NCBI GenBank assembly: GCA_021613535.1
Contig: CP075495.1
Location: 15,500,001 to 15,564,000, forward strand
Direction: 5' to 3'
Source: Adineta vaga
Lineage: Eukaryota > Animalia > Rotifera
Length of the DNA stretch: 64,000 nt
Below, one piece after another: positions 1 to 64,000 of this stretch; positions within the stretch are counted from its first letter, which is position 1, and the number at the start of each line of letters is the position of its first letter. Below the pieces are notes generated by a model that searched no databases, had not been told where the DNA came from, and worked only from the letters and a program-made list of their open reading frames with translations. Position numbers and translations under genes: made by a program.

Positions 1-958
1 GAAAATATAAATGAAATCATTTTGAATTTAACATTCGATACAACAGTGGAATAACTAATTCATCATAGGCACTTGAATCTTGATTACAATATAATGAAAA
101 ACATTCTAAATTAGGTAAATTTTCCTAGAAAAATGATTCTACTTAAATCAGTTAGATGTTAATACAAATAATCTACCGTTTTACTGATTGTTTCATGTGC
201 CGAAAGATGAATGACAGAAATATTAACATGAAATATTCGAAGTTGAGGTAACCGTCCATCAAGTAGATAAAGACAATCGGAGAAAAATTTGACATTAGCA
301 TGTAGTTCTAGGGGAGTTTTGGACAATTAATAATTGGATATAAAGTCACAAATAATATGCATTGAGCAAAATTTGAAAATGATTTGAAGTTTAAATACTT
401 TAGATTGATAAACATAGTAAAGATGTCTGCAGATATAATCGTTTTTTCATTTTCTGCTGAAAACTGTTTCTCATTTGTACGAGTATGAATAGTAAGTGAT
501 GTAATTTGATTTGAAATCAATCCATCAAATTAGTTTCATCTAAATATATGAATACGAAATAATGAGAATTAAATTAGAATATCATACCAGCAAACAGATG
601 TTTGGCTTTTTCTTTTTCAAGATTAAATAAACCAAGTCCATAAAGATTAGCATAATTTCTATAAAAGATACGTTCTATACTTGATGATGATTCCACGTCG
701 AGCCATTGGATTTTATGATAAATCGAAGGTAAAATTTGTAAAATGAAACGATCAAGTATTGTAGTGGATAATGAATCAATGAATTGAATTATCGGAGAAA
801 CGTCTCATCAATGTTAAATGAATTGTAAAAGCTGAATCATGTGCAAATGTATTCAGCCTTTTATTAGCATTTATCAAAGAAAAAAGTACTTCATCATTGG
901 GCAAATTTTTGAAAATTATCGCAAGAATTTCATCAGGCAAATCATTCAATTGAACCAT
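1..958 (-). pseudogene. F-box/LRR-like gene (family expanded in bdelloids), frameshifted near 776; 3' end runs off the window start
   Basis: MVQLNDLPDEILAIIFKNL..VLFSL..NKRL is an F-box start. After ...NSIH a TGA and +1 shift occur, and the family-typical SLSTTILDRFILQILPSIYHKIQWLDVESS resumes in another frame. Downstream 'DCLYLLDGRL' resembles the paralogue at 16115-17807. Confidence 0.7.
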
Positions 959-1055
959 TGAGTGTGTCATTATTATTTTCACTACTCTTGATTTGCTTGC
1001 CACTTTGAAACGTGATCATTTATATTGTTTATATTCATTTTCTCTATTTGACTTT

Positions 1056-1234
1056 ACGCAGAAAACAGACAGAAAAAGTGAATTAAGTTCAAATTGAATG
1101 GGACGTCCAATTGGGTCATTATCGTCTTGAGTTACGTTAAGTCATCTTTTTTAGATGATTTAAGAGACAAAACGCAATTGTATGGGTTGATTCAATTTTA
1201 AATTTAATTCACTTTTTCTGTCTGTTTTCGGCCT
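1056..1234. mobile_element. Small MITE-like element with ~40-bp terminal inverted repeats
   Basis: gaaaacagacagaaaaagtgaattaa (1061-1086) is the exact reverse complement of ttaattcactttttctgtctgttttc (1204-1229); imperfect pairing extends inward to aaattgaat/attcaattt. Confidence 0.7.
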
Positions 1235-1235
1235 T

Positions 1236-1475
1236 ACTGTTCAAATGGGAATGTTACTTGGTGCAAACGTTTCGATTGGACAATATATTTTAGTTGTTTT
1301 ATTACCAGTGACAGGTGGAAATATTATTGGTGGAGGATTTTTTGTTGGATATTTAAATTGGTATTTATATTTCGCTAAACAATCGAATGAACATATCGAT
1401 GTTGATGCCGAATTAGTACCTGTACCAACGGTTTATCACAGTGTAAAGCAGAATGATGATACTGTTCGACCCTAA
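1236..1475 (+). pseudogene. C-terminal fragment of a formate/nitrite transporter (FNT family)
   Basis: GMLLGANVSIGQYI..LLPVTGGNIIGGGFFVG..WYLY matches the last FNT helices (PVTxGNxxGG). The upstream part is absent, replaced by the MITE and the F-box gene. Confidence 0.65.
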
Positions 1476-1714
1476 TTTAATCAATTTATGCAAAAAGAAA
1501 AGAAGAAAATAATCAACAGATTCTTTTTTTTCTTTTCAAGTCTTTTAGAAATTTTTAAGTGTTTTGTGTATCTTTCCTTTTAGTTTAGTTTATTTTGAAA
1601 AGAATAATAAATAAATAAATAAATAAATAATAGATTTATTTTGCATATATAAATATCACTTTTATTCATTATCACAAAAGTTTGAAGAACGAAATCAATC
1701 AGTCTATTTTACGG

Positions 1715-2897
1715 ATGTTGAATCTAAGGTGCATATTTTTGATATTTATTCCTTTTTTGATTGAAGGAAGTGTGATTGATTTATCTCATTTTTCAATTCT
1801 AACTTCTCCATCATCTTATCCATCATATAAATTCAATATTCTTCATCATTTGACTGCCATCTCACCTTATTTTGATTCAGAATCCAATGAATTAAATCCT
1901 GATCCACCATTGGGTTGTACAATCGATAAAGCAATCTATTTAGTTCGTCATGGTTCTATCTATGCTAATGATTATGATTATGAACATACAATTGAACCAT
2001 TTATAAAACGTTTACAATCTTCATTGAAACAAATAGATTTCTCGCGATCAAAAGAATTGGCTTTTTTAGCAACTTGGAATTCACCAATAACAAATAGTGA
2101 TGAACAAGTTGAAAAATTAACACAATCAGGTAGTAATGAAGCGTTTAAACTCGGTACTCAATTAGCATCTCGTTATCCGAATCTAAAAACGAAAATTTGG
2201 GCGTCATCATCGAATCGAACAAAGGAAAGTGCTGCATCACTTTTCACAGGACTTTCTGGTAATAAGAAAACAATTGATGATATATCAATTATAATGGAAG
2301 AGAAGAATCAAGGTGCAAATACATTATCACCAACAAAAACTTGTTCATTATTTAATATTACATTAGGTACTCAAGAAGCAGAGACATGGTTAAAACATTA
2401 TTCTTTATCAATTCAAACTCGATTGAATAAACAAATAATTGGATTTGAATTTTCATCGAATGATATTTTGGCTATGCAAGAATTATACAATGAGTACAGA
2501 TCAAAATCTTTATATTAATGTTGTTCATCGAGAAATGTTACCTTTAGTATTAACAGCATTAGGTCTTTATAATGATACAAATCAAAATCAAATCTTTCCT
2601 TTAAATCAAATTAATTATCAAAGAAAATGGAAATCAAGTAAATTTGTTCCTTTTCTTGGTCATATTGCATTGGAACGACTTCAATGTACATCCAGTTCAT
2701 ATAATGGAAATTTTATTCGAATTCTTGTTAATTCAGAACCTCAACCTTTACCTGGATGTGCGAGTGGACCTGGTGCTAGTTGTCCTATAGTACAATATAT
2801 GAGTTATATTAAAAATCGAGATGATTCTTATGAGGATTTTTCTAAAGCATGTCAAGTTAATTATCAAAATAGTACCGATCTATTCACATTTTTTTAA
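1715..2897 (+). pseudogene. Secreted histidine acid phosphatase/phytase (fungal-like) with internal deletion and frameshift at ~2486
   Basis: Signal peptide MLNLRCIFLIFIPFLIEG, catalytic VRHGS motif, C-terminal VHREM..., SSKFVPFLGHIALERLQC and CASGPGASCP. The frame changes directly after AMQEL with no intron, and the usual middle segment appears to be missing. Confidence 0.75.
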
Positions 2898-4008
2898 CGA
2901 AATGTCTTTGATTAACTTTGATATTTAATAAAAATAAATTCTTTTATTATATTGATATATTGCCTTTAAAACATTTTAGAATAAGAAGAAGAAGAAAAAA
3001 CGTGAGAAAAGAATTTCATTGAAAGTAAGGATAAAGTGGCTTCCTTTTTTTAAATGAGTAGAAATTCAAGTACAATTCACATGGTCGGATGAATAAAAAA
3101 TTTATTTTGTCGTTTGACGACATTTCTAAATAAACGTTTGTAGTGGTAAAAATAACGCTGTGTATTTGATATTATTATTTGTACTCGTTTTTATTAATCG
3201 AGATGCATGTGGTAAAATGCTAAAGCTTTGACTGTGAAATCAATGTAAATGCTTTCAATCTTCAAAGATTTTACATTTATATTTGTAGAAGATGTAATGT
3301 CAGATAAAAATAGGCTTATATCGACGATGATGAAAATCATATTGATTCAACTGGAGAACATCGACAAGATTTATGTGAAAAATGTATACGATTAGGTCGA
3401 CCGTGTTACGTAATGCCGAGCAATCGGCGTCATCAGCGATCTGGATCGTCACCAGTTTCAAAACAACTTCATCGAAAAAATCGGTCAAATGTAGCTTCGA
3501 TGAAATCGCCTCGAACATCTTCCATACCTTCTTTAGTAAAAACTAATATTGCACTTTTGATTAGTATAGGTAACACTATTTTCTCTTGATTTCTATGAAA
3601 TAAAAATGATATCATGTAAAAGTCAAACAGACCTTGAATATAGACATATCTTCATGACGTTATCGGATTAAATAAAAATAAAATTACGTTGAATAAGTAA
3701 TTCTTTTCAGATAAATTGTATTCAATTTTTAACAAAATAAAAAAATAATATTATTAAACTATCATTTCAAATCAATGTTGATCAAAATTCAACATCAGTA
3801 GTCCATAAATAAAACGCTTTTTATCAATTATCTAGAATGACGAGAAGTACGACCCTTAGACGTTTGTTGATTAAGAAAATGATGAGAAAAAGAACCATAC
3901 GTTGTCCTTCTCTATACTTATATTTTAAGTAGAATATCCGTCTTATATATATATATAATCTTCAAGTTTAGTTAATCAAATCTTGAATAATATTATATTT
4001 AAATAATA

Positions 4009-5475
4009 ATGTTAATAACAGGTATATTATTTCTGTTAATAATTTATATATTCTTACGATATATAACTGAAAAGAAAAGATTTCCAGGTCCAAAACAAAT
4101 AATAACTCTTCCTAATTTTTTCTTCTCATCAATTCTTCAATTATCAAATAAAACTGTTCGAAAATATCTTTTAAAATTTTTCTTTCCTGATTCTTGTCGA
4201 TATATTGAACTAACAGTTCCATTAGCATCTCAATATTATACATTAAAATATGGTGATATTGTTCAAATAAATCTTTTTAATCAACCAACAATAATAATAT
4301 CAAATTCTGATTTTGCTGATTATATTTTAAGACGAAATGGAAAAAATTATACATTAAGATTTGGAAATCAATTAGGTTTAGAATATTTAGGAATGAAAAC
4401 TAAAGGTATTATTTGGAATCAAAATATTCAACGATGGAAATATCAACGTTTAAATTTCTTTCAAAAATCATTAAATAGTAAAATATTAGATGATGCGAAA
4501 TATGTTTCAAATGATACAGTTGATTATATTTTAAAATATTTAAATTATTTTGAAATTCAATCAAATATTATTGATATTATGGATCTTTTACGTGCAATGA
4601 CATTTACAATAACATGTCATTTATTTCTTGATTTACCAATTGGTTCAATTTCAATTGAGAAAACAAAATTTTATGTTAATTCTATTGTTCAATATTTTAA
4701 AGCTTGGGAATATTTTTTATTAAAACCAACAGAATTTTATGAAGAAAATTTAACAATAAAACATGAAAAATCTGTCAATGATTTAAATAATGTTGTTGAA
4801 GAAATTATTTTACAACGAGATTTAAATCAAAATTGTTTATTTATTAATTCATTAATTCAATCATTAAATAATAATCAAATAACGAAACAAGAAATGAATC
4901 AATGTATTTTAGAAATGCTTATTGCTGGAACAGATACATCATCTGTAACAATGTTTTATTTTCTTCTTGCACTTGCTGATCGAAAAGATTTAGAAAATGA
5001 TTTATTAAAAGAATTAAAAAATAATTCGTATTTATTATTAATTAATGGTTTAAAAGAATCAATGCGTTATAAACCTGTTGGACCAGTTATAATGAGATGT
5101 GCTATTCAAAATGATATTTATAAGAATATTTCAATTCAACAAGGAACAAATATAATTATTAATTTAGTTGATATGCATACAAAATCGGATGAATTTTTAT
5201 ATCCAAATCAATTTAATTTAATTAATGTTCGAGATAAAGATTTATCAAATATAAATTCAGAAAGAAATGTTTTTCTTCCATTTGGTATTGGACCAAAAGA
5301 ATGTGTTGGTAGATGGTTAGCAAAAGTTGAAATGGAAACTATTATTGAAAAATTAATTTTAAATTATTCATTTCAACGTGCAAATCAAACAAAAACATTA
5401 GAAGAATTACAAACAAGATGGGATATTGCACAACAACCGACTCATCCAGGTTATATGTTCATGAAAAAAAGATAA
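4009..5475 (+). CDS. Cytochrome P450, aromatase (CYP19)-like, intronless
   Basis: N-terminal membrane anchor, I-helix QCILEMLIAGTDT, K-helix ESMRYKPV, heme motif FGIGPKECVG. Several blocks resemble aromatase: RFGNQLGL..GM..KGIIWN, YFKAW..LLKP, GTNIIINL. Confidence 0.92.
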   Translation: MLITGILFLLIIYIFLRYITEKKRFPGPKQIITLPNFFFSSILQLSNKTVRKYLLKFFFPDSCRYIELTVPLASQYYTLKYGDIVQINLFNQPTIIISNSDFADYILRRNGKNYTLRFGNQLGLEYLGMKTKGIIWNQNIQRWKYQRLNFFQKSLNSKILDDAKYVSNDTVDYILKYLNYFEIQSNIIDIMDLLRAMTFTITCHLFLDLPIGSISIEKTKFYVNSIVQYFKAWEYFLLKPTEFYEENLTIKHEKSVNDLNNVVEEIILQRDLNQNCLFINSLIQSLNNNQITKQEMNQCILEMLIAGTDTSSVTMFYFLLALADRKDLENDLLKELKNNSYLLLINGLKESMRYKPVGPVIMRCAIQNDIYKNISIQQGTNIIINLVDMHTKSDEFLYPNQFNLINVRDKDLSNINSERNVFLPFGIGPKECVGRWLAKVEMETIIEKLILNYSFQRANQTKTLEELQTRWDIAQQPTHPGYMFMKKR

Positions 5476-6558
5476 TTGACAATTAGTTTTACAAAACTTA
5501 TATCCTTTCTTTTTTCTTTTGAAAACAATTTAATAAAATCTAATCGGACTCGGAATAGAGTTATCGCTTTAGCTTGAAGATCCGGTTTTAATCAGATACT
5601 TGTTGAAAAAGAGAATAAAATATTTTTCCTTAAAATCCATTCCACTTTTTATCGTTAACAATAGTCCTGAAAGTATTTGAGTTAAAATCATGGACTATTG
5701 TCTATCTTTCCTAGTTGCTTATCGGAAGAAGTTTCACCGAAGAGTAATCGAATATAATGTTAGTTTTTTTGAAATTCTATAAATGAGAGAAAGTCCATAT
5801 TTTCTATTTGTGATATCGGATTAATTACTCAAGGTAATTCTATTAGAAATAAAAATAGAACTACTGGGTTTTTCTCCAGTATATGTCACGATTATGAGTC
5901 ATCATATACAGATCTTCATGTATAAATAGAGCGAAAAATAAACTCGTACCTTTTTTCTTTCTTCATTGAAATATTGAAGCGTGTCACGTTATTTCGAATA
6001 AAAAACAAGGTTACGAAAGAGTTTTCGGTAAGTATCTATTAAAACTATTTTCTTCAGATGAAATTCTTGATTCGCAATTGTTTTGAAGATTTGAAATATT
6101 AAAAAATAATATTTTCTATTGGATATTTCTTAAGTAATTGGTTTTTACTTTAAAATGCTTCTCAATGAAATTTTTTTTTTACAAAAGTGTCAAAAGTGAG
6201 ATAAGTAAACAAAAATGCTCTTCCATATAATCAACATGTTCCCATTTGACGAAATTTCGATCAGATTAAAATTCTATTTTGTTATTTATACCAATATGAG
6301 TAAATAAATATAATATACAAGGTCTCTTATATGAATGAGTCATTAAAACAAACTAATTTTCATAGGCTTATACGAATCATCAAGAGAGAGAGAGAGAAAA
6401 AAATCTCGATAACTTAATTAGAGAAATTAGTCAATAATTCAGTTTGTTTGCGATGAAAGTCTGTCCGTAATAGAACTTTTCCAATAATGAGATTAAATCT
6501 ATACGAGACGATAAAATTCATTGAATTAAAGATAATAGATTATGTTCATTTAGAATTA

Positions 6559-9500
6559 ATGTCTCCTGTTCATATAATTATCTCAGGTGCTTCATCTGTT
6601 GGTAAATCAACATTAGTTGATGAATGTATAAGAAAATTTAAACAAGATAAGAAATTAAAATATAAACAATTTGAACGTATTCAAGAAGTTGCACGAACTG
6701 TTCTTAATCGATTAAAATTAACTGGAAAAGATTTAGAACATTATATAAATACAAATAATCTCAATGCTTTTTCAAAAACACAAGAAGAAATTATTTCTGA
6801 ACAAGTTAAATGTTTTAATAATTTTATTGATAAAAATTATTTATCAGATCGATCTGGTTTTGATGCATTAGCATATATTCATCATTATTTTAATAATCAA
6901 CAAAAAGCACAAGACATTTTTCAAACTTCTTTATTTCAACAATTAATTGAACAATGTCGAAATGGTTTAATTTTTATTATTCAACCACAAGAAGACTTAC
7001 AAGCACAAAATGATAATATGAGAATAGTATCAAGTTTTCAAGATCAAATTTATTATACACAAGCTTTACAATTTTGGTATCATCAAGCAAATTTATCTTA
7101 TTTTCTTATTACTGATTTAAATATGGAAAAACGTGTGGAATTTATTCGTGAACATATCAATGGTTATTTTCATTTTTCAACGGAAATATCAATTCCATTA
7201 TGTTTACCATTTCATTTAGATAAACGAAAATGTGATGATCATAATGATCTTTCAAATGTATTACCTAAAAATCAATCTTATATTCGTTATATTGAAATAT
7301 TAGATAAACAAAATATTCGAATAAATTATGAAAAATATGATAAAAATCGTTTAATTGAAAAATATGATTCATCTTGTTTAGAAAATAAATTTCTTTCAAT
7401 TTTATTTAATCAAAAATTAAATAATGAATTTGTTGAACAAATTTTATTAAATCAAATTCAAATTAATAATCAAATTTATCATTTTATTGGTTTTAGTAAT
7501 AGTCAATTAAAAAGTCGATCATGTTATTTATATGCAGGAACAATTGAACAGATTGAACAAATTATTTATGATAATGGAAATTTTCAAACAATTAAAAATT
7601 TAAGTAAACGTGCTGCAAGAATTGGACTTTTATTTTCAAGTTGTACACCAACGATTCATATTCAATCAGATCATGTTATCGAAATTGATGATGTTGAAAG
7701 AAATAATTTTACTTTTACAGATGGGTAAATTAAAATTAATAAGATAATCATATATCTATTTTAGTATCTTATAGATGTGGAATTATTGGACGGAAATTAG
7801 CAAAAGAAATTGTTCCATATTTAATTGATTTTAAAAAACCAATAATAACAATTTCGGATGATAATTTAAACGAAGAAAATCTTTGTCCTTGTGCATTTCA
7901 AATTCGTTATCAAGGTTATAAAGGTAAAAAATATAGTCAAATATTCTTTTTTTTATTAAAGATGAAATTTATAGGTGTTTTAATGATCAATGATAATGAT
8001 AATGATGAAACAATTCAAGTTCGTCCATCAATGAAAAAATTTACAAGTGAAATTAGTTCTTGTTTATATGTTTGTGATGATGGATATTCAAAACCAAGAC
8101 TTGGATTTCTTATTAAACAATTTATTATTTTATTATCTGGATTAAATATTTCTGATGAAATTTTTCTTAAAAAACAAAAAGAATATTTTCAAGATATTAT
8201 TCATATGTGTGATGATATGAATATTGCTTTAAAATATTTACTTTATTATGATAGAATTGATTTAATTTATCATTTATTATCAAATAATATTGCATTGGTT
8301 CAAACACAATTGGAATCTATACAAAAAAAAGCTTTGGAAAGTGTGGAAAAATTAAAAATTCCCATAACAAAATCACGTTTAGCTATTGGTGTTTGTGATC
8401 CATGTGAGTTAATTGAAAGAAATAGGGAAATTTTATTATCTAATCTCTTATTTAGATGGAATTTTACAATCAGGTGAAGTTTATTTTCGTCCAACATACA
8501 ATGGAAGACAATTTATGATGGATTCAAAAATTTGTTTTGTCGCAAAATCTCCAAGTTATCATTTAGGGGATATTCGAGTTTTAAAATTAACATCTTATAA
8601 ACAATTAGAACATTTATATGATGTTATTGTTTTTCCTATTAATGGTTATCGTCCACATCCAAATGAAATTGTAAATCATGAATTTCTTTTTTATTAAATA
8701 ATTTTCAATTCGTTTTTATAGGCTGGAAGTGATTTAGATGGTGATAAATATTTAATTTGTTGGGATCAAGATTTAATTCCACAAAAATTGAATAAACCAA
8801 TGGATTATAGTTCAAACGCAAAAGTTCAAGAATCAGCATTTATTGAAAGAAAAGATTTAATATCACATTTTGCCAATGCACAAATGAATAATCAATCGGG
8901 AATTATTGATAAATATTATAATTATTGGGTAAATCTTTTAGGAGTAAACTCAATTCAATGTCGACGATTAGCGGAATTATTTTCTGCAGCTGTTGATGCA
9001 CCAAAAACTGGACAAAAAATTCGTATTCCATCAGAATTAAAACCGCCGAGAAAAGATGAACAAACAAATCCAATAACAACTGTACAAGCTCAAAGAGGTA
9101 TTGATTATTATCTCAATAAAATATTTTATATATAATTTTATTTAGAAGATAACAATTGTACTAAAGAATATGTTTGGATAAAAATGTTAAATAATGCAAA
9201 AAAATTTCGAGAGGAATTTCAAATAAAACTACTCAATGAAAATCGATATAAAGGTTTATCAAAAACAACATTATTAACAATTTTCTATGAACGACGATGT
9301 CCAACATTATTAACGTATAATAATACACAATCATTAAATGAATATGATCTGATTATTTCAACAATTAAATGGATTAATGAACAAGAAAATTCAGATGAAA
9401 TTCTTAAAGATTTTATTTATTTATTTGATTTAAGTCAATTAACAATGAAACAAAAACAAGATATTGAATTATCTTTAAAAATTCCTCGTTCAAATTTATA

Positions 9501-12500
9501 TTCAATATTACATAAATCAAAAATTTTATCTAATGAACTTATTGAAAAATATCATTTACTAGGAACATCATTATCATGGAGATTATATTATACATCTCCT
9601 CAACTATTCCATATAAAATCTCAAATTGAAAATGAACAAACATTTCAACCAATTATTTATGTTTTAAAACAAAATTCTTTACATGAAAGAACATTAATTA
9701 ATATTTCTATTAATGATACAACTACATTAGTGTTAGATCTCTATCAAAATGCACTTATTCAAATACCTGAACAGCAAACAAATCAAAAACAATCATCGAT
9801 TTTATTTCAAATTCAAACAGGTATTTATGCAAAAAAAAGACATACATGTAGATGATGAAGAGAAATGATCTATTACGAAATTTATTTTGAGACTTGATGA
9901 GAATTTAGTGAATACATTTTTTAGGATTATGTTATGCATATTTGGAATCAAAATTATATTCAATTAAAAGAAAATTCTTTTTCGATAATGATTATTTTGT
10001 AAGAATAAATGAAGATCGTATACAAATTTATCAAAAAGATCCAAGAAATTCTTTTATTGTTTTTATGTATGATATAAGTGGTGAAAATAAAATAATCAGT
10101 GTTGATCTAACAAGATTTGATCGAAATATTTTACGAGAACGTAATCATCCAAAAGTCAATCGACATATTTGGAATTATTTTGAAATATTTATATTATCAA
10201 ATGATGAACAATTATCTTCGAGTTATTATCCAATTCTTAGTTATTATGATGAAGAATATTATACGCAAAATTATTTTAATCAACAAATTGAAAATTATCA
10301 GTTTATCCCATATCAAACAGAACAGTAAGTCGGTTTTTTATTATTCAAAGAGTGTAATCCGACTGGATATAGGTTTCAAATATTCAACATCGCTTGATTT
10401 CTTATAGTAATCAGTATATATATAGTAGTTTTTAATAAAATTATTTATTTAGAGAGAAAGAAGAAGAACAGAAATATAAAAATGAAAAACACCAAAATGA
10501 AGAGAATCGAAAAGAATTTTTAATCAAATTTGAAGGTCTTTCATTGGAAAATGCTGAAGAATTATTGAAAAATTTCATATCAATTCATGATAATGAATAT
10601 GTATATAAAATTTGGATTTATTTAAACGAAAAGCAAATCAATATGGAGAAAATTAATGAAGAAATTCTCGAATATTTTTTCAAAGAAATTAATCTAATGT
10701 TAAACGGTTCAATTTATCGAATAGTTATTAATGAAGATTGGTTTTATGAATTAATATTTTCATTCATTCACAATAGAAATGAAAAAATTTTGAATAAAAT
10801 TTATCAATTAATTAAAAAAATGAATCAAAAATTGAAAGATAAGAGTCAACCATCATATCTTCCATTTTTAGGAAGAATTTTTCAACGTTTATTCAAAGAA
10901 AATTTTAATGAAATTGAAGAATTTTATTTAGTAAATAATGAATTCATATTTCATTTATATTTGTCATTAATCTTAGGAAATGATTTCAATACAAATGAAA
11001 TTTCATTAAACTATCTTTTAGAAATATCTTCATTAATAAATATTCAACTAACATTAAAACAATTAATTCATTTAATTCAATCATGTTTAATGACAAAAAA
11101 TTCCGAGATTTGTTTATTATTTCTTCAAAATTTATCCAATATTTCTTTAATAAATCAAGAAGAACATTCATCAATAATAAATGATTATCTTATTCAATTT
11201 TTATCAATGATCATTCGAACAACTGTTTATGATCTTGATGAAATTAATAAAAGAATTAAACTAAAACAAGAAATTTTAGTTCGAAATGGTGAAACTATTT
11301 TCAATTTAAGAGCAAAATTTATGAAAAAGAAAAATAACGAAAATATTTCATCAAATGTAAGTCAACATTTCTCATTTCTTTTGTGTAACGAAAACTGCGT
11401 CAACACGGACGTAACAAACATAGCATTTTCATAAGATCATAAAAAAATAAAATCTTTGCGTTTAGAATGATGATGAAGGTGAGAATGCGGAAGAAGAAGA
11501 AGATGAACAAAATGAAGCGATATTTCAATTTGAAGATCATCAATATGAAAAAATTCCATCACATCATTTTAATATTGGTGATTCAGTTGCCTTAATTGAT
11601 CAAGACGAATTAAATAATTATTCAAATAAAAATGATGAAAAACCTCCTTTACGTTTATTTTATCAATCATTTGGTATTATTTTAAGTATTTATCCATATT
11701 TATCAATTAAATTTCCATATTTTCCAATTTCATTAACAAACAATAATTATTTAAATCGACAAAAATTATTTCGTTTAGAACGTTTACCAAATTTCGTCAC
11801 ATTGAATCGATCAATAGATGCATTTGAAAAACTAATTGATAATCAAGATGTTTTAATAATAAAACCTTTTTTAAATCTTTCCGAAAATCTCAATTCTAAT
11901 CAATTAAAAGATTATGCCGACGAAAAAGTTCAAAGATTAGAAAATCAATTCTCTGATGATCATGAATATAACCAAGCAAATTTAAATAATAGTCAACGAC
12001 AAGCAATTCAAAATGCCTTAGAAAATCGTTTAACATTAATTCAAGGACCACCAGGTACTGGAAAGACTGAAACATCAGCATGGATTATTCATTTATGGTT
12101 GAAAAATTTCTTGCAACAAGGACAAACGATTTTAGTGTGTGCTGAAACACATCAAGCGGTTGATAATTTAACAAGACGTTTATTAAAATATCAATATCGA
12201 TTAATTCGTTATGGAGAACCAAGAACTGTTGCACCAGATCTTCATGTAAATTTTATTAAAATCGTATTTTAAACGAACGAGAAGAATTTTTGCCTTTAGG
12301 AATATACAATGCCTCGACAAATTGAATTAATTCGTCGAGAAAAACAAAGATTGAATGGTAATTCATCGACAAAATCTTTATTTGGTCCACCACGTCCGAA
12401 AGAAATCCGTGAAGTTTTATCGAATTGTCAAATATTATGTATGACTTGTACTGGTGTCGGAATTTTAGAATCATCTTTAAAATTTCCATTCATTTTAATT

Positions 12501-13482
12501 GACGAAGCATCTCAAATAACTGAACCAAATATTCTTATTTCATTAATACGAATAACTGAACAAATTGTTCTTGTTGGAGATCAAAAACAAGTTAGTTCTA
12601 TTTTCATCAAACTCTTTGAACTCAACCGAGATATTATAGAAAGAGAATGTTTTATTTTCTAGTTACCACCAATTATTAAAATGGCTGAAGCAAAACAATT
12701 ATTAGAACGATCATTTTTTCAACGTTTATTAGAAAATATTCAAATAAATTCTATAATGTTAGATACACAATATCGTATGCATCCATCATTGATTCAATTT
12801 CCATCGCGTATTTTTTATAATAATTTATTGAACAGTGGTGTCACCGCCGAACAACGACCAACACCAAAAGAAATTCAATTTATTAATAAAACAATTCCAT
12901 TAATGTTTGTCGATGTTGACCAAGGTTATGAAACAATTCAAGGATCAAATATTTATAATAAATATGAAGTTGATATGATTCATCAAACAATTCAAACATT
13001 ATTACCATCTCACCAACCAAAATTATCTCCGTAAGTTATCTTTTCTATATATTCTAATAGAAATGTTGTTTTTTTCAAGGATGGATATTGGTGTAATAAC
13101 TCCATATACAAGACAAGTGAAAGAAATTGCTGAAAAATTATCAAATAATAAAATTCCGAAAGGTGTAGAAGTTCGAACAGTTGACGGTTTTCAAGGACGT
13201 GAGAAAGAGATTATTCTTATATCATTAGTACGATCAAATAATGATAATGAAATTGGATTTTTAAGTAATCAACAACGAATGAATGTACTTTTAACACGAG
13301 CAAAACGTGCAATGATTGTTTTTGGAAATAAACAAACTTTAATTTCAAATTCTTTATGGAAACAATGGATTGAAAGTGTTCCTAATATTACATCAGCTGA
13401 ATTTACAAACAAGTGTTTATCAAATCAATTAGAATCTTCTTCAAATAATAAAAACCAATATAGAAATTTTTATCGAAAATGA
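6559..13482 (+). CDS. AAA_28-type P-loop kinase + cellular RNA-dependent RNA polymerase + Upf1-like SF1 helicase fusion (12 exons, ~2051 aa)
   Basis: Exons 6559-7724, 7775-7923, 7975-8403, 8456-8670, 8722-9097, 9146-9820, 9925-10324, 10453-11356, 11466-12245, 12300-12590, 12663-13030, 13080-13482. All introns are GT-AG and phase-consistent; total 6156 nt. Motifs: GASSVGKST, DRSGFD; FTDGCG, AFQIRYQGYKG, GVCDPYGIL, RPHPNEIAGSDLDGDKY; GPPGTGKT, DEASQ, GDQKQLPP, QYRMHP, TVDGFQGREK, MNVLLTRAK. An in-frame upstream ATG exists at 6487. Confidence 0.9.
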
Positions 13483-14479
13483 GAAATTTTTTTCTGTTTT
13501 ATAAATAATCTAATCGAGATATATAAATATTGCAGATAAATCAAATTTTAACGGCAATTAACGTTCATCAGTCACGTATAGTCCGAAGCATATGATTTTA
13601 TAGTTTTGTTTTATGAAAATATGAATTTGGGTGAGGGTTTTTCTGGTTATGGTGAAAATGAATCGGTTATTGTCATAAACGACTGCGATTATGAGGGTTT
13701 GTATTCTTATTTTCTCATTGAATTTCAATGGAAAAATTGTAAGATAATAACATATCAATTATTTTATTTTATTATCTTATTCATTCCTTTTCTATCGACT
13801 GCTTCGTTATCTGAATTTCGAAGGATTTTTCGATTTTATTTACCACGTAGAAATATAGTTGTTCCTGCAACGGTAAGAGCAAATTCTTTAATACATAATT
13901 GAATGAAAAGTATTTGAAATCAACTCATATTCTTTCTTTATATGCATGTCAACTTGTCTTTTTCTGTTGTGTTACAATTTATAAATAAATATAAGATATT
14001 GTTGGACTTAAGAATATAAATAGAATCAAACAAGAATCGATAGAGCTCATCGAGTTCTGCCTGGAACCAATGTGATTGGAGTTGGAACGCAGACACATTC
14101 GAGTTGACCCAGAAAAAATTTTAATCGAGCCGTAAGATATCCTACATGTTCAATAATTATTATATATTTTAAAGAATTCCATTCGACTTATCATTCTTTC
14201 AGAAAAGGGCCAGCGAATAGAGCCTCTATAATCGTAAGTGTGATGATAAACATCTCTTATTCTTTTCACTTTTTATTATATTTCATTAATTCTCTTTAAT
14301 TTTTTCTATTTTAAATAAATACTTCATTGTAAATATATGATTACTTTAACAGCAACTTTAAATTTCATTTGATTAAGACTTTATTTTTAATTAATGTATA
14401 ACGCGTTTCGAATTTAATTCATCATCAGATACAAGACAAATGTGAAAAAAAAAATTAATTACGTGACTGGACCGTTGGC

Positions 14480-14850
14480 ATTTGTGAAAGTTGTCTTTGT
14501 TTCCACTTTTCTAATGATCCATGATGCAAATTTTACTGATCGTGGTACAACAAGTTTTAAAACTGTTATACTAAGCCAAGTCACTAACTAATCCAATTAA
14601 TATAGTGATATAACGTAAAGCACACTGTTCTTTTTTAACATAAATATACGTACACTGTGATGTCTGACATTAATTATAGTACTTTTTGCAAGCAATGGAT
14701 GTATTTCATTGTTCAACCATTAATTGATTAGTAAGTTTTGCTCTATGGTTGAATTAACAAAGTATTGACTAGGTAATGATGAATCAAGAGCTGTTGCATT
14801 CATTGATCAATTATAAGTTATATACCATTGTATTCGACTTAACATGATTG
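14480..14850 (-). pseudogene. Degenerate C-terminal fragment of a large bdelloid-type transmembrane protein family
   Basis: The minus strand reads ...ALDSSLPSQYFVNSTIE...LMVEQ*N...YITILIGLVS...TVLKLVVPRSVKF with stops and frameshifts; recognised from memory of the family's C-terminus only. Confidence 0.4.
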
Positions 14851-16114
14851 ATTATCAAAACATTTGAGAGTTGATTGTAAAAGTGATTCAAGCAACATAG
14901 CACCCAAGATAAAACTTTGGTACATTAAAAAGTGTTCCCACTCCCCAAAGATGTAGAATGGATACTCTATAACATATATCACTAAAATAATCAGAATTAA
15001 ATAGATTCTTATTAACTATTTTTGTTTCGAATGCTTTTTGTAAATTAGTTTTTAGTCGCATGATGGTTTTTAAGAACAATAGGAGAAATAAAACGAAAAA
15101 CGATTTAGCTGAAGTAGAATTACAAACTAAAGAAATACTTATTTGACATCTACAGATTCTTATGTTTCTGTTTGTACTAAATCGAGTTTACTGAGGGATA
15201 TGTGATCGTCAGAGAAATCTAGTCTTTTTGCAAACAAAGTCACCAATTCAATAGTAATTACGTAATTACATACTTTCTGCTTTATTCTTTGTTTTATATT
15301 AATCGAGAAGTTAATATTCATTTGCTAATAATTATTCATAAAATAAATATAGAAATAACTTTTTCGAAATGATCATTTCTTTCAGTTTTTTATAATTATA
15401 TGAAATTCTTTTATGATTATTTGGTGATGGAAGAGAGACACACTTCTAGACTTATAGACATACACTCAGCCGAACGTTGAATATTATTGTGATTCTCATA
15501 GATAAGAGTATTGTAAGAATAAAGTATTTACTTGTTTATCGGATCGTATTTCATTGATTGATTGGAACAAAGAAACATCTTTCCTTCTATAAAAAAAAGT
15601 AACAATTTTTGGTAAGAGTTCATCGACGAGTGGTGAAATTGTGAAGCTCGAATATGAAGTCAGTTTTTGTAAACTGGGTAAATGAAAAGTTCAGTAACAG
15701 CGTAGAACATGGATTCCACCAGAAACAATTGAGCGAGTCTTTAGATGAGCATAACTTGCATACTAAAAATTATATAAAGGCTCTCTTACATCTAAAGAAA
15801 ACCTCCTGATTTCTCTTCTGCGATTTAGAAGAAAATTTTTCCTGATTTTTTTTTAAAAATCCCTGATTTCTTAAATTTTCATTTGGCAAGCCTGATTGTC
15901 TACAGAATTACAGCTTTGTTGAAGATTCTATGTCGTCCTATTTTAATTCTCACTAAAACGATGTATAGTTTTTAACAAATACTAGATGAACTAGATGTCT
16001 CCTTAGCTGAACGAAAATTATAGATGATTGGCATATCTAACGTTCCTTTATTTTATTGTTATACAGCAACAGTTCACTGTTCGATTCATTGGCACTTATT
16101 TGTTTGAATCGACC

Positions 16115-17807
16115 ATGAAACATATAGATGTTAATATAATAGACCTTCCAAACGAGATGATCTGCTATATTTGGAATAAACTGGATAGAATCGACGTACT
16201 GTATTCATTTCTAGGTCTTAACCAAAGATTCGATACATTGATGCGTAATATGGGTTATACTCACTCTATTGAATTGATACAACCGAGCGCCCATTACAAG
16301 ACTAGTTACTTGATTTACCCGATATTTGATCGGTTCTGTTCACATATATTACCCAAAATACATGATCTTGTTGAACGTTTAACTTTCGAATCAATTTCAA
16401 TGGAACGTATTCTCTCTATTGGCCATTATCCTCATTTACAAAAGTTGATCATCATTAATGTAGAGCCAGAATTTGTAATGCGATACTTTATCGGTATAAT
16501 CTTTGACGTGGTCAATTCACTTTGATGATTTCATAAATCTATTTAGATAAATCACGTTTTGCTCATATTTTCAAGTATCAGATTACACATTTAAAACTGT
16601 CAATTAATGATCCTGAGAGAACTCAATCAATGGTTGAACTAAGCACAACTGTATTTGCCCGTATATTTTCCGTGTTTACAAGTGTAATTGAATTGGATTT
16701 TGGTTCAACAAGTACTCGACGATACTCTGCACGATTGAACATCAGTAGTTTACCTCCAACAACTTGTTTTTCATCAACAATTATTGACTTACGTATCAGT
16801 GTAGATACGTTTGATGATTGTTTATGTTTACTTGATGGTCGTCTTGCTCGCTTACGCAGATTTGTGGTTCGAACTTCTAATATTTTCAACAATGAACCAA
16901 TATCTAACAATACGGTAAGACTATTTGTAATGAATGATGAAGTAATTTTCTTAGAAAAATCATCTTTTTGAAGATTCTAACGACTATGAAAAATTTCTCG
17001 CTTACTTCATATCAACACATTGAAACAAATTACTATGAGAGTCGAATTATACCACTTCTTCGCCGAATGATATATCTCGAAGAGTTAATATTACGTCTAA
17101 CTGTCAAAAAGCGATCAACAATTATTGATAGTACTCATTTAAACAATGAGATTCTTTCATATTTACCACAACTTCAAACGTTTACGTTTAATATTGTGAC
17201 TTATACTGAAGCTATAAGTGAATCATATTGGAGAAAGATTAATCAAATTCAACGTATGTTTTATAATGGCAAATCTCACGAACTCATTTGTTACATTGAC
17301 AAATTTCCACGTGGCAAAGCTCGATCTCATATCAATTCCATTCCATATACATTAAACGATCTTCACAATGTAAGCAGCAACTTTCCAGGAGGATTATTCA
17401 CTCGCATTCAGTATATATCATTAATGGAGATTTATGCTGCTTTTGAACATGATTTTTTCATCGAAATCGCTCGTTCGTTCCCATTTCTCACACATCTATT
17501 AGTTTTAAACAGAATACCGCAAAAGCATAAACAAAGGACTTCGTCTTTTGTCGAATTTTCTAATTTAACTAATCTTACGATTTCTACCACATGTATTGAT
17601 TACAGTGAACAATTTCTGGTCGACACAAATACACGTTTACCACGTCTGATAGAGTTGCATATCCAATATGAATGTTTAGAGATAGTTACGGAAAAATTCA
17701 CTCGTAATGCGACACGTCTTAACTGTAGTAAAATACAACGTTTGATTTTGCATAAACCAATGGTACATTGTGAGGACTTTTATACGTATTTTCCTTGCTG
17801 TAAATGA
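16115..17807 (+). CDS. F-box/LRR-like protein, 3 exons
   Basis: IIDLPNEMICYIWNKL..IDVLYSFLGLNQRFD F-box. Introns 16494-16546 and 16915-16973 keep the frame. Family motifs DCLCLLDGRL, AAFEHDFFIEIARSFPFL, FTRNATRLNCSKI, FYTYFP. Confidence 0.85.
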
Positions 17808-19450
17808 TATTTTATTATTAGAACATCACGTATTGTACTCTTGAACATAACTGAACCTTTTTAATCGTGTAAAAAGATCATTATACATAGACTCTTTATA
17901 AAATAATGCCACATAGAACGATTATCCTATATTTTATTTATATTGTCTCTGGAGTAGTTGTGTACTATTAAGCAAAACTAGTGTGATGATTGAATTCTAT
18001 GAAAGGATGAATATACATTCAAAGTGATATGAATACAATCTGTTGATTAAACACTATAGATGAAGAGAAATAAATAAATCGGTATAAAGAAGAGATCAAA
18101 CAGAATGCAGATTGATGTCTGTGATGGTATGGAACCATCGTAATATCAACCACACATTTTTCTGTTACATTCTTTACACGCAGAGTATGTCTGCGGCTTG
18201 AGTATCGCTCGTGCTATACGAGAAGAAAGGATTTTGTTCTTTGATAAGATATGACCATATTTAAATCTCGGTACTTTTTATTCCCATTCATTCACAAATA
18301 AACATTAAACCGGTACTGCGATAACTATGTCTAGCCAGGCACAAGTTGCTCAACAACAAAAACAAGAAGAAAAAGAAGACGAAAAAGAGGAAGCAAAAGA
18401 AGAGGTAGTTTGAATGATTTTTAGATTGTGATGGATCTTGAAAGTATAAAAATGGTTGCGTTTCTTAGCTCAAAGAACTGGAGAAAGAAAAAGTCATCCT
18501 TGAGAAGAATTTGGATGATGTACTGGAAATAGGTGAAACAACGGACAACGATGCAGAAGCTGCCGAGCAAAATGATATTGCCGATAATATCGAAGATGAT
18601 CTCGCAGAACTGGAGAAAGAGATTGCAGAGAAAAAAATTGAAGCTGATGTGGTAGAGCAAAACCAGGAAGAAACGGATTAAAAATAAAAAAGTAAAACTA
18701 ACAAAAGTTTTTCAAAGATTTTTAAGTACTTTATTTCGTTTGTTTTTCATGATGTGAATTATAAAAAAATATTTTTTTTTGTATTTCGGCAATGAATACT
18801 TGCAAAGATTCACACAAGAATAAATAATAAAAGAAGAAGGAAAAAGTTAAAAAAAAATGAAATAAAATTATATCGAAGCGTGTGGGTATATAAATCAGAA
18901 TCGGGTGACATATTTTGTTTTTTTCGATTAGAGATCAGATGGATCTTTTCTTACAATATTTCTACTAGTGATTACTTTAACTTTATGAGATACACTTATT
19001 AGTTTTTAAACTATTTGGTGAATGGTTACCTTTGTTTCAAATTTCATTATGTCATTTTATCCGGTTTATCTCTCAAGTTTCGCATCAATTATGCCCACAT
19101 ATATTTCTATGTACTGGTCACTTGCGTTATTTCTTGGAATAGTTTTTGCGTTTGTAATGGTAACAGTGATGATATAATGGAAAAATTCATTAATTCGCAA
19201 AGTCATCTTTTCTCTGATGGTAAATTGCTCATCTGAAATGGCCAGTGTCAATTGAAGCTAAGTCTTCTGTTAGAACTTGTATTATTTTTCGATGAATTCT
19301 TTTACACGCAAAGTCAGTAACGATACTGATTACTTCTTATTCGATTTCTATTTGTTTTTCTGCTGCTAATATGCTATTACTACTTGTAGACATTCGTGTA
19401 GTAATCATGAGTCTTTTCATTGATCTGACATCAATATGATTTATGTTAAT

Positions 19451-19844
19451 GAAACACTTCAAGGATCAAATATTTATAATAAATATGAAATTGATATGAT
19501 TTATCAAACAATTAAAAGATTATTACCATCTCATCAACCAAAATTATCTCCGTAACAGATTTTCTTTCTTCATTTTTATGAAATCTAGTTATGCTTATAT
19601 TTTTAGAAATGATATTGGTGTAATAACACCATATACAAAACAAGTGAAAGAAATCTCGGAAAAATTATCGAAGAATAAAATTTCAAAAGGTGTAGAAGTT
19701 CGAACAGTTGACGGTTTTCAAGGACGTGAAAAAGAGATCATTCTTATATCATTAGCACGATCAAATAATGATAATGAAATTGGATGTTTAATCAATCAAC
19801 AACAAATTCATTCAACAAAGAAAAGACAATATCGAAAAAACTAA
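19451..19844 (+). pseudogene. Partial duplicate of the last two exons of the RdRP-helicase gene
   Basis: High nucleotide similarity to ~12935-13280 including the intron position (aattatctcc|gtaa). It keeps GVITPY and TVDGFQGREK but lacks motif VI (MNVLLTRAK); some 3' UTR similarity follows. Confidence 0.9.
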
Positions 19845-19964
19845 TTTCAATTTTTCACTTATTATGTTTTATAAATAAACTTATTTTATACTCGATCTAA
19901 TCGATATATCTAAATAAAGATAATTATTATGTATTGAAAAGAAAGTTTAGAATTTATTCTGTAT

Positions 19965-20597
19965 TTAAATCGTATAATGATCATTATCAATACTGATAAC
20001 ATTTTTATCAGTCAATTCTTTAAAAATATAGCTGTAGATCAAATCCGGTATAGCCTTTTGATAATCATAAATAGCCTTTGCACCGCCAGCAACAAGTATT
20101 GAACCAGCAGTAATAGCTCCGACTACAGGTGTAGCAATTGAACCAACTAGAAAACCGGCACATGCAGCTCCAATACCACAAGTTATCAACTTTTGTTCGT
20201 CAATTGTTTTAATTTGTGTAGCTCGAACATTCAAAATATCATATTTTCCACCAACAAATTTACCAAATATAAGAATTGAATCACGTTTCATTGTATCGAC
20301 TGATGTTGTAGCTAAACATGTTGATTGACCTTCCGATAAATTTTCGACTTCTTTTAACATAAATTGTGTCTCTTTTTCATGTTCTGTTTGAATTAATTCT
20401 TGAAGTTCATTTAATTGAATACCACGTGTGACATCATATTTTAATTGAAAACCTTTACGCATTAAATCGAATAAATTCTTATTTTTCGACAATTCTTCCA
20501 TAACATGTTGATAATCTCGAGGATTAAGTATATTGAATTGTTTTTCATTGGAATCTTCTCTTAAATCATCTATTGTAGTCACTTGTGAATTGCTCAT
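19965..20597 (-). CDS. Hypothetical ~210-aa protein with C-terminal glycine-rich hydrophobic hairpin; paralogue of 21013-21627
   Basis: Intact intronless ORF sharing NLFxLxRxxFQLKxDxTxG, GKYDxL, CGxGxxCAG and GAKAxYDYxxxxPD with the adjacent gene. Confidence 0.85.
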   Translation of the reverse strand: MSNSQVTTIDDLREDSNEKQFNILNPRDYQHVMEELSKNKNLFDLMRKGFQLKYDVTRGIQLNELQELIQTEHEKETQFMLKEVENLSEGQSTCLATTSVDTMKRDSILIFGKFVGGKYDILNVRATQIKTIDEQKLITCGIGAACAGFLVGSIATPVVGAITAGSILVAGGAKAIYDYQKAIPDLIYSYIFKELTDKNVISIDNDHYTI

Positions 20598-21012
20598 CTT
20601 ATTTAATATAAATTCGAACAAAACATTTTTTTCATCTATTTATAATATCAAACTAAAAGAAGAGAAAAAAAAAGTATTTTATTTCAGTTATGAGAAATAT
20701 CCAACTATGAATTCTTTCTTCTTCTTTCCTATCACGGAAAAATCCAACTATCAACAATCTCACCATATTGACAAAATAAGAGAAAGAAAAAGAAATGATG
20801 TTTTGTAAAAGAGGCAAGTTAGTTTGTAATTTGAGTATGTTGTTTTTTTTTATATGGGAAACTTTTCTGCAGATATTTAGAAGTGTTGTGACACGTGTAG
20901 AATCTAAGTTGGAATTTTATTTTTAAAATTATCACTAAGGAATTATATCTATAAAAGCAAGAATTAAGTTGAGAAGAAAAAAATTAAATTTATCTCTAAT
21001 TTTACGTTTAAG

Positions 21013-21627
21013 ATGGCTTCATGTGGACAAAATCCAATCGTGAATTATTTAACTGCGAAACAAGCATGTGATTACATGGCTGAAGTAAAGAAAAATGAGA
21101 ATTTATTTACTCTTATTCGTGAATCTTTCCAATTAAAAATGGATATTACAAAAGGTGTAACAAAAGATGAAATGAATGAAGTAGTTAGTGCAGCAACTGA
21201 TCCAGATTTAAAAAATGCATTACAGAATATTAGACTTGTAGGTGATAGTAAAACTGTTTTAACACTTGATAACAGTAATAGAGCAAAATATCGAAAAGCT
21301 CTTGTTGTTTATGGTAGAAGAAGTGATGGAAAATATGATGTTTTAGTAGTTTATGCTACACAAGTCAAAGAACTTGCTGTTGATAAATTAGTCGCATGTG
21401 GTCTTGGTTCAATATGTGCTGGAATTGTTGCTGGTGTTGTTACAATGAATCCTGTTGTTGGTGTTAGTACAGTTGCTTTACTTTCAGCAGGAAGTGGTGC
21501 AAAAGCTGCTTATGATTATACTCAAGAAATGCCTGATGTACTTTGTGGTTATATATTAGAAGAATTAGTACAAAAAAGAGTTCTGCAGATACAACCAAAT
21601 CAAAGTGTTCAATTTGCTATTTCTTAA
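21013..21627 (+). CDS. Hypothetical 204-aa protein with C-terminal glycine-rich hydrophobic hairpin; paralogue of 19965-20597
   Basis: Intact intronless ORF, TATA-like ctataaaa at ~20949, aataaa after the stop, same motifs as the divergent neighbour. Confidence 0.85.
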   Translation: MASCGQNPIVNYLTAKQACDYMAEVKKNENLFTLIRESFQLKMDITKGVTKDEMNEVVSAATDPDLKNALQNIRLVGDSKTVLTLDNSNRAKYRKALVVYGRRSDGKYDVLVVYATQVKELAVDKLVACGLGSICAGIVAGVVTMNPVVGVSTVALLSAGSGAKAAYDYTQEMPDVLCGYILEELVQKRVLQIQPNQSVQFAIS

Positions 21628-22136
21628 ACTTTTCTTTTTCAACACATTACTTCAACTCGAAATAAACCATTTATACTAGAATTCTATAAGTTTGATTTTT
21701 GACATAGAGCTATAGATGTGGATGAAGTGAGTTATACTGGTTGATCAGAAGTCAGGCCAATATATGAATGGATAAGTGGTATTCTCATACTTACACTTTA
21801 TTTCTCACTCTCAACTTTCGAGAATGACAAATAGTTTTAAAGAAGTCATCAATTGATTCTATGAGTAAGTGAAGACAGTCTAGAATTGACATGTATCGTC
21901 AATATATTCATATATTTAATATATGTGATTAACATGTGTATTTGTTCAAAAAACACTACCGGACGAAATTTTAGATAATATATTTGACTTGTTCCCTAAG
22001 TTAAATATCAAAACAATAGACATGACTTTCATAAAAAAAATCTTATGTTGAATTTTATTATATTTATATCATAAATATAATCATTTACTGTTACATAGAT
22101 TAAACTCCTATTATCACTTCAGTGGATCAAAGGATA

Positions 22137-23684
22137 ATGACGGAACCTTGTAATCGTCATTGTTGTAAATGTGGTTTGACCTTTAAAGATGTTCTAAAAT
22201 TTATTTCGTCATTAGTTCTTCCTCTTATGCTTGGTGTATTCACCATTGTTATAACACTGCAACAACAGCGCGGTGCTGCTGAACAACGACTCCAAGATCT
22301 CAACATTTCTGCTCAACAACGAGCTGAAGATAAAGAAGAAGATCTCTTAGCCGAAAAACAGGAAGATACGTTAGAAAAACAATGAGTTCATGAACTTTCT
22401 GTCGAATCAGCTCGATACGAGAAAGAAAATGAAAAGTATTTAGATGGATTACTTGTGACTTATATGAATGAAATTGGTACATTATTTTTAAATAGCAACG
22501 GTAGTCTTACGTCAAATCATTCTGTTGTAATTCTGGTTCGTTTAAAAACACTTGTAATTGCACGACAAACTTGATCCATCGAGAAATGTTCAACTCATAC
22601 AATTTTTATACGAAGCTGGTCAATTGAACAATGGTCAAAATCCACTTGATCTTAGCGGAGCAAATTTTAATGGAATTGATTTAAGTAGTATTACACGACA
22701 TAAATCAATGCATCAAGTTTCGTTGTTTGGTGTTCATCTGAATAATGCGTCCTTTCGTGGACTTGACTTATCGAATGCCAATTTTAGTTATGCTCATTTG
22801 AGAGGCGTGTCTTTTATTGATATATTTTTGGAAAACGTCGATTTTTCTCATGCTATTCTCATGGAGAGTGACTTCGAAGAATCACTCATTTCATATACAT
22901 TATTTGATTATGCTAATATGGTAAATGTTAAGTTTTCTGGAGTTTCTATTGATAATAGTCAATTTCGAGCTACAACTATTCGAAATCTCGATGTTCAAAC
23001 TTCAACAGAATTTTACTATTGTAAATTTTTCGATATTCGTGACAGAATTCACACGGACTTTATTCAATTTCATTTCACAAACTCGTATTTCGAAAATGTA
23101 AACATACGTGATGGAATATTGACTGACACCCATATCAAACTTGTCGGTGCTATATTAGTTCAAAGAATCTTAAAAACATTAGTTTTGTAGAAGCCAATCC
23201 CGAAGAAATGATTCTTACTTCTACGAAACTGGAGGCGAGTTATTTTTCACATTATCGTTGTAATAAAGGTATATTCGTTAAAACAAGAATGAAACAAATT
23301 TTATTCAACAATACGAATCTACACTATGCTAATTTCTCTGGTTCTGAAAGCAATCCTAATGTGACTTATCGTACAATTAGCGGATTTGAAGCAGACTTTA
23401 GTCAGAGCATGATCATTGCGTGCAACTTTGCTTGGGCTGCTGCTGATCACACTAATTTCATTGATGTCGAAACGGAAGGCATTGAATTTTCTCATGCAAG
23501 TTTACACAATGCATATGTAACATCAGAACAACTGTCCATCGTAATGTTAATGAATAAAACATTTTGGCACGTTACACCACCCGAAACAATCGTGACGATG
23601 ATTCCTGAAAAGAATCATACTTGTTCATTTCGTGTCTCTCAATCTGTAATTATATCACAAATAATTGATGTTTCACGATATCGA
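22137..23684 (+). pseudogene. Membrane-anchored pentapeptide-repeat protein pseudogene
   Basis: TM segment SSLVLPLMLGVFTIVIT, a coiled region, QLIQFLYEAGQL, then LSGANFNGIDLS/LSNANFSYAHL repeats. Multiple stops and frameshifts; ends at a telomere-like repeat element at 23685. Confidence 0.8.
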
Positions 23685-23958
23685 CTTGAGGGTGTAGGTG
23701 TGGGTTTTGTATTAATTTTACACCCACGCCCTCACCCAGTACATGTGCTTCTCTTAAAATCAATTTTTTTCAGAAAAATCGATTTTCTGAAGGGGGTGCC
23801 CCTTAATTGTTTTTTGCGGAATAGATATCGTATCGTGCAAAGGCACTCGTATTCACTAGGATTACAGATAGTGTCAAATTCCAATCAATGAAAAGATTCA
23901 CTTTTTGCTTTCGCTGACTTTCAAGTAGCACAGCTTAAAATATCACCTGTGCTAACGA

Positions 23959-24540
23959 GAAAACCGTCCCAACTGTCCAACCGCTTTTGAGCTGATATTT
24001 TGGCGATATGTAGGGGCCAATACGCCTCTGGAGCCGAATTATATGGTTTTTACTGATTTTTTGACAGTTTTTGTGATGTAGAGCAAAAAGTGAAAGAGAC
24101 GAATTTAGAGCTGAAATTTCTCCCATAAGTAGGCCTAATCATCATTACAATATCATAAAATTTTCAGTGTAAAATAATGTATCCTCGTTGAGATATTGAA
24201 TTATTAATAGAAAGAAATATTTGTTTTTCAACACGGAACGCAGAATGACGATTTATTTGAAAATTCAATATCTCAACGAGGATACATTATTTTACACTGA
24301 AAATTTTATGATATTCTAATGATGATTAGGCCTACTTATGGGAGAAATTTCAGCTCTAAATTCGTCTCTTTCACTTTTTGCTCTACATCACAAAAACTGT
24401 CAAAAAATCAGTAAAAACCATATAATTCGGCTCCAGAGGCGTATCGGCCCAAATCCTTCTAGGATTATTCTAGCCTTATTGGCCCCTACATATCGCCAAA
24501 ATATCAGCTCAAAAGCGGTTGGACAGGTGGGACCGTTTCC
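23959..24540. mobile_element. Foldback/MITE-like element with ~240-bp near-perfect inverted arms
   Basis: ~23960-24202 is the reverse complement of ~24262-24540, with a ~59-nt spacer; the right arm carries an extra ~35 nt. The identical MGEISALNSS ORFs on opposite strands reflect this. Confidence 0.9.
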
Positions 24541-24613
24541 TTGTAAGTATATAAAAACCAGCACACACGATGGACTTGTAATAGTATTTCAACGATATAT
24601 ATGAGCGACACCA

Positions 24614-24702
24614 TCTTGAGGGTGTGGGTCTGGGTGAAATTTCACCCATGCAGTGTGGGTGTCTCTTCTCTATTCACACCCAGCACCCGAACCCACACCC
24701 TC
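24614..24702. repeat. Mini inverted-repeat element with telomere-like arms
   Basis: tcttgagggtgtgggtctgggtg ... cacccgaacccacaccctc. Confidence 0.75.
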
Positions 24703-24999
24703 TGTACTCAGAACATAAAAACAAAACGTACTTATATAACAGACCGATAAATAGTATATATTTTTTCACAGTTATATCTAATAAATGCATTATTTATTTT
24801 AGATAAAAACAACTATGCGCTACTCATATGCTGTTTATATGTGCACCTTCCTAGCAATAGTAAATAGTGCATCAGCAGCACAAATATTGAAATCACAAAA
24901 CTTTGGTTCAGTTCTACCGAGTCAAGTTCCTTTCAATATCGATTTTACAAACACTAAAAATGCAAAACTTCAATCAATAAGTGTTTATTATGATATATA
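24701..24999 (+). pseudogene. Near-identical truncated copy of the promoter and first ~61 codons of the jacalin-metallopeptidase gene
   Basis: Matches ~28937-29236. I saw only one synonymous difference in the coding part (aac/aat). It stops at gatatata|tcttgag. Confidence 0.95.
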
Positions 25000-25230
25000 T
25001 CTTGAGAGTGTGGGTGGGTGTGGGTGTGGGTGAGGGTGTGGGTGGGTGTGGGTGTGGGTGAGGGTGTGGGTATCGTATTAATTCTACACCAACACCCACA
25101 TCCACCCTTAGATGATGGATATATACTTATAGACATATATATATACCTTACCCGTATTAAGTTAGGAATATAGGAATAGGGAGGATCAGGGTGTTAGTAT
25201 TACATCTATCTAACACCCATACCCTCAAGA
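25000..25230. mobile_element. MITE-like element with telomere-like (TGTGGG/TGAGGG) arms, flanked by TA
   Basis: TA|tcttgagagtgtgggtggg(tgtggg/tgaggg)n ... cacccataccctcaaga|TA. About 10 telomere-like units at 25007-25070. Confidence 0.75.
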
Positions 25231-25681
25231 TATGATGCTTTTGAGTGTCCATTTATATTATAACTATACTTAGACAGCTCATGAATTTTTTGTAATTTTC
25301 TTCTTGAATCACAAAACATGATGTGTTAATGATGGGAATATACCAACAAAATATGTGAGTAGATAATTAACTACACTACATTCTTGAATAAATTTGACTT
25401 GATTCTGTGTAATTTGTTGTTGTGTATGACATGACGTATAGCATTCCTTCCCATGCGTCATATATCGTCATTGGAACGCTTGCGTCATGGTACGAGATTA
25501 TGCTATAGAAATATCCCACTGTTGTATCCACATATACATAGATAGCTTTTAGTGTTGTTTTACAATCAAAAGCTAAACTCACTATAGTGTTTCTCATTCA
25601 TCCACGATTATAATAATACCGATATTCCCTTTTATCACTAAATATTGTTTTCCAAAAACAAGTAACTGTACAACATTTATA

Positions 25682-26359
25682 TCTATATATATAAAGAAGA
25701 AAGTTTGTTTGTCTGTTTGTTCGCTATGCATTCAGTCCCTGTAAAAGCTAATGTCACCAAACTTTCCACAATGCTTCTTTTGGTCCACAGGAAGGCCGAC
25801 ATGAGGTTAGAATAGTCATCGGAGGGTGTGTGTGTGTGTGGGGGGGGGGGTGTCTGCATCCAAGATGCACAATTGTAATGCCTGGGTTGGGTTCTCAAAA
25901 AAAATGAATCTGGAGTGAAATGACTACTCTACTTGTATGGCGTCGAAGTGAAGTTTATAAATTATAGAATGACTTGCAGCGAGCGGTTGAGGATAGGTAG
26001 ATCTACCGAGGGACTGGAGTTGCAGCGGGATGGTGGGAGTGAATTTTGAAAGGAACAGAGCTGTATGTCGTATGCATAGCGAGACAAGACCAGTAGTAAA
26101 GAATTAATGAAGAGATGCGAAAAGGCATATAAGAGGGGCCTCAGTACGGAAGAGAAAGACGTGTGAAAGACAGGTAACTTGCGCTGAGTGGTAACCTGAA
26201 GGGTTACAGTAGCTAAGGCAGGGCAGGAAAGAAGGGTTGAGGGTTCTTTGATACACGACGGGTGAATAACAACGGAGAGGTCTGGTGGTTGATGAGAAAA
26301 GCACTGTTGTAGATGAAAAACGTGAATTGTGTTCTCTTTGCAGTGGGTATCTCCGCTTG
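25682..26359 (+). mobile_element. Non-autonomous Helitron-like element, copy 1
   Basis: Starts A|TCTATATATATAAAG followed by a gtttgtttgtctgtttg microsatellite. Ends gggtatctccgCTTG|T, with an alternative CTAG|T at 26410-26413. Its 3' ~490 bp are similar to 28371-28893. Confidence 0.6.
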
Positions 26360-27918
26360 TATTCAATAAAAGTTCAATCAGAAAAGGAAATCTTTGAAGG
26401 TAGATATCGCTAGTCTCTTCTTTTCATACCCACGCCTACACCCTCGAGTCTGAGTCTCACTCTCATTCAGTTAACTGAGACTGTTGCATCTCTATGCGAT
26501 CGTATATTTAAGATGTTTTTATATGATTTGCTTATTCCTGTACGTTTTTTTATTGATTCCAATGGTGTTCTAATTAGACAGATTTTACTGTATTTGATTT
26601 TTCTTGAACCTGATACTGGTTCGATTCTACCTATGTGTTCATTTATTGAATTATCACCTCTAGAATGATCAATAGTTTCTATTTTAAAATTACTAAAATT
26701 TTAATGGTGTTACGAATAAATAACGTCCGGCTAATTGTCATATCATATTATATCTATAAAAATCTGTATAATGATGTTCGTTTTGCAGTGGGTCGTCATC
26801 GTTCCTCTGGACCGTCAATCCAGACTGCTCGAATAACGGAATCCCATATATGATCGCATATAGTTGTACATATCCATCTTGTTAACTACACGTCAACTAG
26901 TTAAAGACAGATCACAATTGCGTAACAGCTTAGTGTATCCCAATAGTACGCGTTGAGAATGGATAAGTCCGTATCAGTTTACAACTTCATTCAATCGCAT
27001 TCAATTATTACTACCTGAGACGGTAAGTATGGCGAATAGAAAGATTGAAGATGGAAGCGCGTATCTAGCTCGTACTGAAGAGTATAGCAATATTTTTATG
27101 TTGTGCAGCCTTTAATTTTCGACCTTTGATCCTTTACATTGACCTCACTCATCATAGTACCCTCACCCTAATCTCGATTTCCAATGTTTAAGACAGTTTC
27201 GAAGAAAATCGTTTTTTGATCTTCGACCTTTGACTCTGGCGCAAAAACAAACTTTTTTTTCATATGGTCTTCATTTCATTCGAAGGAATATATATTTCCT
27301 ATTTCATGTAAATTAGAAACAAGTAACGCTCATCGTGCCGACTCACTTTACCCTCGATTGTCGAAGACAGGTATTTTGTGCGTGTGCCAATAGTGGGACG
27401 AATTCATCTAACAAGTTTAAGTACGAGTGTGTAGGTGTGGGTGAAGAGAAGAGTATCACCCAGCCACACCCAACCTCAAAAACAATAAATTTGTTTGTTT
27501 TCTATTATTTTATATCGATATTAAAAATTGATGTATTTTGATGATAATTGTTTTCAAACGGAAATTATTCTATAGAGTAATGCAGGAAACCAAGCTCATT
27601 TTCAGTTTATTATCTTCGTATCATAATTGTCTTTCTTTCTGTCTCAACAAATTTTGAAATGCTTTATCAATTTTTTGATGCTGAAAAAAATTCAACTCTT
27701 TCACCAGCACTATCTGCCTAGCTCGATATTCTCACTAAAATGAATTTTTCTCTCTCTCTTATTCTACGGACAGAAACATTTTTTTATATATAAAAAAAAA
27801 GAATATTATCACATTCATATTTTTTCACTCAGTATCCGTGTCAGTCGTCGATACTTTACTTCATAGGAAACTTCTTATTGTTCTTGGGCAAAGATATCAG
27901 TTTAGATATCAGGCAGAA

Positions 27919-28370
27919 ATGATATTTTGGATATTGTTAATGTTGATGGCACTAAGCGATGTTCATTCAGGTGAGTTTTTCAAAATCGATTATCATAAAT
28001 AATTCTATTCATTATCGTATGATAATACATGAGTCGATATATGTTTAGTACTAGTGAACATATGATCTTCTGAAAATTGGACTCGAGATGGTACAACCGT
28101 TGCGGACAAGCTACGGGCACGAGTGGATCAGCAGTTGGTTATCTTAATAAAAATGAAGGTATATTTATTGCAGATGATGATACACTCTATATTGGTGATG
28201 CTGGCAATAATCGAATCGTCAAAATACAATTAAATGAAAGCAATAATATACGTACTATCGGCTCTGGAAGTGGTTTAAATACTTCTCAATTTAATTATCC
28301 AAGTAGTGTTTTCGTCACTGTTTCATCACTTTATGTTGCGGACGCAAGCAACTACCGAATACAAAAATGG
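27919..28370 (+). pseudogene. Secreted NHL-repeat protein, frameshifted and truncated by a Helitron-like insertion
   Basis: Signal-peptide exon (MIFWILLMLMALSDVHS|gtgagt), NWTRDGTTVA then a frameshift, LYIGDAGNNRIVK, FNYPSSVFV..LYVADASNYRIQKW. Confidence 0.75.
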
Positions 28371-28893
28371 ACAACTGCAATGCCTGGGTTGCGTTCTAAA
28401 AAAACTGAATCTGAAGTGAAATGACTACTCTACCTGTATGGAGTCGAAGTGAAGGTTATAAACTAGAGAATGACTCGCAGCGAGCGTCTGAGAATAGGCA
28501 GATCTATCGAGGGATGGGAATTGCAGCGGGAAAGTAGAAGTGGATTTAAAAGAAACAGAGCTGTATGTCATATGCATAGGGGGACAAGACCAGTAGAAAA
28601 GAACTAATGAAGAGATGCGAAAAGTTCTGAAAAAAAGACCTGATGCATGACGCGAAAAGAGATATAGAAGGAGCCTCAGTACGAAGGAGAAAGACGTGTG
28701 GAAGACAGGTAACGCGCGCTGATTGACGACCTAAAGGATTACACTAGCTAAGGCAGGGCAGGAAAGGAGGGTGTGAGGATTTTTTGATACATGACGGGTA
28801 AATCTAACGGAGAGGTCCGGCGGTGACGAGAAAATCACTGTTGCAGATGAAAAACGTAAATTCTATCCTCTTTGCAGCAGGTATCTCCGCTAG
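28371..28893 (+). mobile_element. Non-autonomous Helitron-like element, copy 2 (5'-truncated)
   Basis: Diverged copy of ~25870-26359 ending ggtatctccgCTAG|T. Confidence 0.65.
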
Positions 28894-29050
28894 TTATATA
28901 ATAAAATCATAATGCGCTCTTATTAGAACGCGATACTCTGTATTCAGTACATAAAACAAAATGTACTTATATAACTCACCGATAAATAGTATATATTTTT
29001 TTCACAGTTATATCTAATAAATGCATTATATATTTTAGATAAAAACAACT

Positions 29051-31745
29051 ATGCGCTACTCATATGCTGTTTATATGTGCACCTTCCTAGCAATAGTAAA
29101 TAGTGCATCAGCAGCACAAATATTGAAATCACAAAACTTTGGTTCAGTTCTACCGAGTCAAGTTCCTTTCAATATCGATTTTACAAATACTAAAAATGCA
29201 AAACTTCAATCAATAAGTGTTTATTATGATATATATGTTCATGGTTTGGAATTCACATATACAGATAAAACTGTAAATTCTGTTGGATACAAATTAGGAA
29301 CTAAAAGTACAGTTAGCTTAGTAAACAAAGAGATAAGAATTTTTAGAGTAAAATCCGGTGCTTGGATCGATGCAATACAATTTTGTTTTTCAGCAACTGA
29401 TTGTACACAACATTTTGGTGGTACCGGAGGTGGTGAAATCGTTGAATTCAATTTAAATAATTTAATAAACCAAAATTATAAAATTGTTGCATTGAGTGGA
29501 GCGTATATTGAGAAATATACTGCAGATTGGACTGTTAATACTTTAAATATATTAAGTGTGTCGTACCAGTTGATCGATTCAACATCAAAATATTGCACAA
29601 TTTCTTTGACAAATATGAAAGACAATGAAATATTCAATCACAAAACTGTAATATTTAATGGCGAGATCATTACTAATGATTTGCAGAACACAATACACAA
29701 CATCCATGTGAATAATGCAAACTCAGTCAATTATGCAAACAAAATCGATACTCAATGGCCTGTCAACATCTTTAATCAATTTAAAGGTTTAATAAAGCTT
29801 GAAAAGGGAAATAACAAAATCACCATCACCTACGATGTACTACATTTTTATATTTTTCTTTTTTAGTATATTCATTATTTTTCTTTTTTTCAAGGTAACT
29901 TTAAACCAAGGAGCAAAATGTAGTTTGGCAATAAATTTAGTCTACGAAGAAGACTTGACAGTTGAACCTGTACACTTGGTTATGGTTGTTGCAAAGGACA
30001 GTAAATTAGTCTATGATACTGAACCAGGTGAAGTAAATAACTTAGAATCAGCTAAATGGAAGTATCGAACATTGGCATGGCTTTGGCAAGCGTTTACAGA
30101 TGATCAAATTTATAAGAGAAATAGTAATTCTGGCCATCGTTGCTTTAGATTGGACGAAACTGAACTTATAAACGGAGAATATTGTAAGCAATCTAATAGT
30201 CTCTATTCAGAAATGGTTGTAAAATATAAATTTATTTTCTTTTAGATCCAAAAATCCATGTATTACAAACCGATATGACTACAGCACAAATTCAAGCCAC
30301 GGGATCAGATTTATTTGGGATGTGTAAAAAAGTGGTCCAAAACAATCCAACAAAGTTTATTAAACCACAGAATTTACCATTACAGTTTACATGCTTGCTC
30401 CTTGATTCACATTACATACCAAATGAAGACAGAGTTGCTGGTCACAGTGCTTTAGGCTCGGGTTGGAATAATGATTATAATTTGGGTATATTTGGATCAC
30501 ACTTGCTTTACTCTCATCCGCAAAATTTAACAGAAATGAAGAATAAATTCAATGATATACGTCCCGTCAACAAAAAATATACTTCAAACGACGGAGGTGA
30601 TTATAGAGCAAGAGTATGCAATGTAGGAATTGGAGCATTTTTACACGAACTTGGTCATTCATTTAGTTTATGTAAGTAGAATAATTTTACTTTTATTTAT
30701 TACATAAGATTAACATAATCTTTGTTAGATCATAATTATGGTGTTATGCTCAGAGGATTTGACAATTTTAATCGTGCCTTTTATTCAGTTGAACTATCGA
30801 CAAGTAAAATAATCGTTTTTTTAAATATTTTTCTCGATTAATCGATTTACTATCATTGTAGATAATGTATGGACCTCTCTTAGAACAAATGTTGATGATA
30901 AATATGCAAGTTGGAGTCAAGTGGATGCAGAAATAATGTTACCACATCATTTATTTCGATTAAAAAATGATCCAATCATTGATATGGCGGATAAAAATAT
31001 ACAATTATTTACAACATCTTCAAATAGTTTTCTTCTTTATGCAAATGTAGGCATTAGGATGCTTGCATTTTTCAGCAACGATGACGCTAAATATCCACAT
31101 TATTTGACGTATGAACCAGCATTAAAAAAGGTTGATTTTGACATGAGTACAAGTACAGAGTTAATGAACTACAAGATCAATAACAAGGAGATAAATTTGA
31201 TAGTGATTCTCAAAAATGGTAGAATGGTAGAATTACAAAAAATATTTCGTGAAGTAACTAATGGACTTATTGCAGCTGATGTATTTAAAACTCAAAGATT
31301 CGGTCCAGTCTATGACAATCAAGTTGAGTTCAATGTTGATTTCACCATAAATGATAACGCTAGACTTCGAACAATAGATGTTTATTATGATAATTACGTT
31401 CATGGTTTGGAATTTACCTATACAGACAATACTGTTCGCTTTTTTGGATATAAAATTGGGAATAAAGGTTCATTCAGTTTGGTCAATAAGGAACTAAGAG
31501 TTTTAAGAGTACAGTCTGGCGCTTGGATTGATGCATTACAATTCTGCTTTTCAGCAACTGACTGTACACAACAGTTTGGTGGTACGATCAGCGGTCAATG
31601 GTCAGGTGAATTCAATTTAGATATTATAGGCAGCTCACAGTTTTATAAGGTATCGGGATTAAATGGAGCATTCATTGAGAAATATAATCCAAATTGGACT
31701 GTTAATACAATGAGTTCAATTATAGTATTATACAAGAAAGTCTGA
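29051..31745 (+). CDS. Secreted jacalin-like lectin - zinc metallopeptidase (fungal YIL108W/Metallopep-like) - jacalin-like lectin, 5 exons, ~819 aa
   Basis: Exons 29051-29836, 29895-30183, 30246-30671, 30729-30803, 30862-31745 (2460 nt, in frame). Signal peptide; two related domains with VHGLEFTYTD and RVxSGAWIDAxQF; GHSALG, LGIFGSHLLYSHP and GAFLHELGHSFSLYH zinc motif. Confidence 0.88.
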
Positions 31746-32452
31746 AAAAAATTCATTAAGATTTTTAAAATAATATAAAATATAGTTTAATTTCTTGTAA
31801 CTTATATTGTCAACATTAAATTCTACTATTTTTTGTATATTATTTTACTAATAAAGGTTTTATTAAATAGATAAAACTAACTATTAAAAAGAATATACTT
31901 TAGGGTGTGGGTGTGTTTAATTATCGTTATCATGATTTCGTCCCTGCTAGAGGACTCTTCAGACGGCTTTAAGTAGCAGTACTTATTCAAATGATCGAGA
32001 TGATCATAAATAGAATGTCCATGTGGACGATGATTTAGAGAAAATTTTTCTGGATAATTGGAGGATATCTGTAATATATAGTGATATGAAAAGTGTGGCA
32101 TGTGCGTTCTTTCTAACTTAATTATAGGAGTGTTCTGATTATGTAGGAGTTTCTAACTAATTGAACTTTTCAAAACGATTTAAAGATTTATTATTCTGAG
32201 CTTGTTTACAGTGTAGTAGTACGTCGTTGCGAAAGGTTTGTTGCGTTCTGCGCACTCTCATGCGGCATGAATGTTGTTATCTTGTATTTGGTTTTAAAGT
32301 GTCGTTTTTCCCCCGAAAATGAGACCTACTCGATTTGCGAATATATTTTTGGAGAGAACCAACATTAAAAAGCTGAAGAAAAAGACTGAATCGTTATCTT
32401 TTCATTTTCTTTTCGTGCAAACTTCAGTTTGACAAAAACGCTAGTTATTTCC

Positions 32453-33517
32453 ATGACAGCTGTACCGCAAAGCGAGCTTTACTTAGCATGCAGAAACGGC
32501 GATATTGGAAAAGCTAATCAACTGATCAAAATGTTGCCTATCACGAATATAAACCAGCTTGATCCGAATGGTAGTACTGCATTGCATGCGGCATCGTATT
32601 ACGGGCATACAGAAATTGTAAGGTTGTTATTATAACGTGGCATACACCGTGTTCAGAGAAATAAATTTGGTTTGACAGCATATGATGAAGCACGAGACGA
32701 TGAAATTCGATAGTTGCTCAAACGCGATGTACGCTCTCAACGGTTTGGGGGAACTATTGATATAAAAGACAAACCTGATTGGGTCGTTAATGACTCACGT
32801 CAGGCATCCCTCTGGGTACTACCACCATTATGGGGTACATCCGGCAGGCATATTGAAAAGGGATTTATTCCATGGCTAAAAAAAACATTAGTCAGTGATA
32901 TTGATAAGGAAATAATGCATGAGTATATTGAATAGTTGATGAAACATGAACTGAATTTAGATGTATTTATTCAAATGTACACAGAAGAAACGATTCTCTA
33001 CAAAAAAATGAATTACATGCTGGCAAACTATGCTTCAAAAGATGTATCGAACGAGCACGGTGGGGATTCCTGGAGTGTATTAGTGGGTATAGATGGAATG
33101 TCGCCTTCATCGAGCTGCTGTCCAAATGAATTACCTAAGAAACTTTATCGGAAAGCTGAATTAAGCGTAGAAGACTTGCAAAAGTAGCTAGTTGGTCGAG
33201 AGATTAGCTCTCCTGCTGTTGCATCGACAACCAAAAATAGAGCTGTAGTAAATAACTTTTGCGGCAATGTAGTTTTTATTATTGAGCTGACGAAAGAGTG
33301 TACTATTATCAATGGTGAAGTGGAACACGACTATTCACAGCATTATAACTGTCGAGATATATCGCTTATTTCTGCATTTCCGAATGAAGAGGAGGTTCTC
33401 TGGTGGCCCTGGTCGACGTTCAAAGTTATTCAAGTACGTCGGTTTCCGACTGATCCTATCGAAATTGTTCTTCAAGCAATTTCAACAAATTTATACTATG
33501 AATTACTAGACTGGTGA
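32453..33517 (+). pseudogene. Ankyrin + ADP-ribosyltransferase-like gene interrupted by four in-frame stops
   Basis: LYLACRNGD, NGSTALHAASYYGH, YTEET..YKKMN, LYRKA, ASTTKNRAV and SAFPNEEEVL all lie in one frame, with TAA 32633, TAG 32711, TAG 32933 and TAG 33185. Confidence 0.85.
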
Positions 33518-33939
33518 AAGCAACAAATTTTATTTTTTGAGAATGAATCTAGGTCTCGCATTGAGGGTATAACATTTGTCTGTTTCTTTTTTGAACCAGT
33601 TTGGTCATTAATCCTAATTTTAAGAAGATTTGTTCTGAAAAGACATCACTTTTCGTTGAAAAAAAAATGCATCTACGCGGCCTCGTTGAGACAAGAATAT
33701 AATACTTATATATGTTTTTCAGCGTCCTTATGTCTTCACCTAGAATCTTAGGGTTTTTGGGATGAGGGTGTGGACACACGGTCACCACATCCTCCGCGTA
33801 CATTTGGAGTCCATTGAGTCCTGTAGTCTATTAATTGAAAATACTTTCAGTTCCTTCTCAAAACATTAATTAAAGGCAATGTAGTTTTTTTCCTTGTCTG
33901 TATTAGATAATAAAAAACAAAACGAAACCGAATAATTGA

Positions 33940-34974
33940 TTACTTTTCCAAAGTGCATTCATCCAATTCAATATAACTAATATCATTGATATTAATTCTA
34001 ATATTAATAATTTTAAAAACTGAAAATGGAATAATAAGAATTTCTTTTTCATTTGGATATGTTGATATTGTATGTAGATCAATAGTTGTATTTGGATTTC
34101 GTATATGATAAATACAAATAACACGATATTTAATAGAATTAAGAAAACTTTGTGCAATTGTTTGATCAGTAGATGAAGATAAAAATGTTCGTATAAGAAT
34201 AGATTTATCTTTTTGATATTCATCAAGATTATCTTTTGTCATATTAACTCCACGATAAGTTAAACCAATAAAATGACGATAAGTTTGTAATTTCGTATGA
34301 TAACTTAAAATTGATGTAAAAATATATTCACCAGAATCTTTTGGTGGTTCATTATCTTTATAATTTCTATTAAACATTGAATAAGTTATATTAAAACGAA
34401 AATCTGATCCTCCTTTCGCTAAATCTTCATTTAATTTCTTAACAAAAAATGTTTTTTCTGTATAAGCACGAACTAATGGTATTGGATTATTTGTTTCTAA
34501 TGCTTCTTTCATATAATTAATAATTAAAGATTTTTCATTAATATTTAAATGAATCTTTTCAATATAACCATTTAATATTTCTTCAATTAATTTTTTAAAA
34601 GATATTTTAGTTAGCCATTGTTTTAAATGATTTTGACATTCATAAGATATTCGATAAGCATGTTTATAAGTATCAAACCATTCAAAAGATTCATTTAATA
34701 TTAATTTATCATCAAATAAATATTTCAATTCATCAGATGCTTCATCTTTTGCTAATGAACCCCATTGATTTAGAATATTACGATCAATATTTTCATGTTC
34801 TAATAAAATCTTTAATAGTTCTTCATTTCCATTAAATGCAGCGATATGTAATGCTGTTCGATTATTAATATCTTGTTGATTAATTTCATCAATACTCAAT
34901 GTAGATAATAATTGTCGAACTTGATCAATATTATTAGTTTTACAAGCTTCATGTAAAGAATTCATTGTTGACAT
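33940..34974 (-). CDS. Ankyrin-repeat + R-S-E-type mono-ADP-ribosyltransferase
   Basis: LHEACK and TALHIAAFNGN ankyrins; AYTEKTFFVKKLN; catalytic TYRG, FLSSS and YPNEKEIL motifs; intact and intronless. Confidence 0.88.
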   Translation of the reverse strand: MSTMNSLHEACKTNNIDQVRQLLSTLSIDEINQQDINNRTALHIAAFNGNEELLKILLEHENIDRNILNQWGSLAKDEASDELKYLFDDKLILNESFEWFDTYKHAYRISYECQNHLKQWLTKISFKKLIEEILNGYIEKIHLNINEKSLIINYMKEALETNNPIPLVRAYTEKTFFVKKLNEDLAKGGSDFRFNITYSMFNRNYKDNEPPKDSGEYIFTSILSYHTKLQTYRHFIGLTYRGVNMTKDNLDEYQKDKSILIRTFLSSSTDQTIAQSFLNSIKYRVICIYHIRNPNTTIDLHTISTYPNEKEILIIPFSVFKIINIRININDISYIELDECTLEK

Positions 34975-35869
34975 CGTTCCATTGATTAGTTTCATTAGGC
35001 AACATAGTTTTATATTCTTGTTACTTAGAAAAATCAAAGTAATATTTATCAACTATATGTTTCTTTCCTAGACTATAAAAAAAAGAACAACGTTTTCCCA
35101 GTATGGGATATTTGGAAAATTCCATATAAATATGGCGATTAATCCATAAATACAAGTTGAAAGAAACCCTTTTTATTTTTCATTCTATTATCAAAGAATA
35201 CATTCTCTTTTGCTCACCTTTATTCTGTGTGTAGAACGAAAAAGAAAAAAACCATATTTACGTTTTTTTTCTACAAAGGTTTTTTCCTTTTCAACAGATA
35301 ATTTCCCATCCTTAAATTTATTCTGAATATATTGTGGATTATATCATTGAATACCATTTGTGCTAACAATAGAACGAAATTAAGTGAAGTGAATATATCG
35401 AGAATCATACGGAGTTTGCTGATAGACTTAGGAGATCAAAGAAAGCATAAGGATAACTTCTTTTGTGTTCTTCACTGATTCTACAGTATAGCTTTAGTTC
35501 ATTTTTCTGCAATATTCTTTTTAAGATGTTCTTTGTTTCTCATTGTTCTTCTTCCATTCATTTTGATTACCTTCCTTCTAGCAGTTATATATTATACTTT
35601 AGATGTTCAAAGAAACGGTATGGATGTGAATAAGCGAATATTGTTGCACCGATCATCAGGTACACATATTTGATCTATAATCAGATGTCATTAAATCAGC
35701 AAGACTGTTACCGTAGCACCTCGTATTTTTTTAGTATGGCTGTCCTGTAGATTGCTTTTAATGGTATAGAAGTACTTGGTAGTAGATTTCTCTGAAACAC
35801 TTCTCGAGATGATACAATTTTTACACATTCACTTCCTACACCGTATGATGTTATTATTCGTGCATTAAC

Positions 35870-36953
35870 AATCTTATTTAATTAGCATCAACATCTGGTT
35901 GGGAAATTTCATTTGGATCAAATGTAACGAACGTTATGTTAAATCAGACACCTTCGGAAGAAAAACGTGGCGTAGTAGTTTCAGTTCTTGGCTGAAAATA
36001 TAATTTTCATTGATACTACTGGTACTGATACTCCCATGCCAAAAAATAAACTTGACGATAAAGAAAGCAACTGAAGCTCTTTTAAGAGAAATAGCACTTG
36101 AATTATGTTCATATATTATCATTGTAGTTAATCGTTTACGTGCTACAGATCAATCATATATTCAACAAGTTTTAACACATTCTGAACGTTTAAAATCAAA
36201 TAAAAATATCATTATTATTCATAACTGAATGGATGTCGAAACAACTTACGATGTTGAAGAAATAATTGAAAAAGAAGTTAAATATTTTTTTGATGCTGTA
36301 CCTATAATACAATTAAACTTCAAATTAATCAAAACTCTGGAAATGTTGATTTTTTTCGTTCAAAAAATAATGATATGAATCTTCGTCATTTTATTTTTGC
36401 AAAAAAATGGAATAGGCAATCAATAAATGGGATCATGAATATTTTACAAATAGCGACAGACTCAAGACGAAATCTTGATGTTATCAAAGAGATGATACAT
36501 TTTGTTAACACCAAACTTCCACAATTATTTGTTAATAATTATAATCAAGATAATATTTTAGACGAAAATAATCAACAGAAACTGCAGGTGCAAATGCATA
36601 CTAGAAAAATGAACATTGTGCTTTCTCATCGAAGAGAATTGGAAAAACTTGAAGAAGATCCTTGTCCATTAACTCTATCACCCAAACTTCTTTATGATGA
36701 TGCTGGTTATTTTATTCGTATTAGTTCAATGTATAATGGACAATGGCAACCACTTTATAGTTTATATGAAATTGATGATGTAATTCTAGCAATTATTGAA
36801 GGTCGTTGTGTTGATCTGAAAAATTCTTTAACAAATCCAAATATTCTTCAAGAGAAAATTCCTATTGGAGAATTTAAATTAGAAATACCTTTAAAAGTAC
36901 CAGTAGATCCTTCTCAATCAGATATGCAACGTGATGAAGGTTTTATTAGATAA
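35870..36953 (+). pseudogene. Degenerate P-loop GTPase (G-domain) gene
   Basis: IFIDTTGTDTP (G3-like), ATEALLREIALELCSYIIIVVNRL and IIIIHN*, with several frameshifts and a stop; the Walker A region is decayed. Confidence 0.55.
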
Positions 36954-37515
36954 ATATGTCCTAAAAAGAAAGTTACTCCAAAAGCTTTTGAATAAAAATA
37001 ATCAATTTTTATTTATCTTTTTCTCTTTCAATTCTTCATTTGGGCAATGACAATGACCACAAGATCACCATCATCATTATTTTAAGTATTTTTGCATTAT
37101 TTTCATTTAGAAAAATTCCATCAAATAACTGGAATTAATCTATTACAAAAATTGCATTTTTTTTCCTTTTGCTCATCTTGTATCTGAAAACAAATTAATC
37201 AAATTATTGTTTTAATCGTCTTTTTTTTCTTCTGAAAATGGAAGATGATTCATCTCTTACGTTTTCTTTTTATTCATATATTCTTTTGATATTTGTACTT
37301 AAAAAAACTTATTACCAATGAAAAATAGAATATAGAAGTAGAAGTCAAGGTCATAATTAATTTTCTTGATTAATTCAGAAGGACGAAATATAATTTCATA
37401 TTGAATCGAGTTATGCGAGGTGGATACGGCTATTTGATCACAACAGCGAAAAATATCCTCCTACGATGTTTATTATATTTAAAGATAGTGCATTACTGTT
37501 CTTTAACGTACAGTT

Positions 37516-37526
37516 AGTATAAAAAC
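37516..37526 (+). promoter_or_regulatory. TATA box of cold-shock prepro gene copy 1
   Basis: gtataaaa ~60 nt upstream of the ATG, conserved at ~40091 in copy 2 along with an upstream gctatttgatcacaac block. Confidence 0.55.
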
Positions 37527-37581
37527 CAGCAAATTTTATCATTCAGTAAGCATATTAATACTTTCGTTAACCTACTAAAAT

Positions 37582-38177
37582 ATGGGACAAATGTATGCAT
37601 ATTCCATCGTTCTATTGATTATGGCTGTCATTATAATGGCTGAAGGACGTCCATCAAATGAAAAGGATTTGTCTTATTTTAAGGAATTGACTCGACGATT
37701 TCATGATTCAAATGATCAATATATAAGAAATAATCAAGATAAAACTGAAATTCTTGCTGAACGACTTTATACTTTGTTAAAAAAACGTATTACATTGGGT
37801 AAGTTTCATTTATTTTCAGAATAAATTATTTATATAAGAGTTTATATGAATATATTCACATATTTTTCATTTGAATATCTCTCAGTTCAATAAATATATT
37901 TACTAAAGAGACTGATGATCGAAACTGAGATCTTTTTGGTTTCATTTTAGAGAACAGATCGGAAGAAAAGACAGGTACTGTCAAGTGGTTTAATGATGCG
38001 AAAGGTTTTGGTTTCATTGCTCAAGATGGTGGAGGTGAAGATCTGTTTGTACATCATAGTGCCATTAATATACATGGCTTCAAAACACTCAAGGAAGGTC
38101 AAAAAGTTCGATTTGAAGTGACGAGAGGCCCGAAGGGTCTACAGGCATCCAATGTCAGTTTAGCGGAAGATAACTAA
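37582..38177 (+). CDS. Prepro-protein: signal peptide + propeptide + bacterial-type cold-shock domain (copy 1)
   Basis: Exons 37582-37798 and 37951-38177 (phase-1 GT-AG intron) give ...[83 protein letters not shown]. The second exon is absent from the ORF track. Confidence 0.88.
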
Positions 38178-38469
38178 ACAGTACAATATGGTTTAAACAG
38201 AGACAAATATCATTCTTTTTCTTTATTTTTCATACTTTTTTTCTTATTTATAAAGAAAAAAGCCTCGCACTATAATAAACTCAAATACAAAAAAATATTG
38301 TCTCAAATGAAACCAATTGTTCTATTGTATTTTCTTCGATTCTTTCATACAACATTATAAAGACATTAGCAACTCTCGAACAATAATTTAATAAAAAAAA
38401 AAAGATATTAAATTTCTTTTTCAGATAAGATTTGAATCGATTCATTTTCAAAAGAAAAAAAAACTTATA

Positions 38470-38549
38470 GATGGAAATTATTTTGATATAACACATTCAT
38501 TTCAAATTGATTCATTAACATATCATGTCTTAGGTTTAAGAAAAGATCA
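38470..38549 (+). pseudogene. Truncated copy of the 5' end of the 41128-42759 gene (edge of a tandem duplication)
   Basis: atggaaattattttgatataacacattcatttcaaattgattca...catgtcttaggttta is nearly identical to 41131-41209. Confidence 0.85.
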
Positions 38550-40155
38550 AATCGATCTTACATAAAGAATATCCAGACAAAATAGGACACAGGAATATCT
38601 TGATGTTCAGATAGTAATTTTGATATTTTTGACACTTTTTTTCGAAAACTTCCGGCAGTAGAAGTTTCTGAACAGATATTTTATAAGATTGAGAACTCCA
38701 TGACACTTTATGTGATAGTGAAATACATATATAGTATATGATTTAGTCATCTCAAGAGGACTAGACGTCCATTCAAGTCTACATTTGACAGTTGTTAATC
38801 CTTCGTATGATGTTCAATTAAAATCATATGAGAAAACTAAAACTTTCTTGATTATACAGATCAATTTCAAAAAATATCTAATTCATCAGTCTTTCACTCG
38901 ACCATGTGCATAAAGGTACTAGATATTAGTAGAGAGAACTAGTCTCAGATTCGATGAGATTTGAGTTTAGATCAGGATGCAACTATATTTTCATTGTTCT
39001 TTAAAATAACAAATAAGACTTTTTTTGTAATTTTTAACAAAACATAAAAGATAGTTTCGTAAGATACAGTGGTACACTTTACCTAAGATTAGGTTCAATC
39101 TTCTGATTTAGTAGATAATATTACATTTTGCTGAAACAATAAAAAATCTAGATTTTTCACTTTTGGGACAACAAAAACTGATGCTCTTTGATCATTGTGA
39201 AAAAGTATTATCGGAAATCTCAGTCTTCTGCTAAACGCTAGCATGTTCCTTATTAAAGATAATACGAAAATTGCAAAGACGAATCTTATTGATCAATAGC
39301 AACCAAAAACTGTTACAGGACACTTTTTCAATAAGCTGCCCTGCTCTGAAGACACTCTATAGAATTTAAAAATCCACTTTTTTCTCGAGGTCTTTTAGGA
39401 GACTGAAGCTGGTGGGTAAAAAAATACTAGTCCTGTTCTAACCGGGCAGTTTCCAAATTTACTCAGCTGATCCGTTTACGTTCTAAGTATTTCGTCCTGC
39501 AAAACAGTCAAAACGAAAAATTTTTTTGCTCTTTAGGTCCTCGTAGAATGAAAGAACAACAAACTATGTGATTTAGAATACATTCATAGGAAATCAGCAA
39601 TTTCTTGACAATCATCTCTATCTTCGAATTCAAGTGAAATATTTATGAAATAATGCAATGTAGAAAACTTCATGGTGATTGGATCGTTCGTTTACAAGTT
39701 ATCGTGTAAATGAACAGTCGATCGGACAATGATTGATTCTAGAATGTTCTCATTCTTTCAGTGCACAATAGAATATAAAGGTCAAAAACAAGGTTGTGCG
39801 TTACTTTTTCTCTATTAGTTTACATAGAAGAAAAATGATTTATCCTTCATCTCTTCTTTTATCATCATATCCCTGTTCATACTTAAGATTGAAAAAATCT
39901 TTTATAAACGAAAAAAACAAGGTTATATATTGTTCGTTTTTTATATACCTCGAAGGAAGAATATGATTTCGATTTGAATCGAATTATACAGGATACATTT
40001 CGCTATTTGATCACAACCAGAAAAAACGTCTTATTAATGATTTTTATAGTTTTATAACAATGTATTACTATATGCTCGAATGCACAGCTGGTATAAAATC
40101 CAGTAAGTTTTATCATTCAATACGCATTCTATTACGTTCGCTCATCTACTAAATT

Positions 40156-40771
40156 ATGGGACAAATGTATGCATTATCCTTCATCGTATTGATCATGGCT
40201 CTCATTGTATTGGCTGAAAGACGATCTTCAAATGAAGATGACCTATCTTATGTGAAGAAATTGGCTCGACGATTTGATAATTCAAATGATCATTATATCG
40301 AAAATAATCTAAATTTACGACATATTAGTCATAATCAAGATGAAACTAAAGCTCTTGCTAAACAATTTTATTCTTTGCTGAAAAAACGCAGCACATTTGG
40401 TATGTTTCATTTATTTAGAAAATGACTTAGTTAAAAAGAGCTTATATAAATACATAGATTGTATTTAGATTTCAATTTCACAAATATACCTATTAGAAAG
40501 ATATTCTATAAAAAGATTGATCAGAATATCATATGACTTTATTTTTATTTTAGATTACAAAAGATCAACAATAACAGGTAGAGTCAAATGGTTTAATGAC
40601 GCGAAAGGCTTTGGTTTCATCAGTCAAGATAACGGAGGTGAAGATGTATTTGTACATTATACTGCTATTCAAATGAATGGCTTCAGATCACTTCAAGAAG
40701 GTCAAAGAGTTCAATTTGAAATCAAGAAAGGACCGAAAGGTCTACAGGCAACCAATGTTAGAGCCCTATAA
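40156..40771 (+). CDS. Prepro-protein: signal peptide + propeptide + KR site + bacterial-type cold-shock domain (copy 2)
   Basis: Exons 40156-40399 and 40554-40771 (phase-1 intron) give ...[12 protein letters not shown]|[71 protein letters not shown]1 (KGFGFI) and RNP2 (VFVHY) are intact. Confidence 0.9.
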
Positions 40772-41127
40772 GATATCTTAACAGTACAATATGGTTTAAA
40801 CAGAGACAAATATCATTCTTTTTCTTTATTTCTTATACATTTTTTTCTTCGATTTTTTTCTTCTCATTTATAAAGAAAACAAAAAGACTCACACTTCAAT
40901 AAACTGAAATAAAAGAAAATATTCTCTTTGAATGAAACTAAAGACATTCAAAACTTTCAAACAATAATTTTAACCAAAAATTCTCAAACTAAAAGAAAAC
41001 ATTTTCATACAGAACAAAAAAACATATTGGATTTATTTTTCAAATGTAACAAAAAAATCCATTATTTTCCTTTTTTTTTCAAATAAGAATTCAAATCAAT
41101 TTATTTTACTAAAGCACAAACAAAATC

Positions 41128-42759
41128 ATGGATGGAAATTATTTTGATATAACACATTCATTTCAAATTGATTCATCAACATATCATGTCTTAGGTTTAC
41201 GGAAAGATCGACCAACATATGGAAATACTTATTATATATTTAATTGCTCTGAAGATCAATCACGATCAATACTTCCACGAATTTCTGTTAATCGAACATC
41301 AAATCGTGACAATTCTAATTGTTGTTTGGAACATGAAAAGAATTTTCGAGGAAATCGATCTCGTTCACAAAAGAATAATAATAATAATAATTTAACAGAA
41401 ATAAAAGAAACATTAACAGAATTAATGAAACAAGAACATGAACAATTAATAAATTCACTTCGAAAAGATATTCAATCGGAAAGAACAACATTAATGAAAT
41501 CATTTGAAAAAGAAAATGAAGTTTTACATGAAACAACAACATTAGTTAAAAATGATAAACAAGATTTAACACGTTTTATAGAAAAACAAAAAATTTCATT
41601 AGAAAATACATTTGAAAGACATATGAATAATCTTAATTCATCAATTGAACTTTTAAAAAAAACTTTAACACAAACATTAAGAACACAACAAGAACAATTA
41701 CAATCAATTCAACAATTTTATACGAATTTTAATCAAAATATTGAAAGACAAATTGAACAAATCTTTAATAAACAATATGAACAACAAAGAACAACAACAA
41801 CAACATCGAATGATTCAAATCTAATGAAACAAATTCAAACAACAATTATCGAAACAATAGAAAAACATTCATTAACAAGAAATAATGATGATAATTTATT
41901 AAAAGATCTTTTAAATGAACAAAAACAATATTTTACTGATTTAATTATGAAACAACAACGAACATATATAAATTCACTCAATGAAATTAAAGAATTACAT
42001 AAAAATCTTTTAGAAATTCTTAAAGAAACTTCGACAACAACAAACAATGAAAAAGATAAAACATCAATGAAAACTTTATTTAATGAACAAACAAAAGAAT
42101 TAAGTGAATTAATTCAAAAACAACAAAATTCATTTTCATTTGATCGTTTTCAAGAAACAATAAGTAAAACATTTCAAGAAGAATTTTCCCGAAATAATTC
42201 ATTTGGATCGATACATCCATTTAAACTTTCAATAAAATCTGGTGAATTTGTTCATGTTTTTGCACGATTATATATTGATGGTAATGAATATCCAAAAGAT
42301 TTACATACTTTATGTCAAAAAGATCCAATTGAAGAAAATGTTATTGATTGTTTTATTTCTCCACCAATTCTTCATGGTCCATGTGAAGTTATTATTTATG
42401 CTAAAACATCTTATGAAACAGAATATCAAGCAACTTTATGTGTTCAAATATCTGATTTAAAACTTTCGCCATTTTCAACATTTCCAAAACTTCATCAATC
42501 TTTTCAAGATTATCAATGTATTTTAATTGAACCACTTCGACGAACATTAAAAATTCATGAAGAAATTCTTTTACAAATGATTATACCAAATGCAGAACGA
42601 ATTCAAATACAAAATGGTGATCAATTTATTGATATTGATGAAAATGAATATGAAAATAATTTTATTAAAAAATTCATAAAAATACAAGGAAATTTGATTA
42701 TTTTTGGACAATGGAATAAGAATCAAAATCTACCGATTTGTACTTTTAAAATTGAATAA
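41128..42759 (+). CDS. Coiled-coil protein with C-terminal beta-rich region resembling the KY/hillarin C-terminus
   Basis: Intact 543-aa ORF, Q/E/K-rich heptads over residues ~90-355, then FPKL..F....CILIEPL..TLK..EEILLQMIIPNA. No transglutaminase core was seen. Confidence 0.7.
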   Translation: MDGNYFDITHSFQIDSSTYHVLGLRKDRPTYGNTYYIFNCSEDQSRSILPRISVNRTSNRDNSNCCLEHEKNFRGNRSRSQKNNNNNNLTEIKETLTELMKQEHEQLINSLRKDIQSERTTLMKSFEKENEVLHETTTLVKNDKQDLTRFIEKQKISLENTFERHMNNLNSSIELLKKTLTQTLRTQQEQLQSIQQFYTNFNQNIERQIEQIFNKQYEQQRTTTTTSNDSNLMKQIQTTIIETIEKHSLTRNNDDNLLKDLLNEQKQYFTDLIMKQQRTYINSLNEIKELHKNLLEILKETSTTTNNEKDKTSMKTLFNEQTKELSELIQKQQNSFSFDRFQETISKTFQEEFSRNNSFGSIHPFKLSIKSGEFVHVFARLYIDGNEYPKDLHTLCQKDPIEENVIDCFISPPILHGPCEVIIYAKTSYETEYQATLCVQISDLKLSPFSTFPKLHQSFQDYQCILIEPLRRTLKIHEEILLQMIIPNAERIQIQNGDQFIDIDENEYENNFIKKFIKIQGNLIIFGQWNKNQNLPICTFKIE

Positions 42760-43165
42760 ATAAAAATATTTCTTTTTATTGAAAATTACGTAGCTGTCTA
42801 ATTTGACTTTGAATACAAATGACGACTTTCAAAAAGCACTCCTAGTCATTACTTTTGATGGATAAAGATTTAAACTTTGTTACTCATAAATATAATTTGT
42901 AAGCAGAGTCATATATGTGAAGAATTTTGAATTATAATCAATGGTAAACAAAAAAAATAAAACTATTCCTATTCTATGGAAAAACTCTAGTTCAAGTTTC
43001 GTGATTTATTTTCGAAATGATATTAAATAGGTGAATATGGATTTATATTCGAATTCGAATTAGGCAGTTCATGTGTACTTTGCCATGTAGATATAATGAA
43101 TCAAAAAAACAAACATTTGATTTTGAAATAATATAATGATGAATAAGAAAAAGAAATAGAAATAT

Positions 43166-44372
43166 TTAATTTGATCCATTTATACGTTTCATTTGTATAT
43201 TATAATAAACACGTGTACGTAAAGATTTAACATTTTCATTTGTATTTTTATCCTCAATTGTCCAAATTTCTTCTTCAAGAATATTTTCACGCATTCGATC
43301 AATTGCGATAAAAAATATTCCATCGACTTTATAAGATGAAACTAATGCATTTCCAATCCATTGTGCATCAAGAATAATTCCATTTTGTTCATCAATAAAA
43401 TAATCATTTTCAGTTGTTTTTCGACAAAATTTATAATCTTTAATCACTTGAATTGTTCCATTCTGTCGATAAGTTCCATACCATTTTGTACAATTATTTT
43501 CCATAGTTGGAAATAATCCTAATTCTAATGTTAATTCTATATTAGTTGGACCAGCATCTATCGGATCAGTTCTTATTATTCCACGCCATGTTCCACTCCA
43601 ATCAGGTTTATCTAAAAGTAAATGCGGAAACTTCGGATTTTATCCGAGAGTTATGTGTACTGCAAAAGTGTATGAGAGAGATGAACTATTCTAGAATGTC
43701 AACGGAACAAAATTATCACGAGATATTTTTCGATGAGCAAGATTTATGATGATTTATTTTTGAATGAATTTTTGTATTTGAATCTATAAAAGATCTATGA
43801 TACATCATCAATATCCATAGGTATGGAGATCACGTTTTTCCTTTTGGATAGTCCTTCTGACTATCTACAAACCCAAGCATTTGAAAACTACAGGTCATCT
43901 GAGACGTAACTAGACTATTTGATGTTAAAATACAGTTTTTGTGCATTTTGAGACCTTTTTCAAGTATTGTTTCATTAGGAAACTACGATTTGACTCAAAA
44001 CCAATATCAGATTCAGAATCAACGTTAAAAACTGAGTCGATTCATATATGTTTTCAATAATTTTGAGAAAAAACATTTTTTTCAAAAAACCCTGTATTTC
44101 CCCTCAGGGATGTTCTAGCCAATAATGACAATTTTTTCGATAACGCAGCCATTTCTCGAGATATTGTTGAGACAACTATGAGCACAAAGTTTTAGCTCAA
44201 TTGCATGTAGTTGTGAAAAGTTATCGAATTAACGGACATACTGACCGATTATAGTAGTGTACTCACTTTTTGAGTACACAAAAACAAAGAAAGATAAAAT
44301 AAATTAATAAAATTTTCTCTTACTTGAAACAATCGCAGTAATCATTAGTATAAAAACAAGTGATGAAAACAT
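43166..44372 (-). CDS. Small secreted beta-barrel-like protein (164 aa, 2 exons), bacterial-looking
   Basis: Exon 1 44372-44324 (MFSSLVFILMITAIVS, signal) and exon 2 43611-43166 (WSGTWRG...KDYKFC...YFIDEQNGIILDAQWIGNALVS); 495 nt in frame. Confidence 0.75.
43620..44282 (+). mobile_element. Helentron-associated (HINE/DINE-1-like) element within an intron
   Basis: 3' stem-loop gtgtactca-ctttt-tgagtacac followed by an A-run, preceded by aacggacatac, plus a 5' hairpin tcggat-ttt-atccga. It enlarges the intron to 712 bp versus the usual ~50 bp. A decayed relative ends near 39770. Confidence 0.55.
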
Positions 44373-44511
44373 TGATCAAGTTTTGATCTTATGAATATAC
44401 AAATTCAATAGAGATTTTTTATTTTATATGTAAATGATAAAAGAAAAGGATTAGAGAATAAATGTTAATATATTGATTTATGTAAAACAAAAGAAAAGGG
44501 AAGATTTCGTT

Positions 44512-45925
44512 TTATCGACGTTTATAAAGATAACTACGAATATATTGAATATTTTTTTGTATACTAATAGCATCGGGATGTGAAGATCCGACTGTTTGAT
44601 TTAGAATTGCAGCAGCTTTTTCAAAATTATTTAATGCTTCTTGTAAATTTCGTTTCTTGATATAAATAGTTCCAACATTATTGTAAATTGTTGCAAAACT
44701 TGGATGTTGAATAGGAAGAGATTTTTGAAGAATTTCAAGTGCTTGATGAAAATGATCTAATGCAAGATCAGAATTATGAAGATGTACATAAGTAAGAGCT
44801 ATATTATTATGTGATCCACCTAATGAATGATGATTTTTATGTAAAAGTTTTCTTTGAATATTTAAAACTTTTTTTTGATAAATTAATGCATCAGAATAAT
44901 TCTTTTGTTTAAAATAAACTAATCCAATATTACTAAGAACTGAAGCTAATTTAGAATGATTTTTACCATAAATTTGTTCAGCTTGATTAAATAGCTTGTT
45001 GATAATTATCTAAAGATAAATAATCACCTCCAATTAAATTATGAATATCAGCAATACTTTCATCATTTGATTTTCGTATTTCTAATCGAATTACAAGTCT
45101 ATTTGATGCCATTCTAAACTTTTTCTATAATCACCTTTCTTATTTGCTACATTACCAAGATTTACATAATAAACACTCAAATTATATGCTAAAATAAAGA
45201 ATTCATATAAATCTTTACCATTCATATCTGGTGTATGATGATCGATAAAGATATTTTTCTGCTTCATCAAATCTTCCCATATTTGCTAAAACAATTCCAT
45301 AAAATCCGGCATTTGTATGTCCATTTCCATGATAATCATCTTTTATTTGATCAAATATTGGTTTAATATCATGACCATTATCATTACATAAAATTAATTG
45401 AATAATACATAATTTATTTTCATAACGAATATGAACAAGACGAAAAATTGATCCTAACATCATAAGAACTTCTTCTTCATCAATAATATAACTAAATTGA
45501 GTTATATTAGCAAATGATTTGATTCCATCAATTTGAGGATCAGCTTCAATTTCAAATAAAACTGGTTGAATATCATTTTCTAATGATTCAATATCACCAA
45601 GAAAGAAAATAGCTATTTCACGATTGAGTGTTGTAGAAACAAATGAATTCATTGAAATTAATTGATTTTGATCTCATACGAAATAGACAATCGATTAAAA
45701 TTTGTGAATGAACAAATTGACCATTTAATTGACTTGTTGACCGAATTGATTATCAATAATAAGAATTATTCGATGACCTTTAGGTACAGATCGAATATAT
45801 TCTTCACAGTCTTTTTCATTTGTATACCTTTTAAAATGATTTATCGGTGTATGAAGTAATTGATTGGCATTGATATATTATCGAAGAATCAAACCAAATA
45901 ATTGATCGTTTTATTATTTGTCCAT
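44512..45925 (-). pseudogene. ADP-ribosyltransferase + TPR-repeat gene, degenerate
   Basis: NSFVSTTLNREIA, LFEIEADP, FANITQFSYIIDEEEVLMMLGSIFR, followed by TPRs (...HPSFATIYNNVGTIY...HPDA); stops and frameshifts upstream and in the first TPRs. Confidence 0.75.
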
Positions 45926-46249
45926 GATTACTTCCCATTTTAATATTCAAAATTAACTTCTACTTGATGTATTTTATACAAAATAATCAAATAAAGTACG
46001 TGTATTGATAAATTCTCTTGGTTTTTTCCAACTTGAGAAGGAAGAGAAAAGAATAGTTTTTAGTATTATGATTCGATTTGTTGATTATATAGATGAAATT
46101 CTTGAATTAAGATTTGATTTTGTTTATGTACATTTAATTGAATAAGAAAAACATATTTTCACCTGTGTTATGCATGAATAGATACATTTGATTATGAAGA
46201 TGGTATTTATAAGATGAAGCAATACTTGTATATAGAATAATTCAACGAT

Positions 46250-46771
46250 ATGGCTCGTCTTGGTACACTTATTGCATTTTCTCTTTTCTTTTTTGTATGT
46301 TGCAGTATTTATCTAACAAGATCTTTTTTTCCTGATGATCGAAATTTTCTTTTATCGAATACGAAAATAAATGAAGAGAAGAAAGAATTCTTAGTAGAGA
46401 TGGTAACGGACAAGATGGAAACAATTCGAGAAGCAGTGGATGCTTGTATGATTAATGGTGATCTTATGATTAAAAAGGAAACACTGGTTAAAAGTATAAA
46501 ATTACTCGATGAAACAGTTAATAAACTTATTTCAAAACAAAAAACAATGGAAAATGAAAAAGAAAAAGATGAAGTTCAACGTTCTAAGGCACTCGAGGTC
46601 ATTTCATCTGTATTGGATATTAATAGAATTTTGACGATCGTCGATGAAACGACTCGTTTACGATTTTTGAAAAATTATGCAATACTTTTAACTGCTTCAA
46701 GTAAAATTAAAGATGAATTTCATGATCAAATTATCAAATATGCAAATATATGTGGTAAAGGAGAAAAATAA
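46250..46771 (+). CDS. Hypothetical 173-aa helical protein with N-terminal signal/anchor
   Basis: Intact ORF with hydrophobic N-terminus and charged helical body; no family recognised. Confidence 0.65.
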   Translation: MARLGTLIAFSLFFFVCCSIYLTRSFFPDDRNFLLSNTKINEEKKEFLVEMVTDKMETIREAVDACMINGDLMIKKETLVKSIKLLDETVNKLISKQKTMENEKEKDEVQRSKALEVISSVLDINRILTIVDETTRLRFLKNYAILLTASSKIKDEFHDQIIKYANICGKGEK

Positions 46772-47186
46772 CAAATGAAAACATAGAAGCACGTTTTAGG
46801 TGACAATGATGAAACGAAATCGTGTTCTTTTTCATACTTACGAATGTTAATGTTTTTCCGTAATTATTTAAAATAAAGAAAGAGAGAAAGAGAAAAAAAA
46901 TCGATGAGCCATGACGGACTAAATGAAATGTAGGTAAAAATCTATCTTTTTTTCTTATTTTCACGTGTCTATTTTATCGTGTAGAATCGACATAAAAAGA
47001 AAAATTCTAATTATATAATCATATTTTTATGTGATAATATTACGAAATAAATCGAGACCCGATCGAAAATGATATTTTCATTCATATCAAAAAGAAACAA
47101 AACAATTATGAAAAAATATATAAGATTTTAAGACATGAAAGAAAAATCTAGCTTGTTTAAAATACAAACACGTCTGAAAGTGAGTT

Positions 47187-49990
47187 TTACAGATGACCAG
47201 ATGATCGACTTCGTTGTCGATTTAAAACCGGTCTTTGATAGTGCCTTGATATTGTCGTTGTTGTCATATTTACTTGTTGTGCACGTTGTCCTTGAATTCT
47301 ATCAAATTGTAGTAAAATATCTTCGCATACTTCAGGAGAAAAACCAGAAATAGTCGCTGCATCATGAGCAAGCTTTGAAATGGTATCAGTTATTGTACTT
47401 TGTTGTTGATCATCATTCTTACTCAATATTGATGATGAAGCGAGTTGAAACGTTGCTGGAAGAGTGATATCGATACTTTTTGAAAAGCTTGACGTTGGAT
47501 TCGTATATGAAGAACCTTCATAGTCACTACTAGAAGCTCGTCGACGAGTAAGAATCACCTGTGAATTGTCTATATGAGTGTTATTATTATTATTCTTTAG
47601 ACCATAGTAATCGGTTAGGATAGATGGTGTTGTTGAGTTCAATTGAAAATCAGTAAGATTCACATGATTGGCTTTTTCTGATTGGCTTTACATAAAAAGA
47701 ATAGTGATTCAATACAATATAAAGATCTTACTTTGATTTCCGTTGTGATGCCAACCAATTTCGAGAAGAATGATATCGAAGTTGTAATTCAGTGATAACA
47801 CCAGCAGAAAGAAGTACTTGAGCGACTGGACGAGATATTTGAAGATTGAAATCATCCAAACGAAAACAAGCAGCATAAGTAGATTCGAGATCACTACGCA
47901 TACGTGATAAAGGTAAATAACTATGAAAAGCAGTGACAGCAGCTTGACATCCATCTTCATTTAATAAGACTTCTTTAATACGCTGAGCAGCAGCTTGTAC
48001 TAAAGGTTTATGAACAAATTTAAAAGCTTCTACTAATTGATCAACAGTCAAATCTTTTTCCGATAATGGAGGAGGACCAGCACCACTTTTCTTAACGATA
48101 TTAGCCCAAAAAAACTGATCACCAAAGAAAGGTATAACAATGGTCGGTTTACCAGCACGAAGACCAGCAGCTGTTGTACCTGCTCCTCCATGATGACATA
48201 CAGCTGATACTGCAACAAATATAGTTTTTAATTTAAATCAATCGAGTATCACATATTATTCACACTTACCATATTCAAAGAGCCAATCGTATGGAACATC
48301 ATCGATTTTAAAAACAGTTTTCGGCAATTGATCATCATCGATATCAAAGCCAGCAAGTATTGCTCGATATCCAGTTAGCATAAGTGCCTCTAGTATAATA
48401 TTGAGAAAACGTCGTGAATCATGACCAGTAATGGAGCCAAAACCAATAAAAATGGGTGGTGATATTTCTCTCGTCTCTCCATTTGATTGAGAAGTAAGAC
48501 CAAGAAACTTAAGTAGTTCGTGTGATGGTGTTGTATAGTTTGTTGCAAGATCAAGAAAGAAAAATCCTGAAACATTAACATAACTTGGCCAATCGGGAGG
48601 TTTTGGGACGAGAGATGGTGACCAACAATAATTATAGGGTACTTTTTCATCACTCATTATAGATGTTGCTTGACGTATATTTAATGATGGAAGTTGTAAA
48701 ATGTCACGACGAAATTGATTGATTATATCACCAATAGATAACCATAACTACAGATAAATACATCACTTTCGTTAATTATTCAGATAAAAACGAAACTCAC
48801 CAATGTTTCAACAAAACGGTAAGATAAAGAATTTAATCTTTCTCGAGATTCTTTTGTATAGTTAACATTCCCCAATGGATGAGGAAATGCTGTTGTTGGT
48901 GAATAAGGCATTGTAAAAACCATATGTAAAGGAACACCAAGTTTTTGTGCACAATGAATATGTCCAAATGAAACTGGATTAGCAATGATTGCTTCAGCAC
49001 GAAAAGATGCTCCAGTTTCATCATCATTACTTATACATGCTGCCCATGTTGAATACAAAACATCATGACACATACGACGTCCTTCAAATACATTGCCTGA
49101 CATAAGAGTATTTACCGATGGAACAATACCAGCATTCTTTACCATAAAAGACATGAATTCAGCAGGATTACCAGCTAATGGATAGAATTCTAGGCCATGT
49201 TCGCGAACAAAACTTCGAAATATTTCGTGAGTAGCTAATCGAACGCGATGTCCAAAGGCGCGAAGAACTTTACCATACCTAAGAAAACAGACTCATCCTA
49301 TTCAAATTTTTACTTCAAAGATACTTACGCAATGAATGGTTGTACATCACCTCTTGAACCAACAATAAGCATAATAATACTAAGAAGAGGTATTGATTTT
49401 GAATTTTTATTTTCTTCTGGAAGTATTGTCATTGGAATTAATTGATCTGAATCTAAGTCGATATTAACATATTCATCGATACTATCGGAACAAGTAATTT
49501 GACGAGTTAAATTCGTTTTATTATGGAATTTATCATCTTTAATTGTAAGACAAACATGAAATGAAAGACATGTATTCATACTACATATAATTAATGTATG
49601 ATTTGAATTCAAAGACTTTTGTGGAAGTTTAATTGATGTATGTGGTAATGTTAATGGACCAGAAAATGATCGAATATCATCAAGCCATACAACAACAAAA
49701 ATAGATTGTGTAAATAGAACATCATTTTCGTCTTTCATGTCTTCATTCGATGATTTTTTAAAAGTAAGATAAATGGATGATGTCGATTCTTCATTTGAGA
49801 GTGTACAATCAAATTGTCTACGATACCACCAATTTGTAGATTTATTATTATCGATAATATGTGGTAATTTTATTGAATACCAATTTGATTCATCGATTGA
49901 AATTGGAACATTTACATTCAACAGATCATTATCATCATCGGTTGTAGAACAACAAGTCCACTCTTGATCAAGATTAATATTTATTGACAT
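47187..49990 (-). CDS. Sterol 3-beta-glucosyltransferase-like (GT1; UGT80/ATG26 type) with extra N-terminal domain, multi-exon
   Basis: IVGSRGDVQPFIA, GHRVRLATHE, AIIANPVSFGHIHCAQKLGVPLHMVFTMPYSPTTAFPHP, CHHGGAGTTAAGLRAGKPT..PFFGDQFFWA. Introns at ~49328-49279, 48800-48748, 48269-48210 and one near 47731. Confidence 0.9.
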
Positions 49991-50838
49991 ATTTTGTTTT
50001 TTCTTTAACTATAAATCGAAAAAAATAATATGTAAAATAACAAATCAAATTTGAATACTAAAACATTAAGATTTTAAATGAAAATGTACTACTTTACTTT
50101 ACATCATATTTATCACGACATTATATGCTTTGATTTAGTAATAGTATATAATACAGAACGATTATTGCTATTTAAAAATGTAATTATCATCAATCAATAC
50201 ATTGATCATACACGTGGTTAATATAAAAATAGAAACAAATCTGATTAATATATCGATATTTGTTGTCGACAAATACATTATATCATGTTTTTTGTTTTAG
50301 AAATGTGTCAAAAGTTCAGCAATAACTTATATTGTAATTGTATTGAAGTATTTATATTAAATATTCTTAATTAAAATATGCATAGATGACTTTATGTGTC
50401 GATTATCTTCTTCGAAAATATTCAAATCTAAAATAATTGGATTGACTGTACGTCATTTCCGCGCACCCTCACTTTTTATTTCGATAGAGCTATTGCGCAG
50501 AAGTGTCGTTCCCGATATTTTATAGCTATAGAAAAATTATGAATGTTTTCTACTCGTATATAAGTGCAATATTGAATCAATATGAAGAAAAAAAACGTCG
50601 ACAATACTTTCATAGGTAAAACACACTCATGATAGTAGATCATAACACTTTTTCTTTTCCTCAAAAATGTCAAGAAAAATATTTTCATGCGGAAAGTGAA
50701 TCGAAATTTGAAAAATTTTCTCACAAAACATTTGAAATTGCTATGTAGTTATGAAGCAATAAATACGAGAAACAATTTCATTTCATATTTTCATTTTACC
50801 AAAGTGTGTTTTTCCATTGAACAACGCCATTTATAAGA

Positions 50839-51921
50839 ATGTCTGTTGACGAGTCGAATACTGATGAATGTTTACTTTCATCATATCGAATCAATCTTCG
50901 TCTTGTTCCATCAAAAATATTGATCGGTGCTGAACATTATCGAACAAAAAATGTTTATCGAACTGAAATTAATCAAGATACTATTAACAATATTACACAA
51001 GGACTCTGTGATAAATGTGAACAACTTTTTGATCTTCTTCAAGATTTAAATGATAACGAAGGAAAAACTGATACTGCAAATCTTCAACTTACAGAAGAAG
51101 AAACAAAACTTATAATAAATGTAACAATGACTGTTGTTTTTGGACGAACATCACGTGAATTTCAAATGAAATTTGAATTGGAAAGTGTTCAACTTGATGA
51201 TATTACTCGACTGGAAAGTATCATTCATGAACAAACTCAACAAATTGAACAATTAGCATGGACTCCACATGATCGTTTTGATCGTGCATCGAAATTAATT
51301 TCTCTTATTAAACAAGATTTTCATTTTCGTAATATTTCTTCTTCTGAACCTGCTGCTTTATCTGACAATGATCGAACAATGCGTTGTCCAACTTTTACAC
51401 ATCATCAACAGCATCAACACTATAGTCATAATACTGCATTTCGTCTTGCTACATCTAGTGAAACTGTAGAAACATCTACTGGTAAACAAGCAATTGTCAC
51501 AACTAATTATGGTTTTCTACCCAAGAGTAAACGTTATCAATTGGTACGATTTGAACTTCATTTTTCGGGTCCTATCAATGAAAAGGATACGTTTCAAGTT
51601 GGTCTTGTTAGTGAACCTGATACAAAACAATGGGATACATCTCCTCCTTCAACTGGAACTTGGACTTTTGATGTTTGTAATGGTTCAATTCAATATCCAT
51701 CTGGTGATACACGTCCTTATACTTGTTCGTTAAGAAAATTAGATAAAATTCGTTATGTAGATGTATTATTGGATACTCAACATCATTGTTTAGCTTTTCG
51801 CTTGGATGATTATACTGAAGATCATTGGGCTTTTTGTTTACCTAAACAAATACAAATCGATCAATTATATCCTTTTATTCTTCTACATAGTTTGAACATT
51901 TCAGTATCCATTGTTCAATAA
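50839..51921 (+). CDS. Hypothetical 360-aa protein: N-terminal head + short coiled coil + SPRY-like C-terminus
   Basis: Intact intronless ORF; FQVGLV...VDVLLDT....LAFRLD....WAF...LYPFILL resembles SPRY/B30.2. Confidence 0.65.
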   Translation: MSVDESNTDECLLSSYRINLRLVPSKILIGAEHYRTKNVYRTEINQDTINNITQGLCDKCEQLFDLLQDLNDNEGKTDTANLQLTEEETKLIINVTMTVVFGRTSREFQMKFELESVQLDDITRLESIIHEQTQQIEQLAWTPHDRFDRASKLISLIKQDFHFRNISSSEPAALSDNDRTMRCPTFTHHQQHQHYSHNTAFRLATSSETVETSTGKQAIVTTNYGFLPKSKRYQLVRFELHFSGPINEKDTFQVGLVSEPDTKQWDTSPPSTGTWTFDVCNGSIQYPSGDTRPYTCSLRKLDKIRYVDVLLDTQHHCLAFRLDDYTEDHWAFCLPKQIQIDQLYPFILLHSLNISVSIVQ

Positions 51922-52351
51922 ATAAACATGCATTTAATAGAGACGGAATTTTTTTTTCGCTTCTTTCGATAAATAAATTAATCAATAAGAAAAAGGTGCG
52001 GGTGTGAGTGTGGGCAAAGGAGGAAAATATCCAACCGCACCCTCAAGATCTCATATGTACACTTACGTTTGACAATAATAAACATGATTATTTTAACTTT
52101 CTGTGTTTTTTTGAGCTTCAGACTTTCGGGATTTTAGGTTTCGAAATATTTTTCAACATTTCATCATCATATCCCTTCACTTCTCTTCGTGAAAAAAAGC
52201 TGAATATAATAAAATCTTTTCTATCATAAAATATAGAGGGTGTGGGTGTGGGTGTGGGTATGCTTTCTTTATTCATCTTTACATACCCATGCATCTCTTT
52301 GTTTTACATGAAGAAAGACATATATTTCAGATAGATTCACCATTCCAAGCA

Positions 52352-52660
52352 ATGTCAGTATTTAAAAGCGATAAAGATACGCCTGTTTGGTCAACAGAAG
52401 AACAAGAACACTATTTTCGTGACCCTGTCATCCAACCACTCCTTCAAGAAGGTCCTACCTGTGTGTCTAATTGTCTGGCTATGCTCACCGGTAAGAGACC
52501 CGAAGATTTTCAAGGCAACATAAACACACAAGATCCTGTTTCGTGGTCAGCTGCTCTGAAACCATATGGAATGAAATTGGCCTATTGTCCCCACGATGCA
52601 CGCAAACTAAAATTCTACATTGAACAACTGATCGCCCTAGATGACCTATTCGCTCTCAGC
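52352..52660 (+). pseudogene. Papain-like (C39-like) peptidase gene truncated by transposon insertion
   Basis: LLQEGPTCVSNCLAML gives a QxxxxC nucleophile motif. The reading frame runs into the transposon TIR at 52661 and its continuation is not found after the right TIR. Confidence 0.55.
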
Positions 52661-53209
52661 CAAGGGGGAAAAAGCAGATCCAGGGTTCTTGGATTCTATG
52701 GATTCTGACGGATTCTATAGATTCTGACGGATCCTTCTAGCTCCTTATGGATTCTGCGACATAGCTGCAACTATATTTCAGTATTGGTAAATATGCTTCT
52801 GTAACTAAAGACTTTCAATGATATCTTATAGATGATTTGTCAGATGTAATAAAGGAGAAAAAAAGTTGTTTTGTGATGGTTTCTATTTCCCTACTTTTGA
52901 TTATATATACAGCAGTGTTTTCAAAGCAAAGCTTTTGAATCTTTACAATGTGATATGAATGCTACGAAAAGCTATATCAATTATCTGTATGATTCAAGAT
53001 AAAAAAATGGATATTATATACGTAGTGGCATGAAATAGGTTCAACAGATGTTTGGAGCAAAATCTTGTGAACATTGAATTGTATAAGATTCCCTTTATAA
53101 CTGTGTTGTCGTTTCATTAGAAATTGTACATAAAGTACAAAAGGAAGTTGAATTTTATTTTGGCTTTATTATTTGTATTTGTATCAAACCATAACATATC
53201 ATCATTCCA

Positions 53210-54193
53210 ATGCCAATTGATCTAAGTAAACTACCTGATGATGTCTTATCTTATACTAATGATCGTCTATATACATTTATCGAAGAAACTCTTGGTCTCG
53301 ACGAAATGATGGTGATTAAAATACAATCGATTAATAATGTTAGAGCATTAATGAATGTTCCAGATATCATGGCATTTTTTAGTTTTAATTCTAAAGAAAT
53401 AATTGCATTAAAGAAACGTGTTTGTTTTGTTGATGAAGACAATAACCTTTTTTTGGTCAAAGCAGGAATTAAAACAAATATTGAAAATTTAGTATCATCA
53501 CTCAGAAAAAAGAAGAACAAAGAAACAAAGCGAACAAAAAATCATAAACCATCATCAACATCGTTACAAACGTCAACCCAATCAAATAATGACCAGTCTA
53601 TTCTGTCCACGTCAAATGTTTCTGATTTAACTAGTATTAATTCACAATTAACACCACTAATTTCAACAACACCTAAAATTAATTCACCAAATTATTACAT
53701 CCAGAAGATTTGTGATAATATTGACAAATATTGTGTAAATACATTTAGGAGTATTACTCTAACAAATGATGTTGATTATAAAATTTTTATGAACATGTTG
53801 AATGCAAGTACTGATGGAACTATTACGTGTGGATGTAAGACAGATATTAAACTTATTTTTCGTTCAAAGTCGAATGCGTTTCGACTTTCTGCATATTTTA
53901 AGCATATAAAAAACAGTCGTTGTATCATGATGAAAAAGAAAAGACAAGGATTGAACAACGTTTCCAGCATTAACAAAAACTCACTGGACCTTGTCTCACA
54001 AGAGAACAACACTTCCACCACGAGCAATATTCAAGATGTTTCTGATGAAGAAATCGTAGACGATGAAGACAGAGGTTCTCAAATGGTGATTAATGATTCA
54101 ATAACAACGGCTTCAAATTCTTATGGAAAAAAACGATCGTTACCATCTCGATCAGCATCCAGTATCACGAAAAAAAACAAATTATCATTCTGA
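53210..54193 (+). CDS. Transposon accessory protein sharing its N-terminal domain with the transposase
   Basis: Intact 327-aa ORF. Residues ~7-97 align with the transposase N-terminus; it also has a CGC...H....C cluster and a basic C-terminal NLS-like tail. Confidence 0.8.
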   Translation: MPIDLSKLPDDVLSYTNDRLYTFIEETLGLDEMMVIKIQSINNVRALMNVPDIMAFFSFNSKEIIALKKRVCFVDEDNNLFLVKAGIKTNIENLVSSLRKKKNKETKRTKNHKPSSTSLQTSTQSNNDQSILSTSNVSDLTSINSQLTPLISTTPKINSPNYYIQKICDNIDKYCVNTFRSITLTNDVDYKIFMNMLNASTDGTITCGCKTDIKLIFRSKSNAFRLSAYFKHIKNSRCIMMKKKRQGLNNVSSINKNSLDLVSQENNTSTTSNIQDVSDEEIVDDEDRGSQMVINDSITTASNSYGKKRSLPSRSASSITKKNKLSF

Positions 54194-54477
54194 ATAATCT
54201 AACTTTATGTTTTAATTACTTCTATATTTGTATTATTTGTTTATTCATTCTTTCTATAATAATCTTTTATGACAGTTGGGATATTTTTTTATATGGAACC
54301 TTTATCTAAATATTTAATTGTATTCTTTTTCTTTCACTTATTCTGATACACGGTCATTAGGAAATCAGTAAATATAGTTGTATTTATTAAAACACTTATT
54401 CAAATGAACATAAATGGAATTTTGAAAACGAATCAAATTGAATATCACCTTTTTCTAGACAAATCTAAAAAAACTTT

Positions 54478-57368
54478 ATGAATTCGGAACAGAGTGATTC
54501 ATCATCAGCACTTCCTGGTGATCTTTGGTCATATTCTGATGATGCCTTTTATAGTTTTGTGAAAACTTTTGTTGGTGAAATTGAAGGAGAGATTTTGAAA
54601 ATACAATGCATAAAGAATGTACGCATTTTATTACAAGTACCGGACGTCTTTTCATTTTTTCAATTAAATTGTAAAGAGACAGCGGATTTAAAAAAGAAGG
54701 CTTGTTTTTTTGATGATGATATGAAATTTATGGTACGTCCAGGGATTAAATCTAATATTGAAGAATTTATTGATTTATTAAAACGTCATTTTGAAGTGAA
54801 ATTAATTAAGAACAATATTATTTTATCTAATGCAACAATGTCGACTGAACACAATAACATCGGTCAATGTGCGTGTGGTTTGACAAATTTCGATATAGAA
54901 AATGATAGATATGAATCAAAACCATTTATTAATATTTTTCTTAATAATCTTCTAAAGAACATCAAACGACCGAAAAATAACTTTCAATTTAATGATATCA
55001 TTAAGAAATTTGCATCGGTATTGAAAATATTAGCTGGTAATAATGCTTATGAATTTATCAGGATTAATCTTCCTGGGACTTTTCCATCTAATACAACATT
55101 GGAAAATTATGATGGAAACATAAATTTTGAATTAAAGGAATGTGAATTCCGCTTTGATATGTTGAAAGATTATTTAAAATCGATAAAATCCGATTATGTT
55201 TTTTCGGTAAGTAATTCCTAAATGTAAAAGATAAAATAGACCAGATTCATATAGAAAGATTTGTGAGCATTGGGGAAAACTTCGTGTATAAGAGAAAGTC
55301 AATGAAAGAAAAGAAAAATTTCTAAACATTCATTTAGATCAAATTCATATGATCTGCAGATATCATTCTCAAGTATCAGTCGATATAAGTGTACTCAATT
55401 GTATTTCATCTGACATATATAAAATAATTATAAATATAGATCCAATTCTATTTTTACTGTCACATAACTAGCGTCATATTTACTATATCTTTTTTACTTT
55501 AGTCTGAAGATGCGACTGGTGTAGTTAGCCTCGGTGTCTTATGATACTGTTAATGATTGTTTTATTGGTTTTACATCACCGTTAAACAATGGTTTACCTG
55601 CTAGTAACCGGTTCAAAACCAACAATTATAATGAACTTGAACAATGGTTCGAAAGCATTGATAAATCCACGTTAGTTAATGTTCATTTAATTGAACCATT
55701 GTTAACAGATATATCATCCTTGGTACATTCGAGACCATACATTTTGAGCGGTTATGGTACCAACAATAAACATTCTGCATATGATACTTTACATAGATGG
55801 ATTTATGTTTATAATCAATGCAAACAACGGAATATTAATGTAGTTGGTTTTTCGACGGACTGTGACTCACGTTATTTCAAGACGATGAGACTGGCATTAG
55901 GTTTCTTTTCTCGAGCACCTAATGTTGATTTATTAACAGGGAATAATGATGTATTTGTTATTGATATACCATCGAATTGGAAATTTTTCTTTATGAGACC
56001 TCAACAACTGTTCTTTTGTATGCAAGATGGAACACATTTAGTGACCAAGATTCGAAATCGTTTGTTATCAGATATTGCCAATTTGTATATTAATGATGAT
56101 CATATTGATATAAACCATTTACTTGAATTAATTGAAAATCATCCAAAACTAGATCATAATTTAGTACAATCTGATATAATTCCACATGACAAGCAGAACT
56201 ATAATTCTTGCTTGAAAATTACGTCAGATGACGTATTGAATTTGTTACGACAAACGAATCACAAAGCCACATACATTTACTTGTATTTATTGAAATTAAT
56301 TATCCTTGCTTATGTTAAATCGGACACTGAAATTCTTACTCGATTGTACTTTGGTTGGGTTGTTGCTTTTGCATATCGAATTTGGTGGTAATAGATAAAA
56401 ATTTATTAAGTTGATCACCTTAAAATTGTTTTTTTAGGTCTAGTATTCGAATAAATAGAAACTTATCTCAAACCGAAAAAGATAATTCATTTATTACAAG
56501 AGCAGCCTGGCTTTCGGCTGAAATAAATATCCATACTCTGACCTTTATCATTATATTAGTATGTAAAGGACGTTTACCACTGTACGCCCTCAATATCCAC
56601 CTTTTTAGCAGTCAACCATGTGAATCTACATTCAGAAGTGCTAGATCTCTCTCTGGCTCTCTTTCATCGATTACAACATTCTCAATTTCTCAATTTATGA
56701 ATAAGATAGGAAAAATTTCTCTTTTAAATCAGATGAAATCAACAGAAGAATCAAATAACGAAGAACATTCTTTGAAATTTCCAAGACATAACAAGCACCC
56801 TCGTGATGAATCTGATGTACCTGTATATGCTCAAAATGTATCAGCAGTTACTATAAAAGATATCGAGGAAATAATAATGAAAGCTTATCAAAAAGCAGAG
56901 TCAATAATGAATAACTTTGAATTAATTAAAATTTTGAAAGAATCAAATTTAGATGATGTTTATAAACTTAGTTCATTTATTTTTCACGAACTTAACAAAA
57001 AATCACCTGTTGATCATTCAGTTATTAACAATTATGATTATGATAATTATGATAGTTTAGATGATGATGATGAAGATAATGTTACCAATAAATCTTATGA
57101 TGTTGCATTAGCTGAATGCGATGAAGATTCATCAGATGAACATGAAGAAGAAGTATGCGATCTTGAAACATCAAAACAAACATTTCGTGGAATGAAAATT
57201 TATTCAAATATGAAGTCAACGAAAATTAATAATTATTTCAAAATTCGAATTAATGATAAATATTATTATATGCACAAACAAACCGCAGCACGTCTTTTGA
57301 CAATCAATAAAAATCATTTGTCATCTGATAGACGCTTTCGAGTCAAACAGACGAGTAGACAACGTTAA
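54478..57368 (+). CDS. P-element/THAP9-like transposase, 3 exons, with a +1 frameshift at ~55530
   Basis: Exons 54478-55206, 55503-56387, 56438-57368. Motifs AYEFIRINLPG.FPS, SEDATG, STDCDSRY, QDGTHLVTKIRNRLL, DKQNY, SSQPCESTFRSARS. An extra C at 55530 shifts EDATGVVS out of frame with SVSYD. Confidence 0.82.
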
Positions 57369-57705
57369 CGTTTTTTTGCTATTTCTTCACGTATCGCATT
57401 CAAATAAAAATGAACAAATGATTTAGTTATTTAGAAAAATCTTTACAAGAATCGAGCTATTTTTAATCATTTACGCACCAACGTCAACCATTCAAGGGAT
57501 TTCCTAACATGTAAACATTATATCGACCAGTACTGATGTATTTCTATGAGGCATTTTAAATTCTTCTGAATTTTTTTTGGATTCTTTCGGATTCTCTTGG
57601 GTTCTGACGGATTTTTACGGATTCTATGGATTTTTCTGGATTCTGTGGATTCTTTCGGATTCCTTTGGATCCTAGAATCCAGAAGAATCCGCTTTTTCCC
57701 CCTTG

Positions 57706-60461
57706 CATACATGTGTTCAAAAGTTTTCTTCTGGAACAAAAAAACGATCTTCTTCTGAAAGTGGAACTAGTCATCAAATGAAATTGGAAACAATTACACA
57801 ATCTTATAAAGATGTTCGTTTACCAGGAAAACCAATCAATTTAATCAAAGATTTAACATGTAAATGGGTATGTCAAGATATGAGACCGTTTTCAATTGTA
57901 GAAGATATCGGGTTAGAAAACTTATTACAAGAATTCATCAATATAGTTAATCATATTTTAATTATGTTTTTTCTTGATACTGACGACCTTTTAAAATTTT
58001 AAGGTGTTACATATGGAAAAATTAATGTAAAAAATGTCTTTCGTGGTGCTGATGTAGTTGCAAAACAAATTTACAAACTAGCTGATGATTATCGTGCTGA
58101 ATTACGTGCATTATTGAAAGAACCGTATGAAAACAAATGTATTTGTGTTAGTCCTGATATGTGGTCTGATCCATATAAACAAGTTTCATATATGGGAATA
58201 TCAATTTCATTTACCGATAAAAATTTTATTGATAAATCGGTTGATATATGTTGTCGACCATATCTACAACAAGATCATACCGGTTCAAACATTCTTTTGG
58301 TGAGAAGAACATTTTTCTCTTTTTTTAACCATCAACGTAAGAAAAACGTTAAAATGATTTTTATCGTTGATCAAAAACTATCAAACATAACGATACGCAG
58401 CTTTTCACTCATCCTAATTCTACTTTATTATATCTCGTTTTGTTTTCTTCAGTCTATTCAGCAATGCTTAGAACCATTTGGTTTAATTGATTTCGATAAA
58501 TTAACATTTGTATCGGATCGTGGACCTAACTTAGTCTGTGCTTTACGTCGTTATAATACATTATTTTATTATCCACATCGTCTAAACAACATTTTAAAAT
58601 GCTCTTTTTTTCAAACAGAACGTAAAGAGAAAAAGAAAAAGGACATATCTTCAGAAATACAAAGTAAAAACTTCACTGGAAACATCACATCAAATAATAC
58701 AATTAATTCATCTTCAACTTCTTCTTCTGATGATGACGATGATGTAGAAAAAACTCAACCACTTCTTCCAATCAAATATAAAAAAAACAACAGAAATGGA
58801 TTATAAATATCAAAATCTGCTACTGATCCAAGGAAGATGAAGTCGAAAGATTTACATCCATCTGCTCAACAAATCATTAATACAATTACACGATGTAAAA
58901 ATTTAGTTCGATATGTAAAAAAAGTAAGATAATGTGTTTTATGTACAAATTTCTAAATCAGCAAATATAAAAAGATAATCACAATATATTAACTGGAAAA
59001 TCATCATTAAGTATTTCTTGTTTGTTTAGAGCGGTTGTAACAAAGATATTCAATCAAATGGTGGTGTTGCTTTACAGCAATCGACTGTGGTTCGTTGGCT
59101 ATCTTTAATCAATCTACTTGAAAGTATCGTACGTTCTTACAAAGCAACTAAACGAGTTTTAATTAATCGTAAACAGAATTCAAAGTTAAATGGAATCGAT
59201 GTTGAAACGCTGACAGAATTAATTCGTTTATTAAAACCCTTCAAACATATTTTGAAGATAGTTCAAACCACAAATACTCCTTCATTATATATGGTGCTCA
59301 TTTGTACTCTTATGTTAAGAAAGACTTTAGATTCATTTGACGAATTATTAGAATTTCATCAATCTGAACCATCAACAAATGATTTAGTTCATGGTGAAAA
59401 TAGTAATCCTCATGCAGCAGAAGATATTGTTGAAAGTGAAGGTAAAATTTATCTTAAATTTGAAGAAAATTTTCAAACATTATTTTCATTTATACTAGGA
59501 ATACAAATTCTTCGGTTACGAATATTGGAATTATTCAACATGATGTTCGAGCTAGACGTTCGTCATTATGCTTCGACATTACTTCATCCTAGATATCGTA
59601 AACTTAAAGATTGTACAAAAACTGAACGTGAGCAAACGTATTCGTATATTCGTAAATGTATGAAAGAAATAGAAAAAGAAGATAAAAAGAAGCAACAACA
59701 AGATTGTGAACCACCACAAAAGAAGAAAAAACTCGCACGATCATTTCTTCAACAATTTGAAGACGATAGTGATTACGAACAATCAATTGATGAAGATGAT
59801 GTTGATGAAAACGATGATTTTTCAAAGAATCTACCAAAAGTAGATGAATTAGCACGTTATGCAGCTATGGAAATTGATAAATCAACATTAACAAATAATC
59901 CTCTTGATTTTTGGAGAATGAATCAAAATGATTTTCCACTTTTATCAAGAGTCGCTAGACAATTACACAGTGTTCCAGCGTCTTCTGCCGCGGTTGAACG
60001 TCAGTTCAGTGGTGCTGGTCTTGTTATCAATGAACGTCGAACTTCCTTACATCCAGATCAAGTTGACAACATCCTTTTTATTCGTTCAATGCAAAAGATG
60101 AAACTTGCTGAATAATCTATGGTATTATTTATTTTTTTATGTATTTATTAATGTAAAGATGTTCTTAACACAAAGTAACATGTTCATTTATGACTCTAGT
60201 GTATTCTATTCTTTTTTTTATACTCATATAAATGATGATAGGTATTGCTGAGAATTATAATAAAGCTAAGAAATATGATACGCAATTCTTAACAGCTTAA
60301 TACTATGAGTAAAACAGATGATAATGTGAAGAATTTGTTCTTAATACGATATATATAACCTGTACACAAAGTCATGGGATGGGATGGGACGAAATTTTTT
60401 TGTCCCATCCCATCCCATGGGACGACTTTTTTCGTTCCATCCCATCCCACGCGGAGCCCTG
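57706..60461 (+). mobile_element. 5'-truncated hAT transposon with degenerate intron-containing transposase (stop at 60115)
   Basis: DMRPFSIVED, SPDMWSD, VSDRGPN, VRWLS and the dimerisation domain PLDFWR..FPLLSRVARQLHSVPASSAAVERQFS. Right end ...cggagccctg (60461) with GGGAT/ATCCC subterminal repeats. CxxH reads YYPH, and the first splice donor is out of phase. Confidence 0.88.
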
Positions 60462-60951
60462 TTTCAAACATTTTCATATAAATGTAGTTATCCTAAAAGA
60501 TTATATCGCATGAATAAAACTATGAGTCTTCTATATATATTTCGATAGATTATCTTGATGAAATGATGAAAATATCTTCTCTTTAAACAATACCTTGTTT
60601 ATCAACAAACCTTTTTACTTTGCTGTCATCAGAAGAATATATCGATATACAAATTCTTCTTCATCAGCGAGCTCAGATGTACCTAAAACTAGAAATTGCG
60701 TCTTATATGTACAGTAGTACTGACATTTCTAGACATTCTTCTGTTCTCTTTTCTTCTTTGACATTTTACCTGGGAAATTCCCATGCTGTTTCTTACCAAA
60801 TATCTATCAAAAAGTAAGATAATGTTTAGAGAAAAATATTCTCATTATTCCATCAAGGTAATCTATCGAAATATATATAGAAGACTTATATAGTTTTATT
60901 CATGCGATATAATCTTTTAGAATAACCACATTTATATGAATATGTTTGAAA
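60462..60951. mobile_element. MITE-like element with ~100-bp inverted repeats
   Basis: 60462-60560 (tttcaaacat...gattatcttgatg) pairs with 60851-60951 (catcaaggtaatc...atgtttgaaa). Confidence 0.8.
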
Positions 60952-62055
60952 TACAAACAAACTGTCTATTATATGGTATAATACTATTATTAGTATTATC
61001 ATTTTCGAGACAAATAAATGGTCAATTGGTCGATAATTATGGTAAGTTCAAGTATTGATTATTTAAAAATGACTCAAGATTTTTAATATTGTACTCCATA
61101 AAACCTTTTTTCTGTATTACTCCAAATCTTAAAATATTTGACACCGAATATATGATTTTTGGTAAGATTACTAAATTATAGATTATCGTACTTTGGATAA
61201 GTCTACGGAAAGATATATGTAAACTAGAAATATAAAATAGATTCTTGTTTTAAACTACTATGAACAAACTTTCATTTATAATGACCAACTATCGTGTCAA
61301 TACAATGCCAAATTCTTCGAAATATATATTTTTATATTTTACTCGGGTAATTTTTATTGATTAAATAATTTATCGTAAATATATATATGAAACTGCTTCT
61401 CTCTGATTGTAATGTTCTGAGTATACTGATGATCATCGAAATGAAATCAAAACTTGAGAAAACAGATGATTTCTACTTGTGCATTATGTATTTGTGCTTC
61501 GATATATACTACAAAATATTAGTTACTATTATTTTTTAAATAGTAATATACATAAGCAAGATAGAATTTCTGTTTTACGTAGAAGCTTCAGAATATAGAA
61601 TAAAAACAATCTTCGCCAACTTTTCACCTTCTGTCAATGTCTTCATATAATATCTTTGAAAAACATACCAAACTGGTCGTCTCACAGTTATTCATCTACG
61701 TCGTTTTCGTTAGCTACTCTAGACTGCCTATTCAGAATCACACAACTTATACGACACTTCAGATATTAAACTATACAGCTGGCTAATTTTTCAGTCATCT
61801 ATATTGCATCTGATTGCTCATGAACCTTCAGTGACGCATATAGTACAGTATTTTCTAATATTTCATCAGTGACTCCGAGATAAATATACACACATATAAA
61901 ATATTTTTCACACGATCCTCTCTTCAGTCGATGTATTCATAAAAAGTGGTTGGATTCCATAGTTTCAACATGCAAAGCATATGCAGACATGAAAACTTGT
62001 CTAATGCATTAAATTTTGCGATATTAAATATTTTCGTTTTCATAATTTTCTTAAG

Positions 62056-63431
62056 ATGCAGTGACTGGCACAGTCTTTCACAATATTGAAAACGGTACAA
62101 TCAATTCGACTACGATCGAGTTTACCGAGATCAAGTCCAATAGCGACAGAGTCAACAACGAGAGATTACACTTGTCTGTCGCCATATGGTCCAATAAAGA
62201 AACGGAGAAAAACATATCAATAGAGCAAGAGAAACCTGAGACACAAACAAATCAGACGTCTACCAGTAATACATCACATGTTCCCATTACTACGACAAGA
62301 AGTCCAGCAACACCAATAACAACGACTTCCATACTTGATAGAACACCAACTTCGAGTTCTACAAGTAAATCAAGTCGAGTTAACCATACGTTACTAAATG
62401 GTATTCTTTACGAAGGAAACTTAATCAATGGGAAAAGACAAGGTTTTGGCATAAGTTATCATCCTGATAAAACTGTTCATACAGGTATTTATTTCAATGA
62501 TAAAAGATCTGGTTCTGGATCAATGATTTGGCCTGATGGAAAGAAATATGAGGGTGAATGGATCTATGATAAAATGACAGGTGAAGGTACAATGACATGG
62601 CCTGATGGTAGTAAATACACTGGTAATTTTGTTGAAGGAAAACAAAATGGAAATGGTAGTTATAATTATACAGATGGTAGACTATATAGTGGTAGTTGGA
62701 AGAATGACAAAAGATCAGGTCATGGTGTGATGATATGGCCTGATGGAGGACGATACGAAGGTGATTGGTTTAATGGACAACGTAGTGGGAATGGTACGAA
62801 TATGTATATCGATGGTAGAATATACAATGGTGGATGGATCAATGATAGTAGATCAGGTTATGGTATGATGACATGGTCTGAGGGTGATATATATGTGGGC
62901 ACTTGGAGTAATGGCAAGAGACATGGATTGGGTACAATATATAATACTGACGGTAGGAATTACACTGGTGGTTGGGTGAATGATAGTAGGTCGGGTGAAG
63001 GTGTGATGGTTACGCCAAATGGCGATAAATATAATGGTGATTGGCTCAACGGTAAAAGATCGGGTCGCGGAATTTTCAGTTGGGCCGATGGAGATCAGTA
63101 TGATGGTAATTGGGTTGAAGGTCAAAGAAATGGTTCAGGTACAATGCAGTATATTGATGGAAGAAGATATGCAGGCAACTGGATCAATAATTGGCGATCA
63201 GGTCATGGCGTGATGACTTGGCCAGGTGGTGATCGATACGAAGGGGAATGGCTCAACGGCAGAAAGCATGGCTCAGGCAAGATACAATATGTCGACGGCA
63301 GAAACTATACTGGTGGCTGGATGAATGATAAGAAATCAGGTGAAGGTGTTATGACTTGGCCAAGTGGAAGAAGTTGTATTAGCAATTGGACAAATGATAG
63401 AGCAAGTTGTGAAGATGGCAAACGTGAGTAG
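62056..63431 (+). CDS. MORN-repeat protein (last exon) with Ser/Thr-rich stalk
   Basis: About 14-15 tandem 23-aa YxGxWxNxKRxGxGxMxWxDG units preceded by a T/S/P-rich region. Probable acceptor ttaag| near 62055; upstream exons unresolved. Confidence 0.88.
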
Positions 63432-64000
63432 AGCACTGTATTTTTAGCAAAGCACCTTTGAATTTCTTTGATTCTTTCCGAATTGAAACAGTTATTAAAC
63501 TTATTGTCTAGATACTCCTTTCCATTTGTTGGAGCCTTATGGGTATCATAGCTGTGTTTTAATTAATAACTAAGCATATCAGGATACCCCTATTTAGAAA
63601 GCGGTTTTTTCTAAAACAAAAGAACTTGGTTTTCTTTGGAGACAAGAAGATGCGCGGGAGTCTTTCGCTTCAGAATATATGTTGTTTTTCCGTAAAATAA
63701 CTAAATTGAAAAAAATATTCGGGAAAATACTGCTGTCGTATCGGCATCATTTCTCAGGAATTTTGACAGACTCTGAAAACGTTTAGTTTCGAAACACTAT
63801 TAGATAAGTCAATTTCTCATCGATTACTACAAGTCTATTGATAATAAAGTTATAGATTACATATTAATGAGCTTTTTTTGGATGATTATTTGAATAAGTA
63901 CAGAATGCTGTCTTTTCCGCTGAATTTTAATGAAAAATCGGCTCCTAAAACATTTTCAACGTTTTTTTCGAGATCTAGGATTTAGTCTTGAAAATTAAAA

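What the first reader, a model, noticed from the sequence alone, without database searches (positions are those of the whole stretch)
4009..5475. Aromatase (CYP19)-like P450 in an apparent protostome
Seen, against the human aromatase sequence as I recall it: YTLRFGNQLGL/YSSRFGSKLGL, GMKTKGIIWN/GMHEKGIIFN, YFKAWEYFLLKP/YFDAWQALLIKP, QCILEMLIAGTDT/QCILEMLIAAPDT, ESMRYKPVGPVIMR/ESMRYQPVVDLVMR, GTNIIINL/GTNIILNI. Equivalents of R115, F221, W224, E302, D309, T310 and M374 are kept, while P308 and V370 differ. Known: CYP19 is generally regarded as chordate-restricted and multi-exon. Inference: this is either a deep clan-19 lineage or a transferred/retroposed gene, and it may act on a different sterol.
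Basis: partly seen in the sequence, partly recalled or inferred. Interest (0 to 1): 0.8.

Follow-up and report, generated by a model that had tools for sequence, protein, structure and literature searches.

The report
Ancestral-type aromatase relative in a rotifer
A bdelloid rotifer carries an intact gene from an ancient, eukaryote-wide enzyme family from which the oestrogen-making enzyme aromatase evolved, and from diatoms to fungi to amphioxus this gene sits beside the same two partner genes (a small kinase and an RNA-copying enzyme), pointing to an unknown shared job.

Summary
Human aromatase is its best solved relative by a wide margin in sequence (202 vs 58 bits) and in fold (TM 0.80/0.86).

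It is not an aromatase in the strict sense. It belongs to a eukaryote-wide CYP19-like family found in Amoebozoa, fungi, diatoms, green algae, a sponge, crinoids, amphioxus and bdelloids. The family is monophyletic with true aromatases (100/99) and has an almost invariant pocket. True aromatases form a derived branch that differs at seven pocket positions. The rotifer protein has the ancestral residue at all seven.

The main new result is the gene's context. In bdelloids, amphioxus, a diatom, two fungal phyla and one unidentified organism, this P450 lies next to, or is fused with, a NadR-type AAA_28 kinase domain and sits beside an RdRP-SF1 helicase gene. In this 100.8-Mb genome the only AAA_28 locus and the only CYP19-like gene are 1 kb apart.

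Whether bdelloids inherited the gene vertically or acquired it by transfer is unresolved: AU tests reject neither. Substrate, expression and physical coupling were not shown. I found no paper describing the family or the cluster. The scan had not found this before on other DNA.

The parts
4009..5475 (+). Complete intronless coding sequence of the CYP19-like P450 (488 aa plus stop)
   Evidence: ORF; Pfam p450 E 2e-52; aromatase 202 bits; single copy in the genome; AF2 pLDDT 91.6
4012..4095 (+). N-terminal hydrophobic membrane anchor (res 2-19), basic stretch and FPGPK proline hinge (res 25-29), as in ER-bound class II P450s
   Evidence: Read from the translation; modelled as helix 2-19. ER targeting is inferred from general P450 knowledge.
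4357..4416 (+). Pocket segment from R117 (human R115) to I135-W136 (human I133, F134)
   Evidence: Alignment to 3eqm; R, I and W near-invariant across the family, F134 only in true aromatases
4696..4707 (+). F230-K-A-W233, equivalent to human F221 and W224
   Evidence: invariant columns F230 and W233
4912..4938 (+). I-helix E302..A306-G-T-D309-T310, with T308 where aromatases have P308
5056..5094 (+). K-helix E350-S-M-R353 (ExxR) followed by the G358-P-V-I-M362 pocket strand (human V370-D-L-V-M374)
5281..5310 (+). Heme-binding loop F425-G-I-G-P-K-E-C432-V-G434, with C432 as the thiolate ligand (human C437)
   Evidence: invariant G426, G428, C432, G434
5422..5430 (+). D472-I473-A474, equivalent to human D476-L477-S478; I-A is the ancestral state, L-S the aromatase state
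6487..13482 (+). Downstream multi-exon partner gene encoding AAA_28, RdRP and an SF1 (Upf1-like) helicase. The 3' end is approximate.
Evidence: Exons were not joined.
6571..7134 (+). AAA_28 (NadR-type ribosylnicotinamide-kinase-like P-loop) domain, the only AAA_28 locus found in the genome
   Evidence: closest solved relatives are NadR kinase domains at E 1e-9; matches the AAA_28 of the P450 fusion P0025 at E 1e-17
7724..7773 (+). 50-nt GT..AG intron of the partner gene, spliced out in a contig of a putative RNA run
   Evidence: Joint 7723/7774 in run X7

Best explanation
The ORF is a real, intact, selectively maintained bdelloid rotifer gene. It encodes a membrane-anchored class II P450 monooxygenase with a heme thiolate at C432, an AGTDT oxygen-activating I-helix and an ExxR motif. 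It belongs to an old, eukaryote-wide 'CYP19-like' family with an almost invariant pocket. Vertebrate and amphioxus aromatases are a derived offshoot that remodelled seven pocket positions. The rotifer enzyme keeps the ancestral state at all seven, so it most likely performs the family's conserved, still unknown oxidation rather than androgen aromatisation. About nine pocket positions are shared with aromatase, so a compact hydrophobic, possibly sterol-like, substrate is my leading guess (about 35%). The enzyme appears to act in one pathway with a NadR-type AAA_28 kinase and an RdRP-SF1 helicase. The P450 is fused to AAA_28 in fungi, Amoebozoa and other lineages, and it lies beside AAA_28 and RdRP-helicase genes in bdelloids, amphioxus, a diatom and two fungal phyla. 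In bdelloids the AAA_28 domain sits at the N-terminus of the adjacent RdRP-helicase. I favour retention of an ancestral animal cluster (about 55-60%) over transfer. Shown here: gene integrity, family membership, pocket signature and linkage. Inferred: catalysis, substrate class, pathway coupling and origin.
For: Sequence and fold: aromatase 202 bits against 58 for the next P450; 3eqm is the top fold match, TM 0.80/0.86, rmsd 2.8. Family: clade with true aromatases at 100/99 against outgroups; animal core clade at 100/98. Pocket: R115 I133 W134 F221 W224 E302 A306 G307 T308 D309 T310 G370 P371 V372 D476 I/V477 A478 is near-invariant from amoebae to amphioxus aromatase-like and all bdelloids, whereas aromatases have F134, P308, V370, D/T371, F372, L477, S478. 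Maintenance: full-length orthologues in Adineta and Rotaria at 70-81% identity; dN/dS at most 0.40. Real locus: DNA contigs tile 3430-6304 and synteny is the same in A. steineri. Linkage; 34 P450/AAA_28 fusion proteins; the sole AAA_28 locus and sole CYP19-like gene of a 100.8-Mb genome lie 1 kb apart. Animal affinity: alien-index-type contrast of about -49 (Antedon 5.3e-87 against Racocetra 1.6e-65); the partner's AAA_28 groups with RdRP-fused animal/sponge AAA_28 (94); its RdRP lies apart from the two fungal ones.
Against: No RNA contig covered the P450 in three putative RNA runs, so expression is not shown. No biochemical data exist for any family member outside true aromatases. The bdelloid clade sits on an unresolved backbone, on a long and compositionally biased branch. 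Constraints placing it with animals (p 0.27), with fungi (p 0.40) or with true aromatases (p 0.13) are all unrejected. The gene is intronless, has very low GC3 (7%), lies 0.77 Mb from a chromosome end and has neighbours of foreign appearance, all typical of bdelloid acquired genes. The linkage is not universal: a springtail gene has no such neighbours, and the bivalve and sponge AAA_28-RdRP-helicase genes have no P450 beside them. The complex prediction gave no answer.
Confidence: 0.72

Rival explanations
1. Horizontal acquisition. The P450, alone or with the whole cluster, entered the bdelloid stem lineage from a non-animal eukaryote such as an early-diverging fungus or a protist, and has been kept since.
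For: It is intronless, whereas the neighbouring gene has several 50-nt introns. It lies 0.77 Mb from the chromosome end in a window with a hAT remnant and earlier notes of bacterial- and phage-like genes. The A. steineri locus is flanked by bacterial-type sugar-nucleotide genes. An AT-rich island covers the P450 and the partner gene in both Adineta species. Bdelloids plus fungi costs only 3.0 lnL units, p-AU 0.40. No other named spiralian has the gene in my searches.
Against: The best named hits are animals (crinoids 304-311 bits, sponge 286, against Glomeromycota at most 240). Bdelloids plus the animal core is not rejected, and it was the better tree on the 75-row set. The partner gene shares its AAA_28+RdRP+helicase domain combination with sponges and a bivalve, and both its AAA_28 and its RdRP group with animal sequences rather than fungal ones. 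Amphioxus shows that the cluster exists in animals on an ordinary chromosome with multi-exon genes.
Confidence: 0.35
2. It is a true CYP19 orthologue that works as an aromatase (oestrogen synthase) in rotifers.
For: Aromatase is the closest characterised enzyme in sequence and fold. Catalytic D309/T310, E302, R115, W224 and M374 are kept. The sister-to-aromatase constraint is not formally rejected (p-AU 0.127).
Against: All seven positions that separate true aromatases from the rest of the family are in the non-aromatase state, including P308T, which restores the generic AGTDT motif. Exactly the same pocket occurs in fungi, amoebae and algae. The free ML tree does not place bdelloids with aromatases, and the constraint costs 17.9 lnL units. 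Identity to aromatases is 31-35%.
Confidence: 0.05
3. It is a decaying retrocopy or otherwise functionless ORF.
For: It is intronless, and no RNA contig was seen over it.
Against: The ORF is full-length, with every catalytic motif and every family-invariant residue intact, in at least six bdelloid species or lineages. dN/dS is below 1. Its position next to the partner gene is conserved between Adineta species. It is the only copy, so no parent gene exists.
Confidence: 0.04
4. It is a contaminant or a misassembly.
For: None beyond the unusual taxonomic affinities.
Against: The assembly is chromosome-scale. Overlapping DNA contigs run from 3430 to 6304. The same gene order occurs on a 193-kb A. 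steineri contig. Extreme AT codon usage is shared with the neighbouring rotifer-type spliced gene.
Confidence: 0.01

Closest known systems
Aromatase, CYP19A1 (human 3EQM; fish and amphioxus CYP19)
   Same: Closest characterised enzyme. Same clade against other P450s (100/99) and best fold match. Shares R115, I133, F221, W224, E302, A306, D309, T310, M374 and the heme loop.
   Different: 31-35% identity. Ancestral residues at F134W, P308T, V370G, D371P, L/F372V, L477I and S478A. Intronless. Has a conventional N-terminal anchor and PGP hinge. Linked to AAA_28 and RdRP genes. No evidence of aromatisation.
Database-annotated 'aromatase-like' genes of amphioxus (P0026), crinoids (P0021, P0022) and the sponge Corticium (P0024)
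   Same: Same pocket signature at every scored position. 38-42% identity, the best named hits. The amphioxus and crinoid genes also lie next to AAA_28 genes, and in amphioxus next to an RdRP-helicase.
   Different: Those genes are multi-exon and AAA_28 is a separate 3-exon gene. In bdelloids the P450 is intronless and AAA_28 is the N-terminal domain of the RdRP-helicase. The bdelloid clade is not resolved as part of their clade.
P450-AAA_28 fusion proteins of Glomeromycota (Diversispora 'NadR/Ttd14 AAA domain-containing protein' P0036), chytrids (P0048, P0080), Amoebozoa (P0068, P0069) and the unidentified L002 (P0025)
   Same: Same P450 family and pocket. P450 then AAA_28 is the order of the two genes in the window. 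An RdRP-helicase gene is adjacent in Diversispora, Rhizophlyctis and L002.
   Different: One polypeptide there, two genes here. 33-39% identity. The bdelloid AAA_28 groups with the RdRP-fused type rather than with most P450-fused ones.
NadR ribosylnicotinamide kinase domain (6GYE, 1LW7), for the partner domain only
   Same: P-loop small-molecule kinase fold family. Best solved match to the AAA_28 profile, E 1e-9.
   Different: Distant. The window's own domain has no NCBIfam match. Substrate unknown.

Membership tests
Cytochrome P450 superfamily (PF00067) | Profile match above the curated cut-off | tested here: met
   179 bits against a cut-off of 22.8
Cytochrome P450 superfamily (PF00067) | Heme-thiolate Cys in an FxxGxxxCxG loop, ExxR, and an I-helix acid-alcohol pair | tested here: met
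   F425..C432..G434, E350..R353, D309-T310
Cytochrome P450 superfamily (PF00067) | P450 fold | tested here: met
   pLDDT 91.6; at least 500 P450 chains matched at E <= 0.001
CYP19 clan (clan 19) | Monophyly with CYP19 to the exclusion of other P450s | tested here: met
   100/99 against nine outgroup P450s drawn from the next-best hits. The outgroup is unnamed and does not represent every clan.
CYP19 clan (clan 19) | CYP19 is the nearest characterised P450 by sequence and by structure | tested here: met
   202 against 58 bits; E 2e-24 against 2.5e-18
CYP19 family by nomenclature (at least 40% identity; rule as stated in PMC4229089) | At least 40% amino-acid identity to a CYP19 member | tested here: not met
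   31-35% to human, fish and amphioxus aromatases
Aromatase sensu stricto (CYP19A) | Aromatase-specific pocket residues F134, P308, V370, L477, S478 | tested here: not met
   W, T, G, I, A in the window and in all bdelloids
Aromatase sensu stricto (CYP19A) | Groups with the vertebrate plus amphioxus aromatase clade | tested here: inconclusive
   Not so in the ML tree; the constraint costs 17.9 lnL, p-AU 0.127
Aromatase sensu stricto (CYP19A) | Converts C19 androgens to C18 oestrogens | not testable with these tools
   Needs an enzyme assay
Ancestral-type CYP19-like family (AAA_28/RdRP-linked; defined in this report) | Signature W134, G307-T308, G370-P371-V372, D476-[IV]-A478 together with R115, F221, W224 and E302 | tested here: met
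   All present
Ancestral-type CYP19-like family (AAA_28/RdRP-linked; defined in this report) | Fused to or adjacent to an AAA_28 domain and next to an RdRP-SF1 helicase gene | tested here: met
   AAA_28-RdRP-helicase gene starts 1 kb downstream; the same in A. steineri

The most novel reading that the evidence does not exclude
The CYP19-like P450, a NadR-type AAA_28 kinase and an RdRP-SF1 helicase form one ancient functional module. It is either as old as the last common ancestor of diatoms, amoebae, fungi and animals, or it moves between eukaryotes as a cassette. In it, a P450-oxidised and kinase-phosphorylated small molecule is tied to an RNA-copying machine, for example in defence or RNA-based regulation. 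This would be the 'additional role' of animal RdRPs that Pinzon et al. 2019 inferred. Oestrogen synthase would then have arisen when a duplicate of this module's P450 escaped the cluster in the deuterostome or chordate stem and remodelled seven pocket residues.
Probability: 0.35. Interest if true: 0.9.

Novelty: new variant of a known kind. Interest (0 to 1): 0.8.

Why it matters
Papers still treat aromatase (clan 19) as a chordate invention without known ancestry, and invertebrate 'aromatase activity' has no gene behind it. This locus leads to the parent family. That family is widespread and has a nearly frozen active site, so it has a definable ancestral function that can now be assayed in tractable organisms. 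It also yields a short list of substitutions that separate it from oestrogen synthase, which makes the origin of oestrogen synthesis directly testable.

Separately, a three-part gene linkage conserved across eukaryotic supergroups is very unusual. It ties a P450 and a nucleoside-kinase-like domain to RdRP-helicases whose role in animals is unknown. For bdelloids, it identifies the only AAA_28 domain and the only CYP19-like gene in the genome as one locus.

Tried and rejected
- **Complex prediction** of the P450 (residues 31-488) with the neighbouring AAA_28 domain scored 0.00, 'no answer'. It counts neither for nor against binding.
- **Expression.** No listed run is on record as RNA. Contigs of three putative RNA runs did not cover the P450, and only tiny spurious fragments matched. 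Contigs cannot show absence.
- **The first quick ML tree** paired bdelloids with L002, away from animals. The AU run then found a better tree with bdelloids held with animals, so I discarded the quick topology and ran a careful search.
- **AU tests** could not discriminate an animal, fungal or aromatase-sister position.
- **The word-indexed search** with the AAA_28 part found only bdelloid proteins. The same kind of search with the P450 missed vertebrate aromatases, which is why the exhaustive search was used.
- **Contig look-ups** for Corticium (P0024) and Volvox (P0054) were not on record, so linkage in a sponge and a green alga is untested.
- **NCBIfam** gave nothing for the window's AAA_28.
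- **The protein atlas** gave only leads: ciliate and xenacoelomorph P450 clusters and chordate aromatase.
- **Literature.** Ten full-text searches found no paper on CYP19-like genes in bdelloids, fungi or protists, and none on a P450/AAA_28/RdRP cluster. PMC3538424 is not held.
- **Exon joining.** Spliced models were never joined. Intron-containing genes were used exon by exon or as a single HSP only, so the stand-alone amphioxus, crinoid and diatom AAA_28 genes are not in the AAA_28 tree.
Full report
**1. Observation.** window:4009-5475(+) is a single open frame of 488 codons and a clear P450 (Pfam PF00067, E 2e-52). Among all solved structures, human aromatase is the best sequence match: 202 bits, E 1.8e-58, aligned over residues 64-479. 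The next P450 (CYP17) reaches 58 bits. R115, F221, W224, E302, D309, T310 and M374 are kept; P308 is Thr and V370 is Gly. An AlphaFold model built on a 35-sequence alignment is confident (pLDDT 91.6, pTM 0.90). Its best structural match is 3EQM, aromatase with androstenedione (TM 0.80/0.86, rmsd 2.8 Å, E 2e-24). CYP3A and CYP97 follow at E about 1e-18 with rmsd 5-6 Å.

**2. Anatomy.**
- N-terminus: a hydrophobic helix (residues 2-19), a basic stretch and an FPGPK hinge, the usual signature of an ER-anchored class II P450. This is inferred from general P450 knowledge.
- I-helix: A306-G-T-D-T310.
- K-helix: E350-x-x-R353.
- Heme loop: F425-G-I-G-P-K-E-C432-V-G.
- The frame is uninterrupted and matches full-length orthologues end to end, so the gene has no introns.

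**3. Host and reality of the locus.**
- The nearest proteins are from Adineta steineri, A. ricciae, Rotaria sordida, R. magnacalcarata and Rotaria sp., at 70-81% identity.
- The window is C2:15,500,001-15,564,000 of a six-contig, 100.8-Mb assembly. The gene is single-copy and lies 0.77 Mb from the end of a 16.27-Mb contig.
- Contigs of a DNA run tile 3430-6304 without a break.
- The same P450-then-partner order occurs on a 193-kb A. steineri contig, where the P450 is also intronless.
- NG86 dN/dS against A. steineri is 0.40. This is an upper bound, because GC3 is only 7%.
- All family-invariant residues are intact in all seven bdelloid sequences compared.
- Contamination, misassembly and pseudogene readings are therefore very unlikely.
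- Expression of the P450 is not shown. No contig of three putative RNA runs covers it. One of those runs holds a spliced contig of the neighbouring gene (50-nt GT..AG intron, 7724-7773).

**4. Relatives.** The word-indexed search and the exhaustive HMMER search (46 cluster representatives at E <= 1e-30, 377 at <= 1e-10), with names, show one family in many groups:
- bdelloids;
- crinoids (Antedon, Anneissia);
- the sponge Corticium;
- amphioxus, which has both a bona fide aromatase (P0074) and a separate 'aromatase-like' gene (P0026);
- fish aromatase;
- the springtail Folsomia;
- Glomeromycota;
- chytrids (Rhizophlyctis, Nowakowskiella);
- Amoebozoa (Stenamoeba, Rhizamoeba);
- diatoms, Mesostigma, Volvox, a diplonemid and the apicomplexan Digyalum;
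- many unnamed environmental sequences.

Papers still state that clan 19 is absent outside chordates (PMC4229089, PMC8110760, PMC7838161).

**5. Phylogeny.** I ran a careful IQ-TREE analysis (LG+C20+F+G4 PMSF, 57 rows by 434 columns).
- The family, including true aromatases, is separated from nine outgroup P450s at 100/99.
- Inside it, an animal core clade (100/98) holds the sponge as sister to two groups joined at 99/93: [fish plus amphioxus aromatases] (100/99) and [amphioxus aromatase-like plus crinoids] (99/83).
- Aromatase is therefore a derived branch inside the family. On this tree its lineage separated before the amphioxus-crinoid split. That is an inference, and long-branch effects on the aromatase branch are possible.
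- Chytrids plus Glomeromycota form a clade (99/96).
- The bdelloid clade (100/100) hangs on an unresolved backbone by a long, compositionally biased branch.
- AU tests reject none of three constraints: with the animal core (ΔlnL -10.8, p 0.27); with fungi (-3.0, p 0.40); with true aromatases (-17.9, p 0.13). On the 75-row set the tree holding bdelloids with animals was 26 lnL units better than the quick tree.

**6. Pocket signature.** I mapped human numbering through the alignment onto a 75-row alignment. All non-aromatase members, from amoebae to amphioxus aromatase-like and the bdelloids, share this near-invariant set: R115, I133, W134, F221, W224, E302, [I/L]305, A306, G307, T308, D309, T310, G370, P371, V372, [I/V]373, [M/L/I]374, C437, D476, [I/V]477, A478. 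The four true aromatases differ at F134, P308, V370, D/T371, F372, L477 and S478. The window has the ancestral residue at all seven. Outgroup P450s lack most of the set. Two conclusions follow. The family has a conserved substrate and chemistry. The rotifer enzyme shares that chemistry, not the aromatase specialisation. By the 40% nomenclature rule it is also not a CYP19 family member (31-35% identity).

**7. Gene neighbourhood.** This is the main new result. The gene 1 kb downstream on the same strand opens with an AAA_28 domain, followed by an RdRP (PF05183) and an SF1 helicase. The same three components travel together elsewhere:

| Lineage | Arrangement |
|---|---|
| A. steineri | P450, then AAA_28-RdRP-helicase |
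| Amphioxus chromosome | RdRP-helicase (-), 206-aa AAA_28 (+), multi-exon aromatase-like P450 (+) |
| Crinoid Antedon | two AAA_28 genes, then the P450 |
| Diatom Seminavis | RdRP-helicase (-), P450 (+), 215-aa AAA_28 (-) |
| Diversispora | RdRP-helicase (+), then P450-AAA_28 fusion (+) |
| Rhizophlyctis | RdRP-helicase (-), P450-AAA_28 fusion (+) |
| Unidentified contig L002 | RdRP-helicase (-), 86 bp, P450-AAA_28 fusion (+) |

- In four of these lineages the RdRP-helicase gene and the P450 unit are head to head.
- Of the 224 retrieved proteins, 34 carry AAA_28. All but one have it C-terminal to the P450.
- In the window's own genome there are roughly 25 RdRP loci (my clustering of the 79 exon-level hits), but only one AAA_28 locus and one CYP19-like gene, and these two are adjacent. 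For two unique loci in 100.8 Mb, a gap of 1-2 kb has a chance of the order of 1e-5 to 1e-4. This is my own rough estimate.
- The linkage is not universal. Folsomia has the P450 alone. Mya and Dysidea have intronless AAA_28-RdRP-helicase genes without a P450 beside them.

**8. The partners.**
- A profile of the AAA_28 domains is closest to the ribosylnicotinamide-kinase domain of NadR (E 1e-9), which is a nucleoside-kinase-like P-loop enzyme.
- The window's AAA_28 matches the AAA_28 of fusion P0025 at E 1e-17.
- In an unrooted quick tree it groups (94) with the RdRP-fused AAA_28 domains of sponges and other animals. Most P450-fused domains lie elsewhere, but three long-branch P450-fused rows fall on the same side.
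- RdRP-helicases of this type occur in crinoid, corals, amphioxus, bivalves and sponges, several with AAA_28 in the same protein.
- On the RdRP catalytic region, the two fungal sequences group together (92). The bdelloids, on a branch of 1.8, fall in the mostly animal group (83).
- The stand-alone AAA_28 genes of amphioxus and both crinoid copies share exon boundaries at the same two profile positions.
- Pinzon et al. (PMC6396948) found animal RdRPs patchy through repeated loss. They found no RdRP-made siRNAs in amphioxus and proposed additional roles. They do not mention a P450.

**9. Origin in bdelloids.**
- For vertical retention: the best named hits are animals (an alien-index-type contrast of about -49 from E-values); the partner gene is of the animal type; and the cluster exists in animals.
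- For transfer: no introns; a subtelomeric, mobile-element-bearing context; an AT-rich island over both genes in two Adineta species; no other named spiralian holder; and an unresolved tree.
- I put vertical retention at about 55-60% and transfer at about 35%.

**10. Mechanism.**
- Shown: an intact P450 catalytic apparatus; a conserved pocket that overlaps the androgen pocket of aromatase at about nine positions and differs at seven; and genomic coupling to AAA_28 and RdRP-helicase.
- Inferred: an ER-bound monooxygenase fed by P450 reductase oxidises a conserved small hydrophobic substrate (sterol-like is my leading guess). The AAA_28 kinase acts in the same pathway. The output bears on the RdRP-helicase, possibly through head-to-head co-regulation.
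- My odds: active monooxygenase 0.85; common pathway with the partners 0.6; sterol-like substrate 0.35; aromatase activity below 0.1.

**11. Limits.**
- Many relatives are unnamed, and the L002 organism is unknown.
- The outgroup is the set of next-best hits, not a panel of all clans.
- Exons were never joined; single exons or HSPs were used instead.

Noticed in passing
The same domain combination occurs in sponges and a bivalve.
   Followed up: partly
window 4000-12000; L001 9000-21000: An AT-rich island (GC 23-24%, GC3 5-7%) covers the P450 and the partner gene and contrasts with flanks at 28-36% GC. It is conserved in A. steineri.
   Followed up: partly
window 1682-2897 (+): A histidine phosphatase (branch 2) gene split over two overlapping ORF pieces, which suggests an intron or a frameshift.
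   Followed up: no
window 33940-35052 (-): An ORF with ankyrin repeats joined to a NAD:arginine ADP-ribosyltransferase (ART) domain.
   Followed up: no
window 59087-60115 (+): A hAT-family transposase C-terminal dimerisation domain, so a transposon remnant or copy lies near the locus.
   Followed up: no
window 62061-63431 (+): A MORN-repeat protein with seven repeats.
   Followed up: no
L001 1-5866 (A. steineri): Upstream of the A. steineri orthologue lie bacterial-type sugar-nucleotide genes (a DegT/epimerase fusion, GT61, an RmlD-like epimerase, a TPT transporter), which looks like a horizontally acquired block.
   Followed up: no
L010 10001-15769 (Mya); L011 10001-15883 (Dysidea): The AAA_28-RdRP-helicase genes of a bivalve and a sponge are single 5.8-kb exons, which is unusual for animal genes of that size.
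   Followed up: no
L013 3252-9474 (Seminavis): In the RdRP tree the diatom RdRP-helicase groups with the bivalve sequences (90) on a long branch. This could be transfer or long-branch attraction.
   Followed up: no
P0087 / L012 (Folsomia candida): The springtail 'aromatase 2' belongs to a different, long-branched subclade with unnamed AAA_28 fusions (P0081, P0092) and has no AAA_28 or RdRP neighbour, so it may be a separate acquisition.
   Followed up: partly
P0207 vs L007 (Branchiostoma floridae): A member of the amphioxus aromatase cluster (P0207, NCBI name 'aromatase-like', same 90% cluster as P0074) lies on a contig of 34,247,348 bp. The aromatase-like cluster lies on one of 34,244,393 bp. 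They may be the same chromosome, which would fit a local duplication.
   Followed up: no
L006 5341-9904; L007 6935-8279: The stand-alone AAA_28 genes of the crinoid (two tandem copies) and amphioxus each have three exons with boundaries at the same profile positions (about 57 and 112).
   Followed up: partly
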